Part shown: piece by piece, positions 1 to 64,000 of the stretch
Numbering within the stretch: the first letter of the stretch is position 1
How the letters are laid out: each line of letters starts with the position of its first letter
Assembly: GCA_047495785.1 (NCBI GenBank)
Contig: JBLDXI010000014.1
Location: 1-64,000 of the forward strand
Source of the DNA: Lepidodermella squamata
Taxonomy: Eukaryota; Animalia; Gastrotricha
Direction of reading: 5' to 3'
Length of the DNA stretch: 64,000 nt
Translations under genes and position numbers: made by a program
Notes under the pieces: model-generated
The model's database searches: none
Seen by the model: the letters and a program-made list of their open reading frames with translations, nothing else
What the model was told of the DNA's origin: nothing

Positions 1-90
1 ATCTCGTGAGAGTTCCCTATCCATATCCCCATCTCTAACCATATCTCTATCTCTATCTCTATCCCTATCTCTATCTCTATCTCTATAGCT
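1..90. repeat. Degenerate ATCTCT/ATCCCT hexamer microsatellite
   Basis: Runs of atctct/atccct; a similar run lies at 772-830. Confidence 0.85.
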
Positions 91-165
91 ATAAAATAGA
101 GCAAGGTCAAAGTCCAAGGTCGAATTCTCGCGCCTTAATGCCACGTGGCGCCAGTAGAAGGGAAA

Positions 166-198
166 AAAATGGCGGTGCTACTTCTCTGTTATAAAAGC
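166..198 (+). promoter_or_regulatory. Putative promoter upstream of the hammerhead (AAAATGGCGG YY1-like site and TATAAAAG box)
   Basis: Both motifs lie ~70-100 nt upstream of the ribozyme core; motif match only. Confidence 0.3.
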
Positions 199-251
199 AC
201 ACTAAAAACTGCATTGAAATCATTCATCCAGCTTTTATTTCTAGCAAAGAA

Positions 252-321
252 AGCAACGAAAGTCACTGATGAGCCTGCTACCCACAGGCGAAACCGGTCT
301 GACGTTTTTTCGGGTGTTGCT
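252..321 (+). ncRNA. Minimal type I hammerhead ribozyme (Penelope-like element/retrozyme type)
   Basis: GTCA-CTGATGA-GCCTG-ctaccca-CAGGC-GAAA-CCGG-TC-TGAC. Intact core, stem II GCCTG/CAGGC, palindromic minimal stem III ACCGGT, stem I GTCA/TGAC extended by AGCAAC/GTTGCT. Predicted cleavage after C299 (GUC). Confidence 0.9.
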
Positions 322-412
322 ATTTGTCATTAATGATCACTGTTTACTTTGTGTTTGCTTATTATTTTCGATTAACCACATTGAGAGCCTTGCAAAGGCT
401 GCTATTGGTATC

Positions 413-503
413 TGCTTCCCTTCAAGGGTGGCCTTTCCAGTCATGCTTCCCTATATGGGTTGCCTTTTGTAATTTGCTTCCCTATGTGGGTGGCTTTTCC
501 AAA
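413..503. repeat. 3 x 31-bp imperfect tandem repeat
   Basis: TGCTTCCCT....GGGTKGCYTTT units start at 413, 444 and 475. Confidence 0.85.
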
Positions 504-771
504 TGTTTGGTAAGCTGTAACCATCGACCTACCTACCAGAGATTTACGAGATGGTAATAAACGAATTTACAATTGTGGCTCATTGAATGAAGCCAAAAGG
601 GAAAGGATTGAACGCGTTGTTGAGACATGAGGCTTGATAAATCGAATCTTTATCACGACCTCATTTCATCCCTACATCAGAAGTGTACCCATTCAAGACG
701 GTAATTGAGTTCTTGCTAGTGAATAGCACAGTGTCATGTCAGAGGCGGTTAAAACCGTGAATTTAACCTGC

Positions 772-830
772 ACCTCTATCTCCATCTCCATCTCCATCTC
801 TATCCTATCCCTATCCCTATCCCTATCCTC
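772..830. repeat. ATCTCC/ATCCCT hexamer run (telomere-variant-like)
   Basis: CCCTAT differs from CCCTAA by one base and has the same strand polarity as the true tracts. Confidence 0.8.
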
Positions 831-930
831 GGATAGGGCTAAAGCTATTGAAATACAGGCCTGGCTCTCTAGTAGCATTAGAGCTAACTGCCGGGGTGCT
901 TAGGCTACCTGTCTGGTAATTCTCTCCTAA

Positions 931-979
931 CTAACCCTAACCCTAACCCTAACCCTAACCCTAACCCTAACCCTAACCC
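931..979. repeat. Telomeric tract (CCCTAA)~8
   Basis: Perfect CCCTAA units. Confidence 0.98.
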
Positions 980-1660
980 AGCAGTTGCCTTTTGGGTTTC
1001 CTATTGGATTAGCGTGTTCGCCTACAACTTTTGAGTTTTTCTGGCTTTTAACTTGACCATTCAGGTCGCCCAGAATTATAATTTTACCTGACTTAGTCAC
1101 CAATCTATTGTATTCCAGCTGTAAATCAGAAATAAATTTGTCCAGTAATTTCGTGTCATTCGCCGCGGGTGCATAGACTACTATGACGCTGAAGGTCTCA
1201 CGATAGATTTTTAGCCTGGCCGACATTAATCGGTCGCTAACAAAATTTATTGATGTGACTTTGATAAATTTACATTTTTTTACGTACAATCCTGTCCCAG
1301 AACGGGCCGTCGCACCGTCATCCAGGCCACAATAATAAAAAATTCCAGAACCAAGGTTGATTGAGCCTTTCCCTTTCATACGATGCTCTTGCACGGCTAC
1401 CACGTGAAAATTTGCAAATTCATCATCCATCTCCCAATTTTTGTCTTTTTCGGTTCTAATATTTAGTGTTGCCAACAAAATCAATCTAAATAATTCATAA
1501 GCTTGGTGGCTACGAAGGTTCTTTTTGTTGCGACGTCTTTTAGCAGATCGTTCGCCTACCTGTTCATCTTCATCTGATCTCTCGTCGTTTCCTGTCTTGC
1601 ATTGATCAGAAAGTGTCAACAAAGGTTCGAAACAGTTTTTAGTATCCACCGGTGTGTTGT
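980..1660 (-). pseudogene. ORF2 AP-endonuclease N-terminal part, truncated by TTAGGG repeats
   Basis: LATLNIR, VAVQEH, GTGLYV, SDRLM, VVYAP, ILGDLNGQV and VVGEH..N.KG motifs; the frame then reads VRVRVR; the C-terminal SDH motif is absent. Confidence 0.88.
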
Positions 1661-2604
1661 TGTTGTGCGTTGTAGTTCGGCGTTGGCGGCGCGTGTTCGT
1701 TTCGTCGGTTGTCGCGTGCCATGCGCGGGTTGAAAAACTTGTTTTTGTTGTTATTGTTGCGTACGGGCGGCGCACGTGGTTGCACTGGTGCCGGGCACTG
1801 GCGCCAGTAATGACCTGGAGCATTGCAATTGAAGCACGTGCCAGCACGTGCCATCTGGTTAGTATGTTGTTGTTGCTGATTCTGCTGTCTGTTGGCCTGG
1901 TTTCCGCGATTGACCTCATTTCCGCCATTGTTGTGGACATCCTCGGGGGCCTGTCGATGTTCTTGACTACCCGGGTATTGTGAGCCACGACGGTTGTTAA
2001 CGAACGGCCGATCGACGGTCGCCGCCTCTGGCTTGATCCATGCTTTCTTTCGTGAATTGTAGAAAACCTCGGTTTTTCCATCTTTCACAATTCTGTTTCC
2101 TTGGATTTTCAGTTCCGCTTTGTCTGGGCGGTTTTCGATGTAACTCTTCGCTTCGTTTCGCACTTCTCGCTGATGGAACGAATAGTAGGGTTTCGCAAAA
2201 TGAGGCTTTTCCCATCGCAAGGAGATAGCATCGAGGACCCGCTTCGCATGGGATTGCGAATGGAACGTGACTCGATAAGTGGTCTTGCCCAGACGCTCGA
2301 AAACATCGAATTCCACGTCTTCAAGCAAATCATCAAGGACGTCAAAGATCTCCTCATCGGTAGCGTTCTCTGCGAAGCCCCCAATCACCAGCGACTTGCT
2401 GGCATCCGCCAATTCCAGCTGATGAAGCCGTCGACTGTGCATCGACAGCTCCTCCTCGAGCTTCGCCTTGCTCTCGTAGAGCTTGGCCACCTCCAAAGTT
2501 AGCCGAGAGTACAGCTGGTACCGCTTTTTCCAGTCAGTTGTTGAGTCGCCCTGCTCCATTGCCATGTCCATGGCCATCAGCTCGTCGATGATAGTTGTTG
2601 CCAT
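1639..2604 (-). CDS. Retrotransposon ORF1 (coiled coil, RRM-like segment, CCHC zinc knuckle)
   Basis: CFNCNAPGHYWRQC knuckle; SLVIGGFAE...RLG...VTF pattern typical of LINE ORF1; likely start ATG 2604 (upstream in-frame ATG at 2760). Confidence 0.85.
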   Translation of the reverse strand: MATTIIDELMAMDMAMEQGDSTTDWKKRYQLYSRLTLEVAKLYESKAKLEEELSMHSRRLHQLELADASKSLVIGGFAENATDEEIFDVLDDLLEDVEFDVFERLGKTTYRVTFHSQSHAKRVLDAISLRWEKPHFAKPYYSFHQREVRNEAKSYIENRPDKAELKIQGNRIVKDGKTEVFYNSRKKAWIKPEAATVDRPFVNNRRGSQYPGSQEHRQAPEDVHNNGGNEVNRGNQANRQQNQQQQHTNQMARAGTCFNCNAPGHYWRQCPAPVQPRAPPVRNNNNKNKFFNPRMARDNRRNEHAPPTPNYNAQQQHTGGY

Positions 2605-3011
2605 GATAAATACGTATGTAAAAATCAAATTAAATACTTTGAATCCTCGGAAAATGGAAATTGCACGCCGATTCGGTCTTGGCCAACACAAATTTGCCCT
2701 CTCAGCTATCGCAGTCGAATTCGCCTTAGAATTCGAAAATCGATACGCAGATATTTTCATTCATTGTATTCATTCTTTGAATACAAATTTTGTCTGAGTT
2801 CCTTTGAGCCATTTGTCGGGAATATTTATCGGATCTCAGTATTATCGCGGAGTGGTTAGGAACACATAATTTTTGTGATGAAGAATCATCATAAACATGA
2901 AAATGATGCTCATCTTGGATCCCTATGGTGGAGTAATGGTAGGGCCCGGTTTGACTCTCAATAAAACGAGAGGCCCCGGTTTGCAGCTCGTCTGTATTAA
3001 ACTATTACCAA

Positions 3012-3120
3012 TAACCCTAACCCTAACCCTAACCCTAACCCTAGGCTACCTGTCTCTGTCTGGTATTTTCCCTAAACTAACCCTAACCCTAACCCTAACC
3101 CTAACCCTAACCCTAACCCC
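3012..3120. repeat. Two telomeric tracts (3012-3043, 3070-3120) separated by a 26-nt non-telomeric insert
   Basis: (CCCTAA)~5 + GGCTACCTGTCTCTGTCTGGTATTTT + (CCCTAA)~8. Confidence 0.97.
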
Positions 3121-3240
3121 ACCACCTCGGACAGAATATCAGGGCCCAAGCTATCAAACGCCTTTCGTACGTCAAGGAAAGCAACAGCCGCCTTCAGACT
3201 CGCGTTGCAGGCAGCTAACAGATCGTCAATTGTGGGGGCA
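3121..3240 (-). pseudogene. Short non-LTR reverse transcriptase fragment ending in TTAGGG repeats
   Basis: AAVAFLDVRKAFDSLGPDIL matches the RT D..KAFD.V motif; the frame then reads GLGLGL. Confidence 0.75.
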
Positions 3241-4727
3241 CGGTCGTGCCCTCCCGAAGAATGGAGAGAGGGTTGGGAAAGAACAGCGGCGAAAAGAGAA
3301 ATGGCCAGGGAAGAGGAAAAAAGGCACACCGTCAGCCCCCTATATAATAAGGTCTACGCAGAATAGAAGAAAATTGGCAAAAGTGTACCTACTTTGGGTG
3401 TTTATTACAAGGCCTTAGCAGAAGATATTTTCGAAAATAATTATACCAGCATGTAGCTAATATCCCCAGCTGTGTAATGGTATAATTTATTTGCAAAGAT
3501 TCTACAGGTAACTTGTTGTTTTGTGTCACCGCGCGAAGTCAATTTTTACGTGGTTCCTTAAAAAGTGTGGACCCCCCCCCCTCAGTGTGTAAACGCAAAG
3601 ACCGAGCTAGCGGTTGAGTGAGGGGACGGATTTCACACCGACGAAAAATTTAAAATTTTGGATTTATAATTAAAATATAAAAATATAAATATTTCCATAA
3701 ATTAATTTTTGTTTTGGCGCTATTTTATTCAAACTTGCAACTTGCGCGCGCGCTTCGAAACTTGCAACTCCTTGTCAACTCAGACACAGTTCCAGGTTCG
3801 TTCTTTGAGGGAACCGCTGGTTTTCCATCGAGTTTCTCGCAAACAGACATTAAACCTTACGTCATAAGAGGCAACTTTGCTTCGTATAACAACAAAATAT
3901 TCATCAATTTCGTAATAAGTCATCAAGTCCTATTTTGCATGCGACGGCATCATGGGGACCGACGAAGCCTGCACTACGGACTTTAACTTCTTCAAGAACT
4001 TACGTAATAGGTACTCACTTATGTGCATATGAATGGTTTGATAAAATTGAAATATGGAGTTTCTGTGAAGAATTATCGAAATGTGGAAGAAAGAAGTGAA
4101 ACACAGTGATGTCGCCGGTTTATCGAGGGTTGAATTCTGAACCCCTCTCAATTATTATCACATGCAAGATAGCGCAGCATAATTCCTGATGTAATTAATG
4201 TCGAATAAGCCGGGGATGTCAGGGATCATCGCTGCTTCAACGAAGGGGCGTCGTCCATCCAGGGGGTATCGCTCTCCTATCTGTTCCTTGTATCGGATAT
4301 CGGAAGGAGTTACTGTGCCTTGATATCATAGGTTGTATCCAATATCCAAATTTGTGAGAATCTTAGACCATCTTCAGACTGATTATCGTAAAAATACCTT
4401 CAACTAAGCTCGCATCACAAGCTATTAACTGGGTATATTCGAAGAAATATGGTTCATTGAGCACCAAAACCGACCCGAGAAGCAAATAATACACAACCCA
4501 GCGAGCGTGCGCAGCACGCGAGCGCTAAATTCGAGATCGCCCTCTCTGCAAAAAGTCGTTCTTCGACACTAAAAATGTAAGGTTTCGCTTGAGTTCGCAT
4601 ACCTTGATCTCGATTTGTCATGCTCAAATTCGCGACAGCGAAATTGTAACACAGACAGCTTCAAGATTAGAAGAAAATGCGGACAGCTGCAAATAGCAAG
4701 GCAACTAGCTTCATGAAACTGCATCAA

Positions 4728-6056
4728 ATTCCCTACAAAAAAGCTCCGCGTTGACTGTAGAGCCGAAGAATGAAGAGTCCCGATACCATTCTGCCACAAC
4801 TAGCAAACTGCATCAAATCCCGAGATGGCGCTTGCGCGCCATCTTTTTATCACTCGCCATTCTGAGCGGCGCTTCTCATGACACGGAGTCATTACAGTAT
4901 AAAGAAAGAAATACAAAAATAAACATGCCATGTTGATCTTTCCCTTTTTCCTTTAATTCCAAATATTCCTAAGGCACAGTAACTCCTTCCGATATTACAC
5001 TGATGGATGTTGTACTCCTTGTGGGAAGGATGATATGCATTAATCAGAGTTCAGGAGAAACCGCATGATATGTCTCATCGCATTTCAGTAAGATGTTATC
5101 GGAATTAATATGAAGAGATGATTCCGTCCCCGTTAATGTATTGTAATTGATGTTGACAATTAAGAGCCGATCAGTTTGCATTTTCCACATGCACATTTCC
5201 ACATCCTCATATTTCACTATAGCGCACGCGTGACCATAGGATTGATCCGAAAATATTAAGTAACAATATTAACCACTGAAAATGCATGATATAAATAAAG
5301 AACTTCTAATGAATTGATTTGGCGTTTGATCAATAGGTATGTATTGTGTTTGAGTAAACCTCAAGTTTCTGTTTGGAAGTTGATGTTCATGACGATCTTT
5401 GATCAATGAAGCACAACATTTCGATCTGCGGCAATGCGGCTAAGGCTAGCGCTAGCAAAATTTCAATCATTAACTAGTAAACCCTATCGACATCAGCGAC
5501 ATTGGCAAGGTTTAGCAGCTGAAGTGGCGACATATAGCTTTACCGCAGAACATCAAAAATATTGGATTACTCTCAATTCATTAATGCGTTCAGGCATTTC
5601 AGCTCATTTCAGCTCATTAACAGCTCTCATGTGCGTCTCGCTAATCACTAGCACTGGGAAATATTTACTTGAGCTGCAAATAAAACGTGATTCAGGATAT
5701 ATGCCATCGGATCATGAAGTTGTGACAATTGGTTATTACGGCTTTTGTTACAATCCGAGGAGCTGCAGTTATTTCAATTATCAGCTTGATATAATTCGGA
5801 AAAAATATAGTAGTTACAGTGTTTACTGGGCACCAGCAAACTCTTGCTTTTAGTTTCAACATCTGGCCTCATAAAAAAAGTGTAAAGGCTGACGAGGTTA
5901 ATGAACAAGAAGCGCCGCTCAGAATGGCGAGTGATAAAAAGATGGCGCGCAAGCGCCATCTCGGGATTTGATGCAGTTTGCTAGTTGTGGCAGAATGGTA
6001 TCGGGACTCTTCATTCTTCGGCTCTACAGTCAACGCGGAGCTTTTTTGTAGGGAAT
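4728..6056. repeat. 149-bp inverted repeat pair (4728-4876 / 5908-6056)
   Basis: Arms match as reverse complements by eye; each has an AGATGGCGC-4nt-GCGCCATCT hairpin. Confidence 0.92.
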
Positions 6057-6086
6057 CAACTTGAGGACAGAGCAGAATCGGTGTCG

Positions 6087-7549
6087 GGGTACGTTTCTTT
6101 ATTCTCAACAGATTTTGTTGAAAACAAGGCAAAAAACAGAGATCATTTCTTTATCCATTTATGTTAAAAACAACCATCGGTGAGTAATTCTTTATTCTGA
6201 TTTTGTTAGTAGCAAAAACAATAATCAGAGGCATTTCTTTATTCGATTTTTGCATTAACAAAATCTCGTTTATCAAATGAAACACTCGAATTTTGTTATT
6301 AGATTAAATCAATAAAGAAATGCATGGTTAGCTGTGTAACTGCTCTGGCGACCCGAGAAGTCAATGAATGTTACAATGAATCGGTAATATTTTGACGGGT
6401 TGCAAAATTTGGCCAATGGCCAACTGAAATTTCAGTCGGTATTGATGAGGGTCGTTAACTTTCAAACGGTTAAATTTTCAAAACTTCAAATAGGAAATCA
6501 GCGGGAAATATTGCAAGCCAGCGCTGTTAGCGTATGAGTGCCGTCATTTCAGCCGGGTCAAATCAGCCCGATGTTAAGAGCTTAGTCGAATCAGAACAAA
6601 AATGCCATTTTCACACTCAAAGGTGGAGACAGCTCGCATTAAAACGTTTCTATTTTTGGCGACATTTTTGCAGGTGACAAATAAGCAATACAGCCCCACT
6701 TATTATAATGTTGTCACTACGGTCCGAATCTTTGCCGACGGCATCGCTTGCATTAATCCCACCTGATTCCCCGTTATTTCAGCTCCGTCAAATCACTCCA
6801 AATCACTCAAATCAAGTCCACGATGTTAAGGACGAAATTATTTTTGGACGCTAAAATTAATTCATTCATTCATTCATTCATTTGTTCAAAATTAATTCAT
6901 CTTTTGCAAAAGTTATCATTCATTCGAGGACAACTTCAGCTGGCAACAGTGAAGCAATTTTGCCGAAATTTTCATCAACATTTGATCCGAATTTGTATTA
7001 AAACTGAGCTCGCATTTCGACTGTCATTAGGCTGATCTGTCCCTTGCGGATATGTCGCCAGCGAAAATGTCGCCGAATACCGATTTCGCACTATTTCGCA
7101 CTCGTACTATTCTCAATTACAAGTAATTTGTCACATAATCGCATAGTATAAAAAAAATGCCTGCGGTTTTGTCCCCTGCTGAAATGTCGCACGCCCATGA
7201 ATTAATAGGATTGCTGCTTGGTATAATGAATCATCAAGCATGACTTGGAGAAAATTAACGAAAAATTAGGTCATTTTCTTTTTTTTTGCCGTCGCTGGTC
7301 TGGGTCTTGATGCGTAGGACTTAGAAAAAATCGCTCCAAAAACGACTCGGCGAGTGGTTGGTAATTTCGGGCAAAAAACATGTTTAATGAATGAAACGCC
7401 ACTTGATTGTGTTAGTAGCTTTAACAATAATCCGAGTAAAGAAATGCGTTCTTGTTGAACTAATAATTTCAACAAAAATAAAGAAATGGTCTGTTTATGG
7501 CTTGTTTTGTTAATAATTTCATCTCTGTTGGAGATAAAGAAACGTACCC
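6087..7549. mobile_element. Non-autonomous DNA transposon (PIF/Harbinger-like)
   Basis: TIR GGGTACGTTTCTTTAT...ATAAAGAAACGTACCC with degenerate extension; 3-bp TSD TCG on both sides. Confidence 0.75.
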
Positions 7550-7765
7550 TCGCATTTCTTGCGAAACCCGAACTGCAAGCAATCGCCTAGTATAATTAAT
7601 TTAGCGCAAAATTTCAAATTGCGGTCTTGACTTGTATTTTATAAATACATTTCAGCCTAAAATTTTCATATAATTTTTATTATAATAAAATGCTGATGTT
7701 GGCATGACGACGTAAAAATAATAAAACCAGTCCTGTTGCGTGTCCCCACACCTCAGCGCCCCCAC

Positions 7766-8170
7766 GCGGCGTCGGCTGATTGTTTCATTGTAGAGTGTAT
7801 AAGAACCTCCACTTCCACCTCTGCCGGTCAGATTTCGGGGGACAGCGCTGCTGATGAGCACGGCATGCAGAACGTGCGAAGACTAGTGAACAGTTTTGTG
7901 AGAGGCGCCATATAACTATCTGGTGATTTTACTATCTTTTGTCCTATACAGCTTTTTAGTCTATTTTAGTCTATGTTTCTCTTCTTTTCTTGTCACTATG
8001 TTTTAGAGAAATCAGCTGATGGAGGAAGTTTACGCAAACCTCTTGTTTGTTATTGGCGTTTAACGGCTAACCATAGCCATCGCTTTCGCTTCTATTGCCA
8101 ATTGCCAACTACGAGTAGACAAGTGAACCAGCGGCGTCGGCTGATTGTTTCATTGTAGAGTGTCTAAGAA
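7766..8170 (+). mobile_element. Retrozyme/pLTR-like unit with terminal direct repeat and degenerate hammerhead
   Basis: 33-bp exact direct repeat 7766-7798 / 8131-8163 (period 365); CTGATGA-GCACG..CGTGC-GAAGACTAGT at 7851-7887. Confidence 0.5.
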
Positions 8171-9100
8171 AAGTCTCCACTGTAGTAATTTTTATTAGCT
8201 ATTTGTCTCAGTCCTTCTCCGTTCGCTTGTCTTAACAAATGATACAGCCAGTTATGTTAGCGAAAATTGTCTATTTCTACTCGAATACCTATATTTGTCA
8301 CATTTTTCTCTACAATTTACGTTATTTCTGTTTCTATGTCTAAATGTCCTGCGTGTGTCAAAAAGTTGTCAACAACTTCACCGCAATGGAACTTTGAACT
8401 TTGAAGAGTCCGATGTGCCTTACCCCTTGCCCTTTTATGTGATATTGACTGATGTCACTCCCGGCTGGTTCAGCCAAGGTCTTTGGTTGATTTATGTAAC
8501 TTGTGTTTCGAGCTTCTGACACTGTCGCAGCCTTTTTAGTCCTCTAGGATCGTAGCCTGACTAGCTACTGCTTAATCGTCCGCAGTTTAGCCGGTGCCCA
8601 CACTACCCGTTAACCGTAAAGTCGTGTCTACCCGTGTGAGATCCACAAGACGTATCTAGCCGCGTGGAATCGGGGTATTGTGTCCATGCGGAGAGCTCCA
8701 GAATAAAGAAATCCGCTTTAGAAGCGAAAGTTAAAAAATGAAGAAGGCCTACTCTGGTTAATAAAGAATGAGTGGAAAGGTGAAAGAAGAAAGAAGCTTA
8801 TCTCGCAGTAACGCAGCAACGCCTTTCATCCTTTTCTCCACTTATTCTTCTGCCGATGCACACCCCGATACGAGATGAATGAACAAGATAGAAGAACCCG
8901 CCCTATATCTTAACAATGACATGTTGATTTGTCGTTTAGAGATGCTTTTACGAAATTAGCTTGTCTGCAAGCTGACTTTTACTTTAGCTCGACATGCTGG
9001 ATAAAAATGCTTCGAGTGCATATAACATATAATCGCATATCCAGTTCGGTTTACAGATGACAACAGCCTAAAGAGCTGGAAAGAAAAAAGATAAAAAAAT

Positions 9101-12100
9101 ATGGTTGACCAAACGATGTTTCCGGTACCGCAGCATCCTCTCCCCGAAGAGTTGGTTAAATTTGACAAAGAAGATACCGTTTGCCAATACTGTGGTGTTT
9201 CCTATTTGATTCTGCATGAGATAAAACAACTCAAAGCAGAACTCGCGGTAACTCTTCGCACTCTTGTATCATGCATTACTTCAATTTCTTCATCTTTTTG
9301 CGCAGAATGCCAGAAATGAAATCAGTGATCTGAGAGCATACCGAGAAATGTACAATGAGCTGCAGTTGAAATGGCAATCTCACCAGGATACGCTCGATAG
9401 AACTAAGCTTATGATAGCTGATAAAGATTCTTTGTATGTTGCGTTAATTTTCACGCTGACGTTCATTTATATGTGCTTCTCAGAATTCACAGTTTAGAAG
9501 ACCAAGTCTCCTTTCTGAGAAGCGATTACGGCCGCATTTCCACGCTGAATGAGGAACTGGAATCCGCAAAAAATCGCAACACTTTTTTGAGGTATAATTG
9601 ACATTAACTACACCCTCCAGAAAGTATCACTCAACTTACGGCTTGGTGTTGCAACAAAATATATTGATTGACTTTGAGTGCACAATGAAAGCTTGAGAAA
9701 TGAATTGTACTTGAGCGTTGCCGAAAATCATAACACAACACTTTTGCTTCACTGTCGATTTAAATCTGAAAATTGCTCTTACCTATCATATCTTTTCAAG
9801 TTCGCGATACGTTGATGTCTTTCGCCAAGTTGGCTCTTTAAAATCTCAACTGAACGCTGTCAAATCACTCTTATCAACAAATGACGCGCTATTCGCATCG
9901 CATTGCCTCAACTTCAATCGTAGATTTGACTCGGAAATCCAGAAAGGTACGTCGTGAAATTAAGTACTGCTGTTTTTTGTGAACGTTCTCGCTTCATTTC
10001 CTTCAAGTTATTGCAATCACCGAGCAGCGCCTCCAGGCGGAGCTCTCGATGCAGAAGCGCGAGCTGACTGATGACTTTCAACAGCAACAAGCTAGATGGC
10101 GCGAGTTGGAAGTTAGACTACGCGAAGCCGATGCCAACTCTGCACAGGAGCTAGTGAAATTGAAGTCCCAGTTGCTCAACAGATCAGAAGAAACGAATAC
10201 GAAGCTTATGGAACTAAACAGGTAAGAAATCATGAATTGATTGCGCCTTCAGGACCCGTCGAATATGTAACTCTTGGCCATGCTCAGCATTGAATGAGCA
10301 CGAATGGGTCAAATTTACACCCTTAAGCTGCCAAAAAACCTTACTTTACTTCAATTTTTTGCATGCAAAAACCGATCGGTTCAAAACTAGGTCCGCGGGA
10401 AAATTTCAAGTTTTTTGGGTAGCATAAGGACTGCGCGAAAAATTCCGGTCCACCTTAAATCGAAATGATCATTTTTATGGTGAATCTGTGGTATAACTAC
10501 ACCTAAATACACAAGCTGCACCCAGATCCAATACATGCAAAAGCTTCATGGTGCAACCATGGTTTATTGTTCTCAAGCGACATGCGGATCGCGCACCGTG
10601 GACCTGAGTGTTTTTGCGCAGTGTTGATGATGACTAAATTTTCGCCCTCTGGTTTTGCTCAGAATTTTAGGTGACTATAACCGGTTTTTTTTAATTAAAA
10701 GTACAAGCGCGCAGCCGCTAAGAATGCGTTTTAGCCGCTTCGCTTCGCGCGTTTTCCCGATCAATCACGAGCAAGAGACGCGTGCACTTTTCTCTTGTCT
10801 CCGCGTATCTCTTGCTACTTTCATGTCTCTTGTCTCAAATTAGTGATTGGGCAGGAGGCAGGAAGAAATCATGGAGATGAGAGAAAAGCGCAGGGCTGCG
10901 CAGCATTATGGGAAGAAGAAGGGAAGATTAGGAAGAATAGCTGTTGAATCCTAATCGTTTTTGAGCTTATCCGCCGAGTTTCAATTGATAAGCTAACCCG
11001 AAATTTACCCTCTTATTCCATAAGCTCGCGATTGTGTTTTGAACTCGATAGTCGATAGGGTGAAAAATCTGGTTGTCGGAAAGCCAAACTATAGCGCATG
11101 GTGCCTTAATCTATTAGGCATTGGTATTTGGTATTATAGGGATAATCAAATGAATGAATTTGTAATTTATCCAAGCTATAAGAACCTAGCCCTTTTCATA
11201 GAAATGCAGGTGGATCACTAAAAACTACATTGATGGTGAGGATAACGGAAAAAATTCAATAAACTGGTGGATTTTGAAGTTTTGGTTTTAGTTTTAGTCA
11301 TCCGCATTCGCCACGTTAACGTCAAAGATCAAGTTTCGAATTCATGGGCGGGTTTTATGTCTAAAAATACTACAAGTAACAAGCTTTAAAATTAATATGA
11401 GGTTGTCGCTCAAAAATTGTAATGGAAGAAAGTTTTACATGCATCCCAAATTTAGCATAAAAATTAGGAAAATTCGTAAATTTCGTGCTTTTAGACGCAC
11501 TCGCATTTTTGGCATATAGCCCAAAAACTGTGTATCGCAGAGAAAATTTGATTGCATCAGCAGATTCCTCATGAAAAACTGCATAAGAAACTCATGCAAA
11601 GTCGATTTTTGACAAAATTCACCTATCAAGCCTTCCTTGCGCTCTGGTGAAAATTTCTCGAGGCTCATTTTGTTACACAAATTTACTTTCTAAATTCGTG
11701 CAACAGAAATCCCAAAGCGGAGGAGAATTCAGAAAAGCTTCAGAATTCTTTTCATCTTGCAAACCGAGAATTCTGAAAGAAAGCTGAAATCCGCTTCGGG
11801 AGTGGATGGCGACAGAAGAAAGAATGAAGAAAACAACAATCGCATTATTTTAATTTTGATCGAACACACACAGGCTCGAAGCTGAGAACGACGCCTTGAG
11901 AAAGCAAATCGACGCCCTGAGAAACAGCATCATCGCTCTGGAAAACAACTTGCGAACTGAGCAGCAGCGGTTTGTCGAAATGCGTACTCTGGTTGACCAA
12001 AGAACGGCTGATAAAATCACGGTAACTATATTCTTATGATGCTCGATGATTGCTTATTTACTAATTTCAGCTTGACTCTTGTGTCCAGAAACTCGAATCT

Positions 12101-13769
12101 GAGCTAGAGCTTAGTCGTCAGCTGCTCTCTTCACAAGAAAGCAAAGCAAAAAGAGAAAGGGAAGAGTTGACTGGCAGATTCGCAGAACAACTAAAAACTC
12201 TGGTAATTAAATATTTACATAATAATCCCGACCTTGCTTAACTGCTACCAAGTTGATGCCATAATGCGGTATGGAAGTTTCTAAAAACTCTTACTTGCTA
12301 CTTGCTGATGACCCTATGAAGAAAGCTTTGCTCTAGAGAGGTTAACAATTCACCTAATTTTTTGTCATATAAATGATGCAGTTACGTGCACTTGACAAAG
12401 TTATCTTCATTGAAACATTAGGCTAGTATACTGTTGCTACAGATTTAACTGTGGATTCCTCTGTTTTTGGCAATAGGAATCTCAATTGAAGCTTGACATC
12501 GAACAAGTTCGAAGTGATCAAAGAAGAGAGTATGAAGAACGATACAAAGTCAACGAAGAGCAGATAAAGCAGGCGCTGTGGAGGGAAAGTGATGCGCGCT
12601 TAGCCAAGCTTCAAGAAAGGTATGATATAATAAGGACTAATTGATCGAATATTCGATCATCTTTTACTGGTTAGCTTTTCTTTGGAGCGATATCGTTATG
12701 AGGATAAGTTGAAGCATATATCTGCCGAACTAGAGCAGTACGCAAATCAGAATGAAGACCTCAATAGATACAAAGATCAAGCTGATCTCAAGGTTTGTTC
12801 TTTCCAGAGTTAGGCAGATTTGTTAATATTACCTCCGGCTGTTATTAATAGATCAAAGAGTATGAAGCAAAATACAGCGGGTACGACGCGAAACTGAAGA
12901 AACTGGAAAGTTTGTTGCGCCAGGTTCACGAAGAAAAATTGGGAGAAACAGCTCGGGCGACCAAGGCTGAAAACGACGTCTCTGTTTTGCAGACTATCAT
13001 CGAGAGACAGTGTGATGAACGATTGAGGTTAATGGAAGCCCTGAATAATGTTAAAGGAGAAATTATCAAGGCCAAATTACCCCAAGGTATTCTGGTGAAC
13101 CGCTATTTTTGCGTTATTCATTAACATTTGTCGTTTCTTTTTGTAGATGTCATGGACGAATTGATGCTCAAATTATCCAGTGGCATGCAGAATATGGTGC
13201 GGAGTAGCCAGGCTAGAATAGAAATACCAACTGGTGGTTATGGCACACAGCGTCAGCGAGCGTGGTCGTTCGACAATCAAGGCGATTCTGCTATCCATAT
13301 GCCATCTGCTGCCTCTGATGGTGCGAATGATTCTAATATGTATGAAAATAAAAAATCTGCGGAAAGGAATTTGAAGGCAGACCACCCGCCTAAGGCGTTG
13401 AAAGTCGAATCTGCTGCAGCTCAGTTGGAAAGACGCCGCCTGCTTTACACTAACGGCGCACTGACATTACCACCTCTAGACATGAGCATTACATCAGCGT
13501 CTTCCTCGCCAATCAACCAGCTTAATCAACGTAACCTAAGTCAGACCAGTATTTCAACAAACCACGATGATGCAGCATATCCTCGAACCAAAGAAAGCAA
13601 GGTCTACAACCCTTCGTCTACAATACGTCTACAACCCCTCGGAACCCAAAAGTCAATGTCTGAGTCAAATGTCGGTAGCGTTATCAACAGCAGTCAACGG
13701 CCACCAATCGGGAAATTGTCTGGAACGGATTTCCGAATGAAAATTGCCGCTGTCCTGAGTCGAAAATGA
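9101..13769 (+). CDS. LEKR1: Leucine-, glutamate- and lysine-rich protein 1 (coiled coil), 11 exons
   Basis: HPLPEE...VCQYCGVSYLILHE N-terminus and LQTIIERQCDERLRLMEAL motif. Exons 9101-9247, 9306-9433, 9484-9591, 9801-9946, 10008-10221, 11874-12021, 12071-12202, 12477-12619, 12675-12792, 12852-13086, 13147-13769; all GT-AG and in phase. Confidence 0.88.
11711..11832. repeat. Short dispersed repeat with subterminal inverted repeat and hairpin (HINE/DINE-1-like); copies near 8690-8760, 17503-17600 and 30895-30955
   Basis: CCCAAAGCGGA...TCCGCTTYGGG-AGYGGA followed by a purine-rich tail. Confidence 0.65.
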
Positions 13770-13976
13770 TTGCATGTAACATAAGAATGCAGTAATATTT
13801 ATTACGGCCAAACTGATCGAAGTGAAATTGCTCGCCAAAATGATGCTATATTTTATTAACATAATGTGTTTTATTCAATGCTTATTTCTTTCGTGTTCTG
13901 TGTGGCAAAAGCACTTTGCTGTTGGCTTCAAATAAAGAGCTGAATGAAAGCGTTATGTTTTTGAATATGGAAAAGC

Positions 13977-14884
13977 CATCATAATTTAAGATAGACTGCC
14001 TACTCACGAGAAAAGAGCGGAACATCATGGGTCGCAGATGTTCAGCTGAATCATGAAAAACGCTAAAATGTCGGTGGGAAAGTAAACAAAGAAGTTGATT
14101 TTTCTTCGATCGATCTTTTGAAGTCAGAGCTGGTTCTCTCATGTTTGTCAATGGAACCTGGAAGAGAATTTCACGACGAACCCGACGGTTATTTTTTCGT
14201 GATTTTAGGATTTTTTTAAATGGGTCAGAATTCATTTCAAGGTTTTTGAGCTTGTCAATAAAATCGGAATTCGACAAGAATAAAAGTAAAATTGAAGCAG
14301 TTGCCGATGGTTCTAAACGCTGCTTGGCGTGAGCTGTCTTTTAAGCTCAAGCTTGACCTTCAACGATTTTTTGCTGAATTTTGACAATTTTTTAAAAGAT
14401 TCTCGGTGGAAAAAACCATTACTCTTCGATTGGACATCTTAGCAAAACATGTGATTCACGCGCAAGGTTCGCTCTGTGTTCGGGTTTCGATTCATGCGCA
14501 TGAATCGCGTGTTTGTTTGTGTCTGTGTTGCAAACAAGCAAAAAGGAGTGATGTGTGAAGTTCAATTTCACTTTCATTCTTGTCGATTTCCGATTTTATT
14601 TGCTGGCTCAACAACTTTGAAATGAATTTTGACCCATTTAAAAAATTCATAATTTCACGAAAAAATAATCATCGGGTTCGTTGTGAAATTCTCTTCCAGG
14701 TTCCATTGACAAAATTAAGAGAACCAGCACTGATTCAACGAAATCGAACGAAGAAAAATCGACTGCTTTGTTTTCTTTCCCACCGAAATTTTGAGCGTTT
14801 TTCGTGATTCAGCTGAACATCTGCGACCCATGGTGTTCCGCTCTTTTCTCGTGAGTAGGCAGTCTATCTTGAATTATGTCTATG
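13977..14884. mobile_element. Non-autonomous DNA transposon with ~320-bp TIRs (P- or hAT-like)
   Basis: Arms ~13977-14296 / ~14561-14884; CAT...ATG termini; 8-bp TSD GGAAAAGC (13969-13976, 14885-14892). Confidence 0.88.
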
Positions 14885-15656
14885 GGAAAAGCTGAGAGGA
14901 AATTCATGTTGGGAACAAAGATAATTTTATTTATTTATTCCCGAGCATAAGTCCGTGGCGACGCAGTAACGACAACAAAACGACATAAGACCGATCATAG
15001 CGGAAACCTGTTAAAGACCAGGCAGCCGACGTGCGAGCTTTCATGACACTGGCATCCGCCTTGATATAACTCATACACGTATTAGTTTCGGGTAAACCGG
15101 CATCTACGCAAACTTCTATAACTAGACCCTGAACTTTCATGTAATAGTAGAAACGGCAGTATTCATCGCAATATCAGCACAGGAATCGAAGAGAATCAGC
15201 AACATCTGCGGAACAACATTTGAAACTTTGCTTCAAGGAAACACTTGAAGTCGGTAAAAATGCTGAATCTCCTTTTCCTAAAATGGTCATATTCCCTCGA
15301 TATGTCAGCTCCAATGAATTTACGCCATATGTAACCACATTTTCCAATGTACCCTGCTCCGACTTTTCACTTAGAACAAGCACTTATCCGCTTTGAAACC
15401 GGTTTATTATTTACTTCCATTAATTTTTTGCCATTAAAAAACACGTGAAGCCTTGTAAACATCCAACCATACATTCCCGATCAAGAAAATTTTACATTTA
15501 GTTCCCTCCTCTATGTTAGCCTGCGATTTGTCGAAGGTACCCTGGCGCAATGCGCCGTGGTCTATTTCACGGCTACTGACGGCCTGAATCGGGCGGAAGA
15601 GCCGGCTTTGCTGAATTTAACCATCGTACCTAACGCTAGGACGTTGGTTGACATTT

Positions 15657-16664
15657 CGTCGTCGGTGCGGCCAAAATTAATATGTCCATCCAAAATCGAA
15701 AATGAGATATTTACAGTTTCGAGCTCAGAATTTAACGCCGGTCATTATTCTGAAAACCGCATCTCAAAATTCGCCAGGGATCAAAAGTATTATGTCCACT
15801 TTCGTGCCTTTTTTGCTAGGTCACTTTGTCGGTCGGCAGAATCAACAGTAATATCGTTAGCATCGTTGAATAACTCGGATTTAGGCTTGTTTACATCCTT
15901 TCAAGGCGACGGGTGACAAGTTAAAAACGGCTTTTTTGACGAGAACAAAGCGCAAAAACGAATGACTTTTTAGTTGTCACAAGTCACCCTGAAACTGGCG
16001 TAAACAAGCCTGTCGTATGTAATGTATTATCAACTTTACATACGACAAGCCTAAATCCGAGTTATTCAACGACGCTAACGATATGCCCATGGCTTGAGTT
16101 CGAATAGAGCACGAAAGGTAATATGTCCAGCAAAAAATCACTCAACCGCGAGCAAAATGGTGGTGTAAAAATCCCCGAAAAATAGATGCTTGCATAAGGA
16201 ATCGAACCACAGCAGCGCGATGTTGATGCCAGCTTTCCAACAGCTGAGCTTTCCAACCTTTTCTAAAAACGGATGAATGGCTCTTAAATAAATAAATAGG
16301 TAAGTAAAAAATAATCCTCTTTCTTCATGCTTAAAAATAAAATCGATTCAAAAAAGTGGATGCACGCACGAGGACTCGAACCACCTTATATATAAAAACA
16401 CCATAACTCACAAAAACAAAAAAAAGTACGAAACAGTAATATGTCCAACGCAAGTCCCGATGGTGCGAAAACGGTGCATCACCGGTAAAAATGGCCGGCA
16501 CCATTGGATCCGCCGTGATCAACTACCCCCAGCATGTTCGACTCGGTGACATATTTGGTGACATACTGGAAATTTTGAAAATAAAGCTGTTTTTTCGATT
16601 CGTTGAGTGATTTATCTCAAAATTATCACTCTTGGACATATTACTTTTGGCCGCACCGACGATG
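15657..16664. mobile_element. Non-autonomous DNA transposon (Sola1-like) inserted in the cadherin fragment
   Basis: TIR CRTCGTCGGTGCGGCCAAAA.TAATATGTCCA; 4-bp TSD ATTT; removing it rejoins the cadherin frame. Confidence 0.82.
16187..16258 (-). pseudogene. Degenerate tRNA-like sequence inside the transposon
   Basis: 72 nt; A-box-like AGCTCAG..TGG, B-box GGTTCGATTCC, acceptor stem 5/7 paired; a second B-box remnant lies at ~16360-16385. Confidence 0.4.
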
Positions 16665-19364
16665 ATTTGTTGCCAGGCGAATTCGAAGCGGCCCCTGTTA
16701 ACCCGTACGATTTTCGCCTCGTCGAAATTGGCCGCGGAAGAACAGATGAATGAAACGCGCTGTCGAGTTCATTTTTAGGCCGCGGTGAAAATCTCCACTC
16801 TCCCGTCTTCGTCCAGCTGTTGAAATTTTCGAAGATGCGGAAGTTGGGTCGGTGGTGCTTATCCTGAAGGCGGTTGATAACGGCGTTGGGTTCAACGGCC
16901 TGGTAACGTATCAAATCGCGGAGGGCAACGACGGGTTCTACTTCAATATGTCAACGTTCACCGGAGAGTTGGTGCTAGCCCGGCCGTTGGATGCCGAAAC
17001 TCACGACTCATTCACGCTGCAAATCATCGCGTCAGATCTGGGCGAAATTCCGAGAAAAACGAAATTAACCATTGATTCAAAGGTTGATGACGTCAACGAT
17101 GTTCGGCCGATTTTTCGCGAATCCAGCTATTCCGTCGAGGTTCCCGAGGCGTCGCCAGTAGGCACCCGCCTGCTAGTAGTCCGGGCTGAAGATTCGGACC
17201 GAGATGCGGAAAATGCGCAAGTCCGTTATTCGTTACTTGGCGAAAATTCGCTGGATAGCTACTTCACAATCGGCCCTCTGGATGGTGTAGTCACCCTGAA
17301 ACCTGAATCAACCCCTAGATCGCGAGAAGTATCGGCTGCGAGTGATGGCAGCTATCTTTCAGTCGATGATTTGTTGATCAGACCTAATGAAATAATGTCA
17401 GGCGCAGCAGCAGAAGCAGAGCACACGCGCGCAATATTGCTCTTTCTAGAAACAGCAACGCACTTTTACATGTTAGTGAAGGGTAATTAAACAGCAAAAC
17501 ATCCCAAACCGGCGGAGAATTCTAAAGAATCAGAGAGAATTTCTAGAATAAAGAATCAAAGAATCCGCTTTGGGAGCGGACGTGAAAGAAGAAAGAAGCG
17601 GTGCTTTTTCAGGCATTTTTCCACAAATTTCACGGAAAATTATAGCGAATACCAAATTATTAAGCTGATGTGTTAGTAATAGAACTTCAAAGTTTAGTTT
17701 GGCGCGGTTTTAACACTTCGATTTACTCAAATTACTGGTTTCAGTACCAAATAACTGAAACCGTTAATCTCTATTCCCTTATCATTTTCGCACCCGTTCG
17801 CTCCCGCTCCTAGTGCTCGTGTAAACCGAGGGCGAGGCTATTACGAGTTGAGTGTATTTGCGTTGCAAATTTTTTATTTTGAGAGCGTAAAAGCTCCTCT
17901 AGAATCGGCTCTAGAATAGACTCTAGAATCGGCAACAAATGATGGTTCTCCCCCCACACTTGTCATTGCGAAAATCGCCCATCTGATCAGAGCATGGCAG
18001 GTACACGGGAGTGAAGTTTATTCCCTGGTTTTTCTCATGGCGAACGGAATAAAGAGGATGTAATGTAATGTAACAAAAAGCTCCAAACACATTATCAAGT
18101 TACTGTTTGTTATTCAAGGAGAGTTTGATTGAGAAAATGTGTTAACGAGAAAAGTCAGCTGCTGCGGCCGATGGCCGAAGTAAAATTTACTGTCCGTATG
18201 GCAGCGCATCCGTTGTTGGTGATGCCCAGAGTTGCCCAGAAAGCCGGTAAAAACACATTAGCCGGTAAAAACCCTTAGTTCTGAATTTTGCGTTGAGGTG
18301 AAATGATCGTTTGTCGATTTTTCGTTAACTTCAGTACGAACAATGACGCGAAGAACAATCACTGAGCATCGAAACGTCGCAATAATTAACAATAAAAAGA
18401 AGCTACGAAACTTCTTCGCGTTATTGTTCTTACGCAAAATTCTCCCGCTTAAATTGAGCAGATTATTTTCAGCCTAAAAAAACTTGCAGCTAGGTTCACC
18501 TCTTTGCTGGCTGGCTGTTATTTGTTCGATTCCGATCACGTAGCAGTTTGCTTGTCCGTTCACGTTGTGTCAAAAAGTTGAAGTCCGTTCATGTGCCAAA
18601 TAGCCGCTCACCTCCCTTCCTCAGTTTCATGCCGATATGGGTAATGAAATCATTCTGTCACTGAGAGAGCTGGAATTTTTAACCGAAGCTGGAATTAGCT
18701 AGAAATTTGCTCTAACACGTGGAAAGAGGTGGAAATATTCGCTTTGAAAAATGCCAGCTCTCTCCAGGCGACGTTCAACTCGACGAAATAGTGCAGGTCC
18801 GTAAAACACGTAAAATGATCTGGAGAAAGCTGGACTCAAGATGATCATAGAAATCGACCAATAAGTGAATACTCTATGGCTAGCCAAGGAGAAATAAATT
18901 CCCCCCGATCTGGAACCCCGAGTGAGTTTGGCGCAGCCAAACGAATCGAGGGTTCGATTGAATCCCCATTGATCCCCAGAAAGCCGGTAAACCAATTTTC
19001 GGCCGCTTCTGTCAACTACGAATTTTTTGTAAAAGAAGCCATCTGAGATACGATACACGGTTCGATTTGTTACCGGCTCAATTTTTTCGCTCAATTTTTG
19101 TTATACCACATACTTTGAATTTTGTATTGTCCGCATTTGTTGTCATTATTTCGTCTTTGCGTTTTTTCTATATATAATTTGGTCGTATTTATTATACACT
19201 GCTTGGCATGATGTTCACCTGATTACCCCGGTCAGTTTCGCCAAAAATTAGATCTTCGTATATTTGTGTACACCAACCACCAACAAATGTCTTGGTCAAA
19301 ATAACAACTTCGACTACCTATATTTATTTGTTGCCAGCTTACACTCTCTCTGATAATTTTCTGA

Positions 19365-20115
19365 CGTGTACTTCGAGAACGGTCTTTCGATGAATGGGCG
19401 CTGATGGCCGCATCACGAGGCGTGGCGCAGTATCGGGAATATCCACCTGGCAACAAATGGATACAGCAGAAATGGGGCTATCACTCGCCGAATGGCGGAC
19501 CGGAATCAGCGACGACGAACGTGCTGCCTGCCCGAGCGCTACCTGGCCGAAGCACTGATGGCGTCCTCTGTCGGCACTGCCACAGAGAGCCCGAAACCCT
19601 TGGACACGTCCCAAGTGCTTGCAGCCATGGTAAAGACCTGATCGTCACCCGGCACGACAACGTCAAGCGGCTCATCGCCAACGAGCTGGCTCGTCGCGGA
19701 TGGAAGGTTCAGGTCGAACGACGAGGGGTGGCGACAAATGGCGCGGAGCGGCGATCCGACATCATCGCCTGGAACCCAGATACCAAGGAAGGTTGGATCC
19801 TGGATCCCACGGTGCAGTTTGAGACAAATGCTCCCGATCAGTTCGAACAGGCTGACGCCGTAAAACGGGGCAAGTACGAGCCCTGCGTGCCATTCTATCT
19901 CGAACTCTACAAACTGAAAAGCCTCACCGTCAGCGGTGTATATATTGGTGCTCGCCATAGAGATCAGATTAATCTGATCTCTATGGTGCTCGCGGTACGA
20001 TAACTCGCGGCGTTGTTGAACTTTTAAAAAAACTAGGCCTACCTAAATCTCTAATTTTCGACATCGTTTTATCTGTAGTTAGGGACAATAAGGTCATTGT
20101 CCATCGTCATTTGTA
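19365..20115 (+). mobile_element. 5'-truncated non-LTR retrotransposon with restriction-like endonuclease (R2/NeSL group)
   Basis: CRHC...ETLGH...C knuckle, RHD, RRSDII (PD-like), ILDPTV, K..KY and IGAR; frameshifted at both ends. Confidence 0.85.
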
Positions 20116-23100
20116 CAGCTAATTTTTCTTTGTTGTGTCTTTTTCTATTATAAATTGTTTTTCTTTGTAAAATAACTTACCTATACGATAATAATCTGTG
20201 TCTTCGGGCAGCTGACAGTCGTAGCACTGGCAGCAGAATATTGTTTTTTTTTTCTTGAAATAAACAATAATGTGTGTGTATAATATTTCATCGTCGCATT
20301 TGTTGCGCATTTATAAGAGAAAATAATAATAAATTTCAAACGAGGAATTATTTGCGTGTTTGATTAATTTCGGCGACAAATTAGACAATGGAAAAGCAGG
20401 TTCTTATTCAAAACATGGAATGTGCCGAAAAATCGAATGATCAAGAGATATTCGTTTACAGCAGCAGCAGCCTCGCCGCAAACACTACATGGCGACACAC
20501 CATTATAATATTAGAAAATTGTTGTTAACACATTCAACCGTTCAAACGTGTTTTTAGTCATCTGTCATTCTAAACTCACGCTTTAATGATATTATAGCGC
20601 ACGGTCTTCGTCCGCGCCTTGCCATTGGCACCTCGCATTACACTACATGAGGCAAATCACTTATTTACGAAATAAGCAGGATAAGTTCGATTGCGTTCTT
20701 GTTTTTCGCTCTTTTCACCACGTTTTGCGTTTCAACACTTGCGGCAACAAACTCTAAAAACAGCCAGAAAAAACTGCGCCTGAATAATTTTCTATCTTTA
20801 ATTTTTCGATTTTATGAAATTTGAATCTCGGGCGCGCAAACTTTCAAATGCAAATGCAAAATCGGACCTATCACCAGCTGAGAAAGAACGGAAAGAGAGG
20901 AAAGAGGAAGGAAGAAAGCCGATTGGCACGCGTCAGCGTCTCAAAGCACCAGAAAAATTCGATACTCTTCTTCGATACCTGAAGAATAGAAAGGATCAGC
21001 GATGGAAGAATAAGGAAGAAGGAACAGAAGAGGGGAAGAAATCAATTGGAAGAATAAGAAGAGCCGCACGTGTGCATAAATACATATATTTCAAAAAATT
21101 TCATGATTTCCTCAGCTCATGTATTTTAATGAGTTTCTCATTGGTGAAGCTAATCGTTCCCGTGAGCCACTTGAAAGGTGAAAATGAGCTCACTCGTGAA
21201 ATTTCACATGAGGTCATGCCAATCAAACGCGCACGTACAGTGGGCGGCAAAGCGCGCGGTACGGGGCGCACAATACTCGAGCTAAATATCCTCAACTAAG
21301 CGTGCACAGCGTGTTGTCATCGATGAGCGTCTGGCAGTAAAACAATACGCAACTACTACTAAAATATATCGATGCACTGTTGTGTCATTTATCGGGTCGG
21401 CTGCTTGAGGACATGAGTAAAAAGGTCAAGGATGCGCTCAAAAGATTTGAGCCGCAACGAATTTACGATCTCATTATCGGTGTGAAAATACTCCCCACTT
21501 GAAGCTTCCGATACATTCATTACTGCCAACTGAAAATTAAATCCGCGGCGCAATTACTTGAGCGCAGGAAATGCAGGTAGCATTCAAATAGGAATATAAA
21601 CTTTGCAATTACCATCGTGCCTTGATTTACTTTTATTCCTATGATAATAATTGGTTACATGCGGTGTCACAGTAGGAGCAAGAGAAATTTCCCGCATCAC
21701 AACGTAACATTTATTGTTATGGTACTAAAACGGGATCTTGGATAAAAATCTAGGCACGAGCAGATCTACCACCAGGTACTTATTGGCTTATTAGTTAAGG
21801 ATCAGTTGAGAATAATCGCAATGGGGTGGCGCGCGCAGTAGGTGTGGCTGCCTCACATGGCGCGAGCGCGAGGGGGGTTGGTTTGACACCTTCAAGTGGA
21901 CCTGAGAGCGAGTGAAACCAATCGTTACGGCTTAATTGCGCCCCGATCCCGCGCGTTGTAACGCTCGGTTAATGGTGCACTGCACTGCGCGCTCGCGAAG
22001 CGCGCGCTACCAGCCGTCAACGCGCGACTACTTGTGCGCGACGACTCAATATATGGACTCGAGAACTCTTGAAACTTCAAGGAAGAACAATTTTCAAATA
22101 AATGGCCATTTTGGCGCGTTCGGCTAAGTGTAGCGATTAGGACAAAGTCATCATCGCGTTGTTACATACTTGTTTATGGGCGCGCCCTGGATGAAAGCCC
22201 AGCAGTCGTCATCATTCGGTGTTCAAACTTGTTGAAACGATTTAGAGCCGACAAGTAGTTTGCCAACATGCCGATATATAACTTAAATTTTTTCACATTG
22301 CTCACCACTGTGCCAAAGTGCCACTATTTTGCAAAATTCCCCACAGTATTAACCACGTTACTTACTATCGAGCCGCGCGCTTCGTTGCACTGTTCTGGCA
22401 TCAATTTTCGCGCACATGTTTTAGCGCTTTGTGCCTGCTACACTAGCAGTTTTCGAACCCGTAGTCTGTTTTGCGTTGTAGGCTGTTTGTTATTGCAGCA
22501 AAGATTTCATCACCCGCCCAATAAATACGCGCCTAATACACCGCCAGTGTGCTAATTCGATTTTGCAAACGCGCCGACACAGAACACAGGCGAGAGAGAA
22601 AGAGCGAGATGCGATGCTATATTATTATCCGATCGGCACCTTGTTACCATTATTGTCTCATTTAGCAGCAATAAAACGCACGACTTGGCCTCATTACAGT
22701 GTGCGAAGCCGGCGCGTAGATAACAATAACAATTACGTCAGCCGCCAAATTCAAGGTGCATCGGCAAATCTGTCGAGCAGGCACAGTTACCGCGCAAATG
22801 TGTAGCCATTTTTCAGCTACTACTGCGCTCAACGCAGTTATTTTCTTTGCACCCCGTTGGCGGCACACTTCCGTAATTTTTTCTAACCAAGTATGGGAAG
22901 GCAAACTGATCGCAAATTGATTAATTGCCGACTGTTGTGAAAAGTAATTTCGTGCCTCGCCTCATTCTCGCCGATATATTGCTTAGATCCGATGCGCACC
23001 ACAGGAGCGTAACAATTGTGTTGTCATCTCGCGATCGCAACACAATAAACTTGGGCCTGCCCAGCATTTCAATTACCCCTGCTAAGCCGACGTTTTTTAT

Positions 23101-23772
23101 TATTCATGCAAGGTCGCGTTATCCGTTTTCCGCGTGCCAGATACCGATCTATTTTGGGCGATTGATCGCCTCGCATTAATAATGATGTCTCAACAAGTGT
23201 ATACGTCGCCGGTCGGGTCGTGGAGTAGCTTTGAGTTTTTGTTAGCGCATTTACGACGTGCCGTTCGCAAATGTTCACCCGATGCGTTCACAGCGTGTCT
23301 CCGTCACTTGATTGCCCTGCGTTGCGCGTCTTCGGTTTTGCCCCGCTGCGCAACTCTGGAACGCCCACTGTGCCAACAAATTACTAGCATCGCGTCGGTC
23401 CGGCAAAAGTTTAAACTGCGTCTAAATCTGCAATTATGATTTAATGGCATAAATGTATCTCCTGAAATCCGTTCTGCGATGTTTTCACTGCGCAATCTTT
23501 CCAGCCTCTTGTCACAGATTTTGTCAACTTACCACCAGGTTTCTTTGCGTTGAAGCGACGGCTGTTAAGCATGTGTTCACGTCAGTAATTGGCTGACGCT
23601 GATGTTGCGCCGCACCTTTTGCACTTCTCCATTTGATTAAATTTGATTAAAATTACGGTTTCACCTTTAGCTTTTATAACCAAAGCTGAGTGATTGGTTT
23701 TCAATTTTCATTCGCGGTTTATTATTTTCCTATATAGAATCGGCACATTTGAATTATTAAAAATACAAATAG

Positions 23773-26179
23773 ATGCCCACGTCCGTGATGCCTGACGCCA
23801 GTTCGCTGGCTCTTGGTTCTTCCACCGACACCGGCTTTTTGTCTCGAAATGCAAGTGAAAATAGCGACGACAGTGCGAATGGTTTACATCCGAACGAATC
23901 TAGTGGCAACGTTAAAACAAGTCCTGCGTCACTGATTGGAGATCAGCGCCACTTGATCGGTTCATCACCGCTTCGTTCGTCCTCGCCTATCGCGCAGTCG
24001 GCTGCTGTTGCCGCGGCTGCTGCCTGGGCAGTGCGTGATGTGCTCTTCCCGAGCGCCGGTACCAACACTGGCATCAACTCAGGCGTTGAATCTTCCAACA
24101 CGTTCTTTCCTCCAGTCTGCAGCGCCCCAACCGCCTCAGCATTCGCATCGCAGCACAACGCACCAGTCGCAAGCCTCGATGTTTTCACTGGTTCGGCTGC
24201 GAAACGAGAACGTCTTCAAGCGCCCGCCTTCGATACTGGTAGCCACATCACCGCCGGCAGCATGCCTTTTTTTGGAACAAACACGCACAGCCAAGCTCTG
24301 CATGGTCTGAACAATAACTCAACAGTTCTTGGTACCAATGCTTCGTCAACAGCTACGTTTCCCCCTGCGATGAACCTAGCAGCGTCAGTCGGTTTCGCAG
24401 CTGCTTATCACCGCACATCAGCAGAAGCGGTAATTTGACTTATTTTTTCATAATTAGCGAAATTGTTGCATACATTCAAAATTGCTGAAGGCGTTCATAT
24501 CTGGCTGTTTCATTAATTTACTTTTCGTTTTTCTTATTCCAGCTTTATCGCTTCGTGCAACAACAGCAGCAGAACGCTTATTCAAGTGTGGCGAGCTCTC
24601 ATCTGCTCGGTTCGACAGGCGCAAATCTGCTCAATTCAACGGGTTCATCATCGTCATCAACGAAGCAGGAGTTCATTTGCCAATGGCAAGATCGAGGTGA
24701 CCGGCGGCACATATGCGGTCGGCCATTTTACGGCTCCATGCAAGACCTTGTCACGCACATCACCATTGAACACGTCGGTGGCCCGGAACAACCTGATCAC
24801 ACGTGCTATTGGAATGACTGCTGTCGCAATTTTCGCCCGTTCAAGGCCAAGTACAAACTCGTCAATCACATCCGTGTCCATACGGGTGAGAAGCCGTTTC
24901 CATGCCCCTTTTCTGGTTGTGGAAAAGTGTTTGCTCGCTCCGAGAACCTGAAGATCCACAAGCGTACTCACACCGGTGAGCGCCCGTTCCTCTGTCCTTT
25001 CGAAGGGTGTGATCGGTACGTTCCTTACTTTTTTACTTTTTTACTTTTTTTTTACTTGCGAAAAGCTTCTGAAACCAAGTTTTTCTCTAAACCAACTGAT
25101 ACGTTGTCGGATTTAATTATTAATTTCTATTATGTTTTTTCAGCCGTTTCGCCAATTCCAGCGATCGCAAGAAACACTCTCATGTCCACACCAGTGACAA
25201 GCCCTACTACTGCCGGCAATGCGACAAGTGCTACACTCACCCGAGTTCGCTGCGCAAGCACATGAAGGTTCACTCCAAGTGCGAAGAGTCGGTTGTGTTA
25301 GCTTCAGACGAGGCTGAAAATTCGATCGATTCTGTAAGCTCGACTTCGTCCAACGAACAAACAGCAAGTGAATCGCAACAACGTCGGGCTGAACCTCTCA
25401 TGCCTGTCGGAGGCGCCATCTACGCCCCAATTGCAACAACTCATCTTGGTTCGCCAAATGGTGCGAGGAAACACATGCTTCTGTCGAGCAGTTCGAGTAC
25501 CAACAGTTCGCAGCACAACAAATCGACTTCGTCAGGTCTCGGGACTTCGTCCGGGTCCGACGCTGAACGCACACCACCCGATTTCGCGGCGCCACAGCTC
25601 GACAATTCGCCTCCATCGCCAAAACGAATGCGAACTACCGCCTACGGCAAGTCAGGTAACGGTGCTTCGCAGAACAGTGGCGCAACTGCTGCGGCTGTGC
25701 TTGCTGCGGCGGCGGCAAATTCTGCCTACAGTCAGTTCCAACCGTCCGGCTTCGATAATCGAACTTCGTTTAACACGTATCAGCCGGCGTCATGCGCAAA
25801 CCGTCGCATGCCAACAGCGCAACATACACCGTTTGTTCCACCCAACGGCCAGCCAGCGTTCTCGCTTGGAGTCAACCAACAGCAATATGCGAATCCGCTA
25901 GCTCTCTTCTGGCCCAGCTCCAACTCAACAGCGTACCCGTCTAACGGCTTCTCTAGCACTTACCTGCCTACCTCGCAGCAACAGCTTTTCCATCCATCTA
26001 CAACTGGTAACTATGGCCTAACAGCTGCAGGTCGTGTTTCCAACGGCTTCGCTTCACAGCCGCAACTTCCGACTTCGACAAATTTTCAGCCGCAAAGTGA
26101 GCCTGCCTACAACTATGGCGCGAACTTCTTATTTCCCGATTTGCACGCCTCGGTAGCCAATGGCACATCATCCATGTAA
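23773..26179 (+). CDS. Zic: Zic/odd-paired C2H2 zinc-finger transcription factor, 3 exons, ~721 aa
   Basis: [57 protein letters not shown]. Exons 23773-24429, 24543-25015, 25144-26179. Confidence 0.97.
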
Positions 26180-28555
26180 AGACATTGCTATTTGTATAAA
26201 CTTGCTTATTTTTTCCACCATCGCTCTTTTTACGACTTCGAATTCGACTTTTTGTTAAGATTTCTCTCTTGGGTAAATTTGTTGTGTTTCCGATATCCGC
26301 AATTTATTCTTTCTTCTTTCGCATGCGCTCCCGAAGCGCAGGAGAATTCTTGGAATCTGAGAATCTTGGAAATATTCGAGATTGTAGAAATCCGTGAGCG
26401 CAGGTAAAAGACCAAAGAATAACGAAGAATCGCTTGCTGACATGATATAATATATCAATCAAATAGGCTGACGCATTTTTTAATTTTCACGCTATTTATG
26501 TATAATATTCCTTCGCTTTTCTTCTTCGCTGATGTAAAACCTGCTGCACTCTTCGCTGCTGTAAAATACCTGAAGCCTGACTTATTGAACACAGGCCACC
26601 TTCTAACTGCTGTTGTAAATTCTGTGACAGAAAAGTCGCATTTATTAAATTGTATTATAAAATCGTGATTCGCGTGAAGATTGCACAAATATATTATTAC
26701 TTGAAACGATTAGTTTTGTTGGAAATTAGGTTGAAATAAAACTCATCATAAACATCAATCATCTCCGGTCGTTTTATTATAAAGCAGATAGACAATTTGT
26801 AAGAACTGTTAAAGAATGAACAGCCACGTAAAAATTGATAGCGTGAGCGATACCAGTTTGCCACTTGGTTTCGGCGGCGACTCGGCTCGTAAGGCGCAAG
26901 CGTTCATCGGTCCACACTAGAAAAGGCGTACAGATAGTCATAATTTGTTCCCGATAGAGGCACTATGGCTACAATTATCTCAACCATTTCAAATGTTGAA
27001 TATGTCGAAAATTAATATTCAGTGAATCGTTCACCTTTTAAGCCCTTAAGTTACATGGCCCCGAACTTCAGGAACCTATAACCAACAATAGCCTGGTCCT
27101 CTTATAAACAGTTTCATATCAGGGGGGAGGGGGGATTTCATTTCTCTATGGCTAGCTATAGAATAATCCTTTATTTCCGTGCGTTCATTCTAGTGGGATA
27201 TTCAACTCCAGGCTGGAAATGATCACGAAGCTCAGCGGCACAGATGTAAATCACTAGCGTTTCAGAATAGGTAAGTCAAACAGTTGTTAAAACGCAGTGA
27301 TGGGGAATAGAACCCACTAAATGCTGATTCGTTCCACGGGCTTGTGCCGTCAATTAAACTGCCCATTTGGCGAGAAACTGACGAAATGTTTGCGCATTGT
27401 TTGCGCATTGCGGTAAAATAATTACCACCAATGGAGACTAAAAACGAAACGCTGGCGAAATTTCAAGATGTAACATTTTGCACTAAATAGAAGATATGTT
27501 AGAATGAAATTACCTGTAATCCGACGCAATTGCCACACGAAACCAGCTTAAGATAAAAAAATTCAATAGAAGATGAAAGTCGAAGGCGATTGCACTCACC
27601 GAACAATGTGTCCTGAAGACAGAAATATGTTTGTAAACAAATTTTTCGCGAAAAAAGTATATCTAACCTGTGCGACGGAAGGCAATGTTGAGCGCACCGC
27701 TGAGTTATCTGTGGGAAACTCCCTGATACCGTAATCTGCAAGGCATGCGGTAAAAATGCTATTTATTGAGTAAATCAGAAAGGCAACCTCGCAGTATCGA
27801 TCCAAGTTGTTGCACACGGTGATATATATATTTCGTTCGCACGTGTCTCGAGAACCTGGATTAAATCTCTAGTACATCACTTTCAACAAGAATTGGAAAT
27901 ACGCAGCTAACCTTGGCACTCGTAGCAACGCAGAACGGCGAATGTAGGGCTAAAAAACAAGCACACTATTGCCAAGCCGACGATGAAGCGGTCGATGGAG
28001 AACAGAAACCAGCAATAACGTTTTAATATAAACCAAGTCATTGTTAGAACACGAATTTGTTGCAGGTGAAAATATTTAGTACCTGTGTCACGGTAATTCC
28101 GTGACATCCGCCTGTCGCCTCTTTCGATCAAATTGTGCAATCGCACTATAACAGATCACTGCGCACGCAAACTACGGCGGATCCAAACGGACCAAAATTC
28201 AAGGTGAAAGAAGAGAGAATAAAGAAACTAATACAGCCGGTATTATGCGCTGGATTCTTTCATCGTTCTTCCTCTTCCCTCTATTCTTCCTTTCTTCCAC
28301 TTCTTCGTCTTCCAATACTTATCTGTCTTCCAGATTGCGCTCTTCCATTTCTTCCCTTTTATAGACGAATTCGTGAGTCACTGACGAGCCAATCATAATT
28401 CGACAAATTTCAATTTGAAAATTATTAAGGCGCATTTTTTATTTTGTTGCTGCGCAGAAAGCGATTTTATTGTCGCACACACATAAAAATGCGTGCACCT
28501 ATTTTGTGCGTGTGTGTTTGTGTGTTTGAAACGCAAAATGCAGTGAATGACTACT

Positions 28556-28645
28556 CAGAGGTTCTCAAACCCTGGCACGCGTGCCAATCGTGGCACTCAA
28601 AGAAAATTGATCGGCATGCGTGCCAAAACTGGCACGCGGAGGGTT
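28556..28645. mobile_element. hAT-like terminus remnant
   Basis: CAGAGGTTCTCAAAC followed by TGGCACGCGTGCCA palindromes; no partner end found. Confidence 0.4.
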
Positions 28646-29226
28646 TTGGCTCCAGAAGCTAAAAACAACAGAAAGAATATAGAAAGCCACTGGTTTTTTA
28701 TTAAAATTCATCTGCTTTCCTCCTTCAATAAGCTCTTTGTCGTTGCAAATTTCGTCTTCCATCACTGAAAGCATTCTACCATAACAGTTAATGGAAGAGG
28801 ATTATACCAATTAAAAACTGCTTTAATTTAAAAAAAGTGATAATTGCAGTGGCATTATAATGATATTATTTCAATATAAAAATTATGCAACATTTTCATT
28901 CTCATCCAAAGAAGTGCGCTCTGCTAATGGACGAAGATGAAGTGATAATTAGAATAGCCTGTATCCACAGGCCACAGATTCGTTAGGCTGAAATAATCAA
29001 TATGACCATGTCATGAGACGTAGCTACGTCTCATGGACCAAGTAGCTGTTTCACCAACATTTATAACATATTTCCACAAGCGACAATCAACGCAGAAACT
29101 TAGAAATTTGTTAGCACAAAACTAATCTTATATTACGTAAATCTGGAGCAAATCCATGACAGACATTGAGGGATACCAGATTTGCGCATTTAGTTACCTA
29201 CTTGGCAGAAGTTGCTTGAATTTATT

Positions 29227-31470
29227 TCAATTGCAAACAGCATCATCGACAACAGTTTCGCATTCTTGACACTGGACTTTACAGCACCACACAAATTTGC
29301 AGTTGCACTTGCTCAGCGTTTTGCGTCGGATAATCGAAAAGTCGCGACCGCAGCACATGACGTCGCAGCTATCGATACCCTTGCTCGTCTGATTGCACGA
29401 TCGACCATGAGTCTGAGAAGAAAGAATGACAATTATTGCGTCAATTGCGTTATTTCATATCGTATCAATCGGCAAAGACCAAACTAAAACATAAAATTAG
29501 GGCTGGAAAGCTCAGGAAACCTAAAAGGTCCTGAACCTTATATAGATCGAACTTATGAAAATAAGGAAAGACTACCTACTGAGTTTACCAGCAAATTTGA
29601 CAAGTCCAAGTTATCTCAGCCTCCTATGTGAGATATGATTCTTATTCAGTTTTAAAAGCAGAATATTACGGCCGGAAAATTACGAATATTACGTAACCGG
29701 AAAGCCGCTCAAGTACGAATATAACGACCCATTATTACTATTTTCCATATTTAATAGGCATTGCTTAAACTTAAAAGGAAGACCCCGGTTGTCCCATCTA
29801 TTTGTTATCGACGAACATATTCTTTTCATATTCTTTTGGCAATTTACATCGAAACAAGATCAAAGTGTAAGATAAAGTGGCATCCTAATGGTCGTTACGT
29901 TGTTGAATAAAAACGTACGCCCAGAGCACCAAGCTTTGAGTCGGGTTCGCAAAAATCCGGAGAAGGAGCGACGTAAACCAAATCACTGCTGGTGTGCCGT
30001 TTCATCTGGACGTTTTTCGGCTCGAGAACAAAGTTTTTCCCTTCTTGTCGAAGCCTTCCAACCTGTGTGTTGAGCAGAAATAAAAATAGAAATTTAAACG
30101 GTCATACTGCTGATAAATCAACCTCGGTTGCCCCGTCGAATTTTTCCTTGATAACATCGCCAATAGTTCGAAAAGGTGCAATAGATTTCCAGCAGGTCTT
30201 CATTTCACAGCTCCCAGAAACGCCATGACATTTACAGTTCATTTGCAAAGTGTCACTCAGAGTCTGAATATTTTTGGTAAATTCAGCGATAATCATTCGA
30301 ATTCTTCGAATCCAATCATCATCTAAAAGCACTTACCTTCCGACCAGCTTCGTGATTATGCAAATTCATTAAAATTCGCTTTATTGCCTGGTCCTTTACT
30401 GCTGATGGCTCATGATGATTCAGATTCGACTGGGATGTCTCGACTAGAAGGACATTTCGAGAGCGATACAAATTTCGCTTTTTAACACGATCTTGCGCAT
30501 CGACAAATTCACGACTAAAGCACACGTCAATATCAGCCATCAACGCTCGTCTTAATAGTCATTGAACCTACCTTGCATGGCTACCAAAGTCAATATTATC
30601 GCTGCAACCTGCCCATACGAAGCCTCCTTCGGTTGATTGGCCGCGCAGTGTCTGATCACAGGAGCAATGCTCGGACAAAATACCCTTGGAGCAAGCTGTT
30701 GTGATCGCATGGGCAACTATGAATCAAATAAGATTGTCAAACGAGGCGTTTCATGTTGTATGTTGGATCCGTGTTGAACAAACCTGATGCAGCAGCAAGG
30801 GCATGCAAAAACGCAGCTTCACGCGTTCCTTAACATAAATTAGTGCAGATGAACAATTTTTTGAAATCGATAAATCCTAAATCGATCCAATTTAGATTTC
30901 TAAAGAAGTAGAATCCGCTCTGGGAGCGGATGGCGAAAGAATAAAGAATGAAGGAAATACCTTGATTAAGAATGGTACTCATCATTTTTCGCTGAACTGG
31001 ATCTGTCATTGAGCAATTCCATCGTCTATCTCTAAATTGGTGCTTGAAAAATCATTCACATACAGCTGAGAGATTGAACAAACGCAACAAGTGACTCACT
31101 TGACACTCGCTAATAGCCATTCTGGCACCGAAAATAATGAAAGGCATCAAGTCAGGAGAATTGAGGCATAATTGGCGTTGCTTTTTTGATAAGCCGTCCA
31201 GTTTATTGCAGTCGACAATAGCTGGTGTTGGCAACTGGTCTTCGTACGTCGCATTGTTGTCGATTTGAGGCAGTAATAATTTGTTCGAGCTATCGAATGC
31301 AGCAAGCGATCTTATATCGGAAATAAATCACCAGGATGAGCTAATGGTCACTGGGTAAAATCATTCCGCTGAACTTACAGCCATTTCAGCGAGTTTGTTG
31401 ATGGCGAACCTTGAGCGATATTATAAGCGCTTAGGATCCACGCTATGAGCAGCGAATGAGCTCGCGTCAT
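29227..31470 (-). CDS. WNT4: Wnt ligand, Wnt4 subfamily, 9 exons, ~412 aa
   Basis: [62 protein letters not shown]. Exons 31470-31379, 31310-31100, 31042-30961, 30828-30784, 30716-30572, 30514-30337, 30263-30108, 30062-29919, 29412-29227. Confidence 0.92.
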
Positions 31471-32704
31471 ACGTTAGGCGGCAGTCTATACGTAAGCGGG
31501 AAGCCAACTTGATTGGCGATGCGTTCAATAATATAGCAACAGCGTCTAAAATTGAAAATCAAAATAACCAAGAAGCATCCGAATGAAGATGAAATGATAA
31601 AGAATCACGCAAATCAACTATTCAGTTTTGATAGAGGAATGTTTTCCAGATAATTTTCAGTATATTATCTCGGTATTTCCTACTCGAAAAATTATCACCA
31701 GCCAGGCAGAGTTATTTTATGTTCGATAGTCACAGGTTTGATATTTTATGGACTGGCAAGTAGCGAGCGGCAGGGCTGCGTAATAGATTAGTAGCTGTGG
31801 TCAGTCAGTCAGGCAAGTCAAGCTTCAGTGAAAAGCATAGCAACTGCACGCAAGCAAGCAGGCGTATATGCGCGCGCACAGCGCCCGGCTATGGATCACG
31901 AGGAACCGTCGGCGGCAGCACCAGCATCAGTACCACCTATCACCATACCAACTGGGCGGCCAGCCGAGCACTTGAGCTATTACATGCCTGGCCATGCGAT
32001 ATCGATACGTCTGTGAGGCGCGCAGCGCAGGCAACAGTTTATGCGGCCAAATTGCAGATTATGCGCTCGTGTTTGATAGCTGGGGATGGTTGACGCCGAG
32101 AGCGCGCCGCCCTTCCTCTTTTATAGATATCAAACTGGTGTTTGTGTGTGCGTGTGTGTTCGGTTACGCCAATGCACATAACGTTGCAACCTTTAGCGAT
32201 GAAATGTTATCATCGCTACATTTATTTAGAGTAGAAGTGACTTGAAGGACCGCAACAAGCACCGGAAAGAATGTCTTTGTTCATGATGTCACTGTCCTTC
32301 ATGCCCTATACGGATGTTTGAAGATAACAATTTCGTGAAATTCTTTTTCTTCCTCGACCGTCTCTTATTCTTCCTATTTCCCATTCTTCCCTTCACTTCT
32401 CTTCTGTTCTCTTTCAGTCCTTCCTTTCTTCCTTTTTGTAGAAAATTCGTGGCGTTTTGAGTAGACGCTAGCATATCAGCTTTCGACAAATTAAATTTTT
32501 AAAATTGTTTACGCATTTTTTTTCATTTTACATCAATGTTATTTCTAGCAACCTGGCATCGTTATCAAATCAAGGCGCAAGTTTACTGCTGTTGTTGCTG
32601 TTACAAGGTAGTAGCATTCACGATTCAGTGCGCCGCATAAAGACTCCCCCCGTATGACAGTGAACCTCTTCCGGGACTAAATGAATGAGTTATGACTGGG
32701 TAGG

Positions 32705-33350
32705 CTACCGTTGGATAGCGGCCCTCATTCGAAAAAACCTGGTGCTCAAAAACTCGGAAACGAAAACGGCGAGAGGATGGCTGAGTTTGCCAGATTCAGA
32801 TTCTGGATGAAAGCAGAGTTTTGTCGAAAGCCGCTGATGAATTCGATGAGCAAGGAAATGCAGCAAACGATCTCGCGTGGATCGGATGTTTGCCATTCTG
32901 TTGTTGATGTTGCTAAAGTTGCTTCTCACGGCGTACTACTTTGACACTTGGACATTCAACATCTGATATCCACTCTGGTTCAACTAGGCTATTGACAAAG
33001 ACGTGAAATGGCGGAAATTGTTGGGTTCGAGCAGCCGTTTGCTTTGACGAAGCCGACTGCGACTTTCGACGGCGAGTGTTCTGCCAAAGTGTATCGTCTG
33101 GATCGTCTTCGTCGTCATCCTCAATGGGACGATGGCATAGCTGATGCCGTAGCCAAATACTGTACGAGTGATTGACCAATTTGGAAAGACGAGGAAGTCT
33201 GACACCACTGAAAATTTCGTTTTCTTCCAGGGGCATCGGACCGTTGATTGTGTATTCGGGCCCATGTCCAGCCAGCTGAGAGAGCGAAAGAAGGGAAAGT
33301 ACAAAGAAATTTTCGGCGATCGATGATACTGCATGCTTCGGCTCAAACAT
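32705..33350 (-). CDS. Possible small gene of unknown function
   Basis: 145-aa ORF with an internal polypyrimidine/CAG acceptor (~33277) and an overlapping downstream ORF; no motif recognised. Confidence 0.3.
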
Positions 33351-33739
33351 TTTACGAACTTAATGGCTGATTTTTACTGCGAGACATACTTCAGTTGAAG
33401 AATGACGGAGGTCGACTCAGATTCAAAAATCCTGTCTCTTTGTGTTTCAGTAATTTCAATAATTGCGTGCAGGTAAATAGAGAGATCGAAAGAAATGGAA
33501 ACAACATGAAATTTTTACTCGTGAACGTTTCGCGGATGTCTACACAGTATTACAAATTGATCAAGCACTTATGAAATTGTCACAATAGTACCGTCATTCA
33601 TTGACTGACGTGCTCACATGAGATTTCTTCCATCAAGATTATTCGAAGTTTCAAAATCTATTATAGATCAGAAAACTCGCAAGATTATTGAATATTTGGA
33701 AAAATAGCAATGTAGCTTTGAATGTTATAGTGTAATATT

Positions 33740-35821
33740 TTAGCGCCCATTTGCAGCAGCGAAAAGATTTTTAGCATCCCAGATTTTGACTGATCGATCC
33801 CGCCCGACGGTTAGCAATTGCTGCTTGACAGGCCTAACATCGATACCGATGACAGCATGCCCTGTTGAGAAAGGGCGAGTGGAACAAAGCGGCCCAATTT
33901 CGTCTCTGCCTATTTCCTTTGCGCATTTCGAACACTAAAAAATATAAAAAATGAAAGGGTATTACAACTTGAAGTTTGAAGCTTACCACTCGAACTGGCA
34001 ATTCGAAACCGTAAATAGGCAGTACAGACGTTGAACTGGAACAGTTGCCGCAAATCTAAAACAACATAAACAAGTTTAGCCTGGATAACATCAACTGAAA
34101 ACTACTGTAGAAGGCTGCACATAATTCAACCGAAGTGCAACATTTGCATGATTTGCACCACGCGACCCATATTCAAAATATAAGCCAAGCAAGTGAAATA
34201 AAGCCAGCTGACCATGTAATTTATGCCCAATTCGGATCTTGCATTTATTTGGGGTTCGGAGGAAATCGGAATGGGGTAAAATAAATGAAAACTTTTCGTT
34301 AGGTAAACTTTGGAACAGCCCAACTGATGCAAAAGCGACGCGTTCAATCCGAGATATTCCGTTACTGAAAAAATCTTAGGTAAACAAAACCCCGAATTCG
34401 TCTTTTCTATGCGTTGCTTTGGCCATAATAACGTGTTACTTCTGATTTTTACAGAATTATTACTCTGGACAGAGCGCGTTACTTTTACTACAGTGTGGGA
34501 GGAAGGAGCCAAGGGTGCATAAAATGCCCTGTTGGAGAATCCGCGATTAATCCTCAGAACCATCATTAGTTTTTAACCAAGTATTTCAGCATTTTTCTTT
34601 AGCTTTTGCGCATGTATCTGCTTAAATTAATACTTAATTCATATGAAAATGAATAGAAACTCACTGCTTGTCCGCATCGCCTGCAGTGATGCTGCCGAGC
34701 AATTGGTAAAGAAGATGACGAGGGAGAGACGGTCGATGATGCCATATGGGGCAGTTCAGTAGTTTCGCCAAATCGCACGTTCGATGAAGAGCTGCCCTGA
34801 TCAACAGAAACCGACCTTGGAAATTTTTGAAACCACGCCGCTTTGACATTGCTTGCAATCGCTTTCACGTTCCAGAAAAATGGAGTGTTGCATAACATGC
34901 AATAGTCTGATTCCATCCATTTGGGCACAGATCTACGCTTTTTTAGCGTTTCCTTGTCCATTCGCCACGCCAATAATGCACCATCATCCCCGCATGTAAT
35001 CAAGAGACGATTTTTGTCGCTACCAATAAGCGCCAAAGCATTAACGGACGATTGGTGAGCTCGAAGCTCGAAAACTTCGCCATTTCCTCCTCCGAAATCC
35101 CAGCAGCAAACTAAACCGTCAGAACTTGAAGAAAACAGCCATTGAGTGGGCGGATGCCAAAGTAGGCGGGTTATACAGCCGCTATGTCTTTGAACACGTT
35201 TCACGATCGAAAGAGAATTCTGAACGCTCGAGGCTGCAAGCATGGTGACATGACCAGATAATTCTCCGATAAAGACGAATTTAGCAAATTCGTCGATTTG
35301 GACGCACATACCCCAAGAGCCAATTTTGACCGAAGACAACAATACTCCGCTTTGCAAGCAATGTTGCATTACTTGTGGACTAGATCCGCATGAGAAGAGC
35401 CAATCATTAGCTGGCGAAAAACAAACCGCACGAATTCTCCCTATCTGGCCTGTCAAAACCAGCAGATAAATTGAATGACATTAATTCTGCTACAAAAATC
35501 ACCTAAATAATCGCGGCGATGTGAAAGACGGTTATAGTCATCGGAGAGGATGTATTCTTGAATAAGTCCGTTAGCCAAACCGATGAACAGCTTTCGGCTA
35601 TCATTGTCAAATGCCATGCAAAGCACACTGTCGGCCATATAATCACAGATGGTTGGCCAAAAGTGACCGCCATCTCGCTTCAACAATACGCGAACGGTCC
35701 GATCCCCGGAAATAGTTATAATGCCTTCTTCGTTTTGAAGGATCGCTGCAGCATGTATGATATCCTCAAATTTGTCAATCTTCGATATGAGACTTAAATT
35801 TGTGTCCAAGTCACTCATCAT
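33740..35821 (-). CDS. WDFY2: WD repeat and FYVE domain-containing protein (WDFY1/2), 4 exons, ~455 aa
   Basis: DRTVRVLLKRDGGHFWP, LSDDYNR, WMESDYC..C..PFFWN, RQHHCRRCG, GFELPVRVC. Exons 35821-35503, 35449-34665, 34055-33987, 33934-33740. Confidence 0.93.
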
Positions 35822-36189
35822 TGATTTTATATACTATAAATAAAAATAAAAATGGATCAATATCATAGCTATCTAATTATATCACACTGTACAATGAAGT
35901 TGGGTCCACCGTAAATCAAGCTGGCCACAGCTGGCAATCAGGTCAAACAATGAAAAACCGCCAAAACAAAAGGTCAGACCTCGCTAACGGCAGTGAAATG
36001 GCGTCCTCGATGGCCTGGGCACATGTTGCGGATCACGGTCGTTGAACAATGAGAGAGAATTGGCGGGCCTCGGCATGGTCTGAGTCAAAGCAAAGCGGAA
36101 AGAGGCGCAAGCAAAACGTCAGTGGTGGAGGGCAGAGTCTAACAGGATGGGGGAAGGGGCAAGCATAAAAAGATCAAATTATTGCAATA

Positions 36190-36631
36190 TACCGTATATA
36201 CCGAAATATTAGGCAACACCGAATTATAGGGCAGAACCGGATTTTAAGGCAGAGGTTAGAGGTCGAATAATAAAATATAAGGCATCACCGAATTATAAGG
36301 CACATGCCCTCAAATGCGAACGCGAGTGTAATCCACTCGGCAGGTAATCTCTTGGGTAAGCTGTCGCCGGAATGGACCGCAAGCACCTCGGGGTTCGGGG
36401 TGCGGGGCGTAAACGATGACATGACGCTCTGCGCGTGGGTTCTGGCTGGGAGGGGATTACGCCGACGTGTCCCGCGATGAAATGATGGCTAACTAACCCA
36501 TGAAATGAGTTCGTTTTGCCAATCTGTGAAATATAAGGCAGACCCGAAATAAAAGGCAGACCCGGAATTTAAGGCAGGACTTGAACGGCTTACAAAAAAA
36601 TTATAAGGCAGTGTAAACTAATTCGGTATAT
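36190..36631. mobile_element. Tc1/mariner-pogo-like MITE (TACCGTA terminus, subterminal direct repeats)
   Basis: Repeated CCGAA.TATAAGGCA at both ends; right end ATTCGGTATAT incomplete; a related terminus lies at ~55773. Confidence 0.65.
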
Positions 36632-36793
36632 CCATCAGCAACCGCTTCATGCTGATGATGTATGAAGACGGCTTTCCAAACCAGTTCAGGGTTTCGCCGC
36701 TTCCAGAACAGACAAACAGAGTCTTTAGGCAAGGCTTTATAACCCTCAAAGCTTCAAAAACCGCTGTCATTCAGCAATAACCTTTCCGCAACT

Positions 36794-38190
36794 CAGGATC
36801 AGGATCAGGATTTACGATTTCTCCTCGCCCTGACGGACTCAAGCTTTCACCATAAGGCGGAGCTTGTGAGAAAATCGCGAGCTTACGCTCTAGGAAAGTT
36901 TGAAACTGGTTTAATAACTACTTAATTGAAATCCCTACCCCTGGTACTCCAGTTATTGCTGACTGTTTCTCCAGGGCCCAGGCATTAGTGCCCAGGTGGC
37001 TTTTCCACTCACTCAGCGAAGCCTACAAACGCCGTCGTAGCAAGAAGGCTACCAAAAGACTAGTTTGGAGGAATATTTACAAGAGTAGAGATAATTTACA
37101 AGAGGTAATTCACGGAGCCAAAATATAAGATAATTTAATGACGGAGCTATAAAGAAAATAAAGTATATTACATTTGGTTGAGTATAGGCTTTGAAAAATA
37201 TAAATAGAAATTTGGAAAACTCATTTAGTTCGGCACGTAGTTGTAGACGAAGGCGGCTTTGGAGTACGGATTGAACGCGACCTGCGGCTGCAGAGAGGCG
37301 TTGAGTTCCTTCTTCTTTCGCTCGCTATTCGCCTTGATGATGGCGTCGTGTTTGGCCTGTTCGCGTAGGAATTCGAGCGTGGCTTGCCGGCACGCCTTTG
37401 TGGTAGCAGACAGCCTGATCTTCGCTGGCAGCTGGTTCCACCACTGGATGGCCTTGGTTGGGAACGAGCGCTGGCCTGTGGCGAGCTTGCACGATGGCTT
37501 GACGTACTTCCCGGTGGCGGCGCCTCGAGTGTTGTGGTCATGCTGTTGGTTCATCGGCTTGACTAGCGACGAGAGTGCCTCGGGGGTCTCAGGATCCCTG
37601 CTGCACTTCCACATGGTTGTAGCCAGGTGGACCAGTCGTTTGCCTTGCAGATTCACCCATCGCAATCGCACGAGAACTTCATCGGCGGGCACGTCAGGAC
37701 TGACGTCGAGAACGGCACGAACGGCTTTGTTTTGCGCGTGTTGAAGTCGATCCAGCTGGGTCTTGCAGCCCTGATCGATGACGGCGTCGCAGTAGTTGAA
37801 CTTCGACCCGATGATGCCGTCGTACATCATTGTTCGAGTCTTCAGGTCGGTGTGCCGAGCCGCTTTACGTAGTGCGTAGGTACCACTTCTTGCGGCTTTG
37901 ATCAGATGATCGACGTGCTTTTCCATGGTGAGCTTTGAGTCCAGATAGACTCCCAGGATTTTCACGTGGTCAAGTGGCGGCAGATCGACTTCACCGAATC
38001 GAATTTCTGGAGCAGAAGCCTGTTTGTTAGACAAAAACATATAATTAGATTTGTCCCGATTCACTTTGAGACAGTTGGCGTGTAACCAATCGCCGATACT
38101 GCGAAGGTCCGCCTCTAGCTTCGCCTTGACTTCTTCAGGCGTCTTCCCACGGGCCACGATCGTTGTGTCGTCGGCGAACAGCGATGCGAT
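36794..38190 (-). mobile_element. 5'-truncated CR1/L2-group LINE (RT C-terminal half, 3'UTR, tandem tail)
   Basis: LFADDT, W..AN.LKVN..K, KILGVYLDSKL; ORF open to 37225; (ATCCTG)3 tail; candidate TSD GCAACT (36788-36793, 38191-38196). Confidence 0.92.
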
Positions 38191-39436
38191 GCAACTTCCG
38201 ATGCAACTTCCGCCACCGCGGAATAATCGCGCGGGTTTTCCTCTCTAATCTTTTCAACCAATTTAATGTGTATATTTGCGCAAAAATATATATTGTTATT
38301 TTAAATATGTGTCTTACAATAGGCAATAAGAAGTCTTGAGAAAAAATATATGGTTTGCGGGGTAACAAAAGTATGTATGGGGGATGAGTCCTGGGAACAA
38401 GCTACGTTCAAGTTAGCTGCGGGGTTGCTAAAGCAGCTGAAGCACAAAGCACACAAAGCATGAAGCCCATCCTGAACTCAACATGAAGCTCTCTGACCGC
38501 CTTCCCTGTACCTGCACTAATCACGCCTAACCCTACCCTATGCATGTTTTTCTGTCACCAACCGAAGTTTCTTGGTCGGGAGAAGGTTTTTAGCCACCGC
38601 AATAGATGGGCTTGCAGCCTACTGCCGTCGGGAATGCCATAAATGTACGATATTATACTATATACTTTTTATTCGCGTTAATTGCGCCATTTCAAATTCT
38701 AATTTTAGTAGAGCCGCCTGAAACCTTGAAGCTTGAAGATTCTGCTACTCGTCCATCCTGCCTTCTGGAGCTTCCTGTTTGCTGACCTGTTTCTCTTCAC
38801 ACCTAAATTATTCAGTAGCTACGAGTCGCTATTGGTCTAATTGGTCTGTATCTTATTAAGAATCTTATCTATATTATATTGTTGTAGACGTTGGACGTAC
38901 TGCAACTCTTTCATTTAGCGGAACCCTTTCGTGAATTCATACACAATAACCTTTACAGTCCCACATTATTACTTTAAGATTGTAGATTGTCACGTCTAGT
39001 AGCATCAATTTTCGATCATCAATTTGATGACATAAATTATTGATTATTGGCTCTTGAGTTCACAGGAACCAGGACCGATAATTCGCCACTACCTTTCTCA
39101 CCGCGCCATCAAGAGGGTTATTTTTCCGCTTTCAACTGAGACATTCAACTTAAAACGACTTCGAGACCCTATTGAACTCTTGAAAGGAGAAATTCCTTAA
39201 ATAATGCTGTGCTTAGGTTATTTTTCAGCTCGAATGTTTACTGTAACATCCTGAACCCACCACAAATTGTGCACGTTTGTATTTTCTAAGTTGATTTTGT
39301 TTGATTGGATATTCGGCAAATTTCTTTCCGCAAGAAGGGAAACCCAATTTTTTACGTCATATGCGATCAATTTTTTTTAGGTGAAGCATATTTATTAATT
39401 TTTCTCATCCGAATTGCGATAATAGTCGCAAATATT

Positions 39437-41964
39437 ATGTCGGATGAAGCCGCTGACGTAGGAGGAGACTTGAATGGCAAAGAGAACGTTAACATCATTG
39501 TATTCACCAAATCAGTGCTGTTGCAGCGTGAAATTCATGGATTTTTGATTGGCGGAGAGAAAAGATTACTTTTCTCCGAAATTAATGCCGAACTCTGCCG
39601 CCGAGGTGTTCAGCAGTTGGACATCTTGGAAAAATTGAAGGCTCTGCAGCTACAACTTACAGAGACCACGGCGGAGCAGCGTGATGTTATAGCTTCACAA
39701 TTGGGTCTAAAAGATTCGTCATCGCTCGATGAGCAATACTTAATTCGGCAGACCGATGCAGAGCGATTATGTGGAGCGGTTATTCGTTGCCAAAGAGTCG
39801 CGTCTGACAGCGATTTGACCGAAAACACTTTCAAGGTTCAACATGAAATATTCGGAAAGTCTCGCGGGCTATTCATCCCGGAGCTTTACAATAGCTCCAA
39901 TGCCGAGTGTATTACTTGCATTCAATGCAGAGCACTCTTATCTCCTCAAGATTTTGTTCGCCACAATCACTCGCCGCCCAAGAATCAGGCACGTCATGTT
40001 TCAGAGTATGTCGGTAATGCTTATTTCTCTATTCCGCTCCAATACAGGTACGGCATTGGGGTCTGGAGTCGACGCGGTGGTGGCGCTATGTCTTTGTTGC
40101 CAAGGATCAGGAAAATCGCGAAGTATACCAGCGGCTTCTCGACGAACTTAAGCAGCGGTTTCCACCATCAGCCAGTGAAAACGTACGTTTCTCTGTATTT
40201 CGCTCTGCTTTTCATCCTCTGGCTGTTAGCGAGGCAGCTTTAATTAATTTTATTGCGGGCGTGGGTCGATTCATCAGGCAATAGCGGCGCTTTTTACGGT
40301 GATAGTAAGCAAACGTATGTGTGTTCGCACGTGCTGCCGAGCGTATGGCCGGCAGAGCTATTGCGCAAGTGGCCTTCTGGCGAACTCAGCCATAGCTCGG
40401 CTAGCCGGCGTCGCGCCGGTTGGCGTTGCATAACGCGCCTTAGTAGTAGCTACCGCGTGTCCCAGAGCGTTCACGACTATGTCTGTCTAATGTTCATTGT
40501 TACGCAACCGACCTTAGGTCACAAACTTTCCAATCAAGCCGACGGCGACTTCGGACTACAAGACCGCGTCGCAGACGACGGCGTCCATCTTCAGCCAGCT
40601 CGTCGCGCTCCAGGACTCAGTGGATGCGAATAAGCCACCAGCCGCAATCACATTCGAATCATTGTTCAACCAACAACGGCAAAGTTTTCTTGAAAGGTAC
40701 TAATGAATGATTTACAAATGTGATATAAACAGAATCGACAATTTTTGCGTTATTAAGGTTATGTGGATATGATACGACAACTAATTCACGAACGCCAGAT
40801 AACGGCCGATCGACTTCGTTTGCCGAAATTATGGCAAGCGCCATGGCTAGTGCGGCGAAGTACTTGCAAAATCCAGCGGCGTCGGCCGTGTCGACCCCCT
40901 GTGATTCTCAGCCATCATCGGCTTTTGTCCCTCCGCCAAATGTGCGGCTGCAAGACATGTTCGGCCGTCAGTCAGCGTGGCGGAGGACCGACCTCGGTGA
41001 AGATGACGACGACCTGAGCGTCAAACGGCGCAAACTCGACGACTCGGCGTCACCGCTTTCGTCGGCAGCGTCCTCAGCCGACAACGTCAACAACAGCGCA
41101 AATATTTCGGCGTATTCTGTGAGCGAGGCGGCGCTAGCGACGGTGGCCGCCATCAGCTCGCACGCCAAATTGCAATCGGAAGCGGCGGCGGTCATGGCGC
41201 TTCCGCCACAGATCCTCCTCGGCGACTCCCGCCCACATCCGGTTATGGCGGCCGTGTCGCGTTCGAAGGACGACGAGTCAGGTGAGGATGAGGATGACGC
41301 AACAACCGAGAAGCTGCTACGCTCGCAGCTCGGCGATGAGGTGTCCGTGCTGAAAAGAGCGTTTGCCAAGCAGCTGCTGGCTACTTTGGGTGGACTTCTC
41401 GCTGAGGAAGGCTCTACTCTGGTTGCAAAACTGAGCGAGGCACCTTTGGACTCGACTTTGGACGATACGCTCCTCGACGAGTTCCGTCAGCTTCGGGCGA
41501 AGCACGCGGCTCAAACAGCAGCGGCGGAGCAGACGCGACCAGCGGCGCCGAAACACATGACTGTGATGGGCAAGTACCTCGGTGAATTGCAGGACGAGAA
41601 GGCTGACTTGGAAGCGCGGGTACGATCACTGACGAGCGAATTGTCCCGCGCTAAGCAGGAGCAGAATGCCATGTCGCTGCGTCTCATGGAAAAAGAGCGC
41701 GAGTTGAATGAAATGCGCGCGGTGTTGCAGGCCTTCGTGCAGCCTGGATCGCAGCAGCGCCAGCAGCAGTCGAGCAGCGCATTTCTGACGCCAGCGACTA
41801 CCTCTGCGTTAACTACCGCCCTCTCCCCGATGCTTGACCCCCGGCGGGCGCTTCTCATGATGATGGCGCAAGAGAAATTCGGCGTAAACTACGCGACACG
41901 ATCAGCCGAGGAGCTGGACGCGGCGCTTTCGATGGTTGCTAGTGCGACAACTATGTCCTCGTGA
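39437..41964 (+). CDS. SKI: Ski/SnoN family corepressor, 4 exons, ~690 aa
   Basis: DHD (GGEKRL...TDAERLC), SAND-like Smad4-binding domain (HEIFGK.RG..PELY...CITC..C...F..H.H...HWG), C-terminal coiled coil. Exons 39437-39988, 40048-40182, 40518-40696, 40758-41964. Confidence 0.88.
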
Positions 41965-44097
41965 TTTGACGGTGTTTCAGTCGGTATCAATTTTCCGTCC
42001 GTGTAGTAGTTATAGCCTCAACAATTTTTCACTCTTTCGCTCTCACCCTCGTCACTCACGTACTCGACCGTGTGTCTGTTTCATGTAACCTAATACGTGC
42101 GCGCGTACCCCCACTCGAGCGGCACCCGCGCCGTAAAAAATGTTCGTTCAATGCCGCCAACTGCAGCAATTTGGAGTTCAACTAATGACATCGTCGCCGC
42201 CGCCGCCTGTTGGCAGCTCAGCCTGGCGTCTGAATCTCGATGCAGTGGCAGCCGTTGTAATTTGTGCCTGTTGCCTCGATGTTTTGTGCAGTAAGAAGAC
42301 CACGTTAAGTATCGCTGAATTCGGTTCTTGCCCGCCTCGGTATTACGTCACGGTTACGCAACACAGAACTCGGTGGCTTTTTGCGCCCGTGCTTCTGCTA
42401 CGATGCGTCATTCTTATCGCTGTCTATTTATCGTTCTCAAAACGGTGTATCGGCCTCTGTTTTTTACGTCTCACGCTTGGGCCATCAAATTAGTATTTCG
42501 CCCCGAATGGCATGTCCTGATGGAACACCAGTTACTGAATGCGAGACGTGGATGTTTTAATTACTAATAGAGCATGCTGATTTCTGCGGCACCTGCCGGG
42601 TGTTGATTTCTGTATGGTCAGAGATAAGTCTTGTCATTTCGTCTGATTTTCCTGGACTATGACGCCATGTTTGCTGTTGTTGCGGTATAAGTCCATTTGT
42701 TTAAAACAAATGTTGTGATCTTATTGAAATGATTATACGAAACAGCAATTAGACATACGCTCTCGCTTCGAGCTCCTAAAGCTGCAAAGCTGTTGACTAA
42801 AACCAAACCAAGAAAAAATGAAGTGTAGTGAGTAGAAAGAAGAAAACGCAGAGAAGCGAGAGCGAGTTTGTAACACTATACTTACCTATCAATGGTCGGC
42901 ATTACATGATTTTATGCGTGTTACCACAATTTTAGCCACTAAATGTAATCATCTCTATTTTTTTCCTAGCAGAAAATTTTGAATACTTCTTTGTTGGCTT
43001 CATGAGGAGGCTCCTTTTCGACGTAGGTATGACCGGTCCGGTTTAGACATTGGTTGCACTCGGGTACTGAAATATGTTGTCTTTGTGTTGTTTCTTGTTA
43101 ACGCCGATTAATTGATGAAAATTTGATGATTGCGATGAACAAATGTACATGATTACTTGAATATACAGACATATCTATATCTATATATACACTTATATTA
43201 TCTACAAATATATAATACGCTTCTTGTAAACGCAAGGATGATAACTTTGATGTAACTGGTATCTATTGCTAATAGCGTGGAAGTTGTCAACCCAATTATT
43301 ATTAATAACGGATGAATAACAATTATAATTATTATCATGGAGACATTTCTATGTCGCTGTGGCGTTTTGCATGCCAATCGGAAAAATAAAGGTGAAGAAG
43401 ATTGAAGTATTTGTGATCGATCGCAGCTATTTTTAATTCGACTCTGCGCTCTACGAATGTCTGATTAGCCGATTCCAACTTGCACCTCTAAACGTTGATT
43501 CAAAACGTGAATAGTACCAGACGCAATAGAGGGGGAGTTGTATTATTGGATGGGTCTTACTTTTAGCGGAACCAAATTTTAGAATTTTCAATGGACCCAA
43601 AACCACTTCGAAACTTCCAAAGATTTTATGATTTATCGGCATAATTTTAAATTAATCATCTTTGGATTCAATGTAAAATTCTATTCAAGACACATTCCTC
43701 GCTATAAAATGCATACAATAATGCCTGAATTTCGTAGAAATATTCGAAACGCGAGATTTGTCCTATCTAAAGGTTCCGCAACATGCAAATTTGGTTCCGC
43801 TAAAGATATTCTGTTTTGGATGGGCGCTGGCAGTGTTGGAAATGAAAATATTGTTCGAGCTGAATGCAGCGGTGAAAATTTGCATTGCATCATAAGAAAG
43901 ATGAGTAATGAGCAATTAATATTTTTTGCCAGTTTGTATTCCAGCCTTCAGCCTAGGAGAGCTATCCTGATAGTAGACATAGGGCTGTCCAGATAACCTA
44001 AATACTTATTAATCTTCACAGATTAGTAGTTGCGGCAGGAATAAAATGAATATAGCTTTTTAATTATCTAGAAAATACCTAAAACCGCGATGAAGTC

Positions 44098-44429
44098 TTG
44101 GCAGCACCTGAAGAATTGGCCCTCGATGCCATCTCATTACAAATTGTAAACAATAACCAAGGTCGCCTTAAGGATAAATGCCCCGCCAGATTTTTCATGT
44201 TGAAGCGACAGGCTGTATATGGAATGGTCAAAAATCGACTAAAATATCTGGGGCACAACGTCGCCAAGAGGAATATGACGTCAACATAATATTCAAGCTT
44301 GAGGTTCCGGCTTTCTCCTTATTCCAAGGACAAAAAACACTCGCCTACAGAGGTGCGGTTCTATTTAACCTTCTGCCACAAGAGGCTCAAAACGCGCTAA
44401 CTGCTCATGCTTGTCGGCAAGCCACCTAG
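44098..44429 (+). pseudogene. Degraded 3' fragment of a CR1-group LINE ORF2
   Basis: GQKTLAYRGAVLFNLLP...ACRQAT aligns with GQRSFPTKAIQWWNQLP...ACRQAT of the 37-38 kb element. Confidence 0.7.
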
Positions 44430-44569
44430 ATACCTATATGAAGTGTAAATAATCCAAATGAGCCGGATGGAGGCCCTGTAAATCAACCATACATAGTATG
44501 CGACCGATATCAGAAGCAGCCAGATCTCTCGTAATCATAGTCCCCTAAACCAGCAAGGGTAAAGGCATA

Positions 44570-45079
44570 CCGTCAAATGGGGCGACATTGCCAGCGGGGA
44601 TCACTTTGCCACGGAAAAATGGGGCGACTTTCGCTTAGCCATATCTCAGAGGTATCAAGGGTGGCTAAGTGACCCTGAGTACGGTTCAGATGCAGATGGG
44701 GTGACTTTGCCCTAACTCAAACCGCAGGTGGAAAGGCGGAAACCTCTCAAGTGGGGTACCGCTGGAGAGCTTATGCCGGGGGCTGCTCGAAAATGGCAAG
44801 TTTATTTCATTTTGATCATACCTGGTCGACTTTAGGAGTCATCTAAATTCTGCCGAAAACGGTATTTTTCGCTCAACTTTTTACCTGCGTTTAATCACCA
44901 GGTATTGTGAAGGGCTATAGTATGTTCTAGGTATTCCAGTTGGTCCTTTCTTGGGCTTTCCAACGGTATCCCACTCAAGGCGTCTTCATCTTGATACCTC
45001 TGAGATATGGCTATGCGAAAGTCGCCCCATTTTTCCGTGGCTACGTGACCCCGGCTGGCAATGTCGCCCCGATTGACGG
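44570..45079. mobile_element. Tc1/mariner-pogo-like MITE
   Basis: ~90-bp TIRs (CCGTCAA..GGGGCGACATTGCCAGC); TA TSD on both sides. Confidence 0.9.
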
Positions 45080-46148
45080 TATTATTTTCAAAAATGAATT
45101 TCTCGCTGTCTTCCAAAAGGAAATACTGCGCGCGCCTTTGGCTAGACAATTTTAGGCTTCATTTACAGCAGCTTCGGATCAAACACGTATCGCTAAATCT
45201 CAAGTCGCACTCATTGCCGGGTTTTCCCTTAGGCAAACAGTGTGCCCTGCTTCCAGTGCCGGACCCAATTTATTCAGCACTCTGATTATTGGCTCATCTG
45301 ATTTTTAGCTGGTCATCGTTTAGGTTCGACCGTTATATGGGCCAGCACCAAGTTGACCGAGATTGCGTCACGCTCCGCAAGGTTCAACGTTTTTCTATAA
45401 ATAAATCGAGGCTGAATACTTAATAAATGTTACAAGTTCTTTATCCCAACACTAATTCTTGCGGGTTAAAATCATGAAATTAGTAGCTATTGGATCCGTC
45501 AGTTCAACAGGACGCTTAGATTACTCAATAGAAAACATTATTTCAAAACAATTTTTACTGTCGTTTATTTACACGAGTCTCAAGGAAAAGATGTTATCAA
45601 CACAAAGCCAAAATCGATTTTCCTTGAAGACGAGCACACATATCATGGTCGAAATGCTGTTTTATACTAATATTATATATACTCAATGACGATGCTGTGG
45701 ATGATGATCACCATTTGCGGACCGTAGCCGGCTGCAGTAATATTTTTTACAATAAAAAGCAACAATTCGCGAAACTATGTTGGCATTTCGGCGCAATCGT
45801 GTTTGCGGAGATGCGTTGAAAGAATGCTGTTCCTTTTCGTAATTGACGTTCAATAATAGCCAGGGATGACAAAATAGAGACGCTCTTTCAGGGTGACACA
45901 TGCAGAAGGCAGGCAGTCGTCCGTCGCGGCGCGATCACAATCACGACACGGTTAGAGGTGAAGGAGATGGTTCTGATGAACAAGATGATGAGCTACTATA
46001 AACAGATAGCTACGGCCACAACTAGCGGCTCGGAATACAGATGGTGGAGGATTTGATGGAAACGAAAGCGTTAGCTTCTATTGAGGCCGGTGCATCAACG
46101 AAAAATAATTCAACAATAAGCTTCTGGCGCAGTTCATCATCTCTCGTG

Positions 46149-47250
46149 TTATCTCGACGGGGGCGGTGGCGGCTGAGCGCCAGGAGGTACGCCACCGGAA
46201 AGCGCTTGTACTTGAAGGAGCTGATCGAATTGCAGTCTTTTAAGCTGTTCGATCTTTTGTAGCTGCAAAGGATCGAGAGTGGCTGGAGAGGCAACTGGTG
46301 GGGCGCCCAGGCCTGGGGCCGCTGCAGTAGCCAATCCCCGGAGCAAGGCGGCGGCTGCCGGTGAACCGAGGGCTGCAAAATTATATGAAGGCATTAAATA
46401 TATTTTCACAAAAATATGAAATTTCTACACCAGCAAGGGATACAATTATATTCTCGGATATTTTGATTATTCGACAGAAAAAGTTCAATAAACGATCTAA
46501 TTTTCCGAAATATAAGTAGTATAAAACCTACTGGCTGCGACGTTTGTCGGGGCTTGTTGAGCTTGTTGAGCAGCAGCTGCAAGAATCGCTAGCGGGTCAG
46601 AGGGCGCGGGCGGGGGAATGGGAGGAACAACTGCGGACGTCGAAGGCGCAGACGGTACCACTCCAGCAGCTGGCACCGGTGGTTGGTGAAGATGCAGGTG
46701 CGTGTGGGCGTGAGCATGTGTATGCGTGTGCTGCGAACTGCCTGGGATCGCAGGTAAGCTAGACGAAGCCGTCTGAATGGCGGCAGCGAGGTGATGCACC
46801 GGAGTTAGAAGGCCGAGCGGCCCTTTTTGTGGAACTGGTGAGGCTGTGACGGCAGGGGGCGCGGCTGCAGCAACCGAGGTAGCCGCTGCGCTCAAGCCGT
46901 GCAGTGCTGCCAATGGATGTTCGCTTTGTTGCATTTGCAGCAACTTAGCAGCGGCAGCAGCCGCGTTCGAGCCCGAGTTAGACCCAGGCGTAGATTCTCG
47001 TTGCTCACGATCGCGTTCCCGTTCTCTTTGTCTTTGTTGCTGTTGCTGTTGCTGATGTTGCTGGTGTTGCTGTTGTTGAAGCTGCTGCTGTTGTTGTTGC
47101 TGCTGCTGAAGCAACATCGGCGGAGGTGTCGGAGTCGGGGATGATTGCCGCCTTTGCTGAGCTTGCTGGTGCTGTTGAGCGGCTTTTTCGAGCTGTTGAT
47201 GAGCGTGGTGTAACGCAGCCTGCTGTTGTTGGTGGTGGTGGTGCTGTTGT

Positions 47251-47285
<35 letters not shown>

Positions 47286-50200
47286 ATTGGATGCGACGGA
47301 AGAAGCACCGGAACCACGCAGAGCCGCCTGTTGCTGTTCGGAAGCACCAGACAAAGCCGGATGTCCCGACATAGCAGCCATGGCGCGGCTGATTTCGTTG
47401 GCAAGAGCTTGCTGATGTCCGCTAGCTAGACCAGCGAGACCTGCCAGTCCCGTTCCACCGCCACCCATAGCAGCAGCCGCCGCTGCCGCAGCCAACTGAA
47501 AAATATGTAAAACGTACTTAATAAGTAAAATGGTGAACAGATAATAAAACCTAACTCCATATTCCAAAAATGTTTATACAGAAACTGAGAACTCTCATAT
47601 TCCCGAAAACTAGCCAAGCTGTTAGACGAATACTATTTTGATATTTAAGCGCTTTCATTGTAAAAAATACGAGTCTGTGCTACTAGGGTTTTAGCAAACT
47701 ACTTAACGATAAGTTAGCGATTCAAGTTGAAAGATATTGGTCAAACTCGCAATGTAACAGTATCCAGTAAATGCTTATATGCCTATGCCTGCCGCAGAAT
47801 TCGCGCAGAATTGGCAAGAAGTGCATTGATTGAAACCCCAAAAGATAATCCTAATCATGTTAATGCTGAGAACCTAGGATCCTTTGGCATCATTCTCAAA
47901 CTTGAATTCACAAAATAAGATCTGAAGCAATACCAATTGTTGCTGCTGGTGATGCTGCTGTTGCTGTTGCATCTGCACAGCAGCCTGTTGGAGCTGTTGC
48001 TGAAGCTGAACTTGCTGTTGCTGTTGGTGCAGCCGCATGAGAGGGTCTCCTGCCTGCTGACCAGCCGCCGCAGACATGGACATCGACAGAAGAGAGGCGA
48101 GGACATTCGGATCATTCGCAGCCATGGCCATTGCGGCTTGAAGCTGTTGTTGTTGGGCAAAAAGTTGATGTTGTTGCTGTTGCTGCTGTTGCGAGTGTTG
48201 AGCCATCAACAGCCGTTCCAGTTTCTCTCGTTCCCGCATCAGCAGTTCAGTGGCCGAAGGTTGCTGTTGTTGTTGCTGCTGCTGCTGCTGCTGTTGCTGG
48301 GCAGCCGCAGCCGCCGCAGCTTCGCGCTGCTCCCGTTCTCGTTGTTCACGTTCGCGTTGTTCTCGGGCCTCGCGTTCCCGCTGCTCACGTTGCTGTTGCT
48401 GGGCCTGTTGTTGAGCCTGTTGTTGGGCAGCCGCCTGCTGCTGGGCGGCTATAAGAGCTGCCGCTGCCTGGTTGTTGACGCCACCCGGCGTTGTCGCAGC
48501 CAGTCTCCGTTGCAGTTCCAGCCAACACGCAGCTTCTAACTTGGCCTGGTCCAGCCCAGACGCACCGCCCAAGCCGGCGGCGCCCAGCCCCAGAGCAGCC
48601 GCAAGTTGCTGTTGTTGCTGCTCCCTTTGCTGCTGTTCACGTTGCTGTTGTTCTCGCTGTTGCTGTTCTCGATGTTGCTGAACTTCTCGTTGTTGTTGTT
48701 GGAGAAGAGACTGTGGGGTGGCAGGCGGCGGCATTTGACCGCTGAACATGCCACTAGCCGCAGCGAGCTGCTGCTGCCACGAAGGAGCGCCGCCAGCAGC
48801 GGCGGCTGATTTCATCACACGGTCGTACATTTCGGCGAGATGAGCTGGGTTCGGACCTCCGCCTCCAGCACCACCTGAATGATTGCCACCGGATGCCGCT
48901 GCAGCCAATGCTATTAATGGAAACAAAAATGGCATAAATAATCAACGAACATAAATCGAAGTCCCCAATTGACTAAATGATAATGGCGAATTTTTAAAAA
49001 TTGAACCCCAGATTGTACGAATACAAAGTTTGCTCTACGCATGTAACACTCTACCAAATTAGACAGATTTCAGTAAAAGGGAAGTAAACACTAACCGGCG
49101 AGCTGAATTTCGCGACTCTGTCGTTCGATAATGAGATCAAGCTCGAGCCGCTCTCTAGAACCGGGAGGGAGAGCCGCCGCCATTTGCTGCAGCATAGCGT
49201 GTTCGGCCACCAGCGCCGCCGCCGGGTGCTGGCTGTCGATGAGGTGATTTAAGTTCGCCTGACCGTGCATGTTGCCGCCGCCGAGCGAGGCAACCAGCGC
49301 CGCAGCTTGTTGAGCCTGTTGTGCCAAGGCAGCCAGCAGATCGGCACCCTGAGCTGACTGTGCCTGAGCCATCAAACTCTGCTGAGCTTGTTGGACAGCA
49401 GACTGCTGACGCGCGTGATGCTGCTCGAGTTGTTGCTGAGGAGACATTAGAGAGGCAAACGCCGCTGCTTGTGGCAGAGGTGATTCACGCATGCCACTGG
49501 GTGTGACGTTAGGCGGCCGAGCCATTTTAACGCTTCCGGACGCCGACAAGCCCGAGGGAGTAGACGGCGATGTCATCGCGTCGACGATACGTGCATTCGC
49601 CGAAGACGCAACTTCGCGTTTAACCGGCACGCCGCTGACAATCGACGGCGGCGGAGCGCCGGTCGCCGAAATTAAATGGTGTGCATGATGAGCATGGTGA
49701 TGCGAAGATCCCGTGCCTCCGGTCCTTTTTGCAACGATGTCAGTTCGCGAGCAAGAATTGGCGGCAGATCGCCGCCAAATTCGAAACATCGAGTACGTCG
49801 ACGATGCCGGTGGGGGCGCCGGGTGATCGGCAGAAGCAGCCCGGCTTTGACACCGGCGCAGTTCCTCCAGAATTTCCGAAGGTGGCGGCGAGGGGGGACC
49901 GGGCTTGTAAGCCGGTTCATCATCGGTGTCCATAGCATCGTCGTCTGCACGGGGCACATCAATGACTAAATCACCACCTTCCTCGTCGTCATCCGAAGCA
50001 GCCGTGGTGTCATCGGCCGGCTCGGCTTTTACATGCGCATCGTGAGCATCACAAGCGGCCGAGTCAGCTACGGCCGAGTCTCCGGCAGGCATTTGCTTGT
50101 CCTCGTTCATCGGCTCGTTAACACAACTTTCTGCTTTCACCGATAAATTCTCAGCCATGTCAGCAGCAGCAGCAGCAGCGGCTACTGCTGCCCGGTTTTC

Positions 50201-53200
50201 ACCGTTACTAGTTGTAAGAGCGAGAGGCGCGGTCTGCTGACCATTTGAAGCAGCTAAAGCCGATGCAGCGGCTTGCCGCCGGTTGCCCCGACCGCGGGCA
50301 CTTCGACCTTTGCTGACAGCCACCTTACCAGCTCGGGCTCCCGGGGTTGGTTTGATGTCGTACAATGATCCGGAGCTGTTCGAGCTAACAGACGACGAGG
50401 AAGACGAAGACGAGGTCGAGGAGGCCGATGACGAAGAACCGCCGCCGATTGAGTTCAAGATAGAGGATGCGCCGGGTTGCTTTTTCCATAAATAATAATA
50501 TTCGATGAGCTCCGCCGTCTGCCGCTCACCTAGCAGTTCTTGTTTGATTTTGAAAAAATTCTTTCCGTGAACTTTAATTCCTTTGATAATTTTTTTCTAC
50601 AAAAAAAAATCAAAATGCCGAGGTTGATTATTAAATTGATCTCAAGGCATTATTATTACCTGTTCGTCCTCAGAAAAGGTCGAGACAATAGATTTTGGTA
50701 GAGGCGATGCGGTCATCGCAGCCAACGCCCGCTCTGTGCTGTAGGCGCACTGGTGCAACACGTCGTGGGCTTTAGCGATCACAATGTCGGTTGAAAGAAT
50801 GGGGCTGTCACATGCCGGCGCGTCCTTCTCTCCGGAGTTGGTACTCGGCAGCGCCAAGTTTCTAAAAAATTATTAATCGTCGGTTATTAATAATTGGTCA
50901 ACAATTAGGAAGTGCATGTAATTCGCAAATCCTACAAATAATACTCAGCCATTTCATAAAACTGACAGATAACTCAACAATAAATATTCCGCACTGCTAA
51001 AAAAATGTTTTCAATTAATTTCAGCTCCAACTAATCGGAATGTAATCAAAAGTGTCCCGGGAAATGAAGCCTCATTAAGCTACCAAATTTCAAAGATGGG
51101 TATATTTTCTACCAATTTAAGGCTACGCTCAATCCGATCCAAATTCTAAGCCCATGCGAAGAACTGAAGACAGCGGGCCAAAAATGGAGTTAGCTTACGA
51201 AAATCAATATTAAAGCTTTTGGATCTTCAACAAATAAATCCTAGATAATTCCCTAAAAAGAAAAGCAAAATTATAAATTAAATAACTATTTACTTGATGG
51301 CAGTGAGATATGCGGCCATGTCGTCTTCGGAGATGCTATCGGGTTTCCAACACAACATGGCATCTGTTGGTTCCGTATCGGGCACGTGCCCATTTGTCGC
51401 ATTTGCAGCAACATTCGAGCCGTTACTATTGCTAGCCGGATCGACACTGCCGTTGGTTGGAGGCGGAGGCGGCGGCGGGCTCTGATGGCCGGCCTGGCAC
51501 TCCGGTAACTTCGCCTGGTAAGAAGCGCCGACTCTTATCTCGCCCAGTGTTCTGCCGATTCGACCCGATTCGGGTGAAAAATGGAGAATATAAAAGTAGG
51601 CGTCGTTGATGGGCACAAATTCTCGAACTGCCGAGCTGAAATTGTGATAATGACTGAGCGTTGCTTTACCACTGTGAGAAACAATCAGATAAACAAAAAA
51701 TGCCAAGGGCAATTTGATAATCACGTACGAGATAGCAGTAAGTGGATAATCAACTTGGACGTCGGATATAAAGAGTTCTCGAGAGGAAATTAACGAATAA
51801 AATGAAGGCCAGTCAGCCGGCACCGGCGTATCATTTGCTGAAAAAGCACTTGCGGCCTTTAAACGTACTAGATCAAAAAGAAAAGAGAAAAATAAGAAAA
51901 TCAATAGGCCTGATTAATTAAAAACCGACTAAGCCATATATATGAATAGGGATTTGTACAGCTCACTTTTGTAAATTTAAGTAATTGCGCTTTACCTAAT
52001 CTGGGCAAGAAAACATAAAATCCGTCACTCGACACCTTTGGCGGTTTAATAGTTTTCTTGTTAGAAGTAGGTATGTGCGTATGCGCGTGTGTGTGTGTGG
52101 ATAGGATTTGTGTTTGTGTAGTTAGCGCAATGAAAGTAGCAACGAAATTAATGTTATAATTTCGAGACGACAACAGTCAAGTACGCGAGCGCGGGCCAAA
52201 CAAAGCAGAATGGGCATTTGTCCGACGACATGTTTATGTGTTTATTTGCAGAGCTATTTATGCGACAAAGCGAGCGAGGTAATACTATCGCCATAGCCAT
52301 CATGCCATCATCATCATCAGCATCATCAGGCTACAGAGCATTCAACTTGAAAGCAGCAGCAGCAGCAGCAGGCTGTGACAATAATTATTACATACCATTG
52401 AGCTAATACGCTGCATAGGTGGGGTAGGTGGTGCTATATAGCTGGCTAGCAGCATGGTGGTTTATAATACTTAATCATCAAGTGATGTGTTCTGCTGCTC
52501 CCATTGTTGCGATAATAAAAAAAAAACAACCCAGACGCAGTCAACCGGAAGTCTGGCCTTGTATGTTCGGGTCGTATAAAAATGACAATATGTATATATA
52601 ATTGTAAAAATAATAAACAAAGGCTAAGATGAAGCGCCGATAAGCAGAAATGTTAAATAGATGTAGACTTGCGCTATTAAGCTATTGAAGGTGGAGATGG
52701 CCACACAAAAAATGGTCAAAAAGTAAACGTGAAACAAACAAACAATGAAGCCGAGGACAAGATGCCAGAAAGTGAAGGAGTAAGTGACAGAGCCCCTTTA
52801 TTAGTTGAAAGCCGACTGCGAACAATATCTTATCCACAAACACGCACACGCATACATACATATAGAAAAGCGGCGTGTTTCATGAGAGAGATTGGACTAA
52901 CACAAAGGTCGTGTGTGCGGTTGGCAAGTCCAAGCAAGCACAACTAACGTGTTTAGGCAGTTGTCGGAATAATAGTCGCCATGTTGTTGTTATTATTACA
53001 CACCTCATATTATAAGATGGTGTTGCCATAATACGAGCTCGACTGCCAATATACTAACAACACTAACCACCTAGACATAGACACTTACTACTACTACCGA
53101 AAGACAGGTATGTATGAAAGCCACGAGTGTGTACACATGATACGAGGGGGAGATCAACACATCGCTCGCGAACGGCCGCAGCAGTGAAGGACAAGCTGCA

Positions 53201-55513
53201 GAGGAAGAATATATCCATCTACACAGGCACACTTTAGCCGGCCGTTTACACGGGATACGGGGCTCGTGAAACGTTTCGCGCCGGCGGTATATCGCCATTA
53301 CACGCAGTAATATTGTTGTGATTACATGCGGGCAATTTAGCAACTCGCAAAAGCCAGAGAACGGAAGTATGCCGGTAAAAGCGATGCAGGATGCAGATCC
53401 ACTTGAAAGGAGCAGCCAGCAGCAGCAACAGCGCGCGAGAATGGACCGCCCGGCTAAGATAAATAATAAACAGAAGCGGGCCAATAATAACACGGCGCGC
53501 GACGTGAGCGCTCGCCAGCATTTTGATAATGTGCAAACGTGCCGGCTATATTATCGTGTTATTTGTTGTACAATCAAGCCGATTTGTCTGATACTGATCT
53601 AAATAATTAGCCGAACAACAACATCTCCCGCAAGAACAAACCGCCAAGTTTCAAATCCGCTGCTCATTTTAAACAACAACTCGAAAGCTACAACTACAGT
53701 AGCAACAAGAATGGGGTAGGGTTGAAGTGTCGCAGCGACACTGTGATTACGGCATGCGATTGGACGCTCTTGATAAAATAATCCGCTGGCATACTAATAA
53801 CAGCGCTCAGCCCTGAAAGTTTAGCCCTTAACGACAATGACGACCACGACCACCATCAACTATGTATCATGTTGATGTATTTGCCATGTAATTATGTGCG
53901 AATTGCAAATGGCAAATGAAGGAAAGAAAGGGAGCAGGGCAGAACATGACCGTTAGTAGTTAAGCCAGAGAGATGACGCCCGACATACGGCGAATCAAGC
54001 ACACCCACCACACCACAAGTGCCGACTTCACACACGAATAACATGGATGCATAGATCGATAAGTCGCGATTATGCCATCCCCAGAGCCCGATGCAAAGCG
54101 CCACGGTCCCAAACGACAATCAAACGCAATACATGGTGGAACGGGTAAGTTGCAGGCATTCGATTTGGAATTTACCGGGCTAGCGGCAAGCTGAAGAGAT
54201 TGACAAAAAATACACAAAACGCGGCAATGCGTTGAGACAAATGTAAGCCAGCGAAATGATGAATAAGCAACAAACGGTCGTTAAAACACACGGTAAAAGG
54301 TGTCGATGTCCTAAACAAGTCGAAATGGGTTTGAGCCTCGCAGGGACAGCCTAAAGTGTGTATAGACCACAGCAAAACAGAATGAGAATGCAGCGCGTGT
54401 GGGACTGAGTAAATGCAGTTGTAGAACTAGTAATGTTTGTACTGCGACCGCGCCTTGGCTTTCACTACTTTGTGCTCCGTAGTACACAAACATGCGAGAT
54501 GTTTATACGTAGTACAAACATTAGACGCGTGTATTATATATGCCACATAGTACTATAATATAATAATATGCCTATTGCTGATAGCTTTGATACTACTCGC
54601 GAGAATCTGAAAGAGCGCCAGAGCGCAACACCAGAAGCACAGTATGTGCGAGAGTGAGTGAGTGTTCTCGCATGCGAGTTGAGCGGCACAAAAATCAATT
54701 TTTGCCCATTATAACAACGAATGAGAATAATCGGGCGTCGTGCCATGCACAAACTATGAAAGAGGCTATAGACGAACACGCCAGGCATAAATACACTTGA
54801 ATATTATATTACTCTGCGAGACGTCAAATGAAATAATACGCCGCACATGGTCAATATGCATTTACAAATAAATACGTGTCAAGTGTTTGGTACACATTTA
54901 CGCGCGAAGTAATTAATGTAATTTAGCTGCGACAACTTCAAGACCGATTGCTATTGTATTAACAAAATTTGGCGTGAAAGCTAGAAGCCGATAAGTGGAA
55001 CAAATCGCAATTTAACTACTCATCAAAATACAAGCATATAGTTACAATAATAAATTGAGCAACTAGTAGCAAGCGAATTGAAAAAACCTACTATTTTCAG
55101 TGTCCCCAAACGAAGCATCGCTCTTGGCTCTCTCCCTTGAAGGACTCAATCCGCTTTCCACATTGTCTGACAGCAGGCCCGTCGGTAATTCTGCAGATCT
55201 GTATAGCCGACGAGCACGAAAACAAATAAGATCCGGCTTGGTCTGTTTACACATGAGATGAGAAATTGTTTGGGTTAAAGAAAGCCGACGAGGCCACTCA
55301 CCTGGAAAGGCTGATAAAAACTGTCAATAAGACAGATAACCGATAATTGAGTCTTCGAGTTTTTCACATATACTGTATCTAAACTCAACAAATTATCATT
55401 TCAGGATATGCATGTGAAACTAACTCACCTCCTTTAGAAAAGGTTTGACCAGTCTTAAACAATATTGTCTTCACGACTTCGGGATCTTCTTCGTCATAAA
55501 TAACGTCACACAT
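46149..55513 (-). CDS. RERE: RERE/Atrophin corepressor (BAH, ELM2, SANT, polyQ/RE repeats), 10 exons, ~1565 aa
   Basis: GDTVYV, RELFISD, GEIRVGASYQAKLP, GKNFFKI..ELL...ELIEYYYLWKK, NSCSRTD, HTHLHLHQ. Exons 55513-55429, 55378-55302, 55242-55092, 51867-51729, 51671-51294, 50861-50660, 50596-49096, 48910-47934, 47495-46532, 46372-46149. Confidence 0.92.
47030..48700. repeat. Coding CAG/CAA (polyQ) and GCN (polyA) tracts
   Basis: Multiple TGC/TGT runs on the + strand within RERE exons. Confidence 0.95.
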
Positions 55514-58128
55514 ATATATCAAACCAAATATATGTAATCAGCAACTAACATCAAGAGAAAGCAATTTTAGACCTAAAATAGAACACCAATCGGACATCAA
55601 AATAATAACTGAAACCGAAGAGCAAAGAATTATTAAAGCAGTGACGAAGCAAGTTTTCCTGTATAAGTGGGTTAAGTTACAGTTTATTTATCCAGCCCGG
55701 CGTCGTGGCCCATCCGACAGAAAATCCTAAAATAGTCTTGATTAGTCTTGATAACACAATTGATAACTATTATACCGTACTGCCCGAATTGTAGGGCCTG
55801 TTCTTTATTTTTTTCAAACCAAGTCAAAACCCTGTCTTATATTTGGGACCGCCCTTTATTTGAGGCCTAAACGATCGGCGATCAATTTTCGCTGATAGGC
55901 ATAACAAGATCAGCGAGCAGTGAGGTAACTGTCACGTATCAATTAGCAGTCATCTACTATCTAGCCTCCAATCTCGAGTCTCGAGTAACTAATGCTGAGA
56001 AATGCTATGAGCTTTACGGTCGTCTCCCAATTACGGGTGATCTTATGCAAAAGGAACGATCTGATGGTGCTTAATTAGCAAAGCATATATGACAGTACAA
56101 ATGATCCAAGTATTTCAAAATTATTTAGTCAAGAATTTAGCTCTCGGCAAGTAGTTCAGGAATAATTAATACCTATAATACCACTTCAAGGCTCTGCATC
56201 ATCCATAATCCAAGTAATCCAAAGCTTACCAATTTCCACGAAACAAGATTGACTGTTCAAGACAGAAGACAGCAAACGCCAAGTACAAAGTACAGAGCAG
56301 TAATCGGTAGTAGACTTTAAAACCTAAGCGTCATCCTAAAATGTATCCCATCCATGTTACAGATAAGTGCTTACTGTATGGAAAAATCAAAGATCCAACA
56401 ATCAGTTGACACTGCCAAAAAGGTAGAGAATTTCAATGTCATCTTAACAAACGCGAGTACTGATTATTGAAATGGAGGTACCCGGTACCCAAGTGTCATC
56501 TGTCAAAATTTATGCCCGGATGTTCCGGACGTATGTGAGCTATTTGCTAGCCCAGCAACAAAACGCCGAAGACCGAAGAGACCAACGGTCGCACATAGCA
56601 TTAGGGGAGAGAGAGGAGATTGATATTAGCACGTCGTCCGCCACGTCTAAGACGATCGACTAAAAATATCGCCTATTCAGCCGAAAAATAAACGCAACAA
56701 TTTTCAGACCAGAGCTGCTCCAAGCAACAGTCAGGTGCCCACCACAAGCCACACGGACTTCCTTACCTCCTACTAAGTTAGTGGAGGGGTTCGTCCAGAA
56801 AGGGTCAGAGGCTGCTTCATCCAGCGCCCCCTCAACATCGCGGGCAATTTAAAATTGGAAAAATTATTATTAGAATTGTAGTAGTAAAAACAATCAATAA
56901 CGATAATTTATTGTTGGCTGACACAACTTTGTCAGTCATTTGCCGCAGTATTCTTCAGGCCTTGATCTCCCAGAGTTCCGAGTTCCGCTACGAGTTTGTT
57001 CATCTGGTCCGGATCGTTTCCGGATCCGTGAGTTCCGGATCGGATTGATTTTCGTACACGATTGATGTTAACTAGAAGAGGAGCTCTACTGTCTTCTGGG
57101 CTACTTTTCTTCTGGCTTTGCTGCCGAACTCGATCGCAAAGCGAGCAACAATTTTCGCGACTCACAACCGCCAACGTCACAATGGACTCTGCGCGCAACA
57201 AAGGAGCTCTTCTCAGGGCGAACTGCGACTCGTGATCCCGCTCTGCCGCGCAAAAAGACCAACCTCCAGAGGAAGTACCACGTCCTTGTTGTGCATTCAA
57301 AAAGGACACCTGGAAGCCAGTCAGCATTGACGAGCAATTTACCCCCGAATGCTTCTATTGCAAGCGCTGTTTCACGCTGAGTGCGCTGTTATCTCCCCAC
57401 ATGGGGGCGTCTACGCTGTGTGTTGTGCTTGCAATCTTCGGGACTCCGAGCAGAGGAAGGCTGAAAAAACCGCAGGGGGCACCCTTTGGTTTCTTCGAAT
57501 GGGTCCTAGAAAACAAGTAGAAAACACCTCAGCTCCCGGATCCTACTTCGCACACTGGTCTACGGCGACGATGGCCAACTGTGGTTCTGCAATCAAAAAA
57601 GTTGTCAAGGCCAGAAGCAGAAATATGATATTTTTATAGTAACGCCGGTGCCAATCGAAACCTCGGCGAACCTCCGAAGAACTAAAGAAAGAACCAAAGA
57701 AATAAAGATATAAAGAGAAGCGATGGAGTCACGGTGTTCATGTCTTTTATTTCATTTCTATAACGTTTAGCTGTCATCAATTTTTGCGATAACGAGCTTT
57801 TTCAAAAATAACACAAGCTACCAATTGAAAGGGGGGATTGAAGGCCACGGTCGGGCAAAATCAGAATAAACGAAAAATATAAATTGTCTGTAGAATAGCG
57901 TGACCTTCTCAAATTTTACATTGCAAAGCGATAGCTTCTGCGAAACCGGATCATATCTATGTATAATATTGATCACATGCAATGACAATGCCGTTGGAAA
58001 TAAAGAAGACTTTATCGGCTAAAAAAGCAATAAAAAATAAACGGCGCATCACATAGAGCGCAGGTATACTATTGAGTCGTGGGCTGGAACGAATATAGGG
58101 AGTAGGAAAGCTGATTGCACTGCGAACC

Positions 58129-60145
58129 TCAGTGGTTTGAAGACGCGGCCGAATACGAGCTGTCTACCTTGAGTTGAGCCGGATAGTTTACGTTAACGAT
58201 CTTCAGCTGATGCTGCGCCGCAGACTTGGAATTTGCCGAGATGACAGGCAGTGATAGCTTGCTGCCTTGAGCCGGCCGTGTCAAGTTATATATCACATTT
58301 GAAGGCGGCGGGAACGGGAAAACAATCTGCTGATGCGTGCCTGGCCCTACTGACCCTACGTTGCTTGATTGCACCAGGCTGCCGGTATTTGTCGAGACCA
58401 GCTTTTTGATCACCGTAGTCGTACCAGCCGGCGTCGCATTTGGCTGTGTCGAATTCCGCCCATTCGTTTGGTACGGTGTTATTCCGTTGCTTTGACGCTG
58501 TTGTCCTATGCTCTCCCCTCGAATCACAGCGGCACCGTTGGTCATTGCCATCACCGGCGTCTGCTTGCTCGCTGCCATTTTGCCTTGTTGCTGCTGCTGC
58601 TGGCCTAAAGTTGACGATTGCCTTGCAACAAGGACAGCTGCTCCTCGAGTCTGGGGACGAGAATTGCGGCGTGAAAGCAGCTGGTTGTGTCCACCAGCCT
58701 GGCGACCAACTGCTATGTGGCTACTCGATGCACCTGCTGTAGACTCGACGCGAACAACGAAGTCGCCCTCATCATCGTCGATTGCTTCAAGTCGGTGCTG
58801 GACAGCCAATGCGTGATTGGTGATGCTGGCCTGTGCAGCATTAGCAGGAGCGCCACTGCGCCCTTGCTGCCGCTGCGTCAGTTCCAATTGCTTAAGTTTA
58901 CTGATGAAAACATTGAATGCTGCACTCATCGCGGCTTCTTCTATGCGGTTGGGCAATGTACCGAACAGGATGGCTCGCTGGCGATCCTCGACGAACTTTT
59001 CATAGTCGTCCTTCTCGAAATGCGCCAAACCATCAACGCCAGGAACTGTCGCCACTCGCGCAAACAAGGCACCATGTTCCGGAAGTGTTGCTGCCATGCC
59101 TAAGCCCGCTGCGCCACGCTGAAGCTGTTGCACTGCATACCCTGTGGTTGCTTTGCTGTTCGTAGCTAAGGCTACTTCGCCTAGATGACAATTATACGTT
59201 AGATCATCAAAATTGAACATTTTTTCTTTGTCAATGAACGAACAATAATTCCGAATAGGTTTCTCTCCATTGCTGAAATACCTGATATATAACACCATCA
59301 ACCCGTGGGCGAATAATGGCATTCAATTTTTCTCGAATGGCCTTCAAACGATAATTTGCTACTAAGAATTTACTATTGACATCTGCTAATGATCATCCCC
59401 TCATCATTCTCTCTCTTTATCGCCTATCCTCATGTTCTCCTCTTGCTGGGTAGCGAAATAATAGTCTTATAAAGAGGTAAAGAAAATGAAAAATTAGAGA
59501 ATTAGGGATATAAAGAACAGCCGCCTTACTTTTAGCAACACTGGGTCTTAGTTGAGCAACTGACTTGGCCTGGAGGGCCGAAGCGTCTTCTTGGCCATTA
59601 GCACCGTATGTAGCAGCGACTTCGCGCTTATTCGATGTGGAAGTCGACAAATCGACTTGGATTAGCTTCCTCGTCGCATCGAGATAGCTGCTGCTAGGCA
59701 GAACCATTGATATGGACGAGTTAACATGTGAAGCCGCCGGCGGTGGTTGCGCCAGACTCTGGCTAGCCGTCTCTCCATCATCAACACCAGTTCCTGTCGT
59801 CGATAGTCGAGACGATCCTAAGAAAGCCCGAGGAGCAGAACGGTTGCTCGTCGTCTGTGGCTTGTGCGGCACTAAGCCACTGTAGCCGGCATTACCTGTC
59901 GGGCGTTCTACAGCAACGATCATCGGAGACATTGAAGCAGCCATCATCATTGGCTGACGTCGCGTTTGAGAGTAAGTATCGCCGATACGGCTGTTCTCGC
60001 TTCCAATGTAGCTAATCGAGGTAACATCATCGGCCACTGCCCTATTCGCTGACCTCCTGCTGCTGGCAGTGCCGCCGTTATTCACGGGCGCTGCCATGCT
60101 AAAACTTGGGATGGCTTCACCAGCAAATAAGTTTAATCTAAACAT
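58129..60145 (-). CDS. Unidentified multi-exon protein-coding gene (largely low complexity)
   Basis: Two co-oriented ORFs (242 and 397 aa) with S/Q/A-rich composition; splicing between them not resolved. Confidence 0.6.
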
Positions 60146-63100
60146 TATAAAGATAAAAAATTTTAGGGTATGTCGTAGGGTAGGTGGGGCTCAAGGTTGT
60201 ATTCGTCGTCTTCGAGCATGTGCTGAGAAAAATACTGCTTGGAGGCTTCTTTCCAACTTAACACGCATAGCAGCAACCAGATCATGAATAAAGCAGGAGC
60301 GAGAGCGAATGGGTTTTTGCTGGTACTACCGCACTACCGACGCCACGGCTGGCAACCACCGAGAAACTGATCGTGCGTTTATTTTTCCAAGTGGCAAATC
60401 GCGGCAAAAAGCGATATTATACTTTGTTTTTGTTAATATTTAACGAAGTAGGTACATGCGACGAGTTGTTTATAAATCGACGTAGTTAAAAATGCACAGA
60501 TGATGATGGGTTTGCAAGACTAAACATGCGCGCTTATATTTTTTACGCAGCATTCGCGGTGATGTCAGCAGGTTTGATCGCAGCAGCAGCGGAAAATAGA
60601 CTAACTCAGCGTGAGAGAAGCTCAATGATTGTCTGCTCGAGAGCCCGCATATAAGTTGACAAAAAGTACCAGCGAATCCATTCCAGCTGACGTTCGATGG
60701 CATTGCGTATACCGTAAGCCATGAATAACCAGATACAAGGGGTGTAAAATGCATAATGCCGGGAAATGTTGGGTCAATGAGAAAGTTTCAGGAAGTTTTT
60801 AAGCCTTTTTAGACCATTTTCATAACAAAAGGGGACAAAGCCGTCAGCTGAAGCTTGCTGAAGCTCGCGATTGGCTGAAGTTTTTAAAAAGAAAATCTTT
60901 AAGCCCAATATAATTTGATGATATTAGCGTTGGTATGTACCTAGGGCCATCGGGAAATTCCAGCTATGCTGCCGACAAGAAATAAGGGAATGCAGATTCT
61001 ACTCCCGTGAACAAATATAACCGTAATTATCAGGAATTCATGCTATTTGCGAGATCAACTATTCCAAAATAACAGTGCATAAGAAAAGAAAAAGCATGCT
61101 TTATTGCATGCTATGGTACAGTCTTACTAAGGACACGTTTTTTACTTGGACAAGTTCGATGTAATTCAATGAATTGTTCCAATACGACATGTGGTTGGCA
61201 TCGCTTGGAAACCGCATAGATACCCATACGCAGGCATTCTTCGCAGATATGATCTCACAATCAAACAGTGGTGTTGTCGCTTTATTTTCTCTAAGAGCAA
61301 GCCCGCCACGCCCAGTCTGCGTTTAATGACACGGCGCCTAAGGGTGCTTGGGCGCAATATCGAACGGAAATCGACATAGAAAGCAAGCACCGCTGTTTTG
61401 TTCTGAATTTCGGTGGATTCCCACGCCGCTGCATACGTAGCGCTACAAAAAATCGACTGTCGCACCAAGGCGATTCTTTCTCACGCGCACACGGCACTCG
61501 CATGGCAATAAAATTCGCAGCGATTCATGCGGTCCCGTACGGCACCTCGCCATGGTAGCGAAGTGGTGGCAGGTTAGGTTGGCTCGGAACTCACGTGCTG
61601 AATCTTTCCGGCTGTCGGAAGCCGATTGTCCGACGTTGCACCTTTAGAAAGAGCGTTATTCTCAGACACCAATCGCTTGAAGGAAAAAATATTTTGCGAC
61701 ACCTTCGCACTTTGCTACTGCATGCCTGTGCTTGAATAACATCGTTCTTCATTTTGGAATTTTACTTTTTTAAATTATTGAACAAGCGTAACATCCAAGT
61801 GTGGAAGCTTTAAACTTGGCAAGAGAAAGTGCGGTCGTGACTTCCGTGTATTAGATTTTCCACTGATTTTGTGAAATTCAGCCAATTAGAGCAAAACCGA
61901 ATAAAAAAATCCATCGCAGTTATAGCCTATACCTATATAACCAGAATGGTGGACTATAAAAAGATAGGATATGGGTATAAAAAAATAATTAGAAATTAGA
62001 TTGCGATGCAACTCTTTGCCATTTTCGATTTTTATTTCTTACCCGGAGTGTGCGATCGAAAGATTGGTAATTGCAATTACCAATCATGTTCTTTGCTATC
62101 ATGATAGCTACTGCGGTTACAACTATTTGGCAACCAGTAAAGCTACGATGGTTTTGGGGAACTAGTAGTCAAAACTAGTAGTTTCACAGCCATCACTGCC
62201 CTATTATGATTCCCTGAAAAAACGATCAACAGCCGAAACTACCATCCGAAACAACATCAACTTTTAGACATTACCAGCAGCAACCTGCAACACCTACAAC
62301 CTAGCCAATAAACAGTCTAATACACTAATATGTCAATAAAAATCATTGGGCTGGGCGCGCATCCTTCTGTATAAAACTGGTAAGAACACCCACCTAATAA
62401 ACCAAATAGTTGTGGGAAGATCCGTCCAGATAGTTGAACCAGGAAAAAATTTAATCAATGAAAACGCAGTGGAAATTTCCGTTGTGTTGGTGTAGAGGTT
62501 GTCTTGGCCTGAAAAGTCACCTCGCCGCCGATTTTACACAGGAGAAAGACATTCTTCGAAATGGTTTTGGCAGGAACATTCATTGGCACCTATGATTCGA
62601 TAAACCGTTTTCTTGCGAAGTTTTACCCACGTGGTAGGTTTACGTAGGAACTTCCGAAACGTGCGCTTTTTAAAGCACTTACACTCTGGCGAAGTAAATG
62701 GCAAACTGAGGTTGAAAGAAAGGTGGAAGATAGTATCATGGAACTTCCCATTTAACTTTGATCTTTGATATCGCTCCAGTCCGGCAGCATGTCCGGCAGC
62801 CTACGTCTTGACGTTCCCGAGTAAATGTGATCTTTGTCGCACTAGTTACAGAGTTAAAGAGTTACAGAGTTAAAGCATCCCATGAATTTTCCGTTATTAC
62901 TCAGTTTTAGTGAAATCAGACTGCAGGCATTGGCGGGAACTGATTTGATCAGTATCTCCAAATAGTCTCCTGTTGCTTGAAAACTAAAAGAACTAGAAGA
63001 GCGGTGTTTTGTATTGGAACTCAACTCAAGAAACCTATAACCTCAAGCGGACCAGGGAAGGTCAACCAGCGTCAAAACGAAATTCTAATCGTCGTACCTT

Positions 63101-63181
63101 ATGCCCGTCTCTCCGAACCCAGTTTGCGGGTCGGCAAGAGCCGTTCCAGCAAGAGAGAGAGTTAGTAAACCCGTCGACCAG

Positions 63182-63983
63182 GCCGTTTCAGATTCCATAC
63201 GCCATGAAATGCTTCCCAAGCAATTGCTTCCAAAGCAACTGCTTAGGAGAAAAGTACTTCCCAAGCAGGCAAACCGAAATGGCTAAGCTTCTGAAGCAGT
63301 TGCTTCCCAAGCAGAGTTGCGCATTTTTCACTTATTCACTTATTCACCACCGCTGAACCACAAAAGCAATCATAGTAAATCGCCAGTGAAGACAATAATT
63401 ATATTGTTAGATTCCGAACTAATGCATCTCGATCAGTCTCACCCTTAGCCCTCCACCCTAGCCGCCATTTATCGTAAGCTACGCGCCAAAACAACCACTT
63501 TGATGACTCATTTGATTGTAATTCAAGGAGCCTGACGTAATGATGCAGTATGTTCGGCTTTGTTATCACTGATCGCAGTGATCGTAATCAGCATTTACAT
63601 TCAAGGGTCGACCGTAATTCCCATACAAATCCATAAATAGTAAAGTGAGGGTTTTGGCGCGTCGCTAAGGATATCCAGATATGAAAATAAAACATCTTTT
63701 TCATTAAGTTTTCATTTTTACTGTTGAAATCATTGATAGATCGACGATTGATCATGCAACGGATCATTGCTCCGTGTTGCGCGCAAACCGCGGTAACAGG
63801 GCTAAATAGCGAATTTCGTTAAAATCTAGCTTGCTCGAATAGTATTGCTTCCCAATCAATTGCTTGGGAATCACTTGCTTGGAAGCAGCTGCTTGGGAAG
63901 CACTGAAGCAGTGCTCTCTAACCGTGATGCTTTGGAAGCAATTGCTTGGGAAGCATTTCATGGCGTATGGAATCTGAAACGGC
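63182..63983. mobile_element. Non-autonomous DNA transposon (Mutator- or Merlin-like)
   Basis: ~56-bp perfect TIR GCCGTTTCAGATTCCATACGCCATG...; subterminal TGCTTCCCAAGCA repeats; 8-bp TSD TCGACCAG (63174-63181, 63984-63991). Confidence 0.9.
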
Positions 63984-64000
63984 TCGACCAGAGAACAGAG

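Follow-up and report, generated by a model that had tools for sequence, protein, structure and literature searches.

Telomere tracts and hammerhead-bearing elements layered at a contig end of the gastrotrich Lepidodermella squamata

Segments and telomere tracts at the start of contig C14

The window, by which we mean the whole 64 kb stretch of DNA that was analysed (C14:1-64000), begins at the contig start of C14, and the SKI/Sno-type and WDFY-like genes inside it point to an animal host. The preliminary description of this DNA had reported four segments joined through three CCCTAA tracts of one polarity, and both the dimer count and TRF bear this out. The four segments occupy the first 3.2 kb and are divided by tract 1 (931-979, 8.2 repeats), tract 2 (3012-3043, 5.3 repeats) and tract 3 (3077-3119, 7.2 repeats), all C-strand on the forward strand and 100% perfect according to TRF. 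Overlapping matches to the CCCTAA dimer number 14 against 0 expected, every one of them on the + strand, and the 64 kb window holds no CCCTAA tract beyond these three. The C-strand read 5' to 3' at a left contig end is the orientation that a chromosome end requires.

The outermost segment (1-934, + strand) is an element of what we call family A, in a short non-coding form; it runs off position 1, so that the 3' 58% of a 1605-bp unit is present, and it closes with a conserved 3' tail (859-941) whose 11-nt complement of the telomere G-strand lies at 931-941. To the right of tract 1 comes the 5' part of a LINE on the - strand (979-2762) with zf-CCHC and Exo_endo_phos matches: a patchwork 5' region (2543-2762), ORF1 with its CCHC knuckle (1639-2760) and the start of ORF2, whose AP-endonuclease domain (Exo_endo_phos) is cut at profile position 155 of 225 where tract 1 breaks it at 979. 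The stretch 979-2542 shares 97% identity with LINE copies on C18 and C106. Between this LINE and tract 2 stand the last 252 bp of a family C element (2763-3014, +), 96-97% identical to copies on C13, C41, C21 and C55 which directly adjoin telomere tracts; its 5' side is cut by the LINE, and other family C copies extend upstream beyond the point equivalent to 2763. Tracts 2 and 3 enclose the last 39 bp of a family B element (3042-3080, +), whose tail carries a 6-nt loop duplication (CTGTCT) and matches copies on C57, not family A. Finally, tract 3 breaks at 3119 a reverse transcriptase (RT) fragment from another retroelement (3120-3263, -), within which an unrelated repeat starts at about 3228 and marks the right-hand repeat boundary. 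A Pfam search with the 70-aa RT fragment gave no match, and its identity came from a genome protein search: an ORF on C74, itself a match to RVT_1 (E=2.3e-27), shares 76% identity with it over 34 aa. That it might belong to the same LINE as 979-2762 was rejected, the matches being at chance level.

The tails of these elements close with the 11-nt complement of the telomere G-strand, and each of the three tracts is preceded by the fixed 3' end of an element, of family A, family C and family B in turn. The preliminary description had seen the same motif before two tracts, and TAGGCTACCTGTCT indeed matches exactly twice in the window, at 901 and 3042; the copy at 901, however, has tail A, the subfamily of C13, C15 and C32, and the copy at 3042 has tail B, that of C57. 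It had noted these two tails and missed a third. The second segment is a composite, and since the family C tail (2763-3014) stands before tract 2, all three tracts, and not two, are preceded by an element tail. The idea that LINE sequence had been healed by telomere repeats holds at 979, where tract 1 cuts the endonuclease domain. This direct joining of TTAGGG repeats to a broken LINE endonuclease domain (979) and to a broken RT fragment (3119) is what telomerase healing produces; healing alone, however, leaves the element tails distal to every tract unexplained.

It seems to us scarcely credible that the tracts are interstitial repeats left by double-strand-break repair or by telomere-targeting LINEs of the SART/TRAS kind, with no link to Penelope-like elements (PLEs) and the hammerhead motif a bystander. 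Interstitial tracts are common in this genome and the LINE 5' end does lie about 250 bp from tract 2, but the family C tail stands between the two, and the LINE copies on C18, C106 and C7 lie away from telomere tracts. The three tracts moreover share one polarity at a contig end, and the hammerhead, described below, varies together with the families to which the tails belong.

A non-coding element with a hammerhead motif

Ten units, tandem or inverted, stand at the right end of C32; positions 14-934 share 95% identity with them, and positions 1-13 align too, after a 25-bp deletion. The C32 array has a period of 1605 bp and seven complete units that are 100% identical; the units follow one another head-to-tail there, each with its hammerhead, and in the window one partial unit is visible. 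The short form is known from only two ends, C14 and C32, which are few for a mobile element. No open frame in the 1605-bp unit exceeds 146 aa, and the one of that length runs over a hexamer repeat, in agreement with the earlier statement that the visible element is non-coding. Comparing the short unit with a coding element on C13, we found three common parts, 34 bp of head at 91% identity, the hammerhead at 84% and the final 76 bp at 98.7%, set in interiors that are unrelated or 75-90% identical. After the tail there are two continuations, either telomere repeats or, without repeats, the head of the next unit. The 76-nt tail contains the 11-nt telomere complement and a GTCTGGTA hairpin. Having no coding capacity and sharing its termini with an apparently autonomous partner, the family A element of the window can be classed, on its sequence, as non-autonomous and retrozyme-like.

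The + strand hammerhead that had been described in the leftmost segment lies at 253-320 (core 266-299) and is of type I. Its helix I comprises 4 bp, an internal loop and 5 bp, its helix II 5 bp, and its helix III one A-U pair closing a palindromic CCGG; cleavage is predicted between 299 and 300. This architecture matches the metazoan dimer type, the hammerheads of fungal and protist PLEs having a long helix III and acting as monomers (PMC4209133). Searching Rfam with the window and the full C32 unit, at the gathering threshold and at E<=10, returned no hammerhead and no other known ribozyme, probably because helix III is a single pair with a palindromic loop; weak matches to IMES-1, CRISPR-DR65, MIAT and Six3os1 fell far below thresholds and were dismissed. 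The minimum free energy fold of 250-318 is no better than that of shuffled sequences (z = -0.34), as expected for a motif that needs a dimer, and covariation was used instead. When 10 distinct copies drawn from families A, B and C are aligned, 97.3% of the cells are paired, compared with 24-41% when the partners are slid, and seven pairs change on both sides in a compensatory manner between the families, which upholds the earlier assignment. The core pattern has 112 occurrences and a control 19. In family A the motif lies 635 nt upstream of the tail, and in relatives of family C about 400 nt upstream of the telomere complement. A dimer-dependent hammerhead of this kind probably processes multimeric transcripts to unit-length, possibly circular, RNA, from which exact head-to-tail arrays would follow.

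Coding relatives and their distribution at contig ends

The coding sibling on C13 is 6.2 kb long and carries an 845-aa ORF with a weak RVT_1 match. Its homologues include GIY-YIG-bearing proteins of Penelope-like layout, and alignment reveals blocks common across the whole RT, DKG and YLDD regions included. Beyond the thumb, where four other relatives run on into GIY-YIG, nothing follows in the 845-aa ORF or in the three relatives closest to it; for the C13 ORF there was no PF01541 (GIY-YIG) match at E<=1. Judging from the layout of the homologues and the alignment, the RT of the sibling, which is not DNA of the window itself, is of the PLE type and lacks GIY-YIG. An RT of this description, which the preliminary description had proposed to look for in linkage with the element, is therefore found in coding siblings that have the head, hammerhead and tail in common with it. 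The closest paralogues of the 845-aa ORF (51-100% identity) are all at contig ends. Internal initiation has been described for a PLE RT (PMC11167929).

Searching the 121 Mb genome for exact matches to the A/B motif TAGGCTACCTGTCT gave 21, one of which (C1:4600324) lacks similarity in its flanks and is put down to chance. All 20 true copies lie within about 25 kb of contig ends, those of C13, C14, C15, C32 and C57, and 19 of them have the polarity required at a chromosome end (+ at left ends, - at right ends), the sole exception being a copy in the terminal fold-back of C32. We also took a census of tracts of at least 3 repeats at eight contig ends, contig ends standing here for chromosome ends. 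All 28 tracts point as a chromosome end would require, a small set of recurrent tails stands before most of them, and in 27 the repeats begin in the GGG register, while their proximal flanks are all different, bar one duplicated block. The family A tail adjoins the telomere tract at the same end nucleotide at five independent sites, and families B and C add more junctions; at the C15 junction the join is shifted by 4 nt, a register slip that is expected if priming occurs by annealing. Truncation on the 5' side occurs at varying points, with telomere repeats as the cap. The terminal clustering, uniform polarity and variable 5' truncation expected from the first reading of this DNA are thus all found. 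Many interstitial telomere tracts occur elsewhere in the genome, outside the eight-end census.

The same data bear on two other readings of the chain. One, which we regard as very unlikely, is that the assembly of the C14 end wrongly connected repeat-rich reads from different chromosome ends through short telomere tracts. The stretch does consist of repeats at a contig end, where the unitigs of a public run, which are short and break at repeats, bridge no junction and speak neither for nor against the joins; a second run, from another organism, contained nothing of the stretch. The contig of the first run over 98-762 is the C32 variant and not that of the window, and the C32 fold-back could itself be artefactual. 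But the succession of tail, tract and unrelated broken flank recurs in one polarity at 28 tracts on eight ends, chimeric joins would ignore both polarity and the exact tail nucleotide, and the 5% divergence of the window's family A copy from the C32 copies marks a distinct locus.

The other reading is a subtelomeric satellite spread by DNA recombination only: a telomeric 3' overhang would invade the short telomere-like word at a unit boundary in an array of some other chromosome end and break-induced replication would copy the distal array, with no RNA step. Strand invasion could be seeded by the 11 nt of telomere sequence at each unit boundary, identity among the C32 units is 100%, and C13 carries in duplicate a composite block of 5741 bp, two tracts included; the literature, too, expects break-induced replication in such chains (PMC6431247). 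Yet 11 nt is very short for homologous invasion, and several unrelated families meet the tracts, each joined by its own fixed end. Repeated independent events would be needed to cut one copy to 39 bp and another to 252 bp and to re-cap them. The tail families, furthermore, have RT-coding members confined to the same ends, and where forms are otherwise unrelated, the conservation of their last 76 bp speaks for recognition by an RT more than for passive copying. We therefore judge this account unlikely.

Proposed history of the end and comparison with known systems

We consider it probable that the C14 end is a layered chromosome end, produced by TTAGGG healing and by the addition of hammerhead-bearing, endonuclease-free PLE copies through RNA-templated extension, and the interpretation given in the preliminary description is thereby supported. 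The chromosome end would have been built outwards, that is leftwards, in layers, the chain seen here being its inner part, and we infer the following order. A break within the old RT fragment would have been capped with TTAGGG repeats (tract 3); a family B element would then have been added, shortened to 39 bp and re-capped (tract 2), and a family C element added outside tract 2. This family C copy would have received a LINE at 252 bp from the 3' end, before the chromosome end was lost back into the LINE endonuclease domain and re-capped (tract 1). Finally, the family A element would have been added, within which the assembly stops. At each addition, the single-stranded TTAGGG overhang would anneal to the last 11 nt of the element RNA and prime reverse transcription by an endonuclease-free Penelope-like RT, so that an element would always join at the same nucleotide and in one orientation. 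The family A element of the window, which encodes nothing and keeps the head, hammerhead and tail of its coding sibling, would need to be copied in trans.

Some of the observations count against this RNA-templated account. The hammerhead stands 635 nt from the tail and does not adjoin it as in Terminons, where it lies immediately before the telomere complement (PMC6431247), and the published role of its fold in exposing the complement does not transfer directly. DNA-level processes are also clearly at work at these ends, as seen in the block duplication on C13 and the identical C32 units. The small number of ends with the short form and the many interstitial telomere tracts elsewhere weigh on the same side.

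Endonuclease-deficient PLEs attach to telomeres through reverse-complement telomeric repeats and carry hammerheads; they are 5'-truncated by telomeric repeats and form tandem arrays (PMC8557442, PMC6431247). The C14 end resembles the Athena elements and Terminons of bdelloid rotifers in several ways: the RT has no GIY-YIG, the host telomere repeat stands as its reverse complement at the 3' end, and a hammerhead motif is present; attachment is to G-rich overhangs in one polarity, short telomere tracts truncate the copies on their 5' side, and copies form head-to-tail arrays as well as interspersed chains in which other DNA is trapped (PMC8557442, PMC6431247). The differences are that the host repeat is TTAGGG here and of the TGTGGG type there, that the outermost element is a 1.6-kb unit without an ORF, theirs being 6-40 kb and coding, and that the hammerhead lies at the distances given above for family A and the relatives of family C. 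The non-coding form in a TTAGGG host would be a variation on the known Athena/Terminon mechanism. The Coprina elements of fungi, protists and plants also bring an endonuclease-free PLE RT to telomeres, in some hosts with TTAGGG repeats, but here the host is an animal and the hammerhead is of the metazoan dimer type, not the monomeric fungal and protist type with its long helix III (PMC4209133).

Family A resembles retrozymes in its non-coding tandem head-to-tail units and in its type I hammerhead, whose helix III is minimal and palindromic. The unit measures 1605 bp here, compared with a few hundred nt in retrozymes; these are described as dispersed or intergenic and have no telomere-complementary tail, and the apparent partner of family A is an endonuclease-free PLE. 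For animal non-LTR retrozymes, an origin from PLE terminal repeats and copying in trans, perhaps via circles, have been put forward (bioRxiv 10.64898/2026.07.22.740005; PMC4209133). In HeT-A, TART and TAHRE of Drosophila and SART and TRAS of Bombyx, one-polarity head-to-tail retroelements likewise build or occupy chromosome ends, and HeT-A, like the family A short form, lacks an RT of its own. Those are LINEs, however, that replace telomerase repeats or enter them by endonuclease, whereas at the C14 end repeats of the telomerase type take turns with elements of the PLE type, without the involvement of an endonuclease.

Endonuclease-free PLEs are the closest retroelement relatives of telomerase, and most of their records from animals come from bdelloid rotifers, whose telomere repeats are unusual. 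The C14 end extends an Athena-style grammar of attachment to an animal with canonical TTAGGG repeats, in which several families stand side by side and at least one has shed all coding capacity while keeping head, ribozyme and tail. The idea of the retrozyme is thereby extended to telomeres, the layered chain offers a readable history of break, healing and re-extension, and the 76-nt tail with its telomeric primer would provide a compact template for studying an RT's choice of RNA and its priming at a chromosome end. A further proposal, which we make tentatively and hold to be doubtful, is that family A is a protein-less 1.6-kb RNA that has split from its RT, is cut by its dimer-type hammerhead into single units and circularised, and is copied round from the telomeric overhang by an endonuclease-free PLE RT in trans. 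If this were true, a template RNA and an RT distinct from it would be dividing the labour at these chromosome ends to this day, an arrangement that would take a place between selfish retroelement and telomerase and may aid the maintenance of the ends beside telomerase.

Telomere tracts and element ends in the chain

Position 1 of the window is the first base of contig C14 (C14:1-64000, + strand) in an assembly of 121 Mb in 151 contigs, which places the chain at a contig end; the host is an animal, since genes for proteins of the SKI/Sno type and of the WDFY-like WD40-FYVE type lie deeper in the window. CCCTAA dimers occur 14 times, where none would be expected, and all 14 are on the + strand. 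TRF delimits three perfect + strand tracts at 931-979, 3012-3043 and 3077-3119 (tracts 1 to 3), so that both analyses bear out the single polarity reported in the preliminary description. C-strand repeats reading 5' to 3' on the + strand at a left contig end have the natural polarity of a chromosome end. The same description had two tracts preceded by a shared motif: this 14-nt motif has exactly two copies in the window (901 and 3042), but element tails precede all three tracts. The identities of the segments between the tracts show that at each of them an element tail lies distally, towards position 1, and unrelated broken DNA proximally.

Segment 1 (1-934, +) is the short form of a telomere-associated element, family A. 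Over 14-934 it shares 95% identity with ten copies at the C32 right end, where the family makes up a head-to-tail array (period 1605 bp); units of this array are joined without telomere repeats, and seven complete ones are identical. Positions 1-13 align once a 25-bp deletion is allowed, and the window copy therefore simply runs off the contig. Its visible part is non-coding, as first described, the longest open frame of the 1605-bp unit (146 aa) lying over a hexamer repeat. Blocks of CTCTAT/CCCTAT, one letter off the telomere C-strand repeat, flank the core at 14-86 and 774-828, and the C32 copies also have a TTAGGG-spacer-CCCTAA mini-palindrome, absent from the window's copy through a deletion. 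Three tandem repeats of about 31 bp at 412-505, each with a short palindrome (CCCT-N-GGG), recur with 83-87% identity in the 3' region of a coding element on C13.

Segment 2 contains the LINE fragment announced earlier but is composite. Its larger piece (979-2762, -) holds a LINE's 5' portion, 97% identical to copies on C18 and C106; ORF1 bears a CCHC knuckle, and in ORF2 the AP-endonuclease domain is severed by tract 1 at profile position 155 of 225. The remainder (2763-3014, +), previously overlooked, is the last 252 bp of a family C element, 96-97% identical to copies on C13, C41, C21 and C55; the C13 copies inspected extend further upstream and share its end nucleotide, where they meet a telomere tract. 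A LINE that targets telomeres is an unlikely source of the tracts, because the family C tail separates the LINE from tract 2 and the other LINE copies are non-telomeric. The LINE 5' region (2543-2762) is itself a patchwork: 2543-2626 resembles a related C7 LINE, 2626-2724 matches one single site on C20 at 99% identity, and 2724-2758 agrees at 100% with 33 bp of the rDNA intergenic spacer, a piece that recurs every ~8.46 kb on C27, C22, C17, C5 and C2 and reaches a k-mer depth in the tens of thousands in the public sequencing run X1. The rDNA unit at C27:54733-57765 shows a linked 5S-45S arrangement: its 5S rRNA gene follows the 28S 3' end at a distance of about 230 bp and lies on the opposite strand.

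Segment 3 (3042-3080, +) consists of a family B tail only, spelled as in the C57 copies and not as in family A, with a 6-nt duplication. Segment 4 starts at 3120 (-) with a short reverse transcriptase (RT) fragment, 76% identical in protein sequence to an ORF on C74 that matches RVT_1 with E=2.3e-27; comparison with the LINE of segment 2 led us to reject membership of that family. From about 3228 the fragment gives way to another dispersed repeat, directly proximal to the chain (3228-6056), with 149-bp inverted repeats at 4728-4876 and 5908-6056 and 99% identity to C15:5143918-5146756, about 70 kb from the right end of C15.

Distribution of tails and tracts in the genome

The 14-nt motif has 21 exact matches in the genome, of which 20 are real copies, the one on C1 being rejected for flanks without similarity. 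As expected for terminal elements of uniform polarity, all 20 lie within ~25 kb of the ends of C13, C14, C15, C32 and C57, on the + strand at left ends and on the - strand at right ends, with a sole exception in a terminal inverted segment of C32. Tails are followed either by a telomere tract or, without telomere repeats, by the head of the next unit. On C15 the tail junction is displaced by 4 nt, which is what an annealing-primed start in another register would give. In the C32 exception (C32:4501250-4503781) the distal end of the family A array switches to an inverted copy, and at the joint an internal site and the tail share 7 nt of microhomology (TCTGGTA). Penelope-like elements (PLEs) are described as leaving inverted copies, truncated at the 5' end, beside tandem units (PMC8557442), and the C32 copy is possibly of this kind or an assembly fold-back.

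A census of every tract of at least three repeats at eight contig ends found chromosome-end polarity in 28/28, the opposite sense occurring only in one 3-repeat tract. A small set of tails recurs in front of most of these tracts (types A and B, a variant of B, C with its variants, and one further class). The proximal flanks are all different, bar those in a 5741-bp block on C13 (within C13:20001-33000) that holds two telomere tracts and two element tails; this block is duplicated in tandem with its flanks identical, so that copying of DNA has a part in shaping these ends as well. It is possible but unlikely that the window's chain is an assembly chimera: the one public run with reads from it yields short unitigs ending at repeats, and its contig over 98-762 is the C32 variant; against this stand the identical grammar at 28 tracts on eight contig ends and the 5% divergence of the window's family A copy, which argue for a real locus. 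Far from contig ends, tracts of at least four telomere repeats are numerous in both orientations (752 overlapping matches genome-wide; for example C2:1173501, C7:2129075 and C9:2614816) and may stem from healed breaks, from fusions or from element chains that became internal.

A GTCTG(G)TA box is common to all tail classes and precedes the telomere junction by ~20 nt (905-918 and 3046-3065 in the window). It can form a small predicted hairpin, UACC/GGUA in families A and B and UACAG/CUGUA in family C, where the window and C13 copies have UGCAG for UACAG and hence one G-U pair; the 6-nt duplication of the window's family B tail lies in the loop. The box or hairpin may be the element that the RT recognises.

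The hammerhead and the coding siblings

An Rfam search returned no hammerhead, even at E<=10, and the MFE fold of the region was no better than those of shuffles. The core in segment 1 is canonical, with CUGAUGA, a helix II closed by G10.1-C11.1, and GAAA, followed by an A-U pair around a palindromic CCGG; the predicted cleavage-site C is 299. When ten distinct copies, drawn from families A, B and C, were aligned and pairs counted for the proposed structure, pairing was found in 97.3% of cells, versus 24-41% with the partners slid. Both sides change in seven pairs, four in distal helix I and three in helix II; this covariation is essentially one comparison, the A/B against the C lineage, and so one event for each pair. 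With seven pairs in agreement across two helices, it is nevertheless strong comparative support for a hammerhead structure, and together with the core it upholds the hammerhead motif first noticed here. Genome-wide, the core pattern occurs 112 times against 19 for a reversed control, in several families with differing helix II sequences. The usual metazoan type I hammerhead has a helix III of one or two pairs and a palindromic loop on it, and is thought to be active only as a dimer, for example in tandem transcripts (PMC4209133). A TATAAAAG box at 188-200 precedes the hammerhead by ~65 nt; were it a promoter, the 5' leader would be trimmed off by the ribozyme.

As the contig starts at position 1, there is no DNA to its left, and a linked RT was sought in sibling elements instead. 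On C13, a 6.2-kb element closed by the family A tail (99% identity over the last 69 bp) has a family A head, ORFs of 845 and 374 aa, and a hammerhead; a second copy there is cut at its 5' end by a telomere tract, the truncation and capping that had been proposed. The 845-aa ORF matches RVT_1 below threshold. Its database relatives at 38-48% identity are without PF01541, and those at 24-29% include proteins with C-terminal GIY-YIG domains, the layout of canonical PLEs. In an alignment the C13 protein ends just after the thumb, as do the three relatives closest to it, while four others continue into GIY-YIG, so that the PLE-type RT lacking GIY-YIG that had been anticipated is found in the C13 sibling. 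Its closest paralogues in the genome (51-100% identity) all lie at the ends of C13, C57, C9 and C20. Among them are family B copies that match along the full length at 58-61% identity, three of which have open frames of 840-944 aa, and a fourth, truncated copy at 67%.

The short and coding forms share a 34-bp head (91%), the hammerhead region (84%), the last 76 bp (98.7%), the hexamer-repeat blocks and a short repeat block, and otherwise have little in common; conserved termini around an unrelated interior are the signature of a non-autonomous element using a partner's enzyme. Spread purely at the DNA level, by break-induced replication, is the serious alternative: copying of DNA does take place, as the duplicated C13 block and the identical units on C32 show. 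Such spread leaves three things unexplained: the families, several and unrelated, have each a fixed end of their own at which they join, their members that code for RT are restricted to these contig ends too, and only the last 76 bp are kept at such identity.

A proposed route from RNA to chromosome end

Endonuclease-deficient PLEs (Athena, Coprina and Terminons) join G-rich overhangs via short reverse-complement telomeric repeats beside a hammerhead, and their copies, 5'-truncated by telomeric repeats, form head-to-tail and interspersed arrays (PMC8557442, PMC6431247). Feature by feature, except for the place of the hammerhead, the anatomy described here fits this account. The last 11 nt of the family A unit are the complement of the G-strand; the overhang would pair with them and be extended by the RT, laying down the element antisense on the G-strand with a constant start nucleotide, and erosion or breakage followed by telomerase addition would leave variable proximal junctions. 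In Athena and Terminons the hammerhead is next to the telomeric complement, whereas in family A it lies 635 nt upstream of the tail, so that cleavage cannot expose the tail. For this reason it matters that a PLE RT has been shown to begin reverse transcription at internal RNA sites (PMC11167929), so that a transcript need not physically end, 3', at the tail. The hammerhead may instead trim multimeric transcripts to unit length, and copying that starts at the tail of a multimer, or of a unit made circular, could give exact head-to-tail arrays like the seven identical units on C32.

The underlying mechanism of telomere attachment is already known. What goes beyond the literature consulted is that the host is an animal with canonical TTAGGG telomeres, that several families coexist within one chain, and that a protein-less 1.6-kb form keeps only the head, the ribozyme and the tail, with the ribozyme far from the tail.

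Follow-up and report, generated by a model that had tools for sequence, protein, structure and literature searches.

A complete type I hammerhead ribozyme in a telomere-attached non-coding unit of Lepidodermella squamata, a likely passenger of an endonuclease-free PLE

Organization of the locus

The window, by which we mean the whole stretch of DNA analysed here, is the first 64 kb of contig C14 of L. squamata, and the genome that was scanned along with it comprises 121 Mb in 151 contigs. The window opens on a copy of a repeated element, namely the last 941 nt, on the 3′ side, of a non-coding unit of 1605 nt, which the start of the contig cuts short. A promoter-like region, a type I hammerhead ribozyme and a 3′-terminal module succeed one another in this copy before a telomeric tract is reached. 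An earlier note on this DNA had spoken of a downstream RNA of about 630 nt; the copy itself is no element of that size. The features are listed below, F1 being the sequence family of the window's hammerhead; contig C32 carries a tandem array of the unit and contig C13 an RT-encoding unit.

1-13, forward strand: end of the 676-nt 'body' of the unit, still matching the C32 tandem unit
14-86, forward strand: CTATCT/CCCTAT-type microsatellite (TRF), part of the unit and also present in the C32 units and in the RT-encoding C13 unit
129-134, forward strand: CGCGCC block, order kept in diverged F1 subfamilies
142-147, forward strand: CACGTG block, order kept in diverged F1 subfamilies
169-175, forward strand: ATGGCGG block, order kept in diverged F1 subfamilies
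190-196, forward strand: TATAAAA box
220-225, forward strand: initiator-like TCATTC (TCATT core at 220-224)
252-321, forward strand: type I hammerhead ribozyme (parts listed in the next section)
300-865, forward strand: non-coding 3′ region, from the cleavage site to the terminal module
774-828, forward strand: second CTATCT/CCCTAT-type microsatellite block
866-941, forward strand: 3′-terminal module, common to the RT-encoding element and ending in the docking motif
926-941, forward strand: docking motif CCTAACTAACCCTAAC
942-979, forward strand: telomeric C-strand tract of CCCTAA repeats that links the element with the older chromosome end

TRF reports a repeat at 931-979 with 100% matches, and the docking end (926-941, then the tract to 979) lies 642 nt 3′ of C299. 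The hexamer microsatellites, of which there are two blocks per unit, look like degenerate telomere repeats. Three tandem hairpin-like repeats of about 31 nt (GCUUCCCU, 5 nt, GGGUGGC) occupy 412-504 on the forward strand, after the ribozyme and ahead of the 3′ module; their counterparts in the RT-encoding C13 unit are 81-87% alike, and a protein-binding array is a possible role for them.

On the far side of the telomeric tract, the reverse strand carries a LINE-like element at 980-2760, its ORFs being a gag with zf-CCHC and an endonuclease of the APE type. The tract (935-980) interrupts this element inside the endonuclease domain; the 3′ part of the element is absent, as would result from a break or an erosion that telomerase healed. 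A gene of the SKI/DAC family is found at 39305-40243.

The TATA-like box that had been noticed 5′ of the ribozyme is conserved in most subfamilies. A TATA-like motif stands 60-76 nt 5′ of CUGAUGA in seven of the nine distinct family-1 upstream regions, and TCATT (220-224), which follows the TATA box by 32 nt, is invariant in an alignment of six subfamilies. The transcription start is predicted at A222, 30 nt before the ribozyme; a start at this position would place the ribozyme within the first ~100 nt of the transcript, and cleavage would remove a capped leader of 78 nt.

The hammerhead ribozyme at 252-321

The segment 252-321 of the forward strand is confirmed as a complete hammerhead motif of type I. 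Its parts are the following.

252-257 with 316-321, forward strand: distal stem I, A252-C257 (AGCAAC) with G316-U321 (GUUGCU)
Between the distal and proximal strands, forward strand: 5′ internal loop of stem I, 4 nt
262-265 with 300-303, forward strand: proximal stem I, G262-A265 (GUCA) with U300-C303 (UGAC)
266-272, forward strand: core CUGAUGA
273-277 with 285-289, forward strand: helix II, 5 bp (GCCUG with CAGGC)
278-284, forward strand: loop II, CUACCCA
280-283 with 312-315, forward strand: pseudoknot, A280-C283 with G312-U315 (ACCC/GGGU)
290-293, forward strand: core GAAA
293-298, forward strand: helix III, palindrome ACCGGU (A15.1-U16.1 plus CCGG), found in about 40 copies
299, forward strand: predicted cleavage site C299, cut before U300 (U298 is U16.1)
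Ending at 312-315, forward strand: 3′ internal loop of stem I, with GGGU as its last nucleotides, followed by GUUGCU

The motif has CUGANGA, GAAA and a cleavable H17 after U16.1, and its core is invariant in the alignments of genomic copies. The ribozyme is functional-looking, with a predicted cut between C299 and U300. The earlier note had placed the ribozyme and its cleavage position at the same coordinates, which agree with the anatomy of the motif and with a covariance model that is independent of the family (see below). It had also called the ribozyme minimal, an adjective that suits helix III only: stem I has 4 + 6 bp and is complemented by a covarying pseudoknot.

The motif pattern matches once in the window and never in 100 shuffles of it. 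Genome-wide, 45 matches were obtained with a looser core pattern, as against none in the reversed control, and 49 with a second pattern, as against four. We then relied on a covariance model trained on three other sequence families alone (F2-F4, defined below), the F1 sequences of the window's family being left out. This model recovers 252-321 end to end with 55.3 bits (E 3e-13), as the sole match in the 64 kb, and gives 41 strong and six weak matches genome-wide. A regular-expression match at 27613 of the window was dropped as a second hammerhead, as the covariance model does not recover it.

The comparison with Rfam Hammerhead_1, which had been put forward as a check, does not reach the gathering threshold, and the same is true of the other hammerhead models used (RF00163 Hammerhead_1, RF00008 and RF03152 give nothing at gathering thresholds). 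In E-value mode there are weak matches to the RAGATH-1 hammerhead (18 bits versus 56.3) and to Hammerhead_3 (14.7 bits versus 48.5). The shortfall arises because helix III, which the Rfam models presuppose, is deleted; the RAGATH-1 alignment otherwise shows a perfect core. We therefore do not take these sub-threshold scores as evidence against the motif, since the loss stems from the missing helix III. Thermodynamic folding of the monomer (z = -0.14) is uninformative for so small a ribozyme.

Covariation in five sequence families

The lack of covariation among genomic copies had been named as an observation that would speak against the ribozyme. Covariation is present: in about 41 genomic copies, which fall into five sequence families, helices I and II covary, as does a pseudoknot that joins loop II to stem I. 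In the alignment used for the counts (A2; 18-19 sequences, 18 of them distinct), 92.3% of the cells are paired, compared with 24-38% after a shift of the 3′ partners by 1-3 columns; 11 of the 16 pairs have changed on both sides, and the covariation score is reached by none of 500 shuffles. Helix II is 100% paired, with four of its five pairs changed on both sides, and proximal helix I is likewise 100% paired. In the distal stem I all six pairs have changed on both sides, with 94% pairing if the strands are anchored at the sequence ends. The families and their pairings are given below.

Family F1 (the window's): helix II GCCUG/CAGGC
Family F2: helix II GCUAC/GUAGC, with one GCUAU/AUAGC variant
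Family F3: helix II GUCCC/GGGAC
Family F4: helix II GUUCUG/CAGAAC
Fifth, weaker-scoring family: copies at C7:4208538, C6:12292 and C54:596554
Pseudoknot in C13: ACCCC/GGGGU
Pseudoknot in C57, C20 and C46: GCCC(A)/(U)GGGC
Pseudoknot in F2: UAGCC/GGCUA (core AGCC/GGCU)
Pseudoknot in F3 and F4: UGACCA/UGGUCA (core GACC/GGUC)
Pseudoknot in the fifth family: flipped polarity, UGGC/GCCA (loop UUGGC with GCCAA)

The members of the fifth family have a genuine helix III hairpin (3-6 bp) along with the pseudoknot of flipped polarity. Those on C7 and C54 lie far from contig ends, and the one on C6 is 12 kb from the contig start. This family perhaps belongs to a different PLE lineage.

Across F1 subfamilies whose flanks cannot be aligned, only the hammerhead (251-325 in the window) and the 3′ module match. 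The compensatory changes that keep the helices and the pseudoknot paired indicate selection on the family. A scan of JGI metagenomes with the core pattern returned six contigs, including one hammerhead-like pair that is unrelated, and gave no cross-species covariation. This pair (L060:1346-1379 and L064) shares the same GAAACCGGUC|UGAC end with a 4-bp helix II, and comes from environmental contigs with no nearby telomere tracts.

Pseudoknot and helix III

In each family the central nucleotides of loop II are complementary to the end of stem I's 3′ internal loop, just before the distal stem. The pairs vary between families in register, and the pseudoknot is 4-6 bp long. The longest run of complementarity between loop II and its own stem I averages 5.6 nt, compared with 3.9 nt for cross-family combinations and 3.8 nt for shuffles; these counts were made with a custom script, the MAFFT alignment having left the pseudoknot out of register. 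[quoted passage not shown] The window's ribozyme has the same kind of bracing. The hammerheads of PLEs, on the other hand, have been described in a review as minimal, without helix III and tertiary contacts (PMC6155905), whereas here a helix III of the dimer type is combined with a strongly covarying pseudoknot.

The palindrome ACCGGU had rightly been compared with those of PLE and retrozyme hammerheads of the dimer type, whose description it matches (PMC4209133). It forms no stable hairpin within one copy, while 6 bp can form between two ribozyme copies, and helix III probably pairs only between two copies. The palindrome is invariant in about 40 copies, even where other sequence has changed; the single variant, ACGCGU, is also palindromic. 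This one compensatory case is thin evidence for an intermolecular helix III. RNAcofold of two copies does not predict the double hammerhead, a method which is uninformative for so small a ribozyme. Palindromic helices III in PLE hammerheads are thought to mean dimer action, and in vitro the PLE hammerheads tested so far cleave poorly (Cervera and de la Peña; PMC4209133).

A non-coding unit and its RT-encoding partner

The segment 14-941 of the window is 95.4% identical to every unit of the 1605-nt tandem array at the end of contig C32. This array consists of at least eight direct units with one hammerhead each, and the seven units compared are identical. The longest ORF in the unit is of 111 aa. 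Within the array the docking motif CCUAACUAACCCUAAC runs on into 676 nt of non-coding sequence and then into the next unit, whereas in the window and in the innermost C32 unit it runs into a telomere tract instead.

A coding counterpart is found on C13. Its unit (6232 nt) has the same order of parts as the window, with a promoter, an F1 hammerhead, about 825 nt and the same 3′ module. The RT that it encodes is 844 aa long and shows the DKG motif of PLEs and YLDD but no endonuclease domain. A relative of this RT (944 aa) is encoded on C57. The Pfam RVT_1 scores of the two are 23-25 bits, below the curated cut-off. The nearest ESM Atlas clusters belong to families commonest in rotifers and basidiomycetes, which are the hosts of Athena and Coprina. 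A large protein search with the 944-aa RT returned no homologue at E 1e-3, and an exact-ORF look-up in public assemblies found no expression evidence on record.

The terminal module of the window with its telomere tract (866-979) is 99% identical to C13:10055-10168, whereas outside this segment the two units are at most 81-87% alike or cannot be aligned. An identical stretch of 45 nt precedes telomere tracts on C13 (twice), C32 and C15. Conservation of the hammerhead and the 3′ module only is typical of non-autonomous elements using an RT that a coding element provides. The 1605-nt unit is thus most likely a non-autonomous passenger copied by the RT of an endonuclease-free PLE, and we infer from these shared segments that a C13-type RT would mobilize it in trans.

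Copies at chromosome ends

Near contig ends, at a distance of at most 35 kb, lie 37 of the 41 strong matches to the covariance model, and family-1 copies occur solely there. About 33 of these 37 are oriented as the telomere tracts predict: at left ends the expected strand has CCCTAA tracts downstream, and at right ends it has TTAGGG tracts upstream. The element's 3′ end faces the centromere, with the same junction nucleotide at C13, C32 and C15; this orientation agrees with target-primed synthesis at the G-rich 3′ end of the chromosome. Four matches are inverted, three at the extreme ends of C20, C32 and C46 and one on C57. The outermost copies at C32:4501300-4503781, C20:1-5000 and C46:1820100-1821300 stand head to head with the direct array; inverted outermost copies are either the inverted 5′-truncated copies typical of PLEs or fold-back artefacts of assembly.

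Among about 11 copies of the family-1 type at the contig ends examined, nine traverse the hammerhead, two end before reaching it and the cleavage site is the starting point of none. When the whole genome was searched for post-cleavage sequence starting within 8 nt after a telomere tract, no case was found. Coding copies commonly carry two hammerheads (~1.45 units), and total copy lengths are alike, at ~9 kb for the 6.2-kb unit and at least 13 kb for the 1.6-kb unit. Two family-2 copies begin at or within the 5′ strand of the ribozyme, and circles explain these no better than do linear, uncleaved templates begun at the promoter.

Short copies are also found. At 3044-3080 of the window, a 37-nt 3′ end of the F1 type with an internal duplication of 6 nt lies between CCCTAA tracts (3015-3043 and 3081-3119); its appearance is that of a copy begun by priming at the docking site, left unfinished and then given a new cap by telomerase. 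On C15 a copy of 525 nt is likewise a short product from the docking end. The two together show the docking end to be the starting point of synthesis, which can break off early. A second type of 3′-terminal motif (...CCGGTTTGCAGCTCGTCTGTATTAAA...) is present at 2970-3014, adjoining the tract at 3015, and also ends family-2 hammerhead elements on C20 and C32. As the window contains no family-2 hammerhead, the copy that ends there is short.

Which RNA is the template?

Since the copies traverse the ribozyme, the templates would be multi-unit RNAs left uncleaved, or else RNAs whose cut ends were joined again, as circles or through end-to-end template jumps. Processing of multimers is favoured by the identical units, the similar total copy lengths and the internal docking motif of 1.5 telomere repeats. 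We consider it probable, with appreciable doubt, that a PLE-type hammerhead sits in a passenger unit whose multimers are processed and then re-joined or circularized as templates. Transcripts of several units would be cut by paired hammerheads into unit-length RNAs, and the cut ends would be re-joined or circularized, so that the docking motif becomes internal on the template. The telomeric G-overhang would anneal to this motif (of the CUAACCCUAAC type) as a primer for the endonuclease-free PLE RT. Reverse transcription would then run past the ribozyme and round again, giving products longer than one unit that keep the promoter and the ribozyme. In this scheme cleavage in vivo, its dependence on dimers and the circular or re-joined templates are inferences; the window copy, which holds one hammerhead, may be inactive alone. 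The identity of the C32 units could also have come about through unequal exchange, through template jumping from one linear RNA to another or through a collapse in the assembly. Circular RNAs of retrozymes have been proposed as templates for PLE RTs (PMC7229834).

A bolder and more specific version can be put forward only tentatively. The unit would be a telomere-docking retrozyme with its own promoter, a pseudoknot-braced, dimer-dependent hammerhead and a circular RNA of 1605 nt, copied by an endonuclease-free, telomerase-related RT through rolling-circle reverse transcription at the chromosome end. The G-overhang of the telomere would find its priming site in the internal CUAACCCUAAC, which resembles a telomerase template.

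It seems rather unlikely that the ribozyme acts instead as a switch, in which an inefficient, dimer-dependent removal of the capped 78-nt leader would turn some of the RNA from translation to template, or as a fold recognized by the RT, a role that has been proposed in Terminons. That the hammerhead lies no more than ~100 nt into the predicted transcript, in coding and non-coding units alike, would suit such a function, as would the conservation of the core and the pseudoknot in all copies, and Arkhipova and colleagues place the fold in a 3′ integration structure in which cleavage is auxiliary (PMC6431247). Yet the docking motif is 640-830 nt from the ribozyme and not adjacent to it, so that 'exposing' the repeats is hard to picture; the non-coding unit has nothing to translate; and copies of more than one unit and identical tandem units are left unexplained.

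The earlier note had suggested that the RNA downstream of the cut is a template for end extension. The part of this idea that stands is the geometry: a C-strand docking end does lie 642 nt downstream, in an orientation that suits priming by a G-overhang. More generally, the order and orientation of promoter, ribozyme and CCCTAA docking end agree with a TATA-started RNA that is cut after C299 to leave a linear template of ~640 nt with a C-strand end, and the 37-nt and 525-nt copies show that short docking-primed products do occur. This model nevertheless predicts copies starting from U300, of which the genome-wide search found none; the window copy and eight other family-1 copies extend upstream through the ribozyme and the promoter, and copies without promoter and ribozyme would be unable to propagate. 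We regard it as very unlikely. An inert passenger motif, intact through the youth of this copy and with no present role, is similarly improbable: the copy is cut by the contig start, a lone hammerhead is probably unable to dimerize on its own and hammerheads may simply parasitize PLEs (Craig et al.; PMC8557442), but the hammerhead and the 3′ module are the sole conserved segments across non-alignable subfamilies, with compensatory changes that keep helices and pseudoknot paired.

Comparison with known elements

The system as a whole is of a known type, comprising elements of the Athena/Terminon type and retrozymes. Athena and Terminon of bdelloid rotifers and Coprina of fungi have a telomerase-related DKG RT without endonuclease, as do the C13 and C57 units (PMC8557442, PMC6431247, PMC4209133). 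The L. squamata elements also resemble them in forming head-to-tail stacks at chromosome ends that are 5′-truncated and capped by telomere tracts, in having a 3′ end with reverse-complement telomeric repeats, and in their type I hammerhead, whose palindromic helix III is small. In contrast to all three, the window's unit encodes no protein and is not an autonomous endonuclease-free PLE. The compared endonuclease-free PLE system has TGTGGG as its host telomere repeat. The host repeat here is TTAGGG instead (for the compared system, see the ACACCC legend in PMC8557442). The spacing differs as well: in Terminons the telomeric stretch is directly 3′ of the hammerhead (PMC6431247), whereas the interval is 642 nt here, ~825 nt in the C13 units and ~330 nt in family 2.

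Like the non-LTR retrozymes of metazoans, the window's system consists of non-coding tandem units, each with one type I hammerhead and a short palindromic helix III. The unit is, however, at least four times larger (1605 nt versus 170-400 nt), and it occurs at chromosome ends only, attached to telomere tracts, whereas metazoan retrozymes are dispersed. Unlike retrozymes, it has its own TATA-plus-initiator promoter and a telomere-docking 3′ module in common with an RT element. Retrozymes are expressed as circular RNAs; a circular RNA of the window's unit is putative. The non-coding unit is closer to a retrozyme than to a Terminon, yet larger and confined to telomeres; the spacing of 330-830 nt, the TTAGGG host and the promoter-bearing non-coding tandem unit distinguish the system from those described. 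PLEs have been proposed as the partner that mobilizes metazoan retrozymes (PMC7229834; bioRxiv 10.64898/2026.07.22.740005), and a 2026 preprint argues from a phylogeny of the pLTR (pseudo-LTR of PLEs) that animal retrozymes derive from PLEs (bioRxiv 10.64898/2026.07.22.740005).

Telomerase RNA offers an analogy only. Here too an internal docking motif with CUAACCCUAAC, that is 1.5 telomere repeats, would be copied by a TERT-related RT, and we take CUAACCCUAAC to be equal to the vertebrate telomerase template. In contrast to telomerase RNA there is no template boundary and synthesis would continue into the element; we do not claim a relationship.

Significance

There is no agreed function for PLE hammerheads, and the case for animal retrozymes having arisen from PLEs has so far been made from phylogeny alone. 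The locus would provide a concrete pair of coding and non-coding elements. An endonuclease-free PLE with an RT gene and a non-coding tandem unit occur side by side in this genome, alike in the layout of their promoters and in hammerhead type, with 3′ docking modules that are 99% identical, and both are attached to TTAGGG tracts. With such a pair, the need for the ribozyme in retrotransposition, its action as a dimer and the use of circular templates are testable in one organism, as is the way in which a telomerase-related RT uses the chromosome end as a primer on an internal motif of 1.5 repeats. The covarying pseudoknot supplies natural compensatory variants. If the tentative reading as a telomere-docking retrozyme were true, the unit would be a living intermediate form connecting retrozymes, PLEs and telomerase.

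Follow-up and report, generated by a model that had tools for sequence, protein, structure and literature searches.

A short motif beside telomeric repeats in an animal genome, very probably the conserved 3' terminus of endonuclease-free PLEs and their non-coding passengers

At the start of the contig analysed here, the same short motif lies twice beside CCCTAA repeats, the second time as a tiny insert inside the repeat array, which raises the question of what kind of sequence ends on telomeric repeats in this way. The window, i.e., the whole stretch of 64,000 nucleotides under analysis, corresponds to G000:C14:1-64000 and begins with the contig, in a genome of 121 Mb and 151 contigs. The host is an animal, as judged by a Ski/Sno homologue at window 39305-40243 (c-SKI SMAD-binding domain, E=9e-20), and it encodes a TERT RNA-binding domain on contig C21 (63.9 bits). 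The three CCCTAA tracts within the first 3.2 kb of the window all belong to the plus strand, which identifies the minus strand as the telomeric G-strand and places the chromosome tip to the left of position 1. According to our analysis, the motif is very probably the conserved 3' terminus of endonuclease-free Penelope-like retroelements (PLEs), and of non-coding passengers, that copy themselves onto TTAGGG chromosome ends. The features are collected in Table 1.

Table 1. Features of the first 3.1 kb of the window, and tails of the element families.
Feature	Position	Strand	Remarks
A-type non-coding passenger	1-930	+	Truncated at the contig start; 3' end toward the chromosome interior
Type I hammerhead ribozyme	253-320	+	Manual fold and covariation
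Hammerhead parts	266-273; 289-294; 293-298		CUGAUGAG core; CGAAAC; palindromic ACCGGU helix III
Conserved 3' box	890-921	+	GCCGGGG, short hairpin, CYGTCTGGTAWT; the motif as first described starts inside, at 901
A-family tail, then docking site	922-941	+	Docking site CTAACCCTAAC at 931-941
Telomere tract	931-979	+	8.2 CTAACC units; cap (on the G-strand) of the LINE broken at 980
Non-LTR retrotransposon (LINE)	980-2762	-	Broken at 980, healed with TTAGGG repeats
LINE ORF1	2604-1639	-	With CCHC knuckle
LINE ORF2, start	1553-981	-	With half an AP-endonuclease domain
G-type telomere-attaching family	2763-3011	+	Last 249 nt; CGTCTGTATT box related to the 3' box; joins CCCTAA directly
Telomere tract	3012-3043	+	5.3 units; separates the G-type copy from the tiny insert
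Tiny insert	3042-3076	+	B-family element reduced to its last 35 nt, beginning in the hairpin loop; private CTGTCT duplication
Docking site and innermost telomere tract	3077-3119	+	7.2 units; unique sequence from 3120
A-family tail			TCTCTCCTAA-CTAA
B-family tail			TTTCCCTAAA-CTAA
C-family tail			AACCTAACCCAA
D-family tail			CACATTGAT-CTAA

The preliminary description had reported the motif at window 901-937 and 3042-3083, and both copies are present there. In a global alignment 34 of 44 columns are identical; the second copy has a duplication of 6 nt (CTGTCT), and the tails differ slightly. Perfect CCCTAA repeats follow both copies, and the second copy is also preceded by repeats. The irregular first repeat unit noted at both sites is real and is encoded by the element, each family having its own fixed tail. 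The pattern GGCTACCTGTCT...CTAACCC was matched 35 times in the 121-Mb genome and never in the form of a reversed-pattern control, a recurrence far beyond chance. The idea would have lost its ground had the motif been absent elsewhere, yet it stands at telomere junctions on contigs C13, C15, C20, C21, C32, C38, C46, C54 and C57. Matches to the box pattern in metagenome contigs (at least 120 loci) were set aside as chance, as among the matches listed none had telomere-like sequence after the box. Short CCCTAA tracts as such are widespread in the genome: there are 752 matches of at least four units, many of them deep within contigs (e.g. C2:1173501, C3:208005), and these interstitial tracts may be old chromosome ends or internal insertions of telomere-attaching elements.

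The motif, about 35 bases long, is the distal half of a "3' box" of about 50 nt. The box consists, in this order, of GCCGGGG, a short hairpin, CYGTCTGGTAWT and a family-specific tail of 8-15 nt, and is followed by CTAACCCTAAC. Genome-wide, the full box (GCCGGGGT...GTCTGGTA) has 30 matches, on contigs C13, C14, C15, C20, C21, C32, C38, C46, C54 and C57, as opposed to none in the control. The boxes occur in stacks, which on contigs of known length (C38 and C54 excluded) are all no more than about 30 kb away from a contig end. On these contigs 28 boxes can be oriented, and 25 of them have the 5' end toward the contig end; the three oppositely oriented boxes lie within inverted terminal duplications on C20, C32 and C21, a known habit of PLEs (PMC8557442). 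Fourteen of the 30 boxes continue into CCCTAA tracts, whose length varies from 3 to more than 26 units. The other 16 are located at joints between units, where exactly CTAACCCTAAC is followed by a 5' leader conserved between families; nine of these belong to the array on C32 (eight "-" joints and an inverted "+" copy). At least six box variants (A, B, B', C, D and F) are distinguished, and the two window copies represent different ones, A at 890-941 and B, reduced to its last 35 nt, at 3042-3076. Another family has a 3' end (...GGACCGTAGTAACCCTACTAA) that joins CCCTAA tracts without the GTCTGGTA box, at L041 (C20) 12381-12416 and 16854-16883 and at L037 7636-7653.

At 16 joints exactly CTAACCCTAAC separates the motif from unique sequence, so that the RNA of the elements carries an internal, template-like docking site. 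In family A this site lies outside ORF1, with a stop directly after it in the frame of the ATG at C13:4004. The box itself is nearly unchanged across families whose reverse transcriptases (RTs) are 58-61% identical, and it is kept in the non-coding passengers too. On the strength of this conservation the box is most likely a handle by which the RT recognizes its template beside the docking site. Folding energies of the box are no better than those of shuffled sequences (z -0.5 to -1.7), and it shows almost no covariation, being too invariant apart from a few stem changes in variants D and F, so that the argument for a handle is one from conservation. We regard these stem changes as suggestive. 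RNAalifold and single-sequence folds agree on a fold with the G-rich half of the box paired with the docking site, and we hypothesize that the RNA may adopt this structure.

The 3' box terminates several retroelement families, which comprise RT-encoding units of 6 kb as well as non-coding passengers. An autonomous unit of 6.2 kb at C13:3895-10126 encodes ORF1 (139 aa), an RT (844 aa) and ORF3 (357 aa). The RT ORF of this unit matches only RVT_1 in Pfam, and at E<=0.01 none of the RT ORFs of C13, C57 and C9 showed a GIY-YIG endonuclease. A protein of the same genome with both RVT_1 and GIY-YIG, i.e., a canonical EN+ PLE, aligns with the C13 RT over 425 aa (E=1e-25), including the DKG, LPKxHK and YxDD motifs, and the C13 RT stops 46 residues past the aligned region. 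A word search with the whole RT returned one protein and with the RT core 24 proteins; the relatives in the database carry DUF8422, RVT_1 and HTH_animal, and several of them GIY-YIG. The three closest relatives (39-50% identity), which come from other samples, all have the ORF1-RT-ORF3 layout, and one of them has the same ribozyme. Within the genome, family A has an RT that is 58-61% identical to those of families B and C (C57). A PDB sequence search with the RT gave weak matches to group II intron and retron RTs (E about 0.2) and none to TERT.

The copies of these elements are variable in form. They include a partial tandem of 1.45 units on C13 and fold-back (inverted) copies at C32 and C20, and their 5' truncation points range from 35 nt in the window and about 75 nt on C38 to RT residue 130 on C13. 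Taken with the motifs and similarity of the RT and with a hammerhead in the terminal region that has a palindromic helix III, these partial tandems, inverted copies and 5' truncations would place the elements among the PLEs. The RT ORFs without an endonuclease, the reverse-complement telomeric repeats at the 3' end, the 5' end pointing toward the tip and the chromosome-terminal location would further assign them to the EN-deficient telomeric PLEs. The preliminary description had contrasted a single-copy telomerase RNA locus with multicopy element ends, and it is the latter that were found, with 30 full boxes in several variants and RT-encoding elements upstream.

The first 930 nt of the window are 95% identical to a 1605-bp unit that is arrayed at the end of C32. 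Window 1-930 contains no ORF of at least 80 aa, and the longest ATG-ORF in the doubled C32 unit has 111 aa. With the autonomous C13 element this sequence shares only its first 39 nt, the ribozyme region (84%) and its last 72 nt (98.6%), which suggests that the passenger retains just the parts needed for copying. Being non-coding, equipped with a hammerhead and ending like its autonomous partner, window 1-930 can be described as a putative retrozyme-like passenger. The array on C32 (G000:C32:4488100-4500940, loci L002-L009) consists of eight such units that are 100% identical. These units are joined by the 11-mer, and the distal end of the array is a fold-back at a CTGGTA microhomology; the arrangement fits rolling-circle or multimer-templated reverse transcription, a very recent amplification or an assembly effect. 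The eight identical units are the sole hint that the passenger may have a circular RNA intermediate.

Further repeats were observed in and around the passenger. The contig opens with ATCTCGTGAGAGT (window 1-13), and the same string is found beside true CCCTAA repeats at G000:C33:2937773-2937801 and within the terminal telomere tract of C13, as an insert of 18 nt (L031 1115-1138). It looks like the 3' end of another type of telomere-attaching element, and would be a second example of a tiny insert within a repeat array. Telomere-like hexamer arrays (CCCTAT, CTCTAT, CTCCAT) occur inside the passenger at window 14-86 and 774-828. Since C33 has real telomere repeats at the position matching window 14-86 (75% identity), these arrays are possibly fossil telomere tracts in a composite unit; they may also be a functional C-rich feature. 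At window 414-510, a unit of about 31 nt that includes a small CCC...GGG hairpin occurs three times in tandem; these units are also present in the autonomous C13 element (83-87% identity).

The hammerhead of the passenger is predicted to cut after C299. Across six family variants all 66 of 66 cells of its helices are paired, and five of the 11 pairs have changed on both sides, as compared with 18-33% of cells paired in slid controls. Searches against Rfam returned no hammerhead, telomerase RNA or other relevant family, neither for the whole window at the gathering threshold nor for 1-3200 at E<=10. Between the hammerhead and the docking site downstream of it are 320-870 nt, and it is the separate conserved box that adjoins the repeats. 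A D-type copy on C20 begins exactly at the first base of helix I of its hammerhead. An E-box palindrome (GCCACGTGGC) followed by a TATA-like box (ATAAAAGC) is located 70-120 nt upstream of the hammerhead (window 140-200), and a similar pair is present in a relative of 50% identity from another sample (last 120 nt of L050); the pair is possibly a conserved promoter.

The second motif copy had been proposed to be an extremely 5'-truncated element that was capped again at a TA microhomology, and both parts of this proposal agree with our results. Window 3042-3076 matches the tail of the B family on C57 at 36 of 36 positions, the private 6-nt duplication aside, it has repeats on both sides, and it is oriented like all other copies; the TA at 3042-3043 is ambiguous and belongs either to the end of a CCCTA repeat or to the element. 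It is also not the only very short copy, as about 75 nt of variant C lie inside repeats on C38. The shortness of the insert may reflect either aborted reverse transcription or the erosion of a longer copy, in each case followed by re-capping by telomerase.

Between the two motif copies lie a G-type copy and a LINE. The G-type copy is 97% identical to a longer copy on C21, with the homology ending at 2763. The LINE seems to be complete at its 5' end, to have inserted in the G-type element and to have been broken later within its AP-endonuclease domain; with 548 candidates in a first-look search, its family is abundant. An earlier view of 2763-3011 as the 5' UTR of a telomere-specific LINE was dropped, as this segment is the 3' end of the plus-strand family G, into which the LINE has inserted. 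Proximal to the stack, the minus strand of 3120-3329 had been taken for an RT fragment on account of the string FLDVRKAFDS; this was withdrawn, there being no Pfam match and no second genomic copy of 3120-3227.

Read from the inside outward, the 3.1-kb stack would record five events. A break at 3120 would have been healed with repeats, and a B-type copy would then have been added, of which 35 nt were left and capped again. A G-type copy would have followed. Next, a LINE would have inserted in this G-type copy and the end would have been lost back to 980 and healed, before the A-type passenger was added as the last event. The stack is a readable history of one chromosome end, where loss, healing and the addition of retroelements occurred repeatedly.

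In every element the sense strand is on the C-strand, the 3' box and CTAACCCTAAC are joined proximally to CCCTAA repeats, and the 5' end points outward and is cut differently in each copy. From this anatomy we infer a cycle of three steps. The site CUAACCCUAAC of the element RNA would pair with the TTAGGG 3' overhang, the RT of the element would extend the overhang by copying the tail, then the box and then the remaining element, and telomerase would add fresh repeats to the resulting end. Priming at the overhang is the published mechanism for EN-minus PLEs, namely Athena and Coprina (PMC8557442, PMC6431247). The enzyme that copies the motif is most likely the TERT-related RT of the element, and not telomerase. 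The recurrence of the exact 11-mer at 16 joints in long-diverged families suggests that templates longer than one unit are copied. Such copies do exist (1.45 units on C13, eight units in the C32 array), which makes it unlikely that the joints are separate additions onto very short caps.

An alternative is that recombination or break-induced replication alone has spread subtelomeric blocks of motif and repeats, without ongoing retrotransposition. Subtelomeres readily exchange sequence, and the complete identity of the eight C32 units and the inverted duplications at C20 and C32 could be accounted for in this manner. Exchange of blocks does not explain, however, why tract lengths, truncation points and neighbours differ at nearly all junctions, why several families have only the box in common, why the RT ORFs are intact and the orientation is uniform, or why one fixed terminal nucleotide stands beside the repeats in all copies. 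We therefore consider recombination as the only agent improbable, and retain the attachment of endonuclease-free PLEs to chromosome ends as the preferred explanation.

A bolder version of the preferred explanation is that the box and the exact 11-nt CUAACCCUAAC constitute a telomerase-RNA-like module within the RNA of a TERT-sister enzyme, which we regard as a long shot. The G-rich half of the box (GGGGUU..UUAGG), lying on the docking site, may mimic a primer/template pair and be displaced by the real overhang, and the RT of the element might copy the 11-mer repeatedly and itself lay some of the short telomere tracts. We saw no evidence of reiterative copying in the elements, in contrast to telomerase. 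If true, such a module would be a living intermediate between retrotransposon and telomerase.

It is highly improbable that the short tracts and the tiny insert are an assembly artefact, i.e., noisy telomeric reads mis-joined at a contig end. The whole structure does lie within 3.1 kb of the contig start, and the first 393 nt of C13 consist of error-ridden repeats; yet at least ten contigs have the same architecture with clean tracts, the tiny insert is an exact match to the tail of a real family, and a second short copy exists on C38.

The suggestion that the motif is the 5' flank of a telomerase RNA template, exposed by read-through past the template boundary, is rejected as having next to no chance: the 16 places where unique sequence follows the motif after exactly CTAACCCTAAC, a permutation of 11 nt as is typical of TTAGGG templates, and an insert of merely 35 nt within the repeat array, would suit it, but the motif is multicopy, its 30 boxes fall into at least six variants with the two window copies drawn from different ones, longer copies continue upstream for 0.9-6.2 kb into element sequence with RT ORFs, and the window has no match to telomerase RNA in Rfam. 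What stands of this suggestion is the template-like site, which is found in the RNA of the elements themselves.

The PLEs described here are, as judged from their sequence, of the Athena/Coprina kind, which is already known, whereas the host and the form appear to be new. According to PMC8557442 and PMC6431247, Athena and the Terminons have in common with our elements a PLE-type RT without GIY-YIG, several ORFs, head-to-tail chains at chromosome ends with short telomere tracts between the members and 5' ends cut by these tracts, reverse-complement telomeric repeats at the 3' end, a hammerhead and non-coding relatives. The host repeat of Athena is TGTGGG, in contrast to TTAGGG here, and Athena is described as specific to rotifers; the likeness is one of features. 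In the rotifer elements the hammerhead is described as directly adjacent to the repeats (PMC6431247), whereas here it is 320-870 nt upstream and the box of about 50 nt takes the adjacent place; unlike in Athena, the joints between units repeat the docking site as an exact 11-mer. Coprina elements are EN-deficient PLEs that occur in fungi and in other eukaryotes whose telomeres are of the TTAGGG type, and they resemble our elements in being endonuclease-free and telomere-associated and in having short reverse-complement repeats at the 3' end; the host differs, being an animal here, and this likeness too is one of features alone.

The passenger in window 1-930, non-coding and with a hammerhead, is similar to retrozymes (Cervera and de la Pena 2016, 2020) and to the non-autonomous Chlamys elements (PMC8557442). 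As in retrozymes and non-autonomous PLE derivatives, only the termini are common to it and an RT-encoding partner, and its multiple copies are arrayed head to tail. It differs from retrozymes in that it seems to be aimed at telomeres by means of the box and the docking site.

A further analogy can be drawn to the template of telomerase RNA, in that an RNA with CUAACCCUAAC would pair with the G-overhang and be copied by a TERT-related RT. Unlike in telomerase RNA, copying would run far beyond the site, and the RNA is multicopy and encodes its own enzyme. A telomerase RNA would be a single-copy gene with structural domains, whereas we found 30 copies in several variants, with no Rfam match in the window. 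PLE reverse transcriptases are the closest relatives of telomerase, and telomere-attached EN-free PLEs are the main model for the origin of telomerase from a retroelement. In the present animal, elements of this kind occur alongside a working TTAGGG/TERT system, and several families together with their non-coding passengers all retain one short 3' box beside an exact, template-like 11-mer. Box and 11-mer constitute a small and well-defined RNA element that is amenable to in vitro tests. As the general mechanism has already been published, our finding refines the known picture of telomere-attached PLEs without overturning it.
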